64,000 bases of DNA from a bacterium (lineage in GTDB: Bacteria > Babelota > Babeliae > Babelales > UBA12409), in assembly GCA_018660415.1 (NCBI GenBank), contig JABJKG010000013.1, positions 193,874-257,873 on the forward strand. The letters are read 5' to 3'. Below the pieces are notes generated by a model that made no database searches, was not told the DNA's origin, and worked only from the letters and a program-made list of their open reading frames with translations. Positions 1 through 64,000 of the stretch are shown in pieces. Positions within the stretch are counted from its first letter, which is position 1; each line of letters begins with the position of its first letter. The position numbers and the translations under genes are program-made.

Positions 1-1177
1 CGTTGAGAAAATCACTATTAATGATAACACCGTCACCACCATAAGGTTCTATAAGCTTGCCGTGTTCATCCTTTTTTGCATTAGGAGAATCGACTACCTG
101 GCGGATTGGAATATTATATTTAGTAGCAAACTCAAAATCACGCTCATCGCCACCAGGAACACCCATAACGATGCCGGTTCCATAATCTTTTAATACATAA
201 CTAGCAAAATAAAGAGGGATTGCTTCTTGGTTAACTGGGTTGATTATATTAGTTCCACTAAACACACCAGTTTTTTCTTTATCTTCTTGACGATCCAAGT
301 TAGACATATGCCGAACTTCAGTTTGATATGCTTTGACTGCTTCTTGCTGTTCCGGTGTCGTTAATGATAATGCAAGATCGTGATCCGGTGCCATAACAGC
401 AAACGTGGTTCCAAAGATCGTGTCTGGACGAGTTGTATATACCGGAATATCTACCGTATCACCCTTTTGGTCTTTGGCTGTAAAGTTGATGCGAGCGCCC
501 TGGCTTTTACCAATCCAGTTCCGTTGCATCATTTTAACTTTTTCTGACCAGTTAAGATCATCAAGACCATCAAGAAGTTTTTCCGCATAGTCAGTAATAC
601 GTAACATCCATTGTGGAATTTCTTTTTGTTCTACAAGGGTATCACAGCGCTCGCACGCTCCGCTTATAACTTCCTCATTGGCTAATCCTGTCTTACAAGA
701 AGGGCACCAATTGATTGGCATTGTAGAAAGGTAGGCTAACCCAGCTTTATACATCTGTACAAATATCCACTGCGTCCACTTATAAAAGTTAGGATCAGTG
801 GTATTGAGTTCTTTGGTCCAGTCATAGAGAGCACCAATGTCTTGAAGTTGTTCCTTAAAGTTTGCAACATTCTTAGCCGTATTGATTGCAGGGTGTATTC
901 CCTTTTTAATAGCATCATTTTCAGCAGGAAGTCCGAACGCGTCCCAACCCATAGGATGTAATACATTATACCCTTGAAGCCATTTGATACGGGCATAGAT
1001 GTCAGACAGTACATAACTCTTCCAGTGCCCTACATGAATCCCTGACCCGGACGGGTACGGGAACATATCAAGACAGTAATATTTTTCACCGGAACCTGTT
1101 GGCTTGGTTACCGCTATAGGATTATCGCGCCACTGTTGTTTCCACTTAGTTTCTATGGTTTTTGGGTCGTAATTCAT
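1..1177 (-). CDS. leuS: Leucyl-tRNA synthetase, N-terminal part (partial, runs off left edge)
   Basis: Own translation from ATG at 1175-1177: MNYDPKTIETKWKQQW...FPYPSGSGIHVGHWKSY (class I HIGH motif), HPMGWDAFGLPAE, WCPSC...ANEEV, TTRPDT. Absent from the ORF track because it is truncated by the window edge. Confidence 0.9.
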   Translation of the reverse strand, partial: MNYDPKTIETKWKQQWRDNPIAVTKPTGSGEKYYCLDMFPYPSGSGIHVGHWKSYVLSDIYARIKWLQGYNVLHPMGWDAFGLPAENDAIKKGIHPAINTAKNVANFKEQLQDIGALYDWTKELNTTDPNFYKWTQWIFVQMYKAGLAYLSTMPINWCPSCKTGLANEEVISGACERCDTLVEQKEIPQWMLRITDYAEKLLDGLDDLNWSEKVKMMQRNWIGKSQGARINFTAKDQKGDTVDIPVYTTRPDTIFGTTFAVMAPDHDLALSLTTPEQQEAVKAYQTEVRHMSNLDRQEDKEKTGVFSGTNIINPVNQEAIPLYFASYVLKDYGTGIVMGVPGGDERDFEFATKYNIPIRQVVDSPNAKKDEHGKLIEPYGGDGVIINSDFLN

Positions 1178-1351
1178 AAACAAACTTTTTTTTCAAAACA
1201 ATTAATTAATTTGTTTATATTATGCCATAAATCCTTTTAAATAGAAAATTAGCCATAAAAAACTTGTTATTCTGAACCTGGTGTACTAAGGTGAATTTAT
1301 CGCGTCATTGAGCACAACAGTGGTGGAAAAAAGTAAGAGCGTGAAGAAGCA

Positions 1352-1387
1352 AAGCCTTGGATTGAAAAAGTCCAAGGCTTATTTTTA
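1352..1387 (+). terminator. Orphan intrinsic-terminator-like hairpin in a divergent intergenic region
   Basis: 10-bp stem aagccttgga (1352-1361) / tccaaggctt (1371-1380) with a 9-nt loop, followed by aTTTTTat. The U-run exists only on the + strand. There is no + strand CDS upstream, since leuS is divergent. Confidence 0.5.
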
Positions 1388-1442
1388 TGTCTAATTTGAG
1401 TCTTTAAAATCATTAAAAAAGTCCTATCAGTAAAACTTTTTG

Positions 1443-1470
1443 TTGTAAAAAAGGGTGTTTCGTGTACAAT
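1443..1470 (+). promoter_or_regulatory. Candidate sigma70-type promoter for the family A gene at 1531
   Basis: TTGTAA (1443-1448), 16-nt spacer, TACAAT (1465-1470), about 60 nt upstream of the ATG at 1531. Confidence 0.3.
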
Positions 1471-1530
1471 TTGAACAAAAATTGCACACAATGACAGTTG
1501 GATTTAGTTAACAGTAGAAACGGGGTCACA

Positions 1531-2022
1531 ATGAATAAATTATATGTAGGATTTTTTTTAATAAGTTGCACATTATCACCAATGGATTCGAGTGGTGGCG
1601 GCGGTGAACGTAACAGTGAGGGGTTTCCTGTAGTAAAAACACATTCTATTGTTTGTCCAAGGATAGGTTTGTCACTCTACTTGTTACTTAAAGCCCAGGA
1701 TCAGGAGGAGATAGTTCGCCTTCGGGAGGAAATGAGAGACCATCTTGCAGGAGTGGTTGCGAAACGAGAGTTACTCGATCAGGGTAGAATTACATCAGTA
1801 CAATACATTACATTTCTTATTTCAGGATAGGAAAAGACTACTGATGGATGCGTAAGTATGAAAGTCGTTTATAATCCAGGGTCACGATTGGGCGCTTTGG
1901 TTCATTATAATCAGCACCCAGATCCAAATTCTATGGAGCGTATTAATCCGGCAAATAAGGATACGGCGTTTTTGCAATTTGAAGAGTGGGGCGCAAGACA
2001 GCAACTGGCAGTGAGTTCATAA
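1531..2022 (+). pseudogene. Small secreted protein, paralog family A, interrupted by one in-frame TAG (1828-1830)
   Basis: ATG at 1531 gives the signal peptide MNKLYVGFFLISCTLSPM. The track ORF ends at the TAG, and the same frame stays open for 63 more codons to TAA at 2020-2022. The total of 164 codons matches paralogs of 154 and 174 aa. FLISG*EKTTDGC aligns with FYLSGERRGSC of the 2925 paralog. Confidence 0.55.
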
Positions 2023-2038
2023 TTGTTATTTAAGTAAG

Positions 2039-2503
2039 GTGGGTTTTAAGGTGAAAAAAATATTTTACATAAGTTTGTTATTGATATGTGTAAACTCATT
2101 TCCCATGAGTGTTGTTTTAGCCGGTGGTGGCTGGTTAGGTCCATACTTTAATCATGAAGAGGGATTGGGAATACGTGATACTCAAGCGTCTCAAGAGTTA
2201 TATCATTTAAGGGCAGCACGGAGTAGTGATACAAGGGCATTCTATGTTCTTATGAATAAACACTTACAAGGTTTAAAAGATGCTGCACTGTTAAGAACAG
2301 CAACACCCAAAAAAATAGCCTTGGTTCTTTGTCCTACGAATGGTCCAGGAGTCTACAGGAGAGTTGAGTTGACTTTCGGAGAGCGTAATAACCAAATAGA
2401 AGATTATAGTGCTTTTAAATGTGGCAAAAATGAAGTTGCTAATTTTGCATTTGAGCAGTATTTACAAGAATTAGAACAAGACAGAAAGGCTTCAAATGAA
2501 TAA
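2039..2503 (+). CDS. Small secreted protein, paralog family A
   Basis: Signal peptide KKIFYISLLLICVNSFPMS resembles KLIYISLFLICFNSLPMT of the 2925 ORF. The C-terminal FAFEQYLQELEQ resembles WVFRENLQYQYK and FLQFEEWGARQQ in the paralogs. An alternative GTG start lies at 2051. Confidence 0.6.
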   Translation: MGFKVKKIFYISLLLICVNSFPMSVVLAGGGWLGPYFNHEEGLGIRDTQASQELYHLRAARSSDTRAFYVLMNKHLQGLKDAALLRTATPKKIALVLCPTNGPGVYRRVELTFGERNNQIEDYSAFKCGKNEVANFAFEQYLQELEQDRKASNE

Positions 2504-2885
2504 GTTTTTATTAATTATTGTATTGGGTTTAACGAGTACCCTTGTTGGCAATCCAGGTAGGTGTAAAAGGTTAACATCGACAGATAAATTATTAGCTATG
2601 TTTACCGAGGGTGCGCCATGTTTTAAATTACACTCTACAGGACAGGTTACTGACAGTTTGGTTAAGAAGCTAATACGAGATGGAGCTTTAAAGGGAACCT
2701 TATTATTACATTCTGAGGAAAATGAACATACTACTAGCTTCTTTATGGTCAAAGGGACAAGGCTTTGTCGTCTTGATGCTATTATAACAGGTGAACCTAG
2801 TGAAATTAATCTCTTAGGGAGTTCTTATCCTCTTAAGACTCGGTTAACGTTAGTTCGTGATTTTAATCGTGGAGTATCACAGTAA
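2496..2885 (+). CDS. Small secreted hypothetical protein (possibly a distant family A member)
   Basis: Signal peptide MNKFLLIIVLGLTSTLVG. Its start overlaps the upstream stop by 8 nt. No recognisable domain. Confidence 0.5.
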   Translation: MNKFLLIIVLGLTSTLVGNPGRCKRLTSTDKLLAMFTEGAPCFKLHSTGQVTDSLVKKLIRDGALKGTLLLHSEENEHTTSFFMVKGTRLCRLDAIITGEPSEINLLGSSYPLKTRLTLVRDFNRGVSQ

Positions 2886-2924
2886 AAAGCGAGATGTCTT
2901 GTCTAATAATAATAAGGTTTTTAA

Positions 2925-3449
2925 GTGACTAAGTTGATATACATAAGTTTGTTTTTAATTTGTTTTAATTCGCTACCTATGACACACGAAAAGGAATCAA
3001 CCGAAGAGTTGAGTAAATACTTTCAGGACGGTGATAGGGTGGGGGTGTCCGATACTGACACTGCTTTAGCTGTGTATAGATTGTATGAGCTATTGAAGAG
3101 TAACAAGCGTGAACCATCATTAATGAGTAATAAGAAAGAAGTATTTAAGTTACTAGATGCGCATGTACTGGCGTTGAGACAAGAAAATTTTTTAACAAAA
3201 AGCTTTACATGTGCTAGTGGCCGGTCTGTTATTATCAATTTTTATTTGAGTGGAGAGCGACGAGGTTCATGTCATCAGGTAAAACTCTTGGGGCAATTTA
3301 CTAAACAAACAAAAGGTTGTGCTCTTCCGCCTTTAGAATATAAAGTTTCAGGAGGCACAGAAGAAAATGATCGTGTTGCACAATGGGTGTTTAGAGAAAA
3401 CCTACAATATCAATACAAATTAAGTCAAAAGCAAAGCGGTCAAAGATAG
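2925..3449 (+). CDS. Small secreted protein, paralog family A
   Basis: GTG start. The signal peptide and C-terminal region are similar to those of the 2039 and 1531 ORFs. Confidence 0.6.
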   Translation: MTKLIYISLFLICFNSLPMTHEKESTEELSKYFQDGDRVGVSDTDTALAVYRLYELLKSNKREPSLMSNKKEVFKLLDAHVLALRQENFLTKSFTCASGRSVIINFYLSGERRGSCHQVKLLGQFTKQTKGCALPPLEYKVSGGTEENDRVAQWVFRENLQYQYKLSQKQSGQR

Positions 3450-3526
3450 GTTGGTTTGCCGGAGTAAGTTTTTTGTTTTATTCTTTTTAATAGTTGGATA
3501 TATAGATTTTTAAGGAGGATGTTTTC

Positions 3527-4156
3527 ATGCAAAAAACGACAGTAGCACAACAATCATCGTCAACTCATGATGAGCATATTTTAGTAATTAAGCGTGATCT
3601 TTTCTTTTCTATTACCCCAGCATGGGATGGTTTAAAAGATGTTTCCTTTGATCAATATCTACAATTGATTTCCGATAAAAAAGAGTTTCTTCCACGGTCT
3701 GTTATGGAACAAGATTCGAGTTATAAACAAATTATTCCTTATTTGGTTTTTGAATTTGATAATAAATATTTCTTAATGCAGCGCAGTGGCACAGCATCTG
3801 AAGCGCGCTTGAAAAATAAATACTCATTGGGTATTGGTGGCCATATTCGTCAAGAGGATATGCAACAACAATCGATTTTTGACTGGGCTCGTCGTGAGTT
3901 TCATGAAGAGATTAACTATACTGGTGACTTTGAAATTGAGCCGCTTGGTGTGTTGAATGATGATTCTAATGCGGTAGGACAAGTGCATGTTGGCTTTGTT
4001 TTTCTTCTTAAAGGTAATAGTGCTGATATCTCTATAAAATCTGAACTTAAGCACGGAGCACTTAAATCGCTTGAAGAGTGCAAAGAAACTGCAGAAAATT
4101 TAGAGAGTTGGAGTCAGATTGTTTTGGAAAAACTGATCAATCAAAAGGAAGTCTAG
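3527..4156 (+). CDS. Nudix-like hydrolase (atypical Nudix box)
   Basis: LGIGGHIRQED...ARREFHEEINY contains a REUXEE-like core (REFHEE). The spacing of the full GX5EX7REUXEEXGU motif is imperfect. Confidence 0.5.
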   Translation: MQKTTVAQQSSSTHDEHILVIKRDLFFSITPAWDGLKDVSFDQYLQLISDKKEFLPRSVMEQDSSYKQIIPYLVFEFDNKYFLMQRSGTASEARLKNKYSLGIGGHIRQEDMQQQSIFDWARREFHEEINYTGDFEIEPLGVLNDDSNAVGQVHVGFVFLLKGNSADISIKSELKHGALKSLEECKETAENLESWSQIVLEKLINQKEV

Positions 4157-4247
4157 AAAATCCTAGATTTTTCTTGTAGCATTCAGTCGAGCATGGTACG
4201 TTTCACTGTGATTTATCGAAAAAATTTTATTGAGTGATTAAGGTATT

Positions 4248-4853
4248 ATGAATCGAAAAAAATCCATTGGTGTTGTTCTAAAAAAACAGTTTCCTCGTCA
4301 CCAAAAGATCTCTTTGCTCGACCAAGCCTTTGGTCGTATTGAAGGGGTTCCTACGAGCTTGCACGCAATTGCTCGGGTGTCTCATGGATCGTTAGTTGAG
4401 TATGTTGTTGAGCCACAAGGGCAAGTTTATTTTTTGCATGAAATGCAATTGATAGAAAACATGCATTACTCTGCAGAGCAAGACATTCTATTTTTTCATC
4501 ATGTATTGGAAATGATTTATTATGGGGTTCCTGTAGGCGCGATTCCCGATGATATTTATGATTTACTGACTTCAATTCAAAAAAATCTTACTCATGTTTG
4601 TACTAAGCCAAGCATGAAAAAGTTATCCATTGGAAAGCTTTTTGTATTGCTGGGTGCTGATGTTGATGGTTCGGTTGAAAATATTTTGAAGGAAGCTTTA
4701 CGATTTCATGATATACTAGAGATGATTTCAATAGAGATAGATCAAACAAGTGAAAATGCTTTGGATGCTTGGATACATCAGTATATACAGACGCATCCTT
4801 TTTCACATATGTTTAAAACTATTCATTTTTTAAATGATGTTAGGCGATCATGA
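4248..4853 (+). CDS. Hypothetical protein, possibly RecO-like
   Basis: The N-terminal IGVVLKKQFPRHQKISLLDQAFGRIEGV resembles the RecO OB-fold start, and the size is compatible. The similarity is weak and judged by eye only. Confidence 0.3.
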   Translation: MNRKKSIGVVLKKQFPRHQKISLLDQAFGRIEGVPTSLHAIARVSHGSLVEYVVEPQGQVYFLHEMQLIENMHYSAEQDILFFHHVLEMIYYGVPVGAIPDDIYDLLTSIQKNLTHVCTKPSMKKLSIGKLFVLLGADVDGSVENILKEALRFHDILEMISIEIDQTSENALDAWIHQYIQTHPFSHMFKTIHFLNDVRRS

Positions 4854-7800
4854 AGAAACGAATACTGTTATTGTTAAGTGTAATATCAGTTTTTTCCATA
4901 TACGGTGGCAGCTTTTTTAAAATCCCCACATTTAGTGGTGATGACCGAGTTATTTATGGTGGTAGTCCTGTAGAGGAAAAAGAGCACATACTAGAGGTTA
5001 CAAAAAAACATTTAGAAGGTTTGGTAAAGGCTGAAGCACAAGCTGGTCCAGAGCTTCAAAAAAAAGTTGATAGCCTTAACACTGACATTGTCGAGCTTAA
5101 AAAACAGCTACCAAAAGTATCAGAAGACGATAAGAAATTTCTCAACGATAAGCTTGGATTACTGAATGAATGGTACCAAACGCTTGTCGATACTCAGCTT
5201 GCACATAATCAAATACTGACATCTGTTAAAAAAATTGTTGAGCTGCTTGAGTCATACATTAAACAGCCTGACTTTAATGAAGTACGGATTAAAGAACATG
5301 CTGGTTATCAGTTTGGAGATCTTTTAGAGTGGAACCAGCAGGCGGTAAGTCTTGAAGAAGGAATTAAACAACTCAAGACTGAAAAGAACAGTGCAGAAGA
5401 GACCCTTGCAAACTTGCGTAAAAAATCAGCCGACCTAGGAGTTCAGTATAAAGCTAAGGAAAAAGAGCAAGAAGAGTTTGTGGCTAAGGCACAAAAAGAA
5501 ACGCTTGATAAAACAGCTATACAGCAACAGGGGCAACTGCTTGATCTAGAAAAAGAGTTGTTACAAAGTAGAATGAACTTGCTTGAACTTAAGATCCCTG
5601 AAGCTAACTATAATATTCAGCTGGTTGATACTCGTATATTCCTTGAAGAAATCAAGCTGGGCTTGTTTAAGAAAGACATAGAAAAAATTAGTTATAAATT
5701 GATCATAGATGATTCAATTTTACGAGAAAAAGAAGAAGCTGTTCAAAAGAAGAAGCAAGAAGAACAGGCCGCACAAATAGGATTTACCAAGAAAAAAGCA
5801 ACCTTGACCAAGCAACGAGATGCGATCAAGAAAGAGATTGAAAACCTTGTTAAAAAGCATGATGTTAAGCTTCCTGATCAACGACTATTATCAGATTGGA
5901 GCTTTGAATTTAATATCCAAGAAGATAGTCCATGGCTTTATCGGGTTGGTAGAGAAAATGAAAAGTTGCTCGTCAAAGACCAAGAGATTACGGCCGTCGA
6001 GGCTAAGCGTGACTTGTCTAAGGTTGAGCTTTCCGACGCAATACTATCTAAAGATGTTTTAAATTCATGGTATAAAATCATGGAGCGTCAGCTACGATCA
6101 GAAGAGTTTAGGAATCAAGAACTCAAATTCTATGAAGATAAGAAGGCTGAGTTTAAACGGGATAGCTCTGTTTATAGTGATAAGATTGCGGCAGTAACAA
6201 CGGCTATGAATACGCAAACCCGAGCGCTATCTAACTTGGAAGATAAGATTAAAGCATTAAAGGCTGGTGAAAAAGAATTTGTTAGTCGGTTCAATAGTGA
6301 TACCTATAAAAAAAGTGTAGAAAATCTTGGCGCTTCTAAGACATTAATAAATAAACAAAATGTTGTTAATGCGGACCTTATCCGTACTTACTCTTCCATG
6401 GTCGGACAGTTGAGTGAAGGTATCAAGCAAATCAATATGGTGATAGCACGTATTGATAAGATAGGAAGCATTTGGCAACGATCTGATCATGCGATTTCAT
6501 TTGAAAGTTTTATCAATAATGTAGTCCCCGATTTAAATAATTTTTATGGAGAAGTGAAGAATATTTTCTATCGCATTAATATGCCTACCTTGGTGGCTAC
6601 GTTTTATGCGGTTATATTTAGCCCTATCATCCTATTAAAACTATTCTTATTGTTTTTCTTGCTGCTTATAGCATTTTTCTTGGCGCGGTTATATTTACCA
6701 GTATTGGCAAAAAAATTAAGACAGCCGATCGAGGAAGGTGGAGCACCATCGGTTTCGCGTAATTTTTCAGCTGTTTTCTTTAGTTTTCTTTCGGCTCATT
6801 TAGTTTCTATTTTTGTATGGCTATTTTTCTTAGTATTAGTTCGAGTTGAGACGGGTGTTGAGATAGGATTTGCATCTAAAATACTGTTCTATCTAATTTC
6901 TATTCCTTTTTTATGTTATCTTTCCTGGCGATTAATCAATGCGTTAGCGCGGTTTAATAGAGAGAATAACTATGTTATTGTCAGCAAGGTGTTCCAGCGT
7001 CGCTTACACTGGGTTCTCATTTTATTTGCCATCTCTACCATCTCAATTTTCTTTTTTAGAGAAGCTTTCTTATTGGCGCTTTTTGATAAGCCCGAAGTCC
7101 CGATGTTCTTACTGCGCTGTTACTATATTATACTACGGGTCTTGTTGGTTTGTTTACTTATCAAGGAAGAAATCCTGGGGCTTATTCCGACCAAGAACAA
7201 GACCTGGCAATGGATTCATGGCCTGGTTGTTCAGTACTATTATCTCTTTCTCTTCGCCCTACTGGCGATCATTATTCTGAGTGATCCACGCATTGGTGGT
7301 TATAATAAGTTGGTTTATTATGTTCTTTCTAATTCTCTATGGTCGCTATTGTTGTTTGTTATCTTGTGGTATTTACAGTCAGCATTGAAGCGATATTCAG
7401 CATTTATTTTCTTCAAGCATGAAGAGGGTGAAGCGGCTCAGGAACGATTCTCTAACTCGACGACATGGTTTGGGTTGTTTGTTGTAAGTAGTTTTGTCTT
7501 TTTAATGATGATTGCCATCTTCTGGGGTGCAAAGATTTGGGGTTATCCAATTTCATTTGGTGAGATTAGAGGATTCTTTGAATGGGCACCAATTTCTATT
7601 AAGGGAGAAGGTACAGAGACGGTTCCGATTAATATAACTGCAGTTATTAAGGTGGTTGGTTTCATTACTGTGGGTGTGATTGCATCGAACTTGTTTGAAC
7701 GGTTTGTATTACGCAGGATTTTCAATTTAATGTTTGTTGACTCTGCGGTACAGAATACCGTTTCTCGGTTGAGCTTTTATTGCTTTCTTTTTATTGCTTT

Positions 7801-8473
7801 CTTGAGTGGGCTTTCGGTTATTGGAATTAGTCATTCCATGATCGGTGGTATTGTTTTTGCACTCTTTGTTGGTTTGGCGTGGTCAGTTAGAAACGCAGTT
7901 TCCGATATTTTTGGGTATTTTACTATTCTTTTAGAGCGTTCTATTAAGATCGGGGATTATATCAGGGTCGGTGACGCACCATCTGAAGTCTCAGGTATTG
8001 TACGAAGGATTACTCCACGAACGACTATCTTGCGTAAGAAGAACAGTATTAATATTATTCTTCCTAATAGTAAGGTTATTGAAAGTCCTGTTTATAACTG
8101 GAACTACACGCGTGGATTTTTTGCCTTTCAAGATTTAATGGTAGTGGTTGATTACTCGGCTGATGCTGATCGTGTTAAGGAAATCTTCTTAAAGATCCTG
8201 GACGAAGATCATAATATTCTTAAGAGCCCGCACCCAGTAGTTCGGCTTGAAGAATTTACTGACGACGGTCTTAAATTCATGATTCGGGCGTTCTTGAGTA
8301 GTATTAACATCCTTAATCAATGGGATATTACGAGCGATATTCGATTTAAAATTCTTTCTGAGCTCAGGAAAAATAATATCAATATCGCATACCCTGTTCG
8401 CATTATTAAGATGGGCAACCCGGTTGGCGCCTATAAGAAGTCTCCATTTGAACAAGAGGACGAGCTAGGGTAG
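4850..8473 (+). CDS. MscS-family mechanosensitive channel, MscK/KefA-like
   Basis: Signal peptide, about 550 aa of coiled-coil-like K/E/L-rich sequence, roughly 10 hydrophobic segments, and a C-terminal MscS core (IKIGDYIRVGD...GIVRRITPRTTILRKKNSINIILPNSKV). An ATGA overlap links it to the upstream gene. Confidence 0.85.
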   Translation: MKKRILLLLSVISVFSIYGGSFFKIPTFSGDDRVIYGGSPVEEKEHILEVTKKHLEGLVKAEAQAGPELQKKVDSLNTDIVELKKQLPKVSEDDKKFLNDKLGLLNEWYQTLVDTQLAHNQILTSVKKIVELLESYIKQPDFNEVRIKEHAGYQFGDLLEWNQQAVSLEEGIKQLKTEKNSAEETLANLRKKSADLGVQYKAKEKEQEEFVAKAQKETLDKTAIQQQGQLLDLEKELLQSRMNLLELKIPEANYNIQLVDTRIFLEEIKLGLFKKDIEKISYKLIIDDSILREKEEAVQKKKQEEQAAQIGFTKKKATLTKQRDAIKKEIENLVKKHDVKLPDQRLLSDWSFEFNIQEDSPWLYRVGRENEKLLVKDQEITAVEAKRDLSKVELSDAILSKDVLNSWYKIMERQLRSEEFRNQELKFYEDKKAEFKRDSSVYSDKIAAVTTAMNTQTRALSNLEDKIKALKAGEKEFVSRFNSDTYKKSVENLGASKTLINKQNVVNADLIRTYSSMVGQLSEGIKQINMVIARIDKIGSIWQRSDHAISFESFINNVVPDLNNFYGEVKNIFYRINMPTLVATFYAVIFSPIILLKLFLLFFLLLIAFFLARLYLPVLAKKLRQPIEEGGAPSVSRNFSAVFFSFLSAHLVSIFVWLFFLVLVRVETGVEIGFASKILFYLISIPFLCYLSWRLINALARFNRENNYVIVSKVFQRRLHWVLILFAISTISIFFFREAFLLALFDKPEVPMFLLRCYYIILRVLLVCLLIKEEILGLIPTKNKTWQWIHGLVVQYYYLFLFALLAIIILSDPRIGGYNKLVYYVLSNSLWSLLLFVILWYLQSALKRYSAFIFFKHEEGEAAQERFSNSTTWFGLFVVSSFVFLMMIAIFWGAKIWGYPISFGEIRGFFEWAPISIKGEGTETVPINITAVIKVVGFITVGVIASNLFERFVLRRIFNLMFVDSAVQNTVSRLSFYCFLFIAFLSGLSVIGISHSMIGGIVFALFVGLAWSVRNAVSDIFGYFTILLERSIKIGDYIRVGDAPSEVSGIVRRITPRTTILRKKNSINIILPNSKVIESPVYNWNYTRGFFAFQDLMVVVDYSADADRVKEIFLKILDEDHNILKSPHPVVRLEEFTDDGLKFMIRAFLSSINILNQWDITSDIRFKILSELRKNNINIAYPVRIIKMGNPVGAYKKSPFEQEDELG

Positions 8474-9271
8474 CTCCATCAGATCTTCATCTGTAACTTG
8501 TAGCTCTACCATGGTTTGCAGTCCTTTGATTACCTGTAACAGTTCCTGTACTGAATTTCTGTAGGTAGCAGCAGCTACAATGGATTCAGCTCGTGCAGGA
8601 CTTATGGATCCTACCATTAATGAAAGTCGTCGGCGTACACCCTCAATAGATTTTATGGTTGCTTTAGCAAGAGCCTCTATCTTTTCCAGGTCTAGAACAA
8701 CAAGGTCTTTAATGACTTCATTGTCAGCGTGAGACAGTCCTCGTGTTGAGGATTTGATGCCAATGATGAGAGCAGCTGGTGTAAAACTTACAGCCTTAGC
8801 AATGGCAGCATCTAGTTGGTCTATAAGGTCTAGTGAAAGAATTGTTGTTTTTCCAGCTGGAAGGCCTACTGTTTGTTTTATTTCTTGCATCATAGTATTG
8901 AGAGCGCGTAGTTCTTTTTCTTTTTCAAGCAATCGCTGGTATTGTAACGAGCTCGGGTGGATCTTTTTTGTAGAAAATTCATTTGAGTCACTATCTTGCT
9001 TATTAATCAAATCGAAGTCTATTTGAGACTCAGCTTCTCGATTCAAACTTACAAGCTCTTGGGTTTCTTGGTTAACCTTATTTAAGAGGCGTTGTGTTCT
9101 AACAAGCCATACGCTGAATGGTGCTTTATAGGTATACAAGTTTTCCGGTGATCTATCGGCATGAGGGATGACTGGTGAGGTTTCTACCAAGAGCTCCCCC
9201 TCACCGGCTACAGCTTGGTCTGTAACACAGCAAAGGATGGCTAGAATGGGTATCAATATAGCTTTTTTCAT
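8465..9271 (-). CDS. Secreted hypothetical protein
   Basis: Signal peptide MKKAILIPILAILCCVTDQAVA. No recognised domain. Its 3' end overlaps the convergent channel gene by 9 nt. Confidence 0.5.
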   Translation of the reverse strand: MKKAILIPILAILCCVTDQAVAGEGELLVETSPVIPHADRSPENLYTYKAPFSVWLVRTQRLLNKVNQETQELVSLNREAESQIDFDLINKQDSDSNEFSTKKIHPSSLQYQRLLEKEKELRALNTMMQEIKQTVGLPAGKTTILSLDLIDQLDAAIAKAVSFTPAALIIGIKSSTRGLSHADNEVIKDLVVLDLEKIEALAKATIKSIEGVRRRLSLMVGSISPARAESIVAAATYRNSVQELLQVIKGLQTMVELQVTDEDLMELP

Positions 9272-9354
9272 TATAACTCCACTTTTTATAGCAATTTTTC
9301 TATAAGAATATCAACGTTAACTTTAAACAGTCAACAGTTTTTGTTTATAGTAGG

Positions 9355-9891
9355 CTAGAGTGGCCATGGTTGGGAGAAGTCCAAGTGGGTATCGGGGAGT
9401 GGGAGATGATTGACGAGGAAATGGACTTGAATCGAAGGAGGGAAGATGTTGCGTAGGGTCTTGAGGATACTTTCAATCATCATTAATTTGTGGTGTATTG
9501 AGCTTTCCTTATCAAAGAAGGTCTTATTGAATGATAGGTAGAGATCTTGTCCTGAGGGGGATAACAGAGCTGTTTGGAGTGATATTTTATCGCTGGTTAT
9601 CTTTTCTTCATAAAAAAGCAGTAATTGTTGTTGGATCACGTGGTTGATATTATCGATCGGGTTATGAGACCACATAATATCTTCACGTTCATGGTGCAGG
9701 GCATGGCCGTCCCAGAAATAGAGGAGAACATTTTTCTTGGTGATCTTACCGGCTTTTTCATCTATAGATAAGTAATTGCCATACGAGGGGATATACAGGA
9801 CAAACGCTTCAGTTAAGTAGGCGTACAAAAAGAGTGCAAAAATAAAGGTGCTTCCGCCAATGATAGCATACAGGTACTCTTTTTTGATCAT
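9355..9891 (-). CDS. Membrane-anchored hypothetical protein (possible GerMN-like domain)
   Basis: One N-terminal TM segment (YAIIGGSTFIFALFLYAYL). A 4-nt overlap joins it to the upstream amidase-like gene. The domain call is by eye only. Confidence 0.35.
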   Translation of the reverse strand: MIKKEYLYAIIGGSTFIFALFLYAYLTEAFVLYIPSYGNYLSIDEKAGKITKKNVLLYFWDGHALHHEREDIMWSHNPIDNINHVIQQQLLLFYEEKITSDKISLQTALLSPSGQDLYLSFNKTFFDKESSIHHKLMMIESILKTLRNIFPPSIQVHFLVNHLPLPDTHLDFSQPWPL

Positions 9892-10595
9892 GATTGTTGC
9901 CCTGGAAGGTTTTTAATCAAAGCGTCTATGGCTTGCACGATTGGTTTAACATAATAACGCCAGTCCTGGCTTTGTTTGAGGCCTGCCTCAAATGCAATCG
10001 CGGGAGCTTTGATTCCCATAAGGCAATTGAGGGGGGCTTTTACCGGGCAACGGACGGTAATGTTTTTTAAATAGGGATCACTGCTCAATGTTTTATAGAT
10101 ATTGTTAAGATACAGTGGGGTTGTGGTTGCAGAAAAGACATTGGCATGCTGTTGCTTACAAAAGGTTAAGCTTTTTGGCTGGCCGATCATCTGTATATTA
10201 TTCGTTCCATAGTAATAGGGTGAGAGACTCAATGTGTCATCGGTGAAGAATAGTAGAGAAATAAACAGTTGTATTTGCAGGCGATTGGCAAAGTTGGCTT
10301 TCTCTTGTTGGGATATTTGCTCACCAAGGTTATGGGAAAAGACAACACGGATATGTGGATTACTTACTTCTAATGCTTTTTTAATTTGTTCTGCCCATAG
10401 CCGTGTAACTCCTCTTTCTGTGCCATCGGGAGTGAGGCGTCCTGGAGACTTACTGTCACCCTGTGGGCTGAGCATAATGGTATAGGTATACGGTTCTTTT
10501 GGCCCCAGAAACTGTGTTGGTTGAAATGGAGCTCGATAGCATTCAATGCTCAGTGCTATCCCTAAAACCAAGAAAAAATAAAACTTTATCTGCAT
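9888..10595 (-). CDS. Amidase_3 (AmiA/B/C)-like protein with degenerate metal ligands
   Basis: Signal peptide. MLSPQGDSKSPGRLTPDGTERGVTRLWAEQIKKAL and IQLFISLLFF align by eye with the GHGGxDPGA...EK...LA and ADLFxSIHxNA blocks of N-acetylmuramoyl-L-alanine amidases. Both His positions are replaced. Confidence 0.45.
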   Translation of the reverse strand: MQIKFYFFLVLGIALSIECYRAPFQPTQFLGPKEPYTYTIMLSPQGDSKSPGRLTPDGTERGVTRLWAEQIKKALEVSNPHIRVVFSHNLGEQISQQEKANFANRLQIQLFISLLFFTDDTLSLSPYYYGTNNIQMIGQPKSLTFCKQQHANVFSATTTPLYLNNIYKTLSSDPYLKNITVRCPVKAPLNCLMGIKAPAIAFEAGLKQSQDWRYYVKPIVQAIDALIKNLPGQQS

Positions 10596-12769
10596 GTTAA
10601 GTTGCTGGTTAAAAACTCAGTCAAGAAGGTTTTTCTTTTAATATTTTTATTGTTTTTAATTGCCATAGCAAGCGCGCGTGCTTGCCCTATAAATATACAT
10701 AATTTTTTTGCTCGTGTCAGTGCTGTATAAATTAAATTTCTCTGTAAGAGCATGAAGTGTTGCATAAAAATTGGGATAATGACGGCATCAAACTCAGACC
10801 CCTGACTTTTATGAATTGATATAGTATAGGCAAGAACAATCTCATCGAGTTCAGACTGTTGATATTCAATGATAAGAGAATTAAAGTCTACGGTCATCAG
10901 TTTATCTTCAGTATTAATGTCGATAATGATTCCAATGTCACCATTATAAATGTTCTTATCATAATTATTTCTGATCTGCATGACTTTATCATTGATCCTA
11001 AAATTAACTCCCATATATACAAGCTTTTTTTCATCCTTTTTTTCAGGGTTGAGAATCTGCTGTAAATTGTGGTTGATGTTTTGAGTGCCAACCAAGCCGC
11101 GGTTCATTGGAACTAAAACCATCGTGTTATTAGCTTTAATGTGATGTTGTTTTAATGTTTTTTTAAACAGTGATGCCAAGTGTTGTTGAACCATCTCAGG
11201 CTTTTCTTCTCTGATCCAGAAAAAATCCTTTTTAGCTTCAGGCAATGAGAATACAGGAAACTCGCCCTTGTTAATACGGTGAGCATTAACGATAATAAGA
11301 CTGTTTTGTGCTTGTCTAAATATTTCTGTTAGTTGAACACAGGCGGCAATCTTGCTTTGAATGAGGTCATTTAGAAAGTTACCTGCTCCGACTGCAGGAA
11401 GCTGATCAACATCACCAATGAAAATAACATGCGCCTTGAAAGGAACCGCTCTTAAGATCGCGTTAGCAAGGAAAATGTCGATCATCGATGCTTCATCAAT
11501 GATAAGAAAGTCTAGCTGTAAGGTATGTTGCTCATTGCGTGCAAACTGCATATTTGAAACATCAAATTCCAAAAGGCGATGCAAGGTTAATGCATGCTTG
11601 CCTGTTCCCTCAATAATCCGCTTGGCAGCCCGACCCGTTGGTGCTGCTAACTTATAGGTAGCATGCTGTTGCTCTAAAATCGAAAGTAGTTTTTTAATCA
11701 GAGTCGTCTTCCCTGTTCCAGGACCGCCGGTTATAATTGAAACCTTATTGGTTAAACAGGAAATAATGCCACGCTGTTGATCTTCGTTGAGTGCAATAGT
11801 GTCAGTAGTGCTTTCCTTACGAAGTTGGTCATAGATTGTATTAACATCAAATGACAGTGGTGGAGATTTTTCTACTAAGTACTTTATCTTATCACCAACA
11901 CTCTTTTCGGAATAATAATAGCGTGTAAGCGTTACAAAATGTTTTTCGTTATGAGATATCAGTTTTATTTTATCCTCTTCATAGAGGCCGTGAAGTGCTT
12001 GCTTCATGAGAGACTGTTGATCTCGTTCTAACTCTAAGATTTCAAGAACTTCTTTTTTCAGCTCGCTAATCTCGGCATACAGGTGACCTTTGCCGATTGT
12101 TGTAGTGATACCAAATGTAATACCGGCCTTGACGCGTTCTATAGAATGTTTTTCAAATCCAATATTGAGTGCAATTTTATCAGCGATTTTAAAGCTGATG
12201 CCCCAAATATCTTCAGCTAAGCGATAGGGGTTTTGTTGAACTTTTGCGACAGATTCATGGCGGTATTTTTTATATATTTTCATTGCATAAGCGGGAGAGA
12301 TCCCTTTATCTTGTAAGTACACCATGATGTGCGCGATTTCTTTTTGGTCTACCCATGCCGTGGTGATCACGTCTGCTCGTTTTGGACCGATGCCAGGAAC
12401 TTCCGAAAGACGGTGAGGTTCTTTATCAATGATATTAAGTACCTCAAGTCCAAATGCTTTAATTAACTTGTCGGCATAAACAGGGCCGATTCCTTTTATA
12501 AACCCTGATCCCAGATATTTTTTCAATCCAACCAGTGTGGTTGGCAGTTGTGTAACACAATGGCTGGCTTCAAACTGTTTTCCAAACTTAGGATGAAATA
12601 TCCATGACCCGGACACAGTTATCTCTTGTCCAGGGATGACAGCTGGAAGATAGCCTTTAACGACGGTTGATTCTTTTTTATGTTTAACTATAAATATTTG
12701 AAAGCCGGTTTCCGAGCTTTCAAATACGACTTTATCTATAAGGCCGCAGAGCTCTTCATTTATTTTCAT
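10586..12769 (-). CDS. recD2: RecD2-type SF1 ATP-dependent DNA helicase
   Basis: Walker A ITGGPGTGKTT, Walker B LIIDEASMID, IGDVDQLPAVGAGN, and TISIHKSQGSEFD. The N-terminal region is HhH-like (GIGPKRA). Confidence 0.85.
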   Translation of the reverse strand: MKINEELCGLIDKVVFESSETGFQIFIVKHKKESTVVKGYLPAVIPGQEITVSGSWIFHPKFGKQFEASHCVTQLPTTLVGLKKYLGSGFIKGIGPVYADKLIKAFGLEVLNIIDKEPHRLSEVPGIGPKRADVITTAWVDQKEIAHIMVYLQDKGISPAYAMKIYKKYRHESVAKVQQNPYRLAEDIWGISFKIADKIALNIGFEKHSIERVKAGITFGITTTIGKGHLYAEISELKKEVLEILELERDQQSLMKQALHGLYEEDKIKLISHNEKHFVTLTRYYYSEKSVGDKIKYLVEKSPPLSFDVNTIYDQLRKESTTDTIALNEDQQRGIISCLTNKVSIITGGPGTGKTTLIKKLLSILEQQHATYKLAAPTGRAAKRIIEGTGKHALTLHRLLEFDVSNMQFARNEQHTLQLDFLIIDEASMIDIFLANAILRAVPFKAHVIFIGDVDQLPAVGAGNFLNDLIQSKIAACVQLTEIFRQAQNSLIIVNAHRINKGEFPVFSLPEAKKDFFWIREEKPEMVQQHLASLFKKTLKQHHIKANNTMVLVPMNRGLVGTQNINHNLQQILNPEKKDEKKLVYMGVNFRINDKVMQIRNNYDKNIYNGDIGIIIDINTEDKLMTVDFNSLIIEYQQSELDEIVLAYTISIHKSQGSEFDAVIIPIFMQHFMLLQRNLIYTALTRAKKLCIFIGQARALAMAIKNNKNIKRKTFLTEFLTSNLTCR

Positions 12770-13481
12770 GTTGTTTTAGTAAATCCTGGAATTGTGCATA
12801 TCCTTTTGGGCAGTTGTAAATAAGATCACCGAGGAAGATTCTAAGGTCCGTACAGAAACGATCCAAGTCTTGAATGGATCCAATAAGTTTATTAAAAACT
12901 TTAATTTCGTCACCTTTACATTCAGTCCATTTAAGAAGGAAAGTATTGGTACGCTTACGCTTTTCAGTCCATTCTTCCATGATCGGAGCTACAATCCAGC
13001 GAGTGGCTGATACTTGATCAATAAACGGCTGAAGCATTGTTTTAACTTCTTTTTTTGCTTTTTCAAAAGCTTGGGTAAGTTCTTTTTGAAAGGCGCTGTT
13101 GAGTTTTTCTCGTTCAGACTTGACTAGATAATGAATTCCTAACTGTCCACCTTTAAACGAGTATCTTCCAGCACGTTTTCCGGTTTTTTTATCAAGCTTA
13201 CCAATTTGGATTTCTAAAAGATCTCTAATGATAACCATGGATTCTTTAATGTTAATACCATCAATCATGTATGGTATTCCATCAAGGCGTCTTAATAGCT
13301 CATTTTCAAGTCTAATATGATCATTACCTTTTTTAGTAGGCAGTGAATTAAGGTCAATGTTATGTTCGTAGGCATATATGAGAGATTCGACATCAAGAAA
13401 ATCGAGAGACTGTAGTTCACGATTAGAATAACTGGATCCGACTATGAACAATAAAGCCAAAAATATTTGATTTAAACGCAT
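12756..13481 (-). CDS. Secreted hypothetical protein
   Basis: Signal peptide MRLNQIFLALLFIVGSSYS. A 14-nt overlap with the recD2 start suggests co-transcription. Confidence 0.5.
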   Translation of the reverse strand: MRLNQIFLALLFIVGSSYSNRELQSLDFLDVESLIYAYEHNIDLNSLPTKKGNDHIRLENELLRRLDGIPYMIDGINIKESMVIIRDLLEIQIGKLDKKTGKRAGRYSFKGGQLGIHYLVKSEREKLNSAFQKELTQAFEKAKKEVKTMLQPFIDQVSATRWIVAPIMEEWTEKRKRTNTFLLKWTECKGDEIKVFNKLIGSIQDLDRFCTDLRIFLGDLIYNCPKGYAQFQDLLKQHENK

Positions 13482-13523
13482 TTTTTTCCTTTTGTAAGAA
13501 ACAATTTAAGGCTTGAGACTACA

Positions 13524-15242
13524 CTAGAAATTAAATGTCAGTCCTGCGATAAGTGTAAAGTCTTTACCGATACCACTACTACTTAAAGTGATATCCCCAC
13601 CAAGGGAAAAAGTCAAATCATGTTTCTGTGTAAAGCGTTTATAAGAGACTGAACCGAATATTTTATTTTGATAGGCACTTGGCCGTTCAGCTTTTTTAGT
13701 TTCTTCTAAAGGATAAAAAGTACCAACAAGGGTTTCTGTAACGATATCTGAAACATCTCCGTCAGTTACAAGTTCAGACTTGACAGCATACTTATTGCTA
13801 TAAGAGCTTTCAGCACAAGCGATTCCTTCTTTTTGAATCCACCAAAAATCATAACCGAGTAGGATATTCCAGTTATTAGTAAGACGAAATTCTGGTGCGA
13901 ATGTACATTGTACTTGCGCCCTACCATTAACACCGACTTGTGTTTTATTTGGACCAAACTTTTCTTGGATGAGTTCACTCATATAAGACAAACGGTTGGT
14001 TGCCTCTTGCTCTGTTATATCCTCCCCTGTAGGAAGGAGAATTTCAAAGATTGATACATTGAGTTCTCGCATATCCCGGTTGGCTAGAATAAAGCGATCT
14101 TTTTTATTACCAAACAAGTAATCAAACTTAAATCGTGTTTTGACTGAGATTTTTTCTTGTATATGAAATTGAGGTTCTATAAAGATGCCAACCACCCATT
14201 GATTTTCTTGACCAATTGGTGGCGTAAGAAGGTTGGCAGATAGCCAATCTAAAATACGTGTACCATACTGTTTCTTCTCTTCATCCATTTCTGCTTCAAG
14301 GGCCTCTTTTTCTACTGGCGGAGCAGTGCTGGCCTCAACAAATTTACAAGTAAAACTTTCCAGATCTAAAAATGCAGGTTCAGTGATTTTGGTATAGTTA
14401 GATCCGTAAAGACCGCGTGTGAATATTGAACTTGGTACGTTTACTTGGAACCCAAGCGTTAATAGAAATGTATCTTGTTCCCAAAACTTGTACCCAGCTG
14501 AAAATCTGAAATCGCCTAATCCAAGAGAGTCTCCTACCAAGTGGTCTTGAATGAATGAAGTATCATTATTCGGTCCAGCACCAGAACCAAAGATGTTATT
14601 AGCTTTCAGCTCGTTTTGGTCTTGTATGGACGCATTATAGTGACGAGCAAAATAATACACTGGCACTTGAAATCCGGTATAGATACCGTTTGCAAATTGT
14701 TTGCGACCTTGGAACATTATCCCAAGTTTTGCTTCACGTACGGAAAAGTTTTCAAACAATCTCAATACTTTAATAATATCTATATTAAGCGTTTTTCCAA
14801 ACTGACCAAATACTCGTACCGTGTTTTCTTCATCTAGTGCTAAGTATCCTTTTAATTTTGTGCTTTTTGGAGCTAGATTTATTTTTTCCATCCAGTTGAG
14901 GAATATATCTGCGTTAATAAAGGATTTTCCGGTATTCCATTTAATGAAATTAGGTTGGTCGCTAATATAACGTGTTATGGGTGGGTCTGTATGTAGATAA
15001 GCGTTGATTTTCAGTGCATCTATAATGAGCGGGGACAGCTCCCCCCCTTTGAAGAGTTGAATGTCATTAAGAATTTGTGTTGCAGTTAGAGAACACCGAG
15101 TTTGGTCGATATTATCAAATGCATCACCTTGGTCATCGGCTTGCATGGCAAAGTCATCCCATTCAAAATCATCATCGTCCATAGGGATGATTGGTACGCA
15201 TATAAATAGCGCCAAGAAGAATACGATTAATTTCTTTGTCAT
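13524..15242 (-). CDS. Putative outer-membrane beta-barrel protein
   Basis: Signal peptide MTKKLIVFFLALFICVPIIP from the ATG at 15240-15242, followed by an acidic DDDDFEWDDF stretch. The C-terminal beta-signal ends LIAGLTFNF with a terminal Phe, and alternating hydrophobic strands run throughout. Confidence 0.55.
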   Translation of the reverse strand: MTKKLIVFFLALFICVPIIPMDDDDFEWDDFAMQADDQGDAFDNIDQTRCSLTATQILNDIQLFKGGELSPLIIDALKINAYLHTDPPITRYISDQPNFIKWNTGKSFINADIFLNWMEKINLAPKSTKLKGYLALDEENTVRVFGQFGKTLNIDIIKVLRLFENFSVREAKLGIMFQGRKQFANGIYTGFQVPVYYFARHYNASIQDQNELKANNIFGSGAGPNNDTSFIQDHLVGDSLGLGDFRFSAGYKFWEQDTFLLTLGFQVNVPSSIFTRGLYGSNYTKITEPAFLDLESFTCKFVEASTAPPVEKEALEAEMDEEKKQYGTRILDWLSANLLTPPIGQENQWVVGIFIEPQFHIQEKISVKTRFKFDYLFGNKKDRFILANRDMRELNVSIFEILLPTGEDITEQEATNRLSYMSELIQEKFGPNKTQVGVNGRAQVQCTFAPEFRLTNNWNILLGYDFWWIQKEGIACAESSYSNKYAVKSELVTDGDVSDIVTETLVGTFYPLEETKKAERPSAYQNKIFGSVSYKRFTQKHDLTFSLGGDITLSSSGIGKDFTLIAGLTFNF

Positions 15243-15530
15243 ACAAAACCTGATTTTTTCCAATTATTTTATTATGAAGGGTGTGATATTTCACGCTACC
15301 ACATTACACAACATATGAATATTATTTTTAATTATAGTGCTGTTTTATTGTATTAATTAAACAATCTCACCACTGAAAATATTTCTTTTTAGTCATTGAT
15401 ATTATATCATACTTTAACTATTGTGACAAAGCCCCGTTCTTTTATAAGGTTATTTTGCTCTTTTTACTATTTTCACGCTATACTAAAAACAATCAAACAT
15501 TTAGGAAATCTGTGGTTTAGAAAGGGGTAT

Positions 15531-16274
15531 ATGAAGACTGATAGCACCGTATCAACTGTTAAACGACTTATTATCGAAGGCAACATTGGGGCTGGGAAAT
15601 CGACGTTTTTGAATATAATTGAAAAACACTTAGAAATTGAAGGTGTTTTAGAGCCTCATGCTAAATGGCAGGATGTTGGTGATGGTGAGAATCTTTTGGA
15701 TTTATTCTATAAAGATACGCCGAGATGGGCTTATACTTTTCAGACTTATGCCTTTGTAACGCGTGTTTTAGAGCAAGAAAGCCGTGCGTTATCAGCTAAA
15801 CATCCTATACAGGTTTTAGAGCGTTCCGTATTCTCTGATCGGTTTTGCTTTGCTAAGAACTGTTTTGAAATGGGATTGATGAGTTCGCTTGAGTGGCAGC
15901 TGTACCAAGATTGGTTTGGATGGCTTGTTGAGGGGTATACTATCAAACCGTCCGGGTTTATATATCTACAAACTGATCCTGATGTTTGTTATAAGCGTCT
16001 TTTAAAGCGACAACGGTCAGAAGAGTCTGCAGTATCCTTAGACTATTTAACTAAGCTTCACAACAAACATCAACAATGGTTAATTGATAAGGATGACGAT
16101 CTTACGTATTTGGATGAGATTCCTGTATTGGTGCTTGAGTGTAACAATGACTTTGAAGATAACTTGGATGAACAACAGTCACATATTAAAAAAATTGCTG
16201 AGTTTTACAATATCCAATATCGTGATATTGCACCCCTACCTTCAGGCGGAAAAGAAACCATACTTTCACTATAA
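15531..16274 (+). CDS. Deoxynucleoside kinase (dNK/dCK/dGK family)
   Basis: P-loop IEGNIGAGKSTF and an ERSVFSDRFCF (ERS...DR) motif. The ATG at 15531 is preceded by AAAGGGG. The track start at 15396 (TTG) adds 45 non-homologous residues. Confidence 0.85.
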   Translation: MKTDSTVSTVKRLIIEGNIGAGKSTFLNIIEKHLEIEGVLEPHAKWQDVGDGENLLDLFYKDTPRWAYTFQTYAFVTRVLEQESRALSAKHPIQVLERSVFSDRFCFAKNCFEMGLMSSLEWQLYQDWFGWLVEGYTIKPSGFIYLQTDPDVCYKRLLKRQRSEESAVSLDYLTKLHNKHQQWLIDKDDDLTYLDEIPVLVLECNNDFEDNLDEQQSHIKKIAEFYNIQYRDIAPLPSGGKETILSL

Positions 16275-16319
16275 AAGTGATGTTGTTGGTTTGGTATTCT
16301 AAAAAATAGTTTAAATTTA

Positions 16320-16349
16320 TTGTAATTTTTTCTAAAAAAGGATTACAAT
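16320..16349 (+). promoter_or_regulatory. Candidate promoter of the atp gene cluster
   Basis: TTGTAA (16320-16325), 18-nt spacer, TACAAT (16344-16349), 45 nt upstream of atpE. Confidence 0.3.
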
Positions 16350-16394
16350 GAGAAAACTATATTAAAGAATAACCTTTTTTAGAAGGGTAAAACT

Positions 16395-16640
16395 ATGACT
16401 GACGGAATTTTTATTGCCAAGGCGGCGGCTTATATTGGGGCTGGTTTTGCTATGGCTGTTGGAAGCTTGGGTCCTGCTCTTGGGCAAGGAATGATTGGCA
16501 AGAAAGCATGTGAAGCTATTGGGAAGTATCCAGAGAGTGGGAACAAGGTGCGTCTTACCATGATTTTGGCTATGGCCTTTGTTGAGTCTGCGGCTATTTA
16601 TGCATTAGTGATTGCGTTATTATTAATATTTTTCAGTTAA
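16395..16640 (+). CDS. atpE: F0F1 ATP synthase subunit c
   Basis: An 81-aa two-helix hairpin: [23 protein letters not shown] in the loop region and the carboxylate helix [18 protein letters not shown]. Confidence 0.9.
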
Positions 16641-16669
16641 AATCAAGTATTGAGGCTTAAGGAGCTTTA

Positions 16670-17035
16670 ATGTTAGCGCTCAATATTACTGTGTTTTTTC
16701 AGATGATCAACTTTTGGTTAGCATTCTATTTGTTGACTCGGTGGTTGTGGAGGCCGGCGCTTAAGTTGATTATTCGAGAAGAACGAGAACAACAATCATT
16801 AGAGTCTAAGATTGAATTGCAACAAAAATCTGTGAGTAACAATGAGCACCGTCGGGAACGACTGTGGAATATGTCACGCCAACAATTTGCACAACATACG
16901 CCGTCAGTTGGTTTAGTATTTATCAAAAATACCAAGATGCGTCAGTATACAATGCCGATAGTGGAAGATGCTGACGAAAGTCAGATGGTGACAGAGGTTG
17001 CTCGCTTTATAGTGTCAAAGGCTAATCATGTTTGA
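16670..17035 (+). CDS. F0F1 ATP synthase subunit b'-like
   Basis: N-terminal TM helix FFQMINFWLAFYLL followed by a charged helix. Its position between atpE and a second b-like gene supports the call. Confidence 0.55.
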   Translation: MLALNITVFFQMINFWLAFYLLTRWLWRPALKLIIREEREQQSLESKIELQQKSVSNNEHRRERLWNMSRQQFAQHTPSVGLVFIKNTKMRQYTMPIVEDADESQMVTEVARFIVSKANHV

Positions 17036-17519
17036 TGTATCAATGGTTATGTTTTGGATCTTTCGGTGGGTTAATTTTCTTATAATAGCTGGTGCTGCCT
17101 CGTATTTTTTCCATAAAAAATTTCTATCGATCATTCGTACCAAAATCAGTGAGAAGCGACATTTTTTTCAATCCCTTTATGAAAAATTAGAAGCCGCCTT
17201 ACATAAAAATAAGATGATTAATAAAGAAGTTGATCTGCAACAGCGGAATGCGGCATTATTGCTTTCAAAGGTTGAACAGTGGAACCATGCTGTTGAGGCT
17301 GTACGCGATAAAGATAAAACTACTGACAAAAAACGTCTTAAAGCGATGGAGCAGTATCGAGAGCGGCAGCTTGCAGAGTTTGCAGTATTGCAGGTACGAA
17401 AGCGAGTCATTCCTGAAGCGGTGCATAAAGCGCAGAAAGAATTGGCTCAGCAGTTTTCTCAAGAAACAACACAGGTTCATTATATGAATGATATAATTTC
17501 CTTTATGAAAAAGAGTTAA
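17028..17519 (+). CDS. atpF: F0F1 ATP synthase subunit b
   Basis: One N-terminal TM segment (FRWVNFLIIAGAASYFF), then a long charged helix. Operon position supports the call. Confidence 0.6.
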   Translation: MFDVSMVMFWIFRWVNFLIIAGAASYFFHKKFLSIIRTKISEKRHFFQSLYEKLEAALHKNKMINKEVDLQQRNAALLLSKVEQWNHAVEAVRDKDKTTDKKRLKAMEQYRERQLAEFAVLQVRKRVIPEAVHKAQKELAQQFSQETTQVHYMNDIISFMKKS

Positions 17520-17523
17520 GTTC

Positions 17524-18066
17524 ATGAATGTTAATCAAGATATTATTGCTTTTAAGTATGCACATGCGTTTTATAATCTTTATGGTGACGATTTATCCGA
17601 GCAAGACTTTTGGTATATTCGTTCAGCAGCATCATCATTGAAATATGTACCGGGTGTCCTTTTTTTCCTTACCTTGGTTGGTATTGAAATGGATACACGT
17701 AAAAAGATGATTCAGCTGCTTTTAAAAAAATTAAAACTGCCAGAAACGTTTTTGCGATTAATCGAGTTGTTAATGCAGCATAAACGTATCGGTTTATTGC
17801 CACAGGTTCTTCATGCATGTGTTGATATTTATCAAGAAAAGAACAGGGCGTTATTGTTTACTATGACAACGCCGATCCCGGTCAGTTCAGATGATGATAA
17901 AAAAGAAATAGAAAGCTTTTTGCAGAGATTGAGTGGTTGTCATATACTAGCTGAGTATACTATTGATAAAAAGTTAATAGCAGGCATGCGCGCATTGAAT
18001 AAGAACTATTTATGGGAATATTCAATTGAGAGCAAGATGTGGTCTATTACAAATTCGTTGGTCTAG
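17524..18066 (+). CDS. atpH: F0F1 ATP synthase subunit delta (OSCP)
   Basis: 180 aa, starting YAHAFYNLYGD and ending LIAGMRA. Its position immediately upstream of atpA supports the call. Confidence 0.65.
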   Translation: MNVNQDIIAFKYAHAFYNLYGDDLSEQDFWYIRSAASSLKYVPGVLFFLTLVGIEMDTRKKMIQLLLKKLKLPETFLRLIELLMQHKRIGLLPQVLHACVDIYQEKNRALLFTMTTPIPVSSDDDKKEIESFLQRLSGCHILAEYTIDKKLIAGMRALNKNYLWEYSIESKMWSITNSLV

Positions 18067-18082
18067 TCCATAGGAATTAAAG

Positions 18083-19588
18083 ATGGAAATCAAACATACT
18101 GATATTGTTTCGTTATTTGAAGATGCCTTAGAGCAAAAACCCCAAAAAGACCTTGAAGAGGTTGGTATTGTTCTACAGGTTGGAGATAATATTTGCCGCG
18201 TCCATGGGCTGAAAAAAGCACTCTATGGTGAAGTAATTCACTTTGAAGGCGGTAATAAAGGGATAATCTTTAATCTTGATGAAGATTATGTTTCCATATT
18301 TCTTTTATATAATCATATTCCCGTTGAGGAAAGTGAAGTTGCCAAGCGTACAGGACATCTTTTTAAGGCCGGTGTTGGCATGGGTCTATTAGGACGCGTG
18401 GTTAATGTTTTAGGAGTGCCTTTAGATAGTATGGGCGCGATTAAGTATGAAGGTTATGAAAACACAGAACAACCTATTGCTGGTGTTGTTGAGCGGATGC
18501 CGATTTCCCAATCATTATCGACTGGTACCTTATCGGTTGATTCGTTGGTTCCTGTGGGTCGCGGACAACGGGAGTTGATTATTGGCAACCGGAATACGGG
18601 AAAGACTGCTTTAGCTATTAATGCGATCATGAGTCAGAAAAATAAAGGCGTATATTGCATTTATGTTTCTATTGGACAGCGACAAGCCAATGTTGCACGT
18701 TTAGTACAAACCTTACAGCAACAAGGGGTGATGGATTATACTGTTGTTGTATCGGCGGATGCTGGAGATCCTGTATTGACACAATACTTAGCGCCATTTG
18801 TAGGGAGTACGATCGCTGAATATTTTAGATCAAAAGGTTTTGATGCTTTGATCGTATATGATGACTTAACTAATCATGCAACAGCCTATCGTGAAATGTC
18901 TCTTTTATTACGGCGTCCACCAGGACGTGAAGCCTATCCTGGCGATGTTTTTTATCTACACTCACGGTTACTTGAACGTGCCGGTCGTCTTGCCGATGGC
19001 GCATCTATTACTGCGTTGCCGATAGTTCAGATTCAGGCTGATGATATTACTTCATATATTCCTACTAACTTGATCTCGATTACTGACGGTCAAATATTTT
19101 TAGATACGCGGTTATTTAATCGTGGGATTCGTCCTGCCGTCAATGTTGGACTTTCAGTTTCTCGTGTTGGTGGAGCTGCGCAGACAGAAGCTATCAAGCG
19201 TATGACTAAAGCTTTACGGTTAGAGCTTGCACAATACCATGAATTACTTGATTTTGCACAGTTTGGAACTGAGCTTGATGAAATATCTCAACGTCGTCTT
19301 GCTCGTGGAGAGCGCGCAGTCGAGTTACTCAAGCAGGAGCAGTTTGTGAGCTATTCATTTGTTGATGAATGCTTGATGTTATTTCTCTTGAAAGAGAAGT
19401 TCTTGGACATGTTGCCTATCAAGCAAGTTCAGGAGTTTGCTCGTCATTTTGTAAGCTTTGTACAAAACATCTATAAAGAGTTTTATGATACGATCTATGA
19501 AACTGAAAAAATCACTGATGAGCAATTTAAAGAGATGTTCAAGATCGCTCGAGAATTTTCCAAACTATACGTTCCAAAAAATAAATAA
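18083..19588 (+). CDS. atpA: F0F1 ATP synthase subunit alpha
   Basis: GRGQRELIIGNRNTGKTA (Walker A), VYDDLTNHATAYREMSLLLRRPPGREAYPGDVFYLHSRLLERA, and ITDGQIFL. Confidence 0.95.
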   Translation: MEIKHTDIVSLFEDALEQKPQKDLEEVGIVLQVGDNICRVHGLKKALYGEVIHFEGGNKGIIFNLDEDYVSIFLLYNHIPVEESEVAKRTGHLFKAGVGMGLLGRVVNVLGVPLDSMGAIKYEGYENTEQPIAGVVERMPISQSLSTGTLSVDSLVPVGRGQRELIIGNRNTGKTALAINAIMSQKNKGVYCIYVSIGQRQANVARLVQTLQQQGVMDYTVVVSADAGDPVLTQYLAPFVGSTIAEYFRSKGFDALIVYDDLTNHATAYREMSLLLRRPPGREAYPGDVFYLHSRLLERAGRLADGASITALPIVQIQADDITSYIPTNLISITDGQIFLDTRLFNRGIRPAVNVGLSVSRVGGAAQTEAIKRMTKALRLELAQYHELLDFAQFGTELDEISQRRLARGERAVELLKQEQFVSYSFVDECLMLFLLKEKFLDMLPIKQVQEFARHFVSFVQNIYKEFYDTIYETEKITDEQFKEMFKIAREFSKLYVPKNK

Positions 19589-19596
19589 GGATTTTC

Positions 19597-20106
19597 ATGA
19601 AAAAGATAACATTACTAGCTTTAAGTTTTTTTATAGTATTTCAAGGAAGTGCTGGTCATGAGATGGGTCTTTTTAATGGCCGTCGTTGTATTACTAACTA
19701 TGGAGTTCCTGGGCCAGAGAATATGGAGGAGTTTGTGCCTATATTGGCAGTGCCTCAACTTGTTAAGGAGGGGCGTATAACCAATAAGGATGTGATGGAC
19801 GATTTATATGATTTACAGATGGGTTTAAAGAAGGCTCCGCAAGAACGTAAAAATGATTTAGTGAATCGACATGTGGCGATTGAAGAAGCGGTTCTTTACA
19901 CTTTTGCAAGGCAAACTACTATACTTCCATCAATAGGTGTAGATACTTCTGAGATGACTCCAGTATCGTACTATCAGCGGTTTTGGCTTATAGTTGAGCA
20001 TTGTAATAGGGATCCTAAACAAGTAGCAAAACAGCCTGTAGAAGAGTATCTTGATTATCTGTATAGTATGTTAATGGACGAGCATAAACTTGTCCCAACC
20101 AAATAA
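19597..20106 (+). CDS. Small secreted protein, paralog family B
   Basis: Signal peptide MKKITLLALSFFIVFQGSA. It shares the block NRHVAIEEAVLYTFA with RHVSVRESYLKALL and GHLAVQEIYLRAVL in the next two ORFs. Confidence 0.55.
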   Translation: MKKITLLALSFFIVFQGSAGHEMGLFNGRRCITNYGVPGPENMEEFVPILAVPQLVKEGRITNKDVMDDLYDLQMGLKKAPQERKNDLVNRHVAIEEAVLYTFARQTTILPSIGVDTSEMTPVSYYQRFWLIVEHCNRDPKQVAKQPVEEYLDYLYSMLMDEHKLVPTK

Positions 20107-20210
20107 GGATGTTGTTTTTTGTATGAAACATACAACACTGCTAGCTATAAGTTATTTTAATAGACTCCATAACGAACTAATGGGAAAGATTGTAACTCAA
20201 TAATAAGGCT

Positions 20211-20681
20211 TTGGTGATGGAATTGAAGGGTCTACTGTTATGTGTGTTTATAGTTGTTCAACTGAAATCTATAACCCAGATCACTGACTATAGTAATCTA
20301 ACAATCCCAGGCGTGTCTGTTGCATTAAAAGATATTCCAATACTGGTTCGGGCTGATGAAATAACGGGCCACTTGGTTCTGAAAGATTATAGTGACATGT
20401 TGCGAGCAGCTCGAGCAATTAAAGAAAAAAAGCAGCGGCGTGTTTTGATTAAACGGCATGTAAGTGTCCGTGAATCTTACTTGAAAGCATTACTTGTTTA
20501 TGATGCTATGCCTCAGGAGATACCATTGATCAATGGAAATATTAGCTTTTGGTCTATGGTGTATCAATGTCGGAGGTTCAATCCTGTAGTGTTTGAAAGA
20601 CAAACTAACTCATATATTTATCGACTACATTTTATGTTACAAGATGTTTTGTTACGAGGAGAAAAAAAGGTTAGAAAGTGA
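20211..20681 (+). CDS. Small secreted protein, paralog family B
   Basis: Hydrophobic N-terminus GLLLCVFIVVQL and the family B core block. The start codon is uncertain (TTG, GTG or ATG at 20211-20219). Confidence 0.5.
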   Translation: MVMELKGLLLCVFIVVQLKSITQITDYSNLTIPGVSVALKDIPILVRADEITGHLVLKDYSDMLRAARAIKEKKQRRVLIKRHVSVRESYLKALLVYDAMPQEIPLINGNISFWSMVYQCRRFNPVVFERQTNSYIYRLHFMLQDVLLRGEKKVRK

Positions 20682-21163
20682 AGAATCTTTTAATGTTTTT
20701 ACGAGTAACATTATTACTGTGCGTTACTGTTGCTCAAGCTGACGAGTCAGATGACCCACTATTTCTATATCACTTGCATTCGATAGATCATAAATTTCAA
20801 GCAGCTGAGAGTTTGGCCGGTAAGGTTGTGGCTGGTAAAGTAACGGAGGATATGGTGATAAGGGATTTTGTTACAGTTCACAGGGCGCCTGGTGATCCGG
20901 CTCAAGATAAACAAGATTTGATAATGGGACACTTAGCGGTTCAAGAAATTTATCTACGAGCAGTGCTTTTCATGCCTCCAGCATCAAAGGACCTTGAAGA
21001 GTATGATACTTTATTACGTATAAAGTATGCTCGTTTTCTAGGCGGTTTTTATACACTTTCTTATTTATGTAAGCGTGCATCTACCGACCCTCATCGCGGG
21101 GAGCTAGAAAGTCGTATATGCGAATATCTAGGGGATCTGGGTGTGAAAATGATGCCACAATAA
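20678..21163 (+). CDS. Small secreted protein, paralog family B
   Basis: Signal peptide MKNLLMFLRVTLLLCVTVAQA and the family B core block. It overlaps the previous gene by 4 nt. Confidence 0.55.
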   Translation: MKNLLMFLRVTLLLCVTVAQADESDDPLFLYHLHSIDHKFQAAESLAGKVVAGKVTEDMVIRDFVTVHRAPGDPAQDKQDLIMGHLAVQEIYLRAVLFMPPASKDLEEYDTLLRIKYARFLGGFYTLSYLCKRASTDPHRGELESRICEYLGDLGVKMMPQ

Positions 21164-21271
21164 TTTCGTGTTAAAGAACAATCTCTTTTAAAATAATAAT
21201 CATTACCGTTAGACTAGCCATACTTTATATGATGTGCTTGAGCAGATTTAATTTAAAGAAGTACAAAGAGT

Positions 21272-22123
21272 TTGATTATGATTAAATATGTTATTAAAGC
21301 TGATGGATCCAAGGAACGTTTTGATAAGAACAAGTTGGTTGCTTCGCTCCGTCATGCTGGCTTAGAAACGCAGCATATTGGCAGCATTGTATCTCAAGTG
21401 CAAAACTTGCCAGATGAAGCGTCGACGCAGGAGGTTTTTAATGAAGCGATACGGACGCTCAAGAAATATAAACATGGTGTTGCAGGGAGATATAATTTAA
21501 AAAAAGCGTTATATGCGCTTGGACCTGCCGGGTATCCATTTGAGATGTTTATAGCTGAGATTTATAAGAAGCGTGGGTTTGCGACCAAGGTTGGGAAAGA
21601 GGTTGCTGGTTATTGTGTATCACACGAAGTCGATGTTGTCGCACGAACTGATGAGGAACACGTCTTGATCGAATGTAAGTTCCACAATGCCGCAGGGATT
21701 AAGACAAACGTTAAGGTTGCACTTTATGTTAAAGCTCGTTTTGATGATATCAAAAAACAAGCACAACATGATTCTGATCATGGAGAGCATTTTCATTCTA
21801 TTACACTTGCAACGAATACTAAATTTACCTTAAATGCGATTCAGTATGGCGAGTGTGCTGGAATAACTTTTCTTGGGTGGTCCTATCCTGTTAAAGAAAA
21901 CATTGCTTATTTTGTGGAGAAGTACCATGTATACCCAATAACTTGCTTGACCTCGATATCCAAAAAGTTGAAGAATGATCTCATAAGGCACGGTTTAATT
22001 TTGTGCCATGACTTGATTGAAAAGACAAACAAGCTTAAGCAGGTGGTGCATAATGAGAAAAAGCTCAAGGCGATTGTGCAAGAGGCGCGAGAGATTTGTG
22101 AGTTTGCACCTAAAAGAAAATAA
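21272..22123 (+). CDS. ATP-cone domain fused to an Mrr-like (PD-(D/E)XK) restriction-endonuclease domain
   Basis: The N-terminus YVIKADGSKERFDKNKLVASLRHAGL...AGRYNLKKAL fits the ATP-cone pattern. GYPFEMFIAEIYKKRGF...EVDVVARTDEEHVLIECKFH fits the Mrr_cat D...ExK core. Confidence 0.7.
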   Translation: MIMIKYVIKADGSKERFDKNKLVASLRHAGLETQHIGSIVSQVQNLPDEASTQEVFNEAIRTLKKYKHGVAGRYNLKKALYALGPAGYPFEMFIAEIYKKRGFATKVGKEVAGYCVSHEVDVVARTDEEHVLIECKFHNAAGIKTNVKVALYVKARFDDIKKQAQHDSDHGEHFHSITLATNTKFTLNAIQYGECAGITFLGWSYPVKENIAYFVEKYHVYPITCLTSISKKLKNDLIRHGLILCHDLIEKTNKLKQVVHNEKKLKAIVQEAREICEFAPKRK

Positions 22124-23577
22124 TGAGGGGTAGCATGGTGTTTGATTATGATTTGATTGTCATTGGTGGTGGTTCTGGAGGACTGGTTGCATCTAAGCTT
22201 GCTCTAGGGCTTGGTAAATCTGTAGCGATTGTGGAAAAGGACCGACTCGGTGGTGAGTGTACTAATACTGGTTGTGTTCCAAGTAAGGCACTGATTAAAT
22301 GCGGGCAAGTGGCTCGCGATGCACAGAACCTGAATAAATATGGTCTATCTAACCAGGGTGCCATTGCTCTCAATACGGATAAAGTCATGGATCATGTCCG
22401 TTCGATTATCCAAGAGGTATATCAAACTCATACTCCAGAAAAGTTGCGTGAGACTGGCATTGGGGTTATCAAAGGGGCGGCTCGGTTTATTGATCGGAAC
22501 ACGATCGAGGTTGGTGGTAAACGAGTACGTGCTAAAAAATTTATTATCACGACCGGGTCATCGCCCTTTGTACCGTCGATAGATGGTCTTGATACGGTTG
22601 ATTATCTTACTAATGAAAATTTGTTTGAGCTTGATACATTGCCTGAATCGATAGTGATTATTGGCGGCGGTGCTATTGGTGCTGAAATGGCATGCGCGTT
22701 AAATAATCTTGGCGTTAAGGTTACTATTGTAGAGATGCAGGATCGAATGTTGGTGCATGAGGATGAAGAGCTGGTAGAGATACTGCAAGCTCACCTGCGT
22801 GAGCAAGGGATTACTATCTTAACTAATACGGCAGTAGTGCAAGTTGCTAAGGACGGCGAGCGGGTGGTAATAACGTGCAAGGATGAGAAGGGTAATCAAG
22901 ATGTCTTGACAGAAAAGGTTCTGGTTGCTGTTGGCAGGCAACCCAACCTAGACGGCTTGAATTTGGATGGGATTGGAGTAAAGACGAATAAGCGGGGCAT
23001 TGAAACCAATAATAAATTACAGACGAGTGTGCCCAATATTTATGCGTGTGGTGACGTTGTGGGTCCCTATCAGTTTAGTCATATGGCTTTTTATCAGGCC
23101 GTGATTGCTGGGCGAAATGCTTTGTTCCCTTTTGGGCCGAAGTTGAACTATGACAATGTTATTTGGTGTACGTTTACAGGACCTGAGTTGGCGCATGCCG
23201 GCTTGACTGAACAGGAAGCGCGCAAAAAGTTTGGCGATAGTATCCAGGTGTTTAGAAAACCTTATTCAGAGCTTGATCGCTCCAAGACTGATGATACTAT
23301 GGTTGGCTTGGGTAAATTTATTTGTGATAAGTCAGGACGCTTGATTGGTGTTCAGATCTTGGGTGCTAGAGCCGGTGAGGTCATCCATGAAGTTCAGTTG
23401 GGTAAGTATTATAATATTAAGTTTGCTAAGTTCTATAATGTTATCCATGCCTATCCTACTTACTCAGAGTTGGTGTGGCATGCTGCGCGCATGGCTTATG
23501 TTGAAGGGTTGAAAAATCATCCGGTGGTTAAGATAGCAAATAAAATATCAGGCTTGTTTAGATCGAAAAAAAAGTAG
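22123..23577 (+). CDS. FAD-dependent pyridine nucleotide-disulfide oxidoreductase (dihydrolipoyl dehydrogenase / mercuric-reductase-like)
   Basis: FAD motif DLIVIGGGSGG, redox disulfide GGECTNTGCVPSK, NAD motif IVIIGGGAIGAEMA, ACGDV, and the C-terminal HAYPTYSE dimerisation signature. The probable start is the ATG at 22135. Confidence 0.85.
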   Translation: MRGSMVFDYDLIVIGGGSGGLVASKLALGLGKSVAIVEKDRLGGECTNTGCVPSKALIKCGQVARDAQNLNKYGLSNQGAIALNTDKVMDHVRSIIQEVYQTHTPEKLRETGIGVIKGAARFIDRNTIEVGGKRVRAKKFIITTGSSPFVPSIDGLDTVDYLTNENLFELDTLPESIVIIGGGAIGAEMACALNNLGVKVTIVEMQDRMLVHEDEELVEILQAHLREQGITILTNTAVVQVAKDGERVVITCKDEKGNQDVLTEKVLVAVGRQPNLDGLNLDGIGVKTNKRGIETNNKLQTSVPNIYACGDVVGPYQFSHMAFYQAVIAGRNALFPFGPKLNYDNVIWCTFTGPELAHAGLTEQEARKKFGDSIQVFRKPYSELDRSKTDDTMVGLGKFICDKSGRLIGVQILGARAGEVIHEVQLGKYYNIKFAKFYNVIHAYPTYSELVWHAARMAYVEGLKNHPVVKIANKISGLFRSKKK

Positions 23578-23582
23578 AGGTT

Positions 23583-24269
23583 ATGGAAAATAAAACAATA
23601 AAGCGCTTGGTTATTCTTGGCGTATTAGCAGCGATTATATTTGTGTTCTTTATATTTGATTTGGGACGCTTTTTTTCACTCGAGGTATTGAAGTTACATC
23701 GTGAGTGGCTGCTTGAGTACGTGCATGCTCATTATATTGTATCAGTACTAACTTTTATTGCTTCGTATATTGTGTTTGCAGGTACTGCGCTTCCAGGATC
23801 GCCTATCCTGTCTTTAGCTGGCGGTTTTTTATTTGGAACTATCTTGGGCACGTTGTATATCGTTATTGGTGCATCGATAGGGGCAGCGATTGCCTTTTTG
23901 ATTGTACGGTATATTTTTGGTTCGATCTTACAAAAACGATACAAAGAGCGTCTTAAAAGACTTAATAACAATATTGATCGTAATGGGGTTTCTTACGTAT
24001 TGATATTACGCTTTATAGCGATTGTACCATTCTTTTTGGTTAATATTTTAGCTGGCTTGACGACTATATCATTGAGGACCTTTGTATGGACGACGGCGGT
24101 AGGGATCACTCCTGGGGCGTTTGTGTTCGCCTATGCGGGCAAGCAGCTGGGGAGTATTAACAAGGTGAGTGATGTTTTTTCTTGGACGGTTATCCTAGCC
24201 TTTGTGCTTTTGGCCGTACTGGCCTTAATTCCGTCTATTTTTCGCGTATTACGAAAAAATAATCAATAG
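23583..24269 (+). CDS. TVP38/TMEM64 (DedA/SNARE-associated) family membrane protein
   Basis: Multi-TM protein with the family signature RFIAIVPFFLVNILAGLT. Confidence 0.8.
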   Translation: MENKTIKRLVILGVLAAIIFVFFIFDLGRFFSLEVLKLHREWLLEYVHAHYIVSVLTFIASYIVFAGTALPGSPILSLAGGFLFGTILGTLYIVIGASIGAAIAFLIVRYIFGSILQKRYKERLKRLNNNIDRNGVSYVLILRFIAIVPFFLVNILAGLTTISLRTFVWTTAVGITPGAFVFAYAGKQLGSINKVSDVFSWTVILAFVLLAVLALIPSIFRVLRKNNQ

Positions 24270-24472
24270 AGGCGCCATGGATAAGAAGGAGAAGCGGTTG
24301 GCCGTGAAAGAGGAACATAGGCCCTACGGGGTTTTTTCTCGCTTCCAATATACTTTAGGCGATGTTGTACTAGTGGGTGGTTTAGGATTTGTAGCCAAAT
24401 TAAGGCCTGGTTCGGAGTAATGGGATAGGTATTTGCGATGATAAGGAATAGGGCAATGAGTGCTTTTTTCAT
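24263..24472 (-). CDS. Small hypothetical protein with signal-like N-terminus
   Basis: MKKALIALFLIIANTYPI; 69 aa with no homology recognised. Coding status is uncertain. Confidence 0.3.
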   Translation of the reverse strand: MKKALIALFLIIANTYPITPNQALIWLQILNHPLVQHRLKYIGSEKKPRRAYVPLSRPTASPSYPWRLY

Positions 24473-24619
24473 ATTATAACGACCTTATTATGATAGTTTT
24501 TGGTATTAATAATAGGGTTTAGGAGTGTCTTTAGCAATATAAGGTTGTTGAGGTGGTCGGCAAATCAAGACTTGTTTGTGAGAAACATGGGCTTAAGAAC
24601 CCTATCATTGCGATATTAA

Positions 24620-24648
24620 TTGAGATATAAGACGTCTTAGGATATACT
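24620..24648 (+). promoter_or_regulatory. Candidate promoter of tRNA-Arg(UCU)
   Basis: TTGAGA (24620-24625), 17-nt spacer, TATACT (24643-24648). The tRNA 5' end lies 21 nt downstream. Confidence 0.4.
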
Positions 24649-24669
24649 ATATTATATCTTTTCTTTATT

Positions 24670-28601
<3,932 letters not shown>

Positions 28602-28780
28602 TAGAAAAACCTCCATTTCCCCAAATTTTATATTATTACAAATATACCATATGTGTGGTATTTCTCAACAGGGTAGGGTTTTATGGGAGAGGGTTAGCTA
28701 TAACTGCTATAGGAGGTTTAATTGGGATTGTGGATAAAGAGGTTCAGGAGTACCTATTGTAGGTACCCCTGATATACGTG

Positions 28781-30964
28781 TTATTCTTTAGATAATGCGA
28801 GGCGATTAAGTTCGATTTGTTGTTCTAGGAAGCTGTTAGGGACTTCGACATCGATATCCTCGATAATACCATTATTGTAGATAGGGCTGAGGCGAGGATA
28901 GATCTCGGCAATTTCTTTCAGGTCGCCCTGGATGGTGTTTCTGTTTTCTTTGAGGGTTTTGATAAAGTGTGGATGTCTAATACAGGTACCATATGTTTTC
29001 ATCATGTTATCAAGCGCGACACCATCAGCGGTGGATTTAATGCGCTGGACTTCGATAGCAAGATCTTTAACCGCGTGCTTGGCTTGTTCTAAGTCGTGGA
29101 CACGGATGCCGATAACGGTGTGTTTTTTGCCATTAACGGTATAGTTTTCTTCGACCAGCTCTAACCCGCCATGATCGATAAGGAAGTTGGTAATAGTATT
29201 ATTTGCTTGGGAGTGTGCCTGAACGATCTCTGCAGCATCATCCTGTTGACCAATCAGGCGCTTAAGGCCGTACTCAGCCATATGGATAATCATGCGCTCA
29301 ATAAGAACGTTTTTATCTAATTTCTTTTCCCAGCCTTTGAACAATCCAATTTTAACCAGCTCTTCAAAATGGAAGATGCTGGTATAAAGTGCGATAATAT
29401 CAGCCCGTAATTCTTCATGACCAGAAAAGTATCGACCTAAGAATTCATTAATATTGTCAGCCGTGACTTTAAGAGTATCGCCGATCTTATATGTTTTACC
29501 GCCTACGGTTAATGGATCTCCTTCAACAAAAGTATGCTGAGCAAGCTGGCCGCTACCGTGCCCCAAGGTTTCATGAAGGAGGACATGAAGATCCCAAATA
29601 TCATGATCAAGCTTACTGTCCGGATCATAGGTTCTGAGCCATTGTGCATGGACTTTAATGTTGCCCAAGTTTCGACTAAGGATTGGATTAATCAGTTCTC
29701 CTAACCCTTTTCCGGTTTGATAGATAATTTGTTTGGAGCCATGCTCGGAGCGAATTTCAGAATAGTTAGGCAGGCAGTACGCTGCAGTTGATCGTAATGG
29801 GCCCGCATCACCAGACGCAAAAATCTTTATATTTGTTGATGCGTTAGGAATGCTGGTAACATCATCTAAGTTCTGTCGTTTAAACTCGTTCGGGAATGGT
29901 AACTGTTGTTCTAATGAAGGGAGTAACGAGTTGAGCTTAGTCATATCGACAGTTTTAATAGTGATATCTGCTTCAAAAGAACCACGATACTGTTTAGGGT
30001 CTTTATATACTTCTACAAATCCGAAATTGAAGTCTAATTTACTATTAGTTTTGAGCCAGTGGATTGAAAATTGTTTAAAATCTTCTTCATCGCCACTTTC
30101 TAAGTACTTGAGCATGTATTCCAAGCTGGCAGGGAAGTTGGCATCAAATACATTAGGATATTTTTTACAGTGCTCGAATGCTTTTGTAAGCCAGTAGTGA
30201 GACACTTCTAATTCTTCGGAAAATTTACCACCGATTTTAAATTTTTGTACTGATGGAACACGCTTACCATCTACATGCTCAATATAGAAATAATTATTGA
30301 TACCAACGCGTTCAGCGGGGTTGATGGTTTTGAAATCTTCTTCAGTAAAGTCGCGGCTATACATGTTACCAGCACTTTTTTCAATGTCGCCTTCCACGGT
30401 AACCGTTGGTTCAAAGTCGGCATCAAATAAAGAACTATCAAGCCGGTCCATAACACGACGAGCATCTTTAATGCCCACAGCTTCTAGTGCTAGTGATAGG
30501 TTCACTTTAGTCAGCATACGAAGTCTTAAGTTTTTTGGTGTACGTTTATGGTTTTCAAACTCGCGTAAGAAGTATTGTCCATGATGAGTGAATAAGTAGA
30601 CAGAAAAAAGTTCTAGCTCTTCAATAAACTGAGTAACATTAATTTTTTTTGAGCAGTGAGTGATGATAGCTTTTTTATGTTCGAGCATTTGTTGGAATAA
30701 ATCAACTAATTCTAATGCATCCCTGTGTGTTTGGTCGGTTATAATGCGGTTGCCTGGTACTTCCGCGCGGTACATGTAGTACGCAAAGACGCGTTCTTCT
30801 GGAGTTAAAGCAATCCAGAAATCATACCATTGATTGTCATATATGGATGCGATTTCATGATGATGTTCGATGTTGGGTTGTGCGGTTTTTAGCTGATTGG
30901 CTAAACTTTTATTTATCATAATACCTTGAAAAGATAAGAGAGTTAAAAATATCGCTTTTTTCAT
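28781..30964 (-). CDS. Peptidase family M49 (dipeptidyl-peptidase III-like), exported
   Basis: HETLGH (HExxGH) plus EELRAD (the EExxAE-type second zinc motif) with DPP3-like spacing. Signal peptide MKKAIFLTLLSFQGIMINKSLA. Confidence 0.8.
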   Translation of the reverse strand: MKKAIFLTLLSFQGIMINKSLANQLKTAQPNIEHHHEIASIYDNQWYDFWIALTPEERVFAYYMYRAEVPGNRIITDQTHRDALELVDLFQQMLEHKKAIITHCSKKINVTQFIEELELFSVYLFTHHGQYFLREFENHKRTPKNLRLRMLTKVNLSLALEAVGIKDARRVMDRLDSSLFDADFEPTVTVEGDIEKSAGNMYSRDFTEEDFKTINPAERVGINNYFYIEHVDGKRVPSVQKFKIGGKFSEELEVSHYWLTKAFEHCKKYPNVFDANFPASLEYMLKYLESGDEEDFKQFSIHWLKTNSKLDFNFGFVEVYKDPKQYRGSFEADITIKTVDMTKLNSLLPSLEQQLPFPNEFKRQNLDDVTSIPNASTNIKIFASGDAGPLRSTAAYCLPNYSEIRSEHGSKQIIYQTGKGLGELINPILSRNLGNIKVHAQWLRTYDPDSKLDHDIWDLHVLLHETLGHGSGQLAQHTFVEGDPLTVGGKTYKIGDTLKVTADNINEFLGRYFSGHEELRADIIALYTSIFHFEELVKIGLFKGWEKKLDKNVLIERMIIHMAEYGLKRLIGQQDDAAEIVQAHSQANNTITNFLIDHGGLELVEENYTVNGKKHTVIGIRVHDLEQAKHAVKDLAIEVQRIKSTADGVALDNMMKTYGTCIRHPHFIKTLKENRNTIQGDLKEIAEIYPRLSPIYNNGIIEDIDVEVPNSFLEQQIELNRLALSKE

Positions 30965-31043
30965 TGTTTTTTAGCCTTAGGTTAACTATGAGTGATTTTG
31001 TTAACCTAAGGCTGCTACAATTCTAATCTTTTTTCAAGCTGTT

Positions 31044-32402
31044 TTACGCGAACTCACGAATCATACAACTATCACAGTTTGTAGGATTGATCTTTTCGTC
31101 AGCTATTACTTTTTCAAATTCTTCATCAATAAAGGTTTGTACCCCTTTAATAAGCCGGTCTACTTCTTCTTGTGTATTATAAAAATAGAAGCTAGCACGG
31201 ACACTGGATGCATAATCAAGTCGACGAGCGAGCATGTGAGCACAGTGCTTACTGGTTCTTACAGCGATATTGAATGTTTTATCCAAGTATTCAGCCAAGC
31301 GTGGTGCTGGGATACATTTAATATTGAAGGCAACAACATGTCCTTCTTTTCGTAAATGTTCTTTAGCGCCAAGTATTTGAACCATAGGCATTTTTTCAAG
31401 ACCGGTAATCAACCGATCACAAAGAGATGCAAGATATTCTTTTGTTGGTTGTGTAAAGATTTTTTCTTCAAGGTAATCAATCGCTGCGCCAAGACCGATG
31501 GCTTGTACGATTGGTGGCGTTCCTGCTTCTAGACCTTCTGGCGCGGGATGATAAATACTGTCTTCAAACGGTACCTTGATAATATCGGCCATACCGCCAC
31601 CCCATTGGTAGGCTGGTACAGAATCAATTACATCTTTTTTGATATACAATGCTCCGATCCCGGTTGGAGCTAACATTTTATGTCCTGAGAACACGAGAAA
31701 ATCCATGTCATACGCTCGAACATCCATTTTTTCATACGGTACTGATTGTGCGCCATCGATCAGTACTTTTGCACCGACTGCATGTGCAGCTTCAATAACG
31801 CGTTTAATTGGATTTTGTGTTCCAATTGCGTTCGAGGTATGGATACATCCTACGAACTTAGTTTTTGGAGTTATAACTTTTTCCATTTGTTCAAGATCTA
31901 AAAATCCATCGGGAGTTACTTCAATGAACTTGAGGACTAATCCTTTACGCTCGGCAAGTCGGATCCATGGTAATAAACCTGAGTTATGTTCCATCTCGGT
32001 TATAACAATTTCATCACCCTCTTGTAAGAACTTTTCACCCCATGTTGAAGCTAAAAAATTAATGCTTTCACTTGTACCTTTAGTGAACACGATTTCATTT
32101 TCATTAGCGTTGATAAAATGAGCTACCTTCGCGCGCGCTTCTTCATAGAGGGCTGTGGATTTTAAACTGAGTCCATAATCGCCACGGTGGATATTAGCAC
32201 TCGCATATCGATAGGTATTACATACAGTATCGATAACCTGGTTAGGCTTTTGTGATGTTGCACCACTATCAAAGAAAACAAATTGGTTATGATCTTTTTT
32301 GTGATGCAGAATGGGGAAGTCTTCGCGGTAGCAGTTGTATTCGGTATAGATATTACTTGATAGGAGTCCTAATGCAAGTGTAGCTATGGCTATTTTTTTC
32401 AT
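31044..32402 (-). CDS. Class V aminotransferase / cysteine desulfurase (SufS/CsdA-like) with N-terminal signal peptide
   Basis: REDFPIL...FFDSGATSQKP, PLP lysine FSGHKMLAPTGIGALY, and catalytic-Cys loop RTSKHCAHML. The N-terminal MKKIAIATLALGLLSSNIY precedes the conserved core. Confidence 0.85.
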   Translation of the reverse strand: MKKIAIATLALGLLSSNIYTEYNCYREDFPILHHKKDHNQFVFFDSGATSQKPNQVIDTVCNTYRYASANIHRGDYGLSLKSTALYEEARAKVAHFINANENEIVFTKGTSESINFLASTWGEKFLQEGDEIVITEMEHNSGLLPWIRLAERKGLVLKFIEVTPDGFLDLEQMEKVITPKTKFVGCIHTSNAIGTQNPIKRVIEAAHAVGAKVLIDGAQSVPYEKMDVRAYDMDFLVFSGHKMLAPTGIGALYIKKDVIDSVPAYQWGGGMADIIKVPFEDSIYHPAPEGLEAGTPPIVQAIGLGAAIDYLEEKIFTQPTKEYLASLCDRLITGLEKMPMVQILGAKEHLRKEGHVVAFNIKCIPAPRLAEYLDKTFNIAVRTSKHCAHMLARRLDYASSVRASFYFYNTQEEVDRLIKGVQTFIDEEFEKVIADEKINPTNCDSCMIREFA

Positions 32403-32543
32403 AATTTTGAACCTTCTTTAAAACATTAACAATACTTCTTGATATTTCAGTTGTTTTATTATTAATTTTCTTTCAAGAAAATTGCAAGCATGAATAGTAT
32501 CTCCGGAGTTTCTTTGTGAATGGTAGAGTTTTTCTGATAGTGG

Positions 32544-33197
32544 TCAGGAGTTAATTAATGCATTAAGTTTTTTCAGGGTAGCGAGTGGATTCGGGGTATC
32601 AAAGATGCCAGAACCGATAGCAAACGCGTCAACGCCAATATTGGCCAATTCTTTAATATTATTTTCATCAATGCCGCCATCCATAGCAATCTCGAAGGTG
32701 AGATTGTTGTCTTTTCGGTATTGAATTAGGCTTCGAGCTTTTTCTATACATTCAGGAATAAAATCCTGTCCTGAAAATCCAGCTTGTACGGACATGATGA
32801 GCACTTGATCAAGGGTGTTAATAAAAGGGAAAATCGACTTGATTGGTGTGTCGGGATTGATAGCGATACTGGAAAGTAGTTGCTTATTTTTGATAGTTGT
32901 AATGACGGTAGCGGGATCTTGTGCGCTTTTAAGTTGGAAGGCGATTATATCATCGTTATGGATCTTGAGTTGTTGTATGAACGTATTGGGATCTTCAATC
33001 ATTAAGTGAATAAAAAGTTGTTTTGTAGCGACTGTAGCGATCTGGTTTACAAAGTCTGCGCCAAAGGTCAGGTTAGGGACTTGATGGTTATCCATGACAT
33101 CAAGATGAAACCCTGAACAATATGGTTCAAATTTTTTAAGTTCACTTTTGATTTCTAATATTTTTGCGGCGATTAAAGAGAGATAGATTTTCTTCAT
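32544..33197 (-). CDS. rpe: Ribulose-phosphate 3-epimerase
   Basis: HLDVMDNHQVPNLTFG, MSVQAGFSGQDF, and MDGGI. Confidence 0.9.
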   Translation of the reverse strand: MKKIYLSLIAAKILEIKSELKKFEPYCSGFHLDVMDNHQVPNLTFGADFVNQIATVATKQLFIHLMIEDPNTFIQQLKIHNDDIIAFQLKSAQDPATVITTIKNKQLLSSIAINPDTPIKSIFPFINTLDQVLIMSVQAGFSGQDFIPECIEKARSLIQYRKDNNLTFEIAMDGGIDENNIKELANIGVDAFAIGSGIFDTPNPLATLKKLNALINS

Positions 33198-33473
33198 TTT
33201 TGGAGTTCCTCAAATTCAAAAGTTAGTATGAGTCGCATAGTAAAAATTAAAAACCTGAATGTATTGACAGAGTATCTTTTTATATGGTAGAAAAGAGTGA
33301 TATAAATAAGCTAGCAAAAGAAAATTTTTCATGGAAAAGCAGCTGTGCATCGGATCATAACAGAGGAATTAATTTATTGATACTACTATAATGCTTCACG
33401 TTTTACAGAATGGGGTTTTGTAAGATAGAGAAATGTTGAGAGATATAATAAAAATAGTTGGGAAGGATTAATA

Positions 33474-34079
33474 ATGAAAAAAGTTTTACTTATAGCAGGA
33501 GTCTTGTTAGCACTTGCGTCACCACAATTAAACGCTATGGGTGGCGGCGGTGGAGCAGCGTCAAAGAAGAAAGCGCCAGCATCAGGCATAATGTCAAAGC
33601 TTATGAATGGTGGTTGGACTTTAGGGAAATACTCACTGTATGGTGGTGGAGCCGGTCTTGGTCTTTGGGGTGCTTATAAAGGGTATTCTGAGACTGCAAA
33701 AATAGAAGATTCAGGCAAACGTCTTGCAGCTCAGGGGTTGCTTGTTAGTACTGTAAGTAGTGTTGGATCTGGTTTAGGGGTGCTATATCTATTAAGAAGT
33801 AATAGTGCATTGTCTAAGGAAGTGGCTGAAGCGAATAAAGAGATTAAGTTGATTCGTGAGAAGATGCAAGAAGCGCCAAGTGAAGAGGCTCAACGACGTG
33901 CTCTAGTGTTAGAGCGTGGTGCTGAGGCTTCCATACTTGCTCACCATAAGATTGGAAGAATTCCTACCCTTCCTAAAGGTAAGAAAGTTCTTAACGAAAC
34001 TGATGCTCAGTTGTTAGAAAGAATTCATGGCGAGCTTGATCAAGGCAATGATGATGCAGCAAGCGAAGTGGGCAACTAA
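33474..34079 (+). CDS. Secreted Gly-rich hypothetical protein
   Basis: Signal peptide MKKVLLIAGVLLALASPQLNA, a GGGGG tract, and hydrophobic Gly-rich segments. The RBS is GGAAGGA. Confidence 0.5.
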   Translation: MKKVLLIAGVLLALASPQLNAMGGGGGAASKKKAPASGIMSKLMNGGWTLGKYSLYGGGAGLGLWGAYKGYSETAKIEDSGKRLAAQGLLVSTVSSVGSGLGVLYLLRSNSALSKEVAEANKEIKLIREKMQEAPSEEAQRRALVLERGAEASILAHHKIGRIPTLPKGKKVLNETDAQLLERIHGELDQGNDDAASEVGN

Positions 34080-34114
34080 GCTAAGCTTCTTATAAGCACA
34101 GACAATATAATGGG

Positions 34115-34148
34115 TGGTCCTTTGAAAAAAGGGGCCACTCTTTTTTTT
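34115..34148 (+). terminator. Intrinsic terminator after the 33474 gene
   Basis: Stem GTGGTCC / GGGCCAC (one G-U pair) with loop tttgaaaaaag, then tcTTTTTTTT. Confidence 0.6.
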
Positions 34149-34234
34149 GACAGGGACCTCTTGTAAGTGGCAGAATAACCCAGTATACTGTTGGTAGTAT
34201 TGCAAAATGGAAATATATTATATTGGGGGTTGTT

Positions 34235-35239
34235 ATGAAAAAAGTATTATTGTTATCATTATTTATAGGCTTGAGTGCCTTACAAGCAGCACCAGATGAG
34301 GAGTTTGAGCAGGTATTCGGGCCACAGGCTGTAAGGTAAACGAGCTTGGTTGGTGATACTCTTTATGGAAGAACTGATGAAGAGATAGAGTTTTGTCCTG
34401 TTACTAGTACTGGGGTAACTGCGGCAAGTTGTTTTAATATGCAGGGTCAAAAACCTTCCTCAATGAGTGTTTCTCCGCATATAAGTCATTACGTTCAAGG
34501 CCTTCGAGTGTTGCATGCGGGAACTAGGTCTGGTAGTGTAAAGTCATTTTCTTCGCAGACCGGACAAGATGCTTTGTTTGATACTCCGGTTTTTTCTGGT
34601 CCAGTTACTTCTGTAGCTACACAGGGGAAATCTGCGGATGATGGATGTATTTATGCAGCTTCAGAAGATACGGTCAAAGTCATTGACGTGAAAACTATGA
34701 AAGAAAACCCAAGTCTTGAGTTGGGTGTTGGCGAAAAAGTATTAGGAATGCATGCGAATGATTCTGGTTTTCTCGTGGTGCGAACTAGCAAACAAGTATT
34801 AATGTTTAGGCGTAATGAGTCTTCTCCTACGGCAGTACATACATTTGCAAGCCCAGTAGTTGATGCTGTTAATACGCCTCATGATGGGCAAACGCTTTTT
34901 GTTGCAACAGGGGATCATCATTTACATATGCGTAATTATGCTCAAACAAGAGAGTCAGATCCTATTGCAGGCTCATCCCTTACTGGTGATGATTTACTGT
35001 CGGTCAGTGATGTAATGTCTATTGCTGAAGATCATTTATTGGTAGCCGACAATGGAGAAGGTTCTTCTTTTGTACGTCAGTATGGGTTGATGGATGAAAG
35101 TGCAAAAATTAAAAAACTCGGGAAACGTGTAAGGTCTTTGTCGCATGCTACGGTAGGAGGCAAAAATGTTGCTGTCGTTGGTGGTGATAATGGACAGGTT
35201 CGCTTGTTACCGGTTCTTTTAGAAAGTGAAGAATCGTAA
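34235..35239 (+). pseudogene. Secreted 7-blade beta-propeller-like protein (family C), with one in-frame TAA at 34337-34339 between signal peptide and body
   Basis: ATG at 34235 gives MKKVLLLSLFIGLSALQAAPDEEFEQVFGPQAVR, then TAA, then the same frame stays open for 300 codons (track ORF 34346-35239). The total of 335 codons matches paralogs of 336 and 358 aa. Confidence 0.6.
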
Positions 35240-35267
35240 AGATTAAAGGGTAAAGGTTGCGAGCTTT

Positions 35268-36278
35268 ATGAAAATTTATTTATTTTTATTATCAGTAGTC
35301 AGTATGACTAGTTTAACAGGGATGTTTGATGGAGAGGGTCCAGTGGTTAAAACTTTTCATCCTCATGCAGGTAATTCGGTAGAGCAGGTAGCGTTAAGTA
35401 ATAGTGATTTGTATACAAGAAGCTCTAGAAGTGTAAAATATCATCCTCTAGTTGGAGCAGGAGATGTTTCTATAGCGAGGGTATTGGGAGCGATGTATCC
35501 CACTGCTATGAGTCTTTCTTCCGAGGCTCCGATACTGCATGTGGGAACTCAAGAGGGAGTTGTTCAGGAGTTTGCAAAAGGGATAGAAGATGCACCTATA
35601 AATACTAGGCGCTTATTTGATTCTCCTATTACTTCAATGGCAACACAGGGAGCTGAGCACTTAATGCGTCTTTATGCAGCTTCTGGGAAAAAGATTAAGG
35701 TTGTTGACCTGGCTAAGATGGAGGAAATGAGGTCATTAGAATTACAGGTGGAGGAACCAGTACGTGGTTTGTATGCAAATAACTCAAATGTTTTGGTTGT
35801 AAGAGGGAAAAACACTGTTTATGCCTTTGAGCGCGATAAAACTAAGCCTGAGGGAATTCATAGATTTGCTCAAGAGGTGGTAGCTGTGACATGCACTAAG
35901 TTTGATGGACAGACGCTTTTAGTAGCAACGAAAGATGGAACCTTAACTCAGCTTAACTATTCTAATAAGTCTGATGTACGAAATAAAATTGCCGGGCGTT
36001 TATTGGCAGGTGAAGCCAGTCAAGTTCGTGATAGGATAATGTCAATTTCTGATGATGGTCTTATTGTTGTAGAAGATGGTACCGATGATAGTTCCTCTGT
36101 GACCAGTTATGGTATTATGGATGAAACGAATCCTGGAGTGGGACAAAGCATTTCTCATCGTGCAAGATCATTGAGTTACGATGTTGTTAGGGGAGAAAGA
36201 GTTGGGGTTATAGGAGGCGATAGAGGACAGGTTTCCCTCGTGAAAATTATCGATGAAGATAGAGCAGCTGGTGGATAA
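35268..36278 (+). CDS. Secreted beta-propeller-like protein, family C
   Basis: Signal peptide, then seven blade-like repeats of about 45 aa (for example ILHVGTQEGVVQEF, LYAASGKKIKVVDL, LLVATKDGTLTQLN, VGVIGGDRGQVSLVKI). Confidence 0.6.
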   Translation: MKIYLFLLSVVSMTSLTGMFDGEGPVVKTFHPHAGNSVEQVALSNSDLYTRSSRSVKYHPLVGAGDVSIARVLGAMYPTAMSLSSEAPILHVGTQEGVVQEFAKGIEDAPINTRRLFDSPITSMATQGAEHLMRLYAASGKKIKVVDLAKMEEMRSLELQVEEPVRGLYANNSNVLVVRGKNTVYAFERDKTKPEGIHRFAQEVVAVTCTKFDGQTLLVATKDGTLTQLNYSNKSDVRNKIAGRLLAGEASQVRDRIMSISDDGLIVVEDGTDDSSSVTSYGIMDETNPGVGQSISHRARSLSYDVVRGERVGVIGGDRGQVSLVKIIDEDRAAGG

Positions 36279-36359
36279 ATTTGAGCTGAGTAATACTGGC
36301 TAATCGAAGTAGATATTAGTTTTGGAGATTGCTTGAAGGTACGACGGCTAAGGGGTTTT

Positions 36360-37436
36360 ATGAAAAAAAGTGTTATTTTATTTTTGTTAGTGAGTTTGGT
36401 TAGTATAAGAGTTTTTACTATACCTTCAATTAACAGACTGCGTCCTCATCAGGAGGTGCCGGTACTCCAAGCTGTGATTGTTGACGATTTGTTGCTTTCA
36501 AGATCAGGTTGCTCTATACGAGCTTTTTGTCTTGGTAAAGAAACGCCACACACGCAATATAGTACAAAAGATCCTACCCACATGAGTTTGTCACTAGGTG
36601 GCGCGTTACTTTGGGCTGGAACTAAACAAGGAAGTGTACAGTCCCTTTACAGGGGAATGAGAGCTCCTGTTCAGACAATTCCTGTATTTGATGTTGCTAT
36701 AAGTACAATGGCATTGCCAGAGGACAGTGAGTCTCCTTATATGTATGTAGCTGGAGGTTCTGTTGTGAAATGTGTAGATAGACGTATGGGGAAGAGCATT
36801 GAGAGTGAAGCTAGTGATGTTGGAGGTCATATAAAGGAGTTACACCTTGTAAATCCCAATGTTGTTTTGGCTACGTCACATAATCAAGTTTTTGTTTTGA
36901 ATCTAAAAAAAGGTGAAAAAGTAGCAGAGCGTACTTTTCCTTCTTTAGTGCGCTCGTTATCTTTGGCTTCCGATGATGGCCAACTGTTCTGTGCAGCAAC
37001 TAGTAAAGGAAGCTTATATCATGTTAATACCTTTCATCCTTGTGTAAGGCCTGTAGTTATAGCTGGAGAGAAACTACAAGAAGTGATGCGACGTGTTTCA
37101 TATGATTACGCTTTTCAGCTTTCTGATGGTGAGTTACTTACAGCTAAGTCTCATGGGCACCCTCTTACATTGCGTAGGTTTGGGGTTGTGGATGGTCATT
37201 CGTCTACAAAGAAAGCTTTTTTAGCTCATGATGTTACCTCTCTTTCAGAAGGCACTTGTGGTGGAAGTCCGGTAGTGTTAGCCGGTGGACCTGAAGGCGA
37301 AGTTAGCCTGGTTTCTTTGGATGGCTTTAAAAAAAATGAATCTGATCGCTCAGAGCTATCTAAAAAAGAAAAACAAAGACTATTAAGAGCGGGACGCCGC
37401 CTTCCTTTTAAGTCCTTGGAAACAATTCCAGAGTGA
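36360..37436 (+). CDS. Secreted beta-propeller-like protein, family C
   Basis: The ATG at 36360 follows AAGGGG. Signal peptide MKKSVILFLLVSLVSIRVFT. The blade motifs are as in the paralogs (LLWAGTKQGSVQSL, VVLAGGPEGEVSLVSL), plus a basic C-terminal tail. Confidence 0.6.
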   Translation: MKKSVILFLLVSLVSIRVFTIPSINRLRPHQEVPVLQAVIVDDLLLSRSGCSIRAFCLGKETPHTQYSTKDPTHMSLSLGGALLWAGTKQGSVQSLYRGMRAPVQTIPVFDVAISTMALPEDSESPYMYVAGGSVVKCVDRRMGKSIESEASDVGGHIKELHLVNPNVVLATSHNQVFVLNLKKGEKVAERTFPSLVRSLSLASDDGQLFCAATSKGSLYHVNTFHPCVRPVVIAGEKLQEVMRRVSYDYAFQLSDGELLTAKSHGHPLTLRRFGVVDGHSSTKKAFLAHDVTSLSEGTCGGSPVVLAGGPEGEVSLVSLDGFKKNESDRSELSKKEKQRLLRAGRRLPFKSLETIPE

Positions 37437-37563
37437 GGCGAAAAAGACAACGCAGGGTGGTAAAATCCATCAAAGGCGACTTCTCTTATTGCCCCATTTA
37501 AATAGTTTGTTAAACTATAAAGAAATCAATTCTTCAATCAATAAGAACAATTAAAGGAAATTT

Positions 37564-38016
37564 ATGTCTGTTGACTCAATTAAAGTTGGTATGATTATTA
37601 TTATGGAGCCGGATTTAGAAAAGGCTATAGAGTTTTTCAAGAATCTTGGTTTTCCTTTGAAATTTCACTTGGAAGCGAAATGGGCCGAGTTTGGTATCGG
37701 TGATGTTAAGATGGGTTTATGTCCAACTTCAAGTGAAATAATTGAGCATCATACTGGTGTCATCTTGGAAGTTGATGATGTTAACAAGACTTTTGAAGAG
37801 TTTAAGGCAAAGGGTGTTGAGTTTGTTAAAGAACCATTCGTAGCCGTGCATGGTATTATGTGTTCATTTAAAGATCCAGGTGGAAACATCTTTGATCTTT
37901 ATCAACCAACTCCAGAAAAAGTACAAGAAATGGTTGAAAAGATGAAACAAGAAGAAGCTAAAGCGGCAGCAGCCGGCGAAACTCCTTCAGATGACAAGCC
38001 TGATTCTGAGGCATAA
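37564..38016 (+). CDS. VOC (glyoxalase / bleomycin-resistance) family protein with acidic C-terminal tail
   Basis: AIEFFKNLGF...HHTGVILEVDDVNKTFEEFKAKGVEF...FKDPGGNIFDLYQP is a typical VOC pattern. Confidence 0.7.
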   Translation: MSVDSIKVGMIIIMEPDLEKAIEFFKNLGFPLKFHLEAKWAEFGIGDVKMGLCPTSSEIIEHHTGVILEVDDVNKTFEEFKAKGVEFVKEPFVAVHGIMCSFKDPGGNIFDLYQPTPEKVQEMVEKMKQEEAKAAAAGETPSDDKPDSEA

Positions 38017-38069
38017 AACTAACTAAGATAATGTGACAGCTTTAGTCGCATAATGGTATCAAGTTGATT

Positions 38070-38098
38070 GGTGGGGTTGTAAAAGCCCCACCTTTTTT
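38070..38098 (+). terminator. Intrinsic terminator
   Basis: 7-bp GC stem GGTGGGG / CCCCACC with a 9-nt loop, followed by TTTTTT. Confidence 0.7.
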
Positions 38099-38171
38099 GT
38101 GTGCAATTTGCTTTAAAAAGATATAAATGATCCACTCATAAAATCTTAGTCAGTTGCTATAAGAAATTAAT

Positions 38172-38199
38172 TTGCAGATTTGTGGAAACGGGTTATAAT
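38172..38199 (+). promoter_or_regulatory. Candidate groESL promoter
   Basis: TTGCAG (38172-38177), 16-nt spacer, TATAAT (38194-38199). No CIRCE inverted repeat was seen nearby. Confidence 0.35.
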
Positions 38200-38246
38200 A
38201 AAATGAAATATGTTGATATGTTAAATGAAATTATTAGGGGGATTTT

Positions 38247-40191
<1,945 letters not shown>

Positions 40192-40210
40192 AACTATTGT
40201 TAGTTAGTTA

Positions 40211-40248
40211 AAGAAGGCCTCGATATTATCGGGGCCTTCTTTATTTTG
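40211..40248. terminator. Hairpin terminator between the convergent groEL and 40255 genes
   Basis: Stem aagaaggcc / ggccttctt with a 13-nt loop, followed by tattttg. Confidence 0.55.
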
Positions 40249-40254
40249 TAAGTA

Positions 40255-40989
40255 TTAATCAGTTTTTTGACGTTTTTGTTTTTGATACTCTTTTCTATGT
40301 ACTTTGACTTCAGGGCGTGCTCCATACTCTTTTCTATGTACTTTGACTTCAGGGCGTTCTTCATACTCTTTTTTTCGTACTTTGACTTCAGGGCGTGCTC
40401 CATACTCTTTTTGATACTCTTTTTGATATGCTTTTTGATACGCTTTGACTTCAGGGCGTGCTCGATACTCTTTTGTATGCGCTTGTGTTTCAGGGCGTGC
40501 GTAATACTCTTTTTGATACGCTTTGGTATGTGCTAGTACTTCAGGGCGTGCGTAATACTCTTTTTTTTGTGCTTTTCTATGTGCTATTTTCGCTAAATAG
40601 ATTTCTGGAGTATTTATGCGTTCTTCTAGCTTATGTATTTTTTTAGCAAGAACCATTTTTTTTGATAAAAGTCGTTTAAACTCTTTGGCTATTTTTTTAT
40701 CATTTTGCTGAGCTCTTAAGAGATCAATCTGGGGTTGAATTCTGTTAATTTCAGCCCAATGTTTTGAAGTTTTTGCTTGATCTTGAGCAAATATGGATGC
40801 TCCCTGTGGTCGTGCTGACTCTTCTATAGCCTTCAATAAAACCCCTAAACCTTGGCTTTGTTCTATATTATCAGCAGCAACCAGCCCGCTAGGCGGGGGA
40901 GGTGGAAAATAAAATTCGTTATCATTACTATATATATTTAACGAAACCAGGATACTGGTCAGAAAAGTACACTGTATTATTTTGTTCAT
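40255..40989 (-). CDS. Secreted coiled-coil protein with C-terminal 13-aa tandem repeats (family D)
   Basis: Signal peptide MNKIIQCTFLTSILVSLNIYS, a PPPPPS tract, AEINRIQPQIDLLRAQQ shared with the paralog, then KEYxARPEVKVxx-type repeats. Confidence 0.6.
   Translation of the reverse strand: MNKIIQCTFLTSILVSLNIYSNDNEFYFPPPPPSGLVAADNIEQSQGLGVLLKAIEESARPQGASIFAQDQAKTSKHWAEINRIQPQIDLLRAQQNDKKIAKEFKRLLSKKMVLAKKIHKLEERINTPEIYLAKIAHRKAQKKEYYARPEVLAHTKAYQKEYYARPETQAHTKEYRARPEVKAYQKAYQKEYQKEYGARPEVKVRKKEYEERPEVKVHRKEYGARPEVKVHRKEYQKQKRQKTD
40284..40560 (-). repeat. Coding tandem repeat, 39-bp basic unit (about 7 units, some of them expanded)
   Basis: The units atactcttttctatgtactttgacttcagggcgtgctcc (40284-40322), 40323-40361 and 40362-40400 are nearly identical. 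Degenerate units of 39-63 bp follow to about 40560. Each contains cttcagggcg (encoding ARPE[VT]). Confidence 0.85.
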
Positions 40990-41046
40990 AAGAAACTCCA
41001 TTTTTTAAATAATCAATTAATAAAAAATTTGTAATGTAAGTATTAA

Positions 41047-41568
41047 TCAGTTTTTTTGACGTTTTCTTGCTCGATACTCTTGTTGAACCTCACTTCTACG
41101 TTCTTTGACTTCAGGTTGGGCACGATAAGAGGCGCGTTGTGCTACTTTTGCTAAATAGGCTGTTGGATTTTCTAATCGTTTTTCTAGTTCACGTATTTTT
41201 TTAGCAACAGCTGTTTTTTTTGATAAAAGTTGTTTTAACTCTTTGAGTGTTTTTTTATCATCAATAGAGCCTTTTGTTACCTTTTTTCGCTGGGTTCTTA
41301 AGAGATCAATCTGGGGTTGAATTCGATTGATTTCAGCTTGGTTTTTAACAATTTCTGCCTGAATATTAGAAACTTGTTGTGATGGTAACTGTGGCTTTGG
41401 TGATTCTTCTACAATTTCTACTACTTCTATTTCTTGGGTCGGAAGCAACGGTCTAATTAATTCTAATGTGTTGCCTGAGGTGGGTGGAGGAGTAATTTTA
41501 CCGCTACTGTATATATTTAACGATACAAGACTGCTGGCCATAAGAGTAAAATGTATTATTTTTTTCAT
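41047..41568 (-). CDS. Secreted coiled-coil protein, family D (short-repeat paralog)
   Basis: Signal peptide MKKIIHFTLMASSLVSLNIYSS and AEINRIQPQIDLLRTQR. It ends with SYRAQPEVKERRSEVQQEYRARKRQKN. The 3' flank taagtattaatcagttttttt is shared with the 40255 gene. Confidence 0.6.
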   Translation of the reverse strand: MKKIIHFTLMASSLVSLNIYSSGKITPPPTSGNTLELIRPLLPTQEIEVVEIVEESPKPQLPSQQVSNIQAEIVKNQAEINRIQPQIDLLRTQRKKVTKGSIDDKKTLKELKQLLSKKTAVAKKIRELEKRLENPTAYLAKVAQRASYRAQPEVKERRSEVQQEYRARKRQKN

Positions 41569-41782
41569 AAGGAACCCCGTTTTTACAAACATATAAATTA
41601 CAAATTAGTATTATAATCGTATCGTTTATAATAATTAAGAATCAACGGTTTTGTTTGATTGTATTGTGTGTTAGTGTGGGTGCTCAATCTAATGTGATGT
41701 TTTGATTCAACTATTGCTTTTGGGGGGCGAACCTGTTATTATTTTTAATAGCATTTTTGTCGAAGTAGAATTTGGGGGGGTT

Positions 41783-42484
41783 ATGAAAAAGTTATTATTA
41801 ATCAGTTTATTTGTATTACCTAGTTTGTATGGGATGGGTGATGAGGTTGTTCCACAACGCGTGGATACATCGGAGATAGTTCCACCATACTTTATGATTA
41901 TGGAGCAGATGAGTAGGAAGTTAGAGCTTGTTAGTAGGGACATTTTAAATAAGTCAGTTTATGGAACGGTTAGAATGTTAGAAGAGATGCCGATAGGTGA
42001 TGCGATCGAGGCGGTTGATCGGCAGGAGCAAAATTTAGAAAAGTTGTCTCAATTGGCCTTAAGATTAAATAGGTATACTACAGATCAAATCGAATGCGAT
42101 TATTTTAGTACTTTATTTTCTCCTGTAAAACCGGTACACCATTTACAAGAAGTATCTGGGGTAGATCAAGATGACTCTTGGACAGCAATATTCCGTGAAG
42201 AGCGGATGGAACCAAAATTTATTTTACAAGGCGTTTGTGAAAAATTAAGAACTTTGGAGAAGCGGGTGACTCCTTTATTTGCATTGTCCAGCATAAATCT
42301 CAATGCGAGCAGTAGGGCAATCCCTAACCTTGGCAGACCAACCACCTGGGCCGAAGGAATTACGCATCGCCTTCGGGGGGATATTAAGCCACAACTGTCA
42401 GAGTTGTACCATCGCTATCAACGGGTATTAAGAACCACTCTGGAAAGTATTGAGGGTCAACTACGCAAGGTTTGTATAGACTAA
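41783..42484 (+). CDS. Secreted hypothetical protein
   Basis: The ATG at 41783 gives MKKLLLISLFVLPSLYG. The track start at 41702 is an unlikely extension. Confidence 0.5.
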   Translation: MKKLLLISLFVLPSLYGMGDEVVPQRVDTSEIVPPYFMIMEQMSRKLELVSRDILNKSVYGTVRMLEEMPIGDAIEAVDRQEQNLEKLSQLALRLNRYTTDQIECDYFSTLFSPVKPVHHLQEVSGVDQDDSWTAIFREERMEPKFILQGVCEKLRTLEKRVTPLFALSSINLNASSRAIPNLGRPTTWAEGITHRLRGDIKPQLSELYHRYQRVLRTTLESIEGQLRKVCID

Positions 42485-42493
42485 AAATTATTT

Positions 42494-42889
42494 CTAGTTG
42501 CCGGTCTCTTTTTCACCGCTTTTGAGATATGCTTTGAGTGCAGCTTCTTGTTCAGCAGTTAATTTTCCCATTTCTACTAAGTGAAGCGTGTTTTGGGCAC
42601 GAGCAGCGGCAATTCTTTTTAGGGAGCCTTCTTCTACCCCAGGACCCTTTGCTTGTTCTTTAAGGCGTTGTTCAATTAAAGCTATTTCTTCTGGAGTGAG
42701 TCCCGCAGTGCCTAGTTCTACACCATCATCATCACCAAAGTTTACTACAGCTGCAAGTTCCATCTCCATAGGACTTTTTCTGCCATTCTTAGTTTCATCT
42801 TGATGACCCATATCGCCACCAAAAATAGATAGTGAGGTTAATGTAAAAAGAGAGATTAAGGTTAAATTTTTCATCAGTGTGCCTTTCAT
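42494..42889 (-). CDS. Small secreted hypothetical protein
   Basis: Signal peptide (MKGTL)MKNLTLISLFTLTSLSIFGG, followed by an acidic, helical remainder. Confidence 0.5.
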   Translation of the reverse strand: MKGTLMKNLTLISLFTLTSLSIFGGDMGHQDETKNGRKSPMEMELAAVVNFGDDDGVELGTAGLTPEEIALIEQRLKEQAKGPGVEEGSLKRIAAARAQNTLHLVEMGKLTAEQEAALKAYLKSGEKETGN

Positions 42890-42961
42890 TTCGATGTTTA
42901 TTATCTTAAGTTTAGCAATTTAATTATTTAATGCATCAAAAATAATTAAATTTTAATTCTC

Positions 42962-44398
42962 TTAGAATGCTGCGCCAACTTTTGCCCACCAACCCCAATT
43001 AGATAAAGTACAGTTTTTATGAGCATATTCGAACAGGCCACCAACGTACGCAAATGCATTAACACGCTTGCCTTTTCCTGCAATGCCAACAGTTCCTTGG
43101 AAGATCTGAGAAATGGTAGCACGTGCTGCACCTGACTTAAGATCTAAATCATTTGCAGTAATAGGTGTAAAGGTTGCATCGTTATCAGCTTGGAACCTAA
43201 TTGTACTAGCACTTGCAGTATTACCAACCTGTACATTATCAGGAGAGAGAGTCGTACTTCCTGTTCCAGCAATCCCGTACTCTTCCTTCCATTTATGCTT
43301 GAGTTGTAACCGCTCATCGCCATGTGTCCAACAACCATAAGATAATTCTGCATCTAAACAACGATACGTTATTCGAATACCCGTTGCTGCATTAACAAGG
43401 TTATAGGCATGGACTTTACATTTGGGAGTTAAAGCATTAATACCGGGAAGGTTAACCAACCCGTTGGTTTTATTAACTTGAACGTAACGACTCCATGGTT
43501 TATTACAAAGATCGACGCTTCTAAATTGATCTCGTTCAAATAAGAACACACTTACAGCATCTAAAAATACAGTTACCAATGCTTCACTGTTGCACGGGCT
43601 GACTGGCATTTGGATGTTAACCTGGTTTCCCCAACCGTAGTGACCATTAAATCCACGATATGCTTCAAAAATGTTAGTAGGGCAGTTACTTCCTTCTCCA
43701 GGGATGGATATGAAAGTAGAAAAATCAAACTGCCAATCTGGATAGTCTATAAATCTGGTTCCAAAAGTGAAGCGGGTTTCCCCAAGTCCACAACTTTCTG
43801 TAGTGTCATTAAACTTACCGAATTCCCAACTTTCTTGTGTAAGAGCTTGTTGTATGGTTCCTGGGTTGGTGGTGTAGGTTTCTGCTATTGATTGAGCAAA
43901 ATGAATGTTATTTTTGACTTCGTTATAATTGGTCGTAAACCCAATCCACATATTTTTAAAGAAGCACCACTTTAAAACATTTTTTAAGCCGAGCTTATAA
44001 TCTATGATCGCGCCCTGTTGTTTTTGTTTTGGCTTCATTGTGAATGAACCATCAAAATCACTCGGTAATCCTAGCCATTCTGCCCGAATATCACGGTTGG
44101 TTGCATTAGAATTGATAGCATCATCACCCTTAACGGTCATATCAGTTTTACCATCAATGAAAAAATAGGTGACATTTCTTCGGTGTTTGATCGTGTGTTG
44201 TCCGTAGGCAATAATTTGTAGAGCATTGCTCGTACAGTCTTGTCCAAATGCATACGTGTGCCAGCCGGCCTGTTGAGCTTCGATATTGAAAAATCCTGGT
44301 CGAGTAAACATGAAGGATTGAGAATATCTATTTTCAAAAGCCGAAAGAGACGGTACGCAGACAAGGAAAAACAGCAACTTATAAATGTAACGTTTCAT
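42962..44398 (-). CDS. Putative outer-membrane beta-barrel porin, Cys-rich
   Basis: Signal peptide MKRYIYKLLFFLVCVPSLSA, an aromatic-rich alternating pattern, C-terminal WWAKVGAAF with a terminal Phe, and about ten Cys in the mature part. Confidence 0.55.
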   Translation of the reverse strand: MKRYIYKLLFFLVCVPSLSAFENRYSQSFMFTRPGFFNIEAQQAGWHTYAFGQDCTSNALQIIAYGQHTIKHRRNVTYFFIDGKTDMTVKGDDAINSNATNRDIRAEWLGLPSDFDGSFTMKPKQKQQGAIIDYKLGLKNVLKWCFFKNMWIGFTTNYNEVKNNIHFAQSIAETYTTNPGTIQQALTQESWEFGKFNDTTESCGLGETRFTFGTRFIDYPDWQFDFSTFISIPGEGSNCPTNIFEAYRGFNGHYGWGNQVNIQMPVSPCNSEALVTVFLDAVSVFLFERDQFRSVDLCNKPWSRYVQVNKTNGLVNLPGINALTPKCKVHAYNLVNAATGIRITYRCLDAELSYGCWTHGDERLQLKHKWKEEYGIAGTGSTTLSPDNVQVGNTASASTIRFQADNDATFTPITANDLDLKSGAARATISQIFQGTVGIAGKGKRVNAFAYVGGLFEYAHKNCTLSNWGWWAKVGAAF

Positions 44399-44505
44399 TA
44401 CGGACGTCCTTTTACATATAATTTATTTACGCAGTATAGCATATACAAGTGAAATGCAATACGTGTTGAGATTATGACAGGTTTTAACGAAAGACAAGTT
44501 TTCTT

Positions 44506-44946
44506 ATGACGAAATTTATATTTTCTGTACTTCTACTCTTCTCTTTGGATATGCACTCACTTGAATATAAGGACTATAACATTAATTTCCAAGATGTGGG
44601 TAAAAAAGTTTTAGTTTGGGCCAAGAGTGACCAGCCATTTTTAGAAAAATGCAGCCAAGTAATACATATGTATGGTGATAACGCGGGATTAGTCTTTAAA
44701 TTTCTTGGTGAAATTTTATTAAAATATGAAAGCCCTGATGAAAATATAAAAGGCATTTTAGGACAATGTGGAAGCTTCATGTGTTCGCATGGTGAATACT
44801 TAAAAAATAAAGCCCCAGCATGGCAGCTCATGGTCCACGCATATATAATGACGAGACTAACGCAAGAAACCTTGCGCTATGTTCGAAAGATTAGTCATAT
44901 AGTGCTTAAGCGTCCTGATCAGTCAGCATGGCATACGGATTGGTAG
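44506..44946 (+). CDS. Small secreted hypothetical protein
   Basis: Signal peptide MTKFIFSVLLLFSLDMHS. Its 3' end overlaps the convergent 44906 gene by 41 nt. Confidence 0.45.
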   Translation: MTKFIFSVLLLFSLDMHSLEYKDYNINFQDVGKKVLVWAKSDQPFLEKCSQVIHMYGDNAGLVFKFLGEILLKYESPDENIKGILGQCGSFMCSHGEYLKNKAPAWQLMVHAYIMTRLTQETLRYVRKISHIVLKRPDQSAWHTDW

Positions 44947-45643
44947 TATGAACATGAGGAACCGGTGTTCCCCGTCGTGTTCTGGAAGATCGGGGGCCCC
45001 GATAACCACCACAGCCATGGTTTTCTAGTTCTTGTTTACGTTTTTCTCCTGGTGATGGTGGTCCTGTAGGTTTTTCACTTCCTTCCAGCGGAGGCATACT
45101 TTGTTGTTCATATTCTTTTTCTTTTCTTATTGCACGTTGAGCTCTTTTTAAGAGGTGTTGTTGGTTTCGAACGAAACTACGGAGTAAATCTGTTGGTGAA
45201 GGAAGATATTTTCCTGTTTTTATTCCATTATATAAAAGTGGGTATTGGTTTCCTAAGCTTTTTTCAAAGCCCCATTCATAGGCATACATACAAAATCCAT
45301 CAGTAGGATTTTTAAGGCCGACTGAAGAGTTTGAATGGAGATCTGCTTCTGCTTTACGAAACAATCTATTGAGACGTAATGTTTGTGCATCTTGCACTGT
45401 TACTCCCCATTCTTCATTGATCATTTGACCACTTAAAACTTCTGCTGAGGCTTTATTAGCTATAGCCCATAGCGGCGCCCATTCTTGGGCTGTCGGAAGA
45501 CTAATCGGAGACGGCCCTTTTTCTGTTATTGCTGCCAATTTTGAATGTAATGCTTGCCAGTTAGCTAATCCTGTATATCCAGGGTTGGGAAGTATGAGTG
45601 AAGATTGAATGAGTAACGATCCAAGCAGGTATAATTTTTTCAT
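44906..45643 (-). CDS. Secreted protein, paralog family E, with basic/Pro-rich C-terminal tail
   Basis: LANWQALHSKLAAI...LPTAQEWAPLWAI...GFCMYAYEWGFEKSLG aligns with LKDWNAKHTKLTTI...FPTAKEWTSYWPI...GFCRYTYELESEKGYG of the next ORF. Confidence 0.55.
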   Translation of the reverse strand: MKKLYLLGSLLIQSSLILPNPGYTGLANWQALHSKLAAITEKGPSPISLPTAQEWAPLWAIANKASAEVLSGQMINEEWGVTVQDAQTLRLNRLFRKAEADLHSNSSVGLKNPTDGFCMYAYEWGFEKSLGNQYPLLYNGIKTGKYLPSPTDLLRSFVRNQQHLLKRAQRAIRKEKEYEQQSMPPLEGSEKPTGPPSPGEKRKQELENHGCGGYRGPRSSRTRRGTPVPHVHTTNPYAMLTDQDA

Positions 45644-45665
45644 TGGGGAGATATTTCCTTAACTT

Positions 45666-46241
45666 TTAATTGATATCAATAACGTGCTGGTCAAGAACGC
45701 ATGTAGGAGACTTTGGTTGACAGTTGAGATAAGTCATTAAGATTTCTTCTGGTAATGGAAGGGGAGTGCATACTTGACTGTTTTTATATACTCTAAGAAC
45801 TGTACTTCCATATCCTTTTTCACTTTCAAGTTCATAGGTATAACGGCAAAAACCTAGCCATTTTATAGTGGGAGGATGAGGTTTATTAGAGGGGGTTTCT
45901 TCTTTAATATAATGATAAACAGTGTTGCTTGGGCTTGTAAACTCTCGTTTTGCTAGCATATATAAATTATTAATTCGTAGTTTGCGACCTCTGTCTGTCC
46001 GACCGTCTTGTGGGTCCTGCTCTTCAAGATGCATGTTCTTGCTATCATCACTGACAGCGTCACAGAGAAATATGGGCCAATAGCTTGTCCACTCTTTTGC
46101 TGTAGGGAAGTTTTCTAGTTTTGTTTTTCCTAAGATTGTTGTAAGTTTTGTATGTTTTGCATTCCAGTCCTTCAAGCTCATTGGGCTGATGACCAGAGTA
46201 TGTAAGAGTAAAAAACTCGAAACTATTAATATTTTTTTCAT
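45666..46241 (-). CDS. Secreted protein, paralog family E
   Basis: The start at MKKILIVSSFLLLHTLVISP (46239-46241) is preferred over the track start at 46316. Confidence 0.55.
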   Translation of the reverse strand: MKKILIVSSFLLLHTLVISPMSLKDWNAKHTKLTTILGKTKLENFPTAKEWTSYWPIFLCDAVSDDSKNMHLEEQDPQDGRTDRGRKLRINNLYMLAKREFTSPSNTVYHYIKEETPSNKPHPPTIKWLGFCRYTYELESEKGYGSTVLRVYKNSQVCTPLPLPEEILMTYLNCQPKSPTCVLDQHVIDIN

Positions 46242-46342
46242 AAAATCCATCCATTTATTAGAGATAACCCATCCATTATTAATACTAATTGTAAGGTTTT
46301 GTTGGCTGATTGTCAAAAGACGATATGGTTGATAAATCAGTA

Positions 46343-47536
46343 TTAACGGAGACTTTCAGGGTATAAAAAACTAAAACAGAGGAGTTTGTTCATGAGAGAG
46401 CGCGCAATGGTGGTAGTATAGAATGTCTGCATCCAAAGAAGTCGTACACTTTTTTGTAAAAGCGAGGTGGGTGAATGGTATTTAGGGGGTGGTGGCGGTG
46501 GTGCTATACAGTCTTTAAATGGGTGTTCTTGTTCATATATCGCCTCGGCCAGTACGTTATGCAGGGAGGGGTCACAGACTTGCATAAGAGAGAAGTTGTT
46601 ACGATCATTGTGTTGCCATCGTGCGCCAGCCTTAAGTAAGAGATATATTAGTGTGGTGCGATTATCTAGATTGAATGGTGTATTTCCAGAGGGGCGACGT
46701 GTGGCTACAAACAATGGAGTATATCCAGCCATCCTTTCTACGGTGTTGGGTTTGGCATCGCAGGTATTGAGTAGCCAATCTACAGTCGTAGTTCGTTCGT
46801 ATAATGTTGCCTGGAATAACGGGGTCCACCCAAAATCTCCTGGTGTATCAGCGGTAAGACCGTGAGCTTCAGCATACCCTGTCATTTCATTTGGTGTTGC
46901 GAAAGCAGCCATACTAATAAGCTTATTTGCATAATCCAAAGGAGAGTGCATATATTCATTTAAGTATGGATGCAATGCAGGTACCGCATAGCCATGAGTA
47001 GTGATTCCATATTGGTTAACATGGAGGATGTCTGCCCCACCTTCCAAAAGGGCTTGAATAGTTAGAAGTTGAGAGGTGTTGCTAATAGGGTGATGGTATG
47101 GTTCTTCTGCATTCATACTACGTTTTACGGGAGACGGCGGTTGGTGGTGTACAGCGAACATCAGTGCCGTAGATCCCTCTTTATTTACCGCATCGGGGCG
47201 AGCGCCTTCGGACAGAAGCCATTTAACGACATCACTTCTATGTAGGCGTGCAGCTTCCATTAATGGACTTATTCCACTTTCATCTATTTGATTTGCATTA
47301 ATTCCATGCATTCTAAATGTGTTTTGAATTTCTCCTAAGGGTGCACATCTAATTAAACCAACGGCTTGGTGAGTAAAGTCATAGGTGGCTCGCTTAATTT
47401 TTTTTGCATGTAGAACCCGTTTTTGATGCAAAGAAGAACCAACCAGAGGGCCTGATTGATTGGGAGCTCCACGAAGTGTGGAACAAAGATGCATGAAAAT
47501 GAGTATTATAAGTCTATAATTTTTTATTTTCATCAT
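46343..47536 (-). CDS. Ankyrin-repeat protein with signal peptide
   Basis: ANK repeats: GISPLMEAARLHRSDVVKWLLSEGARPDAVNKEGSTALMFAV, GWTPLFQATLYERTTTVDWLL, and GYTPLFVATRR...LLLKAGA. A PPPPPP tract lies near the C-terminus. Confidence 0.85.
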   Translation of the reverse strand: MMKIKNYRLIILIFMHLCSTLRGAPNQSGPLVGSSLHQKRVLHAKKIKRATYDFTHQAVGLIRCAPLGEIQNTFRMHGINANQIDESGISPLMEAARLHRSDVVKWLLSEGARPDAVNKEGSTALMFAVHHQPPSPVKRSMNAEEPYHHPISNTSQLLTIQALLEGGADILHVNQYGITTHGYAVPALHPYLNEYMHSPLDYANKLISMAAFATPNEMTGYAEAHGLTADTPGDFGWTPLFQATLYERTTTVDWLLNTCDAKPNTVERMAGYTPLFVATRRPSGNTPFNLDNRTTLIYLLLKAGARWQHNDRNNFSLMQVCDPSLHNVLAEAIYEQEHPFKDCIAPPPPPPKYHSPTSLLQKSVRLLWMQTFYTTTIARSLMNKLLCFSFLYPESLR

Positions 47537-47663
47537 AGAAATAGTTAATCGTATATTTACTCTCGAAAGTCAACAGTAATACCATTCTTTTAATGTAAGA
47601 TAGAATGATAGGAGTTTTTTGCAATAACTTTCTAGAATCAATTTGATTATGCGGAACTATTTT

Positions 47664-48527
47664 TTAATTACCGTAGACGATTTTTGATATGGCGAGTGCC
47701 AGTTCTTTTGCTTCTGCTAGTGGGTATTGATACAAATTTCTTCCAACAGCTATGCCGCCGGTGTGGCCCAAGGTAATTTGGTCGCTGGTGGCCTTGAGAA
47801 AGTTTTTTGGATCCACTCGTTTACCACCGGAGCAGATTATTTTTGTGTTCCCAGCAGCTTGGACGGCGATTTGTAATGCTTGACCAATGTTTTGTGCTTT
47901 TGGGACTTTCAGCTTTACAAAGTCAGCACCCAGCGCGTTAGCAACACCAGCACCGCCGGCAATTAAGGCTGGGTCTTGATCGTTTTTAATGGTTGCGCCG
48001 CGTGGATACATCCAAATAACAGCAACCATTCCATGCTGATGTGCCGTTAGGATCGCTTGTGCGGCTTCACGTAACATGATGCCTTCAAACTCACTGCCAA
48101 GGTAGATAGTATATCCAATGCCGCGAATGTTGAGCTTGGATTCTTGTTTAAAGCGTGCGACTTGCTCAACTGACCACATTTGTCTGCTGATAGGATCGTT
48201 ATGTGGGGCCGGTGTTAAATAGGTTTTACTATTGAGCTTTATTAAATAGTTAACATCGGAAAACTGTTTTCCGTAGCGTGCGACAAGACCGAGTTGAGTA
48301 GCAAATACACCGATATCACCAGCAGCAGCAATTTGAAATAAATGTTCAGGAAAATTAACCGTTGGCGGTAGGTCTTTACCATGAAAGTTTTCGTTAAGGT
48401 GTTCTATTTTTTGATCACCAGCAAACAAGAACAATTTTTCTGTCCCTTTGGTAATCGCGGTATAATTTTCTACAAACTCCTGTTCTTTTGCCTTGGGAAC
48501 ATCAGCAGGAATAAAAACATTGGACAT
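47664..48527 (-). CDS. Class I fructose-bisphosphate aldolase (DhnA/FbaB, archaeal-type; DeoC/LacD superfamily)
   Basis: The length, the GADFVKLKVP Schiff-base lysine region and GGIAVGRN are typical of this family. Confidence 0.75.
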   Translation of the reverse strand: MSNVFIPADVPKAKEQEFVENYTAITKGTEKLFLFAGDQKIEHLNENFHGKDLPPTVNFPEHLFQIAAAGDIGVFATQLGLVARYGKQFSDVNYLIKLNSKTYLTPAPHNDPISRQMWSVEQVARFKQESKLNIRGIGYTIYLGSEFEGIMLREAAQAILTAHQHGMVAVIWMYPRGATIKNDQDPALIAGGAGVANALGADFVKLKVPKAQNIGQALQIAVQAAGNTKIICSGGKRVDPKNFLKATSDQITLGHTGGIAVGRNLYQYPLAEAKELALAISKIVYGN

Positions 48528-48608
48528 AATATTCTTTCATCTTTTTCTATAATTTTTTAATAGCTTATACCGCTTAGGATGCCTTTGTCGAGCTCATAAT
48601 TGCTTTAC

Positions 48609-50237
48609 TTACAAGATTTTATCATGAATAAGCATTTTTTCTGCAACACGTTCAAAGAGTGGTACTGCTACACTCGCTGCAAACAAGTTATGTCGAGGAG
48701 AATTTTTGACACTCGTAATAATTATACGCTTATAGTTTCCTTTTTCCACAATACCGCAAAATGTATAAATGCTTTTTGTTGCACAGTATTTGCCATTAAC
48801 GATAAGGTTTGCTGTTCCAGTTTTCCCAAGGACATTATAACCCTTGATTTTACCGCGTCGTGCGGTTCCTTTATCAACCGTGTTATGCAAAATTTCACGC
48901 ATAGCATCAACTGAAGGCTGGCTATACAGTGGCTCACTCATAACAACAGCTTGTTGATCATCAATAAGCTTTGGTGTTACTAAGCAGCCGTTATTCGTAA
49001 ATACCGACATTGCACGCGCAAGTTGTAGCAATGAGCTAGATATTTCATAACCAAATGAGAGCGAAATAATAGAACGTCGAGACCATTTATTGGGTGGGGT
49101 AATATATCCCGCTTGTTCTCCTGGTAAATTAACTCCAGTTTTAAATCCAAAGCCCACCTTGCGGTAATGATCGTATAATGCTGGCCCTAATCGTTGTGCA
49201 ACCTTGACGACACCAATGTTATTAGATTGTTCAATAACTTCTGAAAATGGAATAATATCGTTAGCCTTCCAAGTGGAGACTTTATAACCGCGCAAAAAAG
49301 CTTCCTTACTATTTTCGCAATCGATTAATTCATCGGGTGTCACCAGGTCTTCTTCTATGGCTGCAAGTGCCATAAAAATTTTTATAACAGATCCGAGTTC
49401 ATAACATTCTGTTAAGGTTCTATTTTTTGTTGTACTGATATCGACATGATGCATATCGTTAGGATTAAATCGTGGTTGATGACACATTGCTTCAATATGA
49501 CCGTTAGCAGGATCGAGAATTATAACGCCTCCCTCTTCAGCCTTAAACTTGGATACAATTTCTTCAAGCTGTTCATCTACTAAGTATTGTAACTCACTAT
49601 CGATAGTGAGCTTAATTGTTTGACCGTGGCTTCCCGCCTTTTGTACTTCTTTATTAAAATAAAAACGGTTAGAGCGAGCATCTTTTTCTATCATACAATG
49701 GGTGGGTTTTCCAGCTAATGCGTCATTATAGGAAGCCTCAATCCCGAGTAATCCTTTATTATCAATATCAGTAACGCCAACCAATGACCCCATAGACTCG
49801 ACTGGATAAAAACGGCACCGTTCTTTCAATAGCTTGATGTCTTTAATGCCCGACTGTTCAATAATATTGATTTCCTCATCCGAGAGTCTTCTTTTAATAA
49901 ATATAAAATGCTGACCGGTGTTTTGAAGGCGTTTAAGACTTTCTGGATAATGCTCAGCAAGAAAAGATTCTATAGCTTTCATATCTTTAACCTGTTTTGG
50001 CAAAATAAAGGCTGCTGTGCACTCGGCGTTGATCGCGAGAGGTTTATCCGTTTTATCTAAAATCTTGCCACGTGAGGGATATATGATTCGTTCTACGTGA
50101 TATTGTCGTTGGGCTTTATCTGTAAAGAATTGGTGTTGAATAATTTGGATACCAAAGAATGTGATCAAGATGATAACGTACATCAAGATTAATATTAAAA
50201 AGATAAACGAAGAACGAGCCTTACTATATCCATTCAT
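48609..50237 (-). CDS. ftsI: Penicillin-binding protein, class B transpeptidase (FtsI/PBP3-like)
   Basis: N-terminal TM anchor; SxxK (GSVIK), SxN (QSNNIG) and KTG (GKTGTA) motifs. It lies directly downstream of an FtsL-like gene. Confidence 0.85.
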   Translation of the reverse strand: MNGYSKARSSFIFLILILMYVIILITFFGIQIIQHQFFTDKAQRQYHVERIIYPSRGKILDKTDKPLAINAECTAAFILPKQVKDMKAIESFLAEHYPESLKRLQNTGQHFIFIKRRLSDEEINIIEQSGIKDIKLLKERCRFYPVESMGSLVGVTDIDNKGLLGIEASYNDALAGKPTHCMIEKDARSNRFYFNKEVQKAGSHGQTIKLTIDSELQYLVDEQLEEIVSKFKAEEGGVIILDPANGHIEAMCHQPRFNPNDMHHVDISTTKNRTLTECYELGSVIKIFMALAAIEEDLVTPDELIDCENSKEAFLRGYKVSTWKANDIIPFSEVIEQSNNIGVVKVAQRLGPALYDHYRKVGFGFKTGVNLPGEQAGYITPPNKWSRRSIISLSFGYEISSSLLQLARAMSVFTNNGCLVTPKLIDDQQAVVMSEPLYSQPSVDAMREILHNTVDKGTARRGKIKGYNVLGKTGTANLIVNGKYCATKSIYTFCGIVEKGNYKRIIITSVKNSPRHNLFAASVAVPLFERVAEKMLIHDKIL

Positions 50238-50239
50238 TA

Positions 50240-50515
50240 TTACTTTGTGTCCATTTCTATTTTACGAATTCTTTTTAAGGGCAAGTTTTCCATGCCGAGA
50301 TTTTTTTTAGCATACTCTTTGACGTGGTTAGGATTTTGCATCTTATAGAGTTCTTGTGTCAGTTCTTCTTTTTTTGTTTCAAGGAGTTCAAGCTCTTTTT
50401 CAAGCTTTTGATTCGTGTAAGAGTGTTTTATAAAAATGTTTTGTTTATAAATAATCAAGAACACAATAGCAATATTGATGGTAATAAATAAGACTAAAAA
50501 ACCGTTCTTTTTCAT
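50240..50515 (-). CDS. ftsL: FtsL-like bitopic cell-division protein
   Basis: 91 aa from the ATG at 50513-50515: TM segment GFLVLFITINIAIVFLIIY, then a leucine-zipper-like LEKELELLETKKEELTQEL. Synteny with ftsI supports the call. Confidence 0.55.
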   Translation of the reverse strand: MKKNGFLVLFITINIAIVFLIIYKQNIFIKHSYTNQKLEKELELLETKKEELTQELYKMQNPNHVKEYAKKNLGMENLPLKRIRKIEMDTK

Positions 50516-50625
50516 GAAACAACTCCCTCCTGAGATTTTTCTTTCTACTCTACTTTTTTTGAGTATAAAAGAGAAGGACTTTCTTTTGAAAGCCCTTCTG
50601 GAAATTGTAACACTAAAATATGTTT

Positions 50626-64000: not shown

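Follow-up and report, generated by a model that had tools for sequence, protein, structure and literature searches.

A probable recent nonsense mutation in one of three exported WD40-like propeller genes of an uncultured Dependentiae bacterium

What becomes of an exported protein when an in-frame stop codon parts its signal peptide from the rest of the chain? The question is raised by a reading frame at 34235-35239 of the stretch of DNA analysed here, 64,000 nucleotides in all and hereafter called the window. The ATG at 34235 opens the translation MKKVLLLSLFIGLSALQAAPDEEFEQVFGPQAVR and heads a remnant ORF of 34 codons (34235-34336; all features of this locus lie on the forward strand), which encodes a putative Sec-type signal peptide, MKKVLLLSLFIGLSALQA (34235-34288), followed by 16 mature residues (APDEEFEQVFGPQAVR). 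A G-run resembling a Shine-Dalgarno (SD) sequence stands ahead of it at 34225-34229. Codon 35 is a premature ochre codon, TAA, at 34337-34339, and beyond it the same frame stays open for 299 codons, to a TAA at 35237-35239, for a total of 335 codons with both stops included. The first-pass annotation had read the start codon, the stop and the open frame to 35239 in this way, and re-reading and translating the window reproduced all three.

The stretch downstream of the stop is clearly coding, as its 299 codons are free of stops and none of 20000 shuffles of them stayed open; the other two frames of the same region hold 17 and 29 stops. The first in-frame start beyond the stop is the TTG at 34346, which opens a 297-codon ORF (34346-35239) that constitutes the body of the broken propeller gene, lacks a signal peptide and gives sub-threshold hits to WD40-propeller models in Pfam. 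Tryptic peptides within the 297-aa product include TDEEIEFCPVTSTGVTAASCFNMQGQKPSSMSVSPHISHYVQGLR and VLHAGTR. Near the start of the gene there is also a 26-nt direct repeat with 77% identity, one copy in the upstream terminator region (34106-34131, TATAATGGGTGGTCCTTTGAAAAAAG) and the other in the start region of the broken gene (34219-34244, TATATTGGGGGTTGTTATGAAAAAAG); this repeat is probably due to chance.

The source is a metagenome-assembled genome, where single-base errors occur, and the stop could in principle be a sequencing, assembly or consensus artefact of that one genome. Against this, TAA stands at 34337-34339 in all ten assemblies that could be read there, three from ENA and seven from JGI, with ten sample records and no mismatch over 0.9-6.9 kb. 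The contigs were assembled separately, by assemblers that differ as judged by contig names (NODE_, k141_, Ga...). In addition, the 297-aa product has two NCBI protein records, MBT5015767.1 and MBT4856110.1, entitled "hypothetical protein HOM50_05145 [bacterium]". The recurrence of TAA in ten separate assemblies means that the stop is not an assembly artefact, and we give an error of any kind next to no chance.

Across public contigs, the 297-aa product is called on at least 41 records (at least 24, plus 17 in which the first residue is L instead of M), and the 34-aa upstream piece is called as a gene of its own on 10 contigs. A search of about 15 billion proteins with the fused sequence matched no intact full-length version. 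TAA is the consensus allele wherever the organism has been assembled; these are consensus assemblies, in which a minority sense allele could remain. No SNP separates the ten assemblies, and because all contigs are identical, they are replicates of one clonal population rather than independent evolutionary samples. More broadly, the comparison of 31346-38239 with the ten contigs gave no mismatch over up to 6.9 kb, so that either the population is extremely clonal or one site has been sampled repeatedly. The source samples include ERZ23491584/SAMN05224495 and JGI 3300025614, and one record name, "HAWL17", hints that they may come from the Saanich Inlet time series, for which 62 metatranscriptomes and 68 metaproteomes exist (PRIDE PXD004433; PMC5663217).

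Directly downstream of the broken gene lie two intact paralogs. Paralog 2 (35268-36278, 336 aa) begins 28 nt past it and encodes a signal peptide and a seven-bladed WD40-like propeller; paralog 3 (36360-37436, 358 aa) has a signal peptide and a charged C-terminal tail, and a 52%-identical ortholog, P0003, is found in another metagenome. The first-pass annotation had matched the fused reading to both paralogs, and the match extends from end to end in our alignments, at 37% identity to paralog 2 and 27% to paralog 3. We read the signal peptides heuristically. The N-terminus of the broken gene runs from MKK through VLLLSLFIGL to SALQA, with AP after the putative cleavage point, and has no lipobox Cys; its maximum Kyte-Doolittle 9-mer is 2.83 (residues 4-12), compared with 2.78-3.67 in the paralogs. 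The succession of basic, hydrophobic and small residues typical of Sec signal peptides opens all three paralogs and P0003, and by the same heuristic the TTG product contains no such segment. The structural part of the first-pass annotation is right: the stop cuts a predicted signal peptide of Sec type off from the remainder of a propeller paralog.

Two further protein records touch the paralogs. One of 55 aa (P0009) matches 35268-35400 and is a variant of the paralog 2 N-terminus, identical through VEQVAL and then switched in frame (VIVICIQEALEV); it is a frameshifted or erroneous copy, with its change at almost the same position as the stop of paralog 1. The other (P0074, 228 aa, on a 1997-bp ENA contig) is 100% identical to roughly half of paralog 3 and carries a precomputed Pfam match to PF01765 (ribosome recycling factor); its contig is probably chimeric or misassembled.

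Sequence models place these proteins only loosely. Pfam returned nothing beyond sub-threshold matches to WD40-type propellers, the best being PF24817 at 25.6 bits against a cut-off of 109.9; PF00400 had no match, and NCBIfam gave nothing useful. An AlphaFold2 model of paralog 2, built from an alignment of four sequences, has a pLDDT of 77.9 and a pTM of 0.79, with about 27 strands arranged in seven blades. A Foldseek search of the PDB with this model returned only WD40 propellers (WDR5, Tup1, Cdc20), at TM 0.66-0.71 and 12-16% identity. Given that the Pfam WD40 models stay below threshold, we describe the proteins as WD40-like in fold, not as demonstrable WD40 members by sequence.

The likeness to eukaryote-type WD40 propellers, such as WDR5 and the C-terminal domain of Tup1, lies in the fold: the predicted structure of paralog 2 superposes on WDR5 at TM 0.67-0.71 over about 320 columns (Foldseek E about 3e-13), and seven blades are common to both. 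In the model the last blade consists of the three C-terminal strands and an extra strand, 27-30, lies near the N-terminus, a strand count from which we infer that this N-terminal strand may close the ring in velcro fashion. The differences are that sequence identity is 12-13%, that no Pfam WD40 model reaches threshold (about 25 bits versus at least 110), that the present proteins have predicted N-terminal Sec signal peptides, and that the family has only four detectable members. Gln40 of paralog 2, which corresponds to the stop, starts the first strand of blade 1 (40-44), and the TTG at 34346 corresponds to Leu43. The stop thus falls in the part homologous to the start of blade 1, in agreement with the earlier placement of it within the first-blade region.

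The family is a near-orphan, with four detectable members among 15 billion proteins. When 1.84 billion cluster representatives were searched exhaustively with a profile, nothing but P0003 and the three paralogs scored below 1e-30; the remaining matches were generic WD40 proteins at 1e-11 or weaker. No family member was found in the GTDB species representatives, where the source species itself is seemingly absent, and a scan of metagenome contigs revealed no family locus besides the contig carrying P0003. Searches with the fused sequence, of GTDB, of cluster representatives and of metagenome contigs gave no ortholog of paralog 1.

The contig carrying P0003 (ERZ1049444 NODE_42243; L004), 1.6 kb long at 2x coverage, holds this ortholog of paralog 3 together with the last 20 or so codons of an upstream family member (...GVVGGDKKRLEILSTILEE*), and ends before any ortholog of paralog 1. 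As the tail of a family member lies directly upstream of P0003, the tandem arrangement must predate the split of the two organisms. Within that tail (1-170 of the contig), GVVGGD is preceded, at a distance of four codons, by an in-frame TAA or an apparent frame shift. Either a second copy has decayed, in the relative, or low coverage has led to an error where the contig ends. P0003 is followed by a gene other than the glyoxalase homolog found after paralog 3 in the window, and synteny differs there.

The family alignment also reveals what the stop replaced. Its column is Gln in all intact members, reading VEQV (CAG) in paralog 2, VLQA (CAA) in paralog 3 and VLQT (CAA) in P0003. With Gln conserved at this column and CAA one step from TAA, the stop is accounted for by a single C-to-T transition, an ochre mutation of Gln35. 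TAA ends 31 of the window's 50 long ORFs, TAG ends 10 and TGA 9, and the broken gene's own end is TAA. An alternative genetic code was considered and rejected, as the code of the window is standard and TAA its commonest stop.

Apart from this codon, the broken gene appears undamaged. We found no second lesion in it, and its promoter-like site, SD-like G-run, ATG and whole downstream ORF are all intact. One hundred different single substitutions could make a further stop in the 299 codons and none is present, which limits neutral divergence since the mutation to less than about 0.09 substitutions per site (95%), with a median of about 0.02; this is an upper bound that counts substitutions only. 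Of 52 columns in which the other three members agree fully, the broken copy keeps 35; the intact paralog 2, with a count of 35 of 55, preserves family-conserved positions no better. The mutation is young compared with the split between the paralogs, or else the remainder of the gene is still under selection, and the data fit both. Intact expression signals and an intact downstream ORF are also the expected appearance of continued use.

The neighbourhood suggests how the loss of one copy could be borne. Upstream, the intrinsic terminator of a lipoprotein-like gene (33474-34079) lies at 34112-34140 (a 12-bp stem with 6 GC pairs, then T8) and marks the 5' boundary of the transcription unit. It is followed at 34147-34176 by a promoter-like site (TTGACA, 18 nt, CAGAAT, with TG; 10 of 12 matches), which is a consensus match only, such sites not being above shuffle expectation in this region. 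Downstream of the three paralogs comes a glyoxalase/VOC-family gene (37564-38016; PF00903, E 4.5e-12), the last before a second intrinsic terminator at 38070-38092 (a 9-bp stem with 6 GC pairs, then T6). The gaps between the four genes are 28, 81 and 127 nt. Because the two terminators bracket the four genes and the gaps are short, the genes appear to form a single operon. No terminator was found between the paralogs and the glyoxalase/VOC-family gene, which probably belongs to the same operon. Beyond the second terminator, the mechanically called GroEL ORF has its start at TTG 38518, inside the end of groES (38247-38528); NCBIfam alignments start at residues 11-13, so the true GroEL start is probably ATG 38554.

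Could the gene still yield a protein by restarting behind the stop? Bacterial ribosomes that have terminated are reported to keep scanning for about 40 nt and to begin again at the first start that an SD sequence precedes (PMC5972666), and 70S scanning and restart are attributed to Adhin and van Duin 1990 and Yamamoto et al. 2016 as cited there. The TTG at 34346 lies 6 nt past the TAA at 34337-34339, inside this radius, and an SD-like TAAGG at 34332-34336, formed by the Val33-Arg34 codons GTA AGG, lies 9 nt upstream of it. Motifs of the TAAGG/AAGGA type precede many genes of the window; the 3' end of the 16S rRNA is encoded outside the window, so the motif is SD-like by its letters only. We surveyed 15895 codon positions in genes of the window: at 13% of them an in-frame start comes up within three codons, and 0.42% have both such a start and an SD-like 5-mer at suitable spacing, the latter figure being post hoc, with a motif set of our own choosing. 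The same SD rule holds for 15 of the 47 real starts in the window.

The proposal in the first-pass annotation that translation restarts at this TTG is thus plausible, given the 6-nt gap and the TAAGG motif, but its further suggestion, that the stop switches localisation rather than abolishing the protein, lacks support. We doubt a switch for two reasons. The product would lose not only the signal peptide but also about 19 N-terminal mature residues, which form two beta-strands in the model of paralog 2. Moreover, the stop is one transition from a conserved Gln, the putative operon contains two intact paralogs and the arrangement is not preserved in any relative, so that a young pseudogene is the simpler account. 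Judged by the model, restart would cost the protein its signal peptide, the strand that closes the ring and the greater part of the innermost strand in blade 1. The predicted structure of the 297-aa product has a pLDDT of 71, with values mostly of 33-70 in the C-terminal third, against 78 for paralog 2, although this is not a controlled comparison.

Classic cases of reinitiation are built as the present gene is, with an early stop and, only a few nucleotides on, an in-frame start that has an SD-like sequence ahead of it. Early nonsense mutations in lacI and T4 rIIB gave the classic restarts, and their products retained activity. In the present gene, by comparison, restart is predicted from sequence, and the product would lose its export signal along with strands of the fold.

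These considerations bear on the idea that termination and reinitiation are in use here and matter, whether by making a signal-less cytoplasmic propeller or by keeping ribosomes on the message and so sparing the glyoxalase gene and paralogs 2 and 3 from polarity. The rarity of the context, the reported scanning of terminated ribosomes, the intact downstream ORF and the placement of four closely spaced genes between two strong terminators, consistent with one operon, all favour it. Against it, the low probability comes from a post hoc calculation, the product would be without two N-terminal propeller strands and the family is otherwise always signal-bearing. In addition, the SD-like motif derives from pre-existing Val-Arg codons, of which the Val is invariant in the family, and the TTG is a Leu codon position shared with paralog 2, so the restart context need not have been selected. 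On balance we consider a restart of this consequence unlikely, and of its possible benefits, relief of polarity is more defensible than the gain of a cytoplasmic role by a propeller that is short of two strands. More improbable still is the stronger version in which the nonsense allele became fixed owing to its good restart context, the operon staying translated, polarity being avoided and perhaps a signal-less WD40-like propeller accumulating in the cytoplasm.

Two other readings would rescue the gene in different ways, and both seem to us very improbable. The TAA might be decoded at useful frequency, by programmed readthrough or an ochre suppressor tRNA, to give the full-length exported protein; the frame does continue through the stop, and homology to the intact paralogs extends over the parts on either side of it. 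However, TAA is the main genuine stop in the window and also ends the broken gene, and the premature stop lies one transition from a conserved Gln codon, which is what a plain mutation would give. Nor did we find a stimulatory RNA structure downstream of the stop (MFE -26.5 versus a shuffle mean of -28.5, z = +0.56), any relevant repeat or slippery run around it, or a suppressor among the window's 4 tRNAs, all of which have ordinary anticodons. One of these, tRNA-Arg(TCT) at 24670-24746 (+), overlaps the last 40 or so nt of an ORF of 1303 aa with a PEP-utilising/PPDK_N domain (24705-28616, -).

Equally hard to credit is a functional small gene in the 34-codon remnant, encoding a membrane peptide derived from the signal peptide or an exported peptide of 16 residues. 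[quoted passage not shown] MntS and the 34-aa remnant are both short ORFs, largely signal peptide, left as the remnant of a gene. The difference is that MntS is conserved and functionally characterised, whereas the remnant is a very recent by-product with a putative function at most. Protein searches found no conservation of it beyond the present clonal population, and with so young a mutation, expression signals would be expected to persist for a while in any case.

We conclude that, of three redundant genes for exported WD40-like propellers, one has probably been inactivated by a recent CAA-to-TAA nonsense mutation. The frame is homologous to paralogs 2 and 3 and P0003 on both sides of the stop, the ancestral sense codon lies one step away, and the lesion is real. 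The locus heads a tandem array of three lineage-specific genes for predicted Sec-exported, seven-bladed WD40-like propellers in an uncultured marine bacterium of the Dependentiae (TM6/Babeliales). One C-to-T transition converted the conserved Gln35 codon from CAA to TAA, creating the only allele assembled in every sample that contains the organism. Translation from ATG 34235 would then end after 34 residues and the exported propeller would no longer be made, leaving a young pseudogene. The loss is presumably tolerated because two intact paralogs lie directly downstream in the same putative operon. Ribosomes ending at the TAA may restart at TTG 34346, with a product that would be cytoplasmic and is expected to be non-functional or unstable.

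Nonsense pseudogenes in the secreted-protein arrays of host-dependent bacteria look much the same, with a single in-frame stop, an otherwise intact ORF and intact paralogs adjoining, and the present lineage resembles those bacteria in being host-dependent and rich in ORFan secreted proteins (PMC6561590). The broken gene differs from such pseudogenes in that it bears no sign yet of further decay and its 3' part is publicly annotated as an ordinary gene.

The wider window is in keeping with such a host lineage. Its G+C content is about 38-40%, and the closest named relatives of its CysRS are from Candidatus Dependentiae/Babeliales, at 59-63% identity, with two metagenomic relatives, P0084 and P0085, at 76% and 68%; the best GroEL matches listed, 63-68% identical, came from many phyla and are uninformative for taxonomy and synteny. 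The window also encodes BamA, a PBP, F-type ATPase subunits, a deoxynucleoside kinase, an ankyrin-repeat protein and many ORFs without a Pfam match. Six consecutive ORFs of 180-477 aa without a Pfam match occupy 40255-47536 and adjoin the ankyrin-repeat protein (46343-47536), an ORFan and effector-like content that is typical for Dependentiae. Members of this group are protist parasites that depend on their hosts, and of the proteins of Chromulinavorax destructans 44% have signal peptides, the secreted set being enriched in ORFans and in repeat-domain proteins that are putative effectors (PMC6561590). By analogy, signal-bearing WD40-like propellers in a small tandem family would fit this picture of the Dependentiae secretome.

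The event is a new instance of a well-known kind, ordinary gene decay. For annotation, it means that the 297-aa "hypothetical protein" with a TTG start is the body of a signal-peptide gene cut by an ochre mutation, and that the entry should read as a disrupted gene. If efficient restart were true, the locus would be a natural case of nonsense mutation plus reinitiation; if re-targeting were also true, it would be a natural example, in an uncultured member of the Dependentiae, of a nonsense mutation that relocates a secreted protein rather than destroying it. As it stands, the locus puts on record a very small family, restricted to its lineage, of exported WD40-like propellers that are candidate host-interaction proteins, and it probably catches gene loss within their array at a very early stage.
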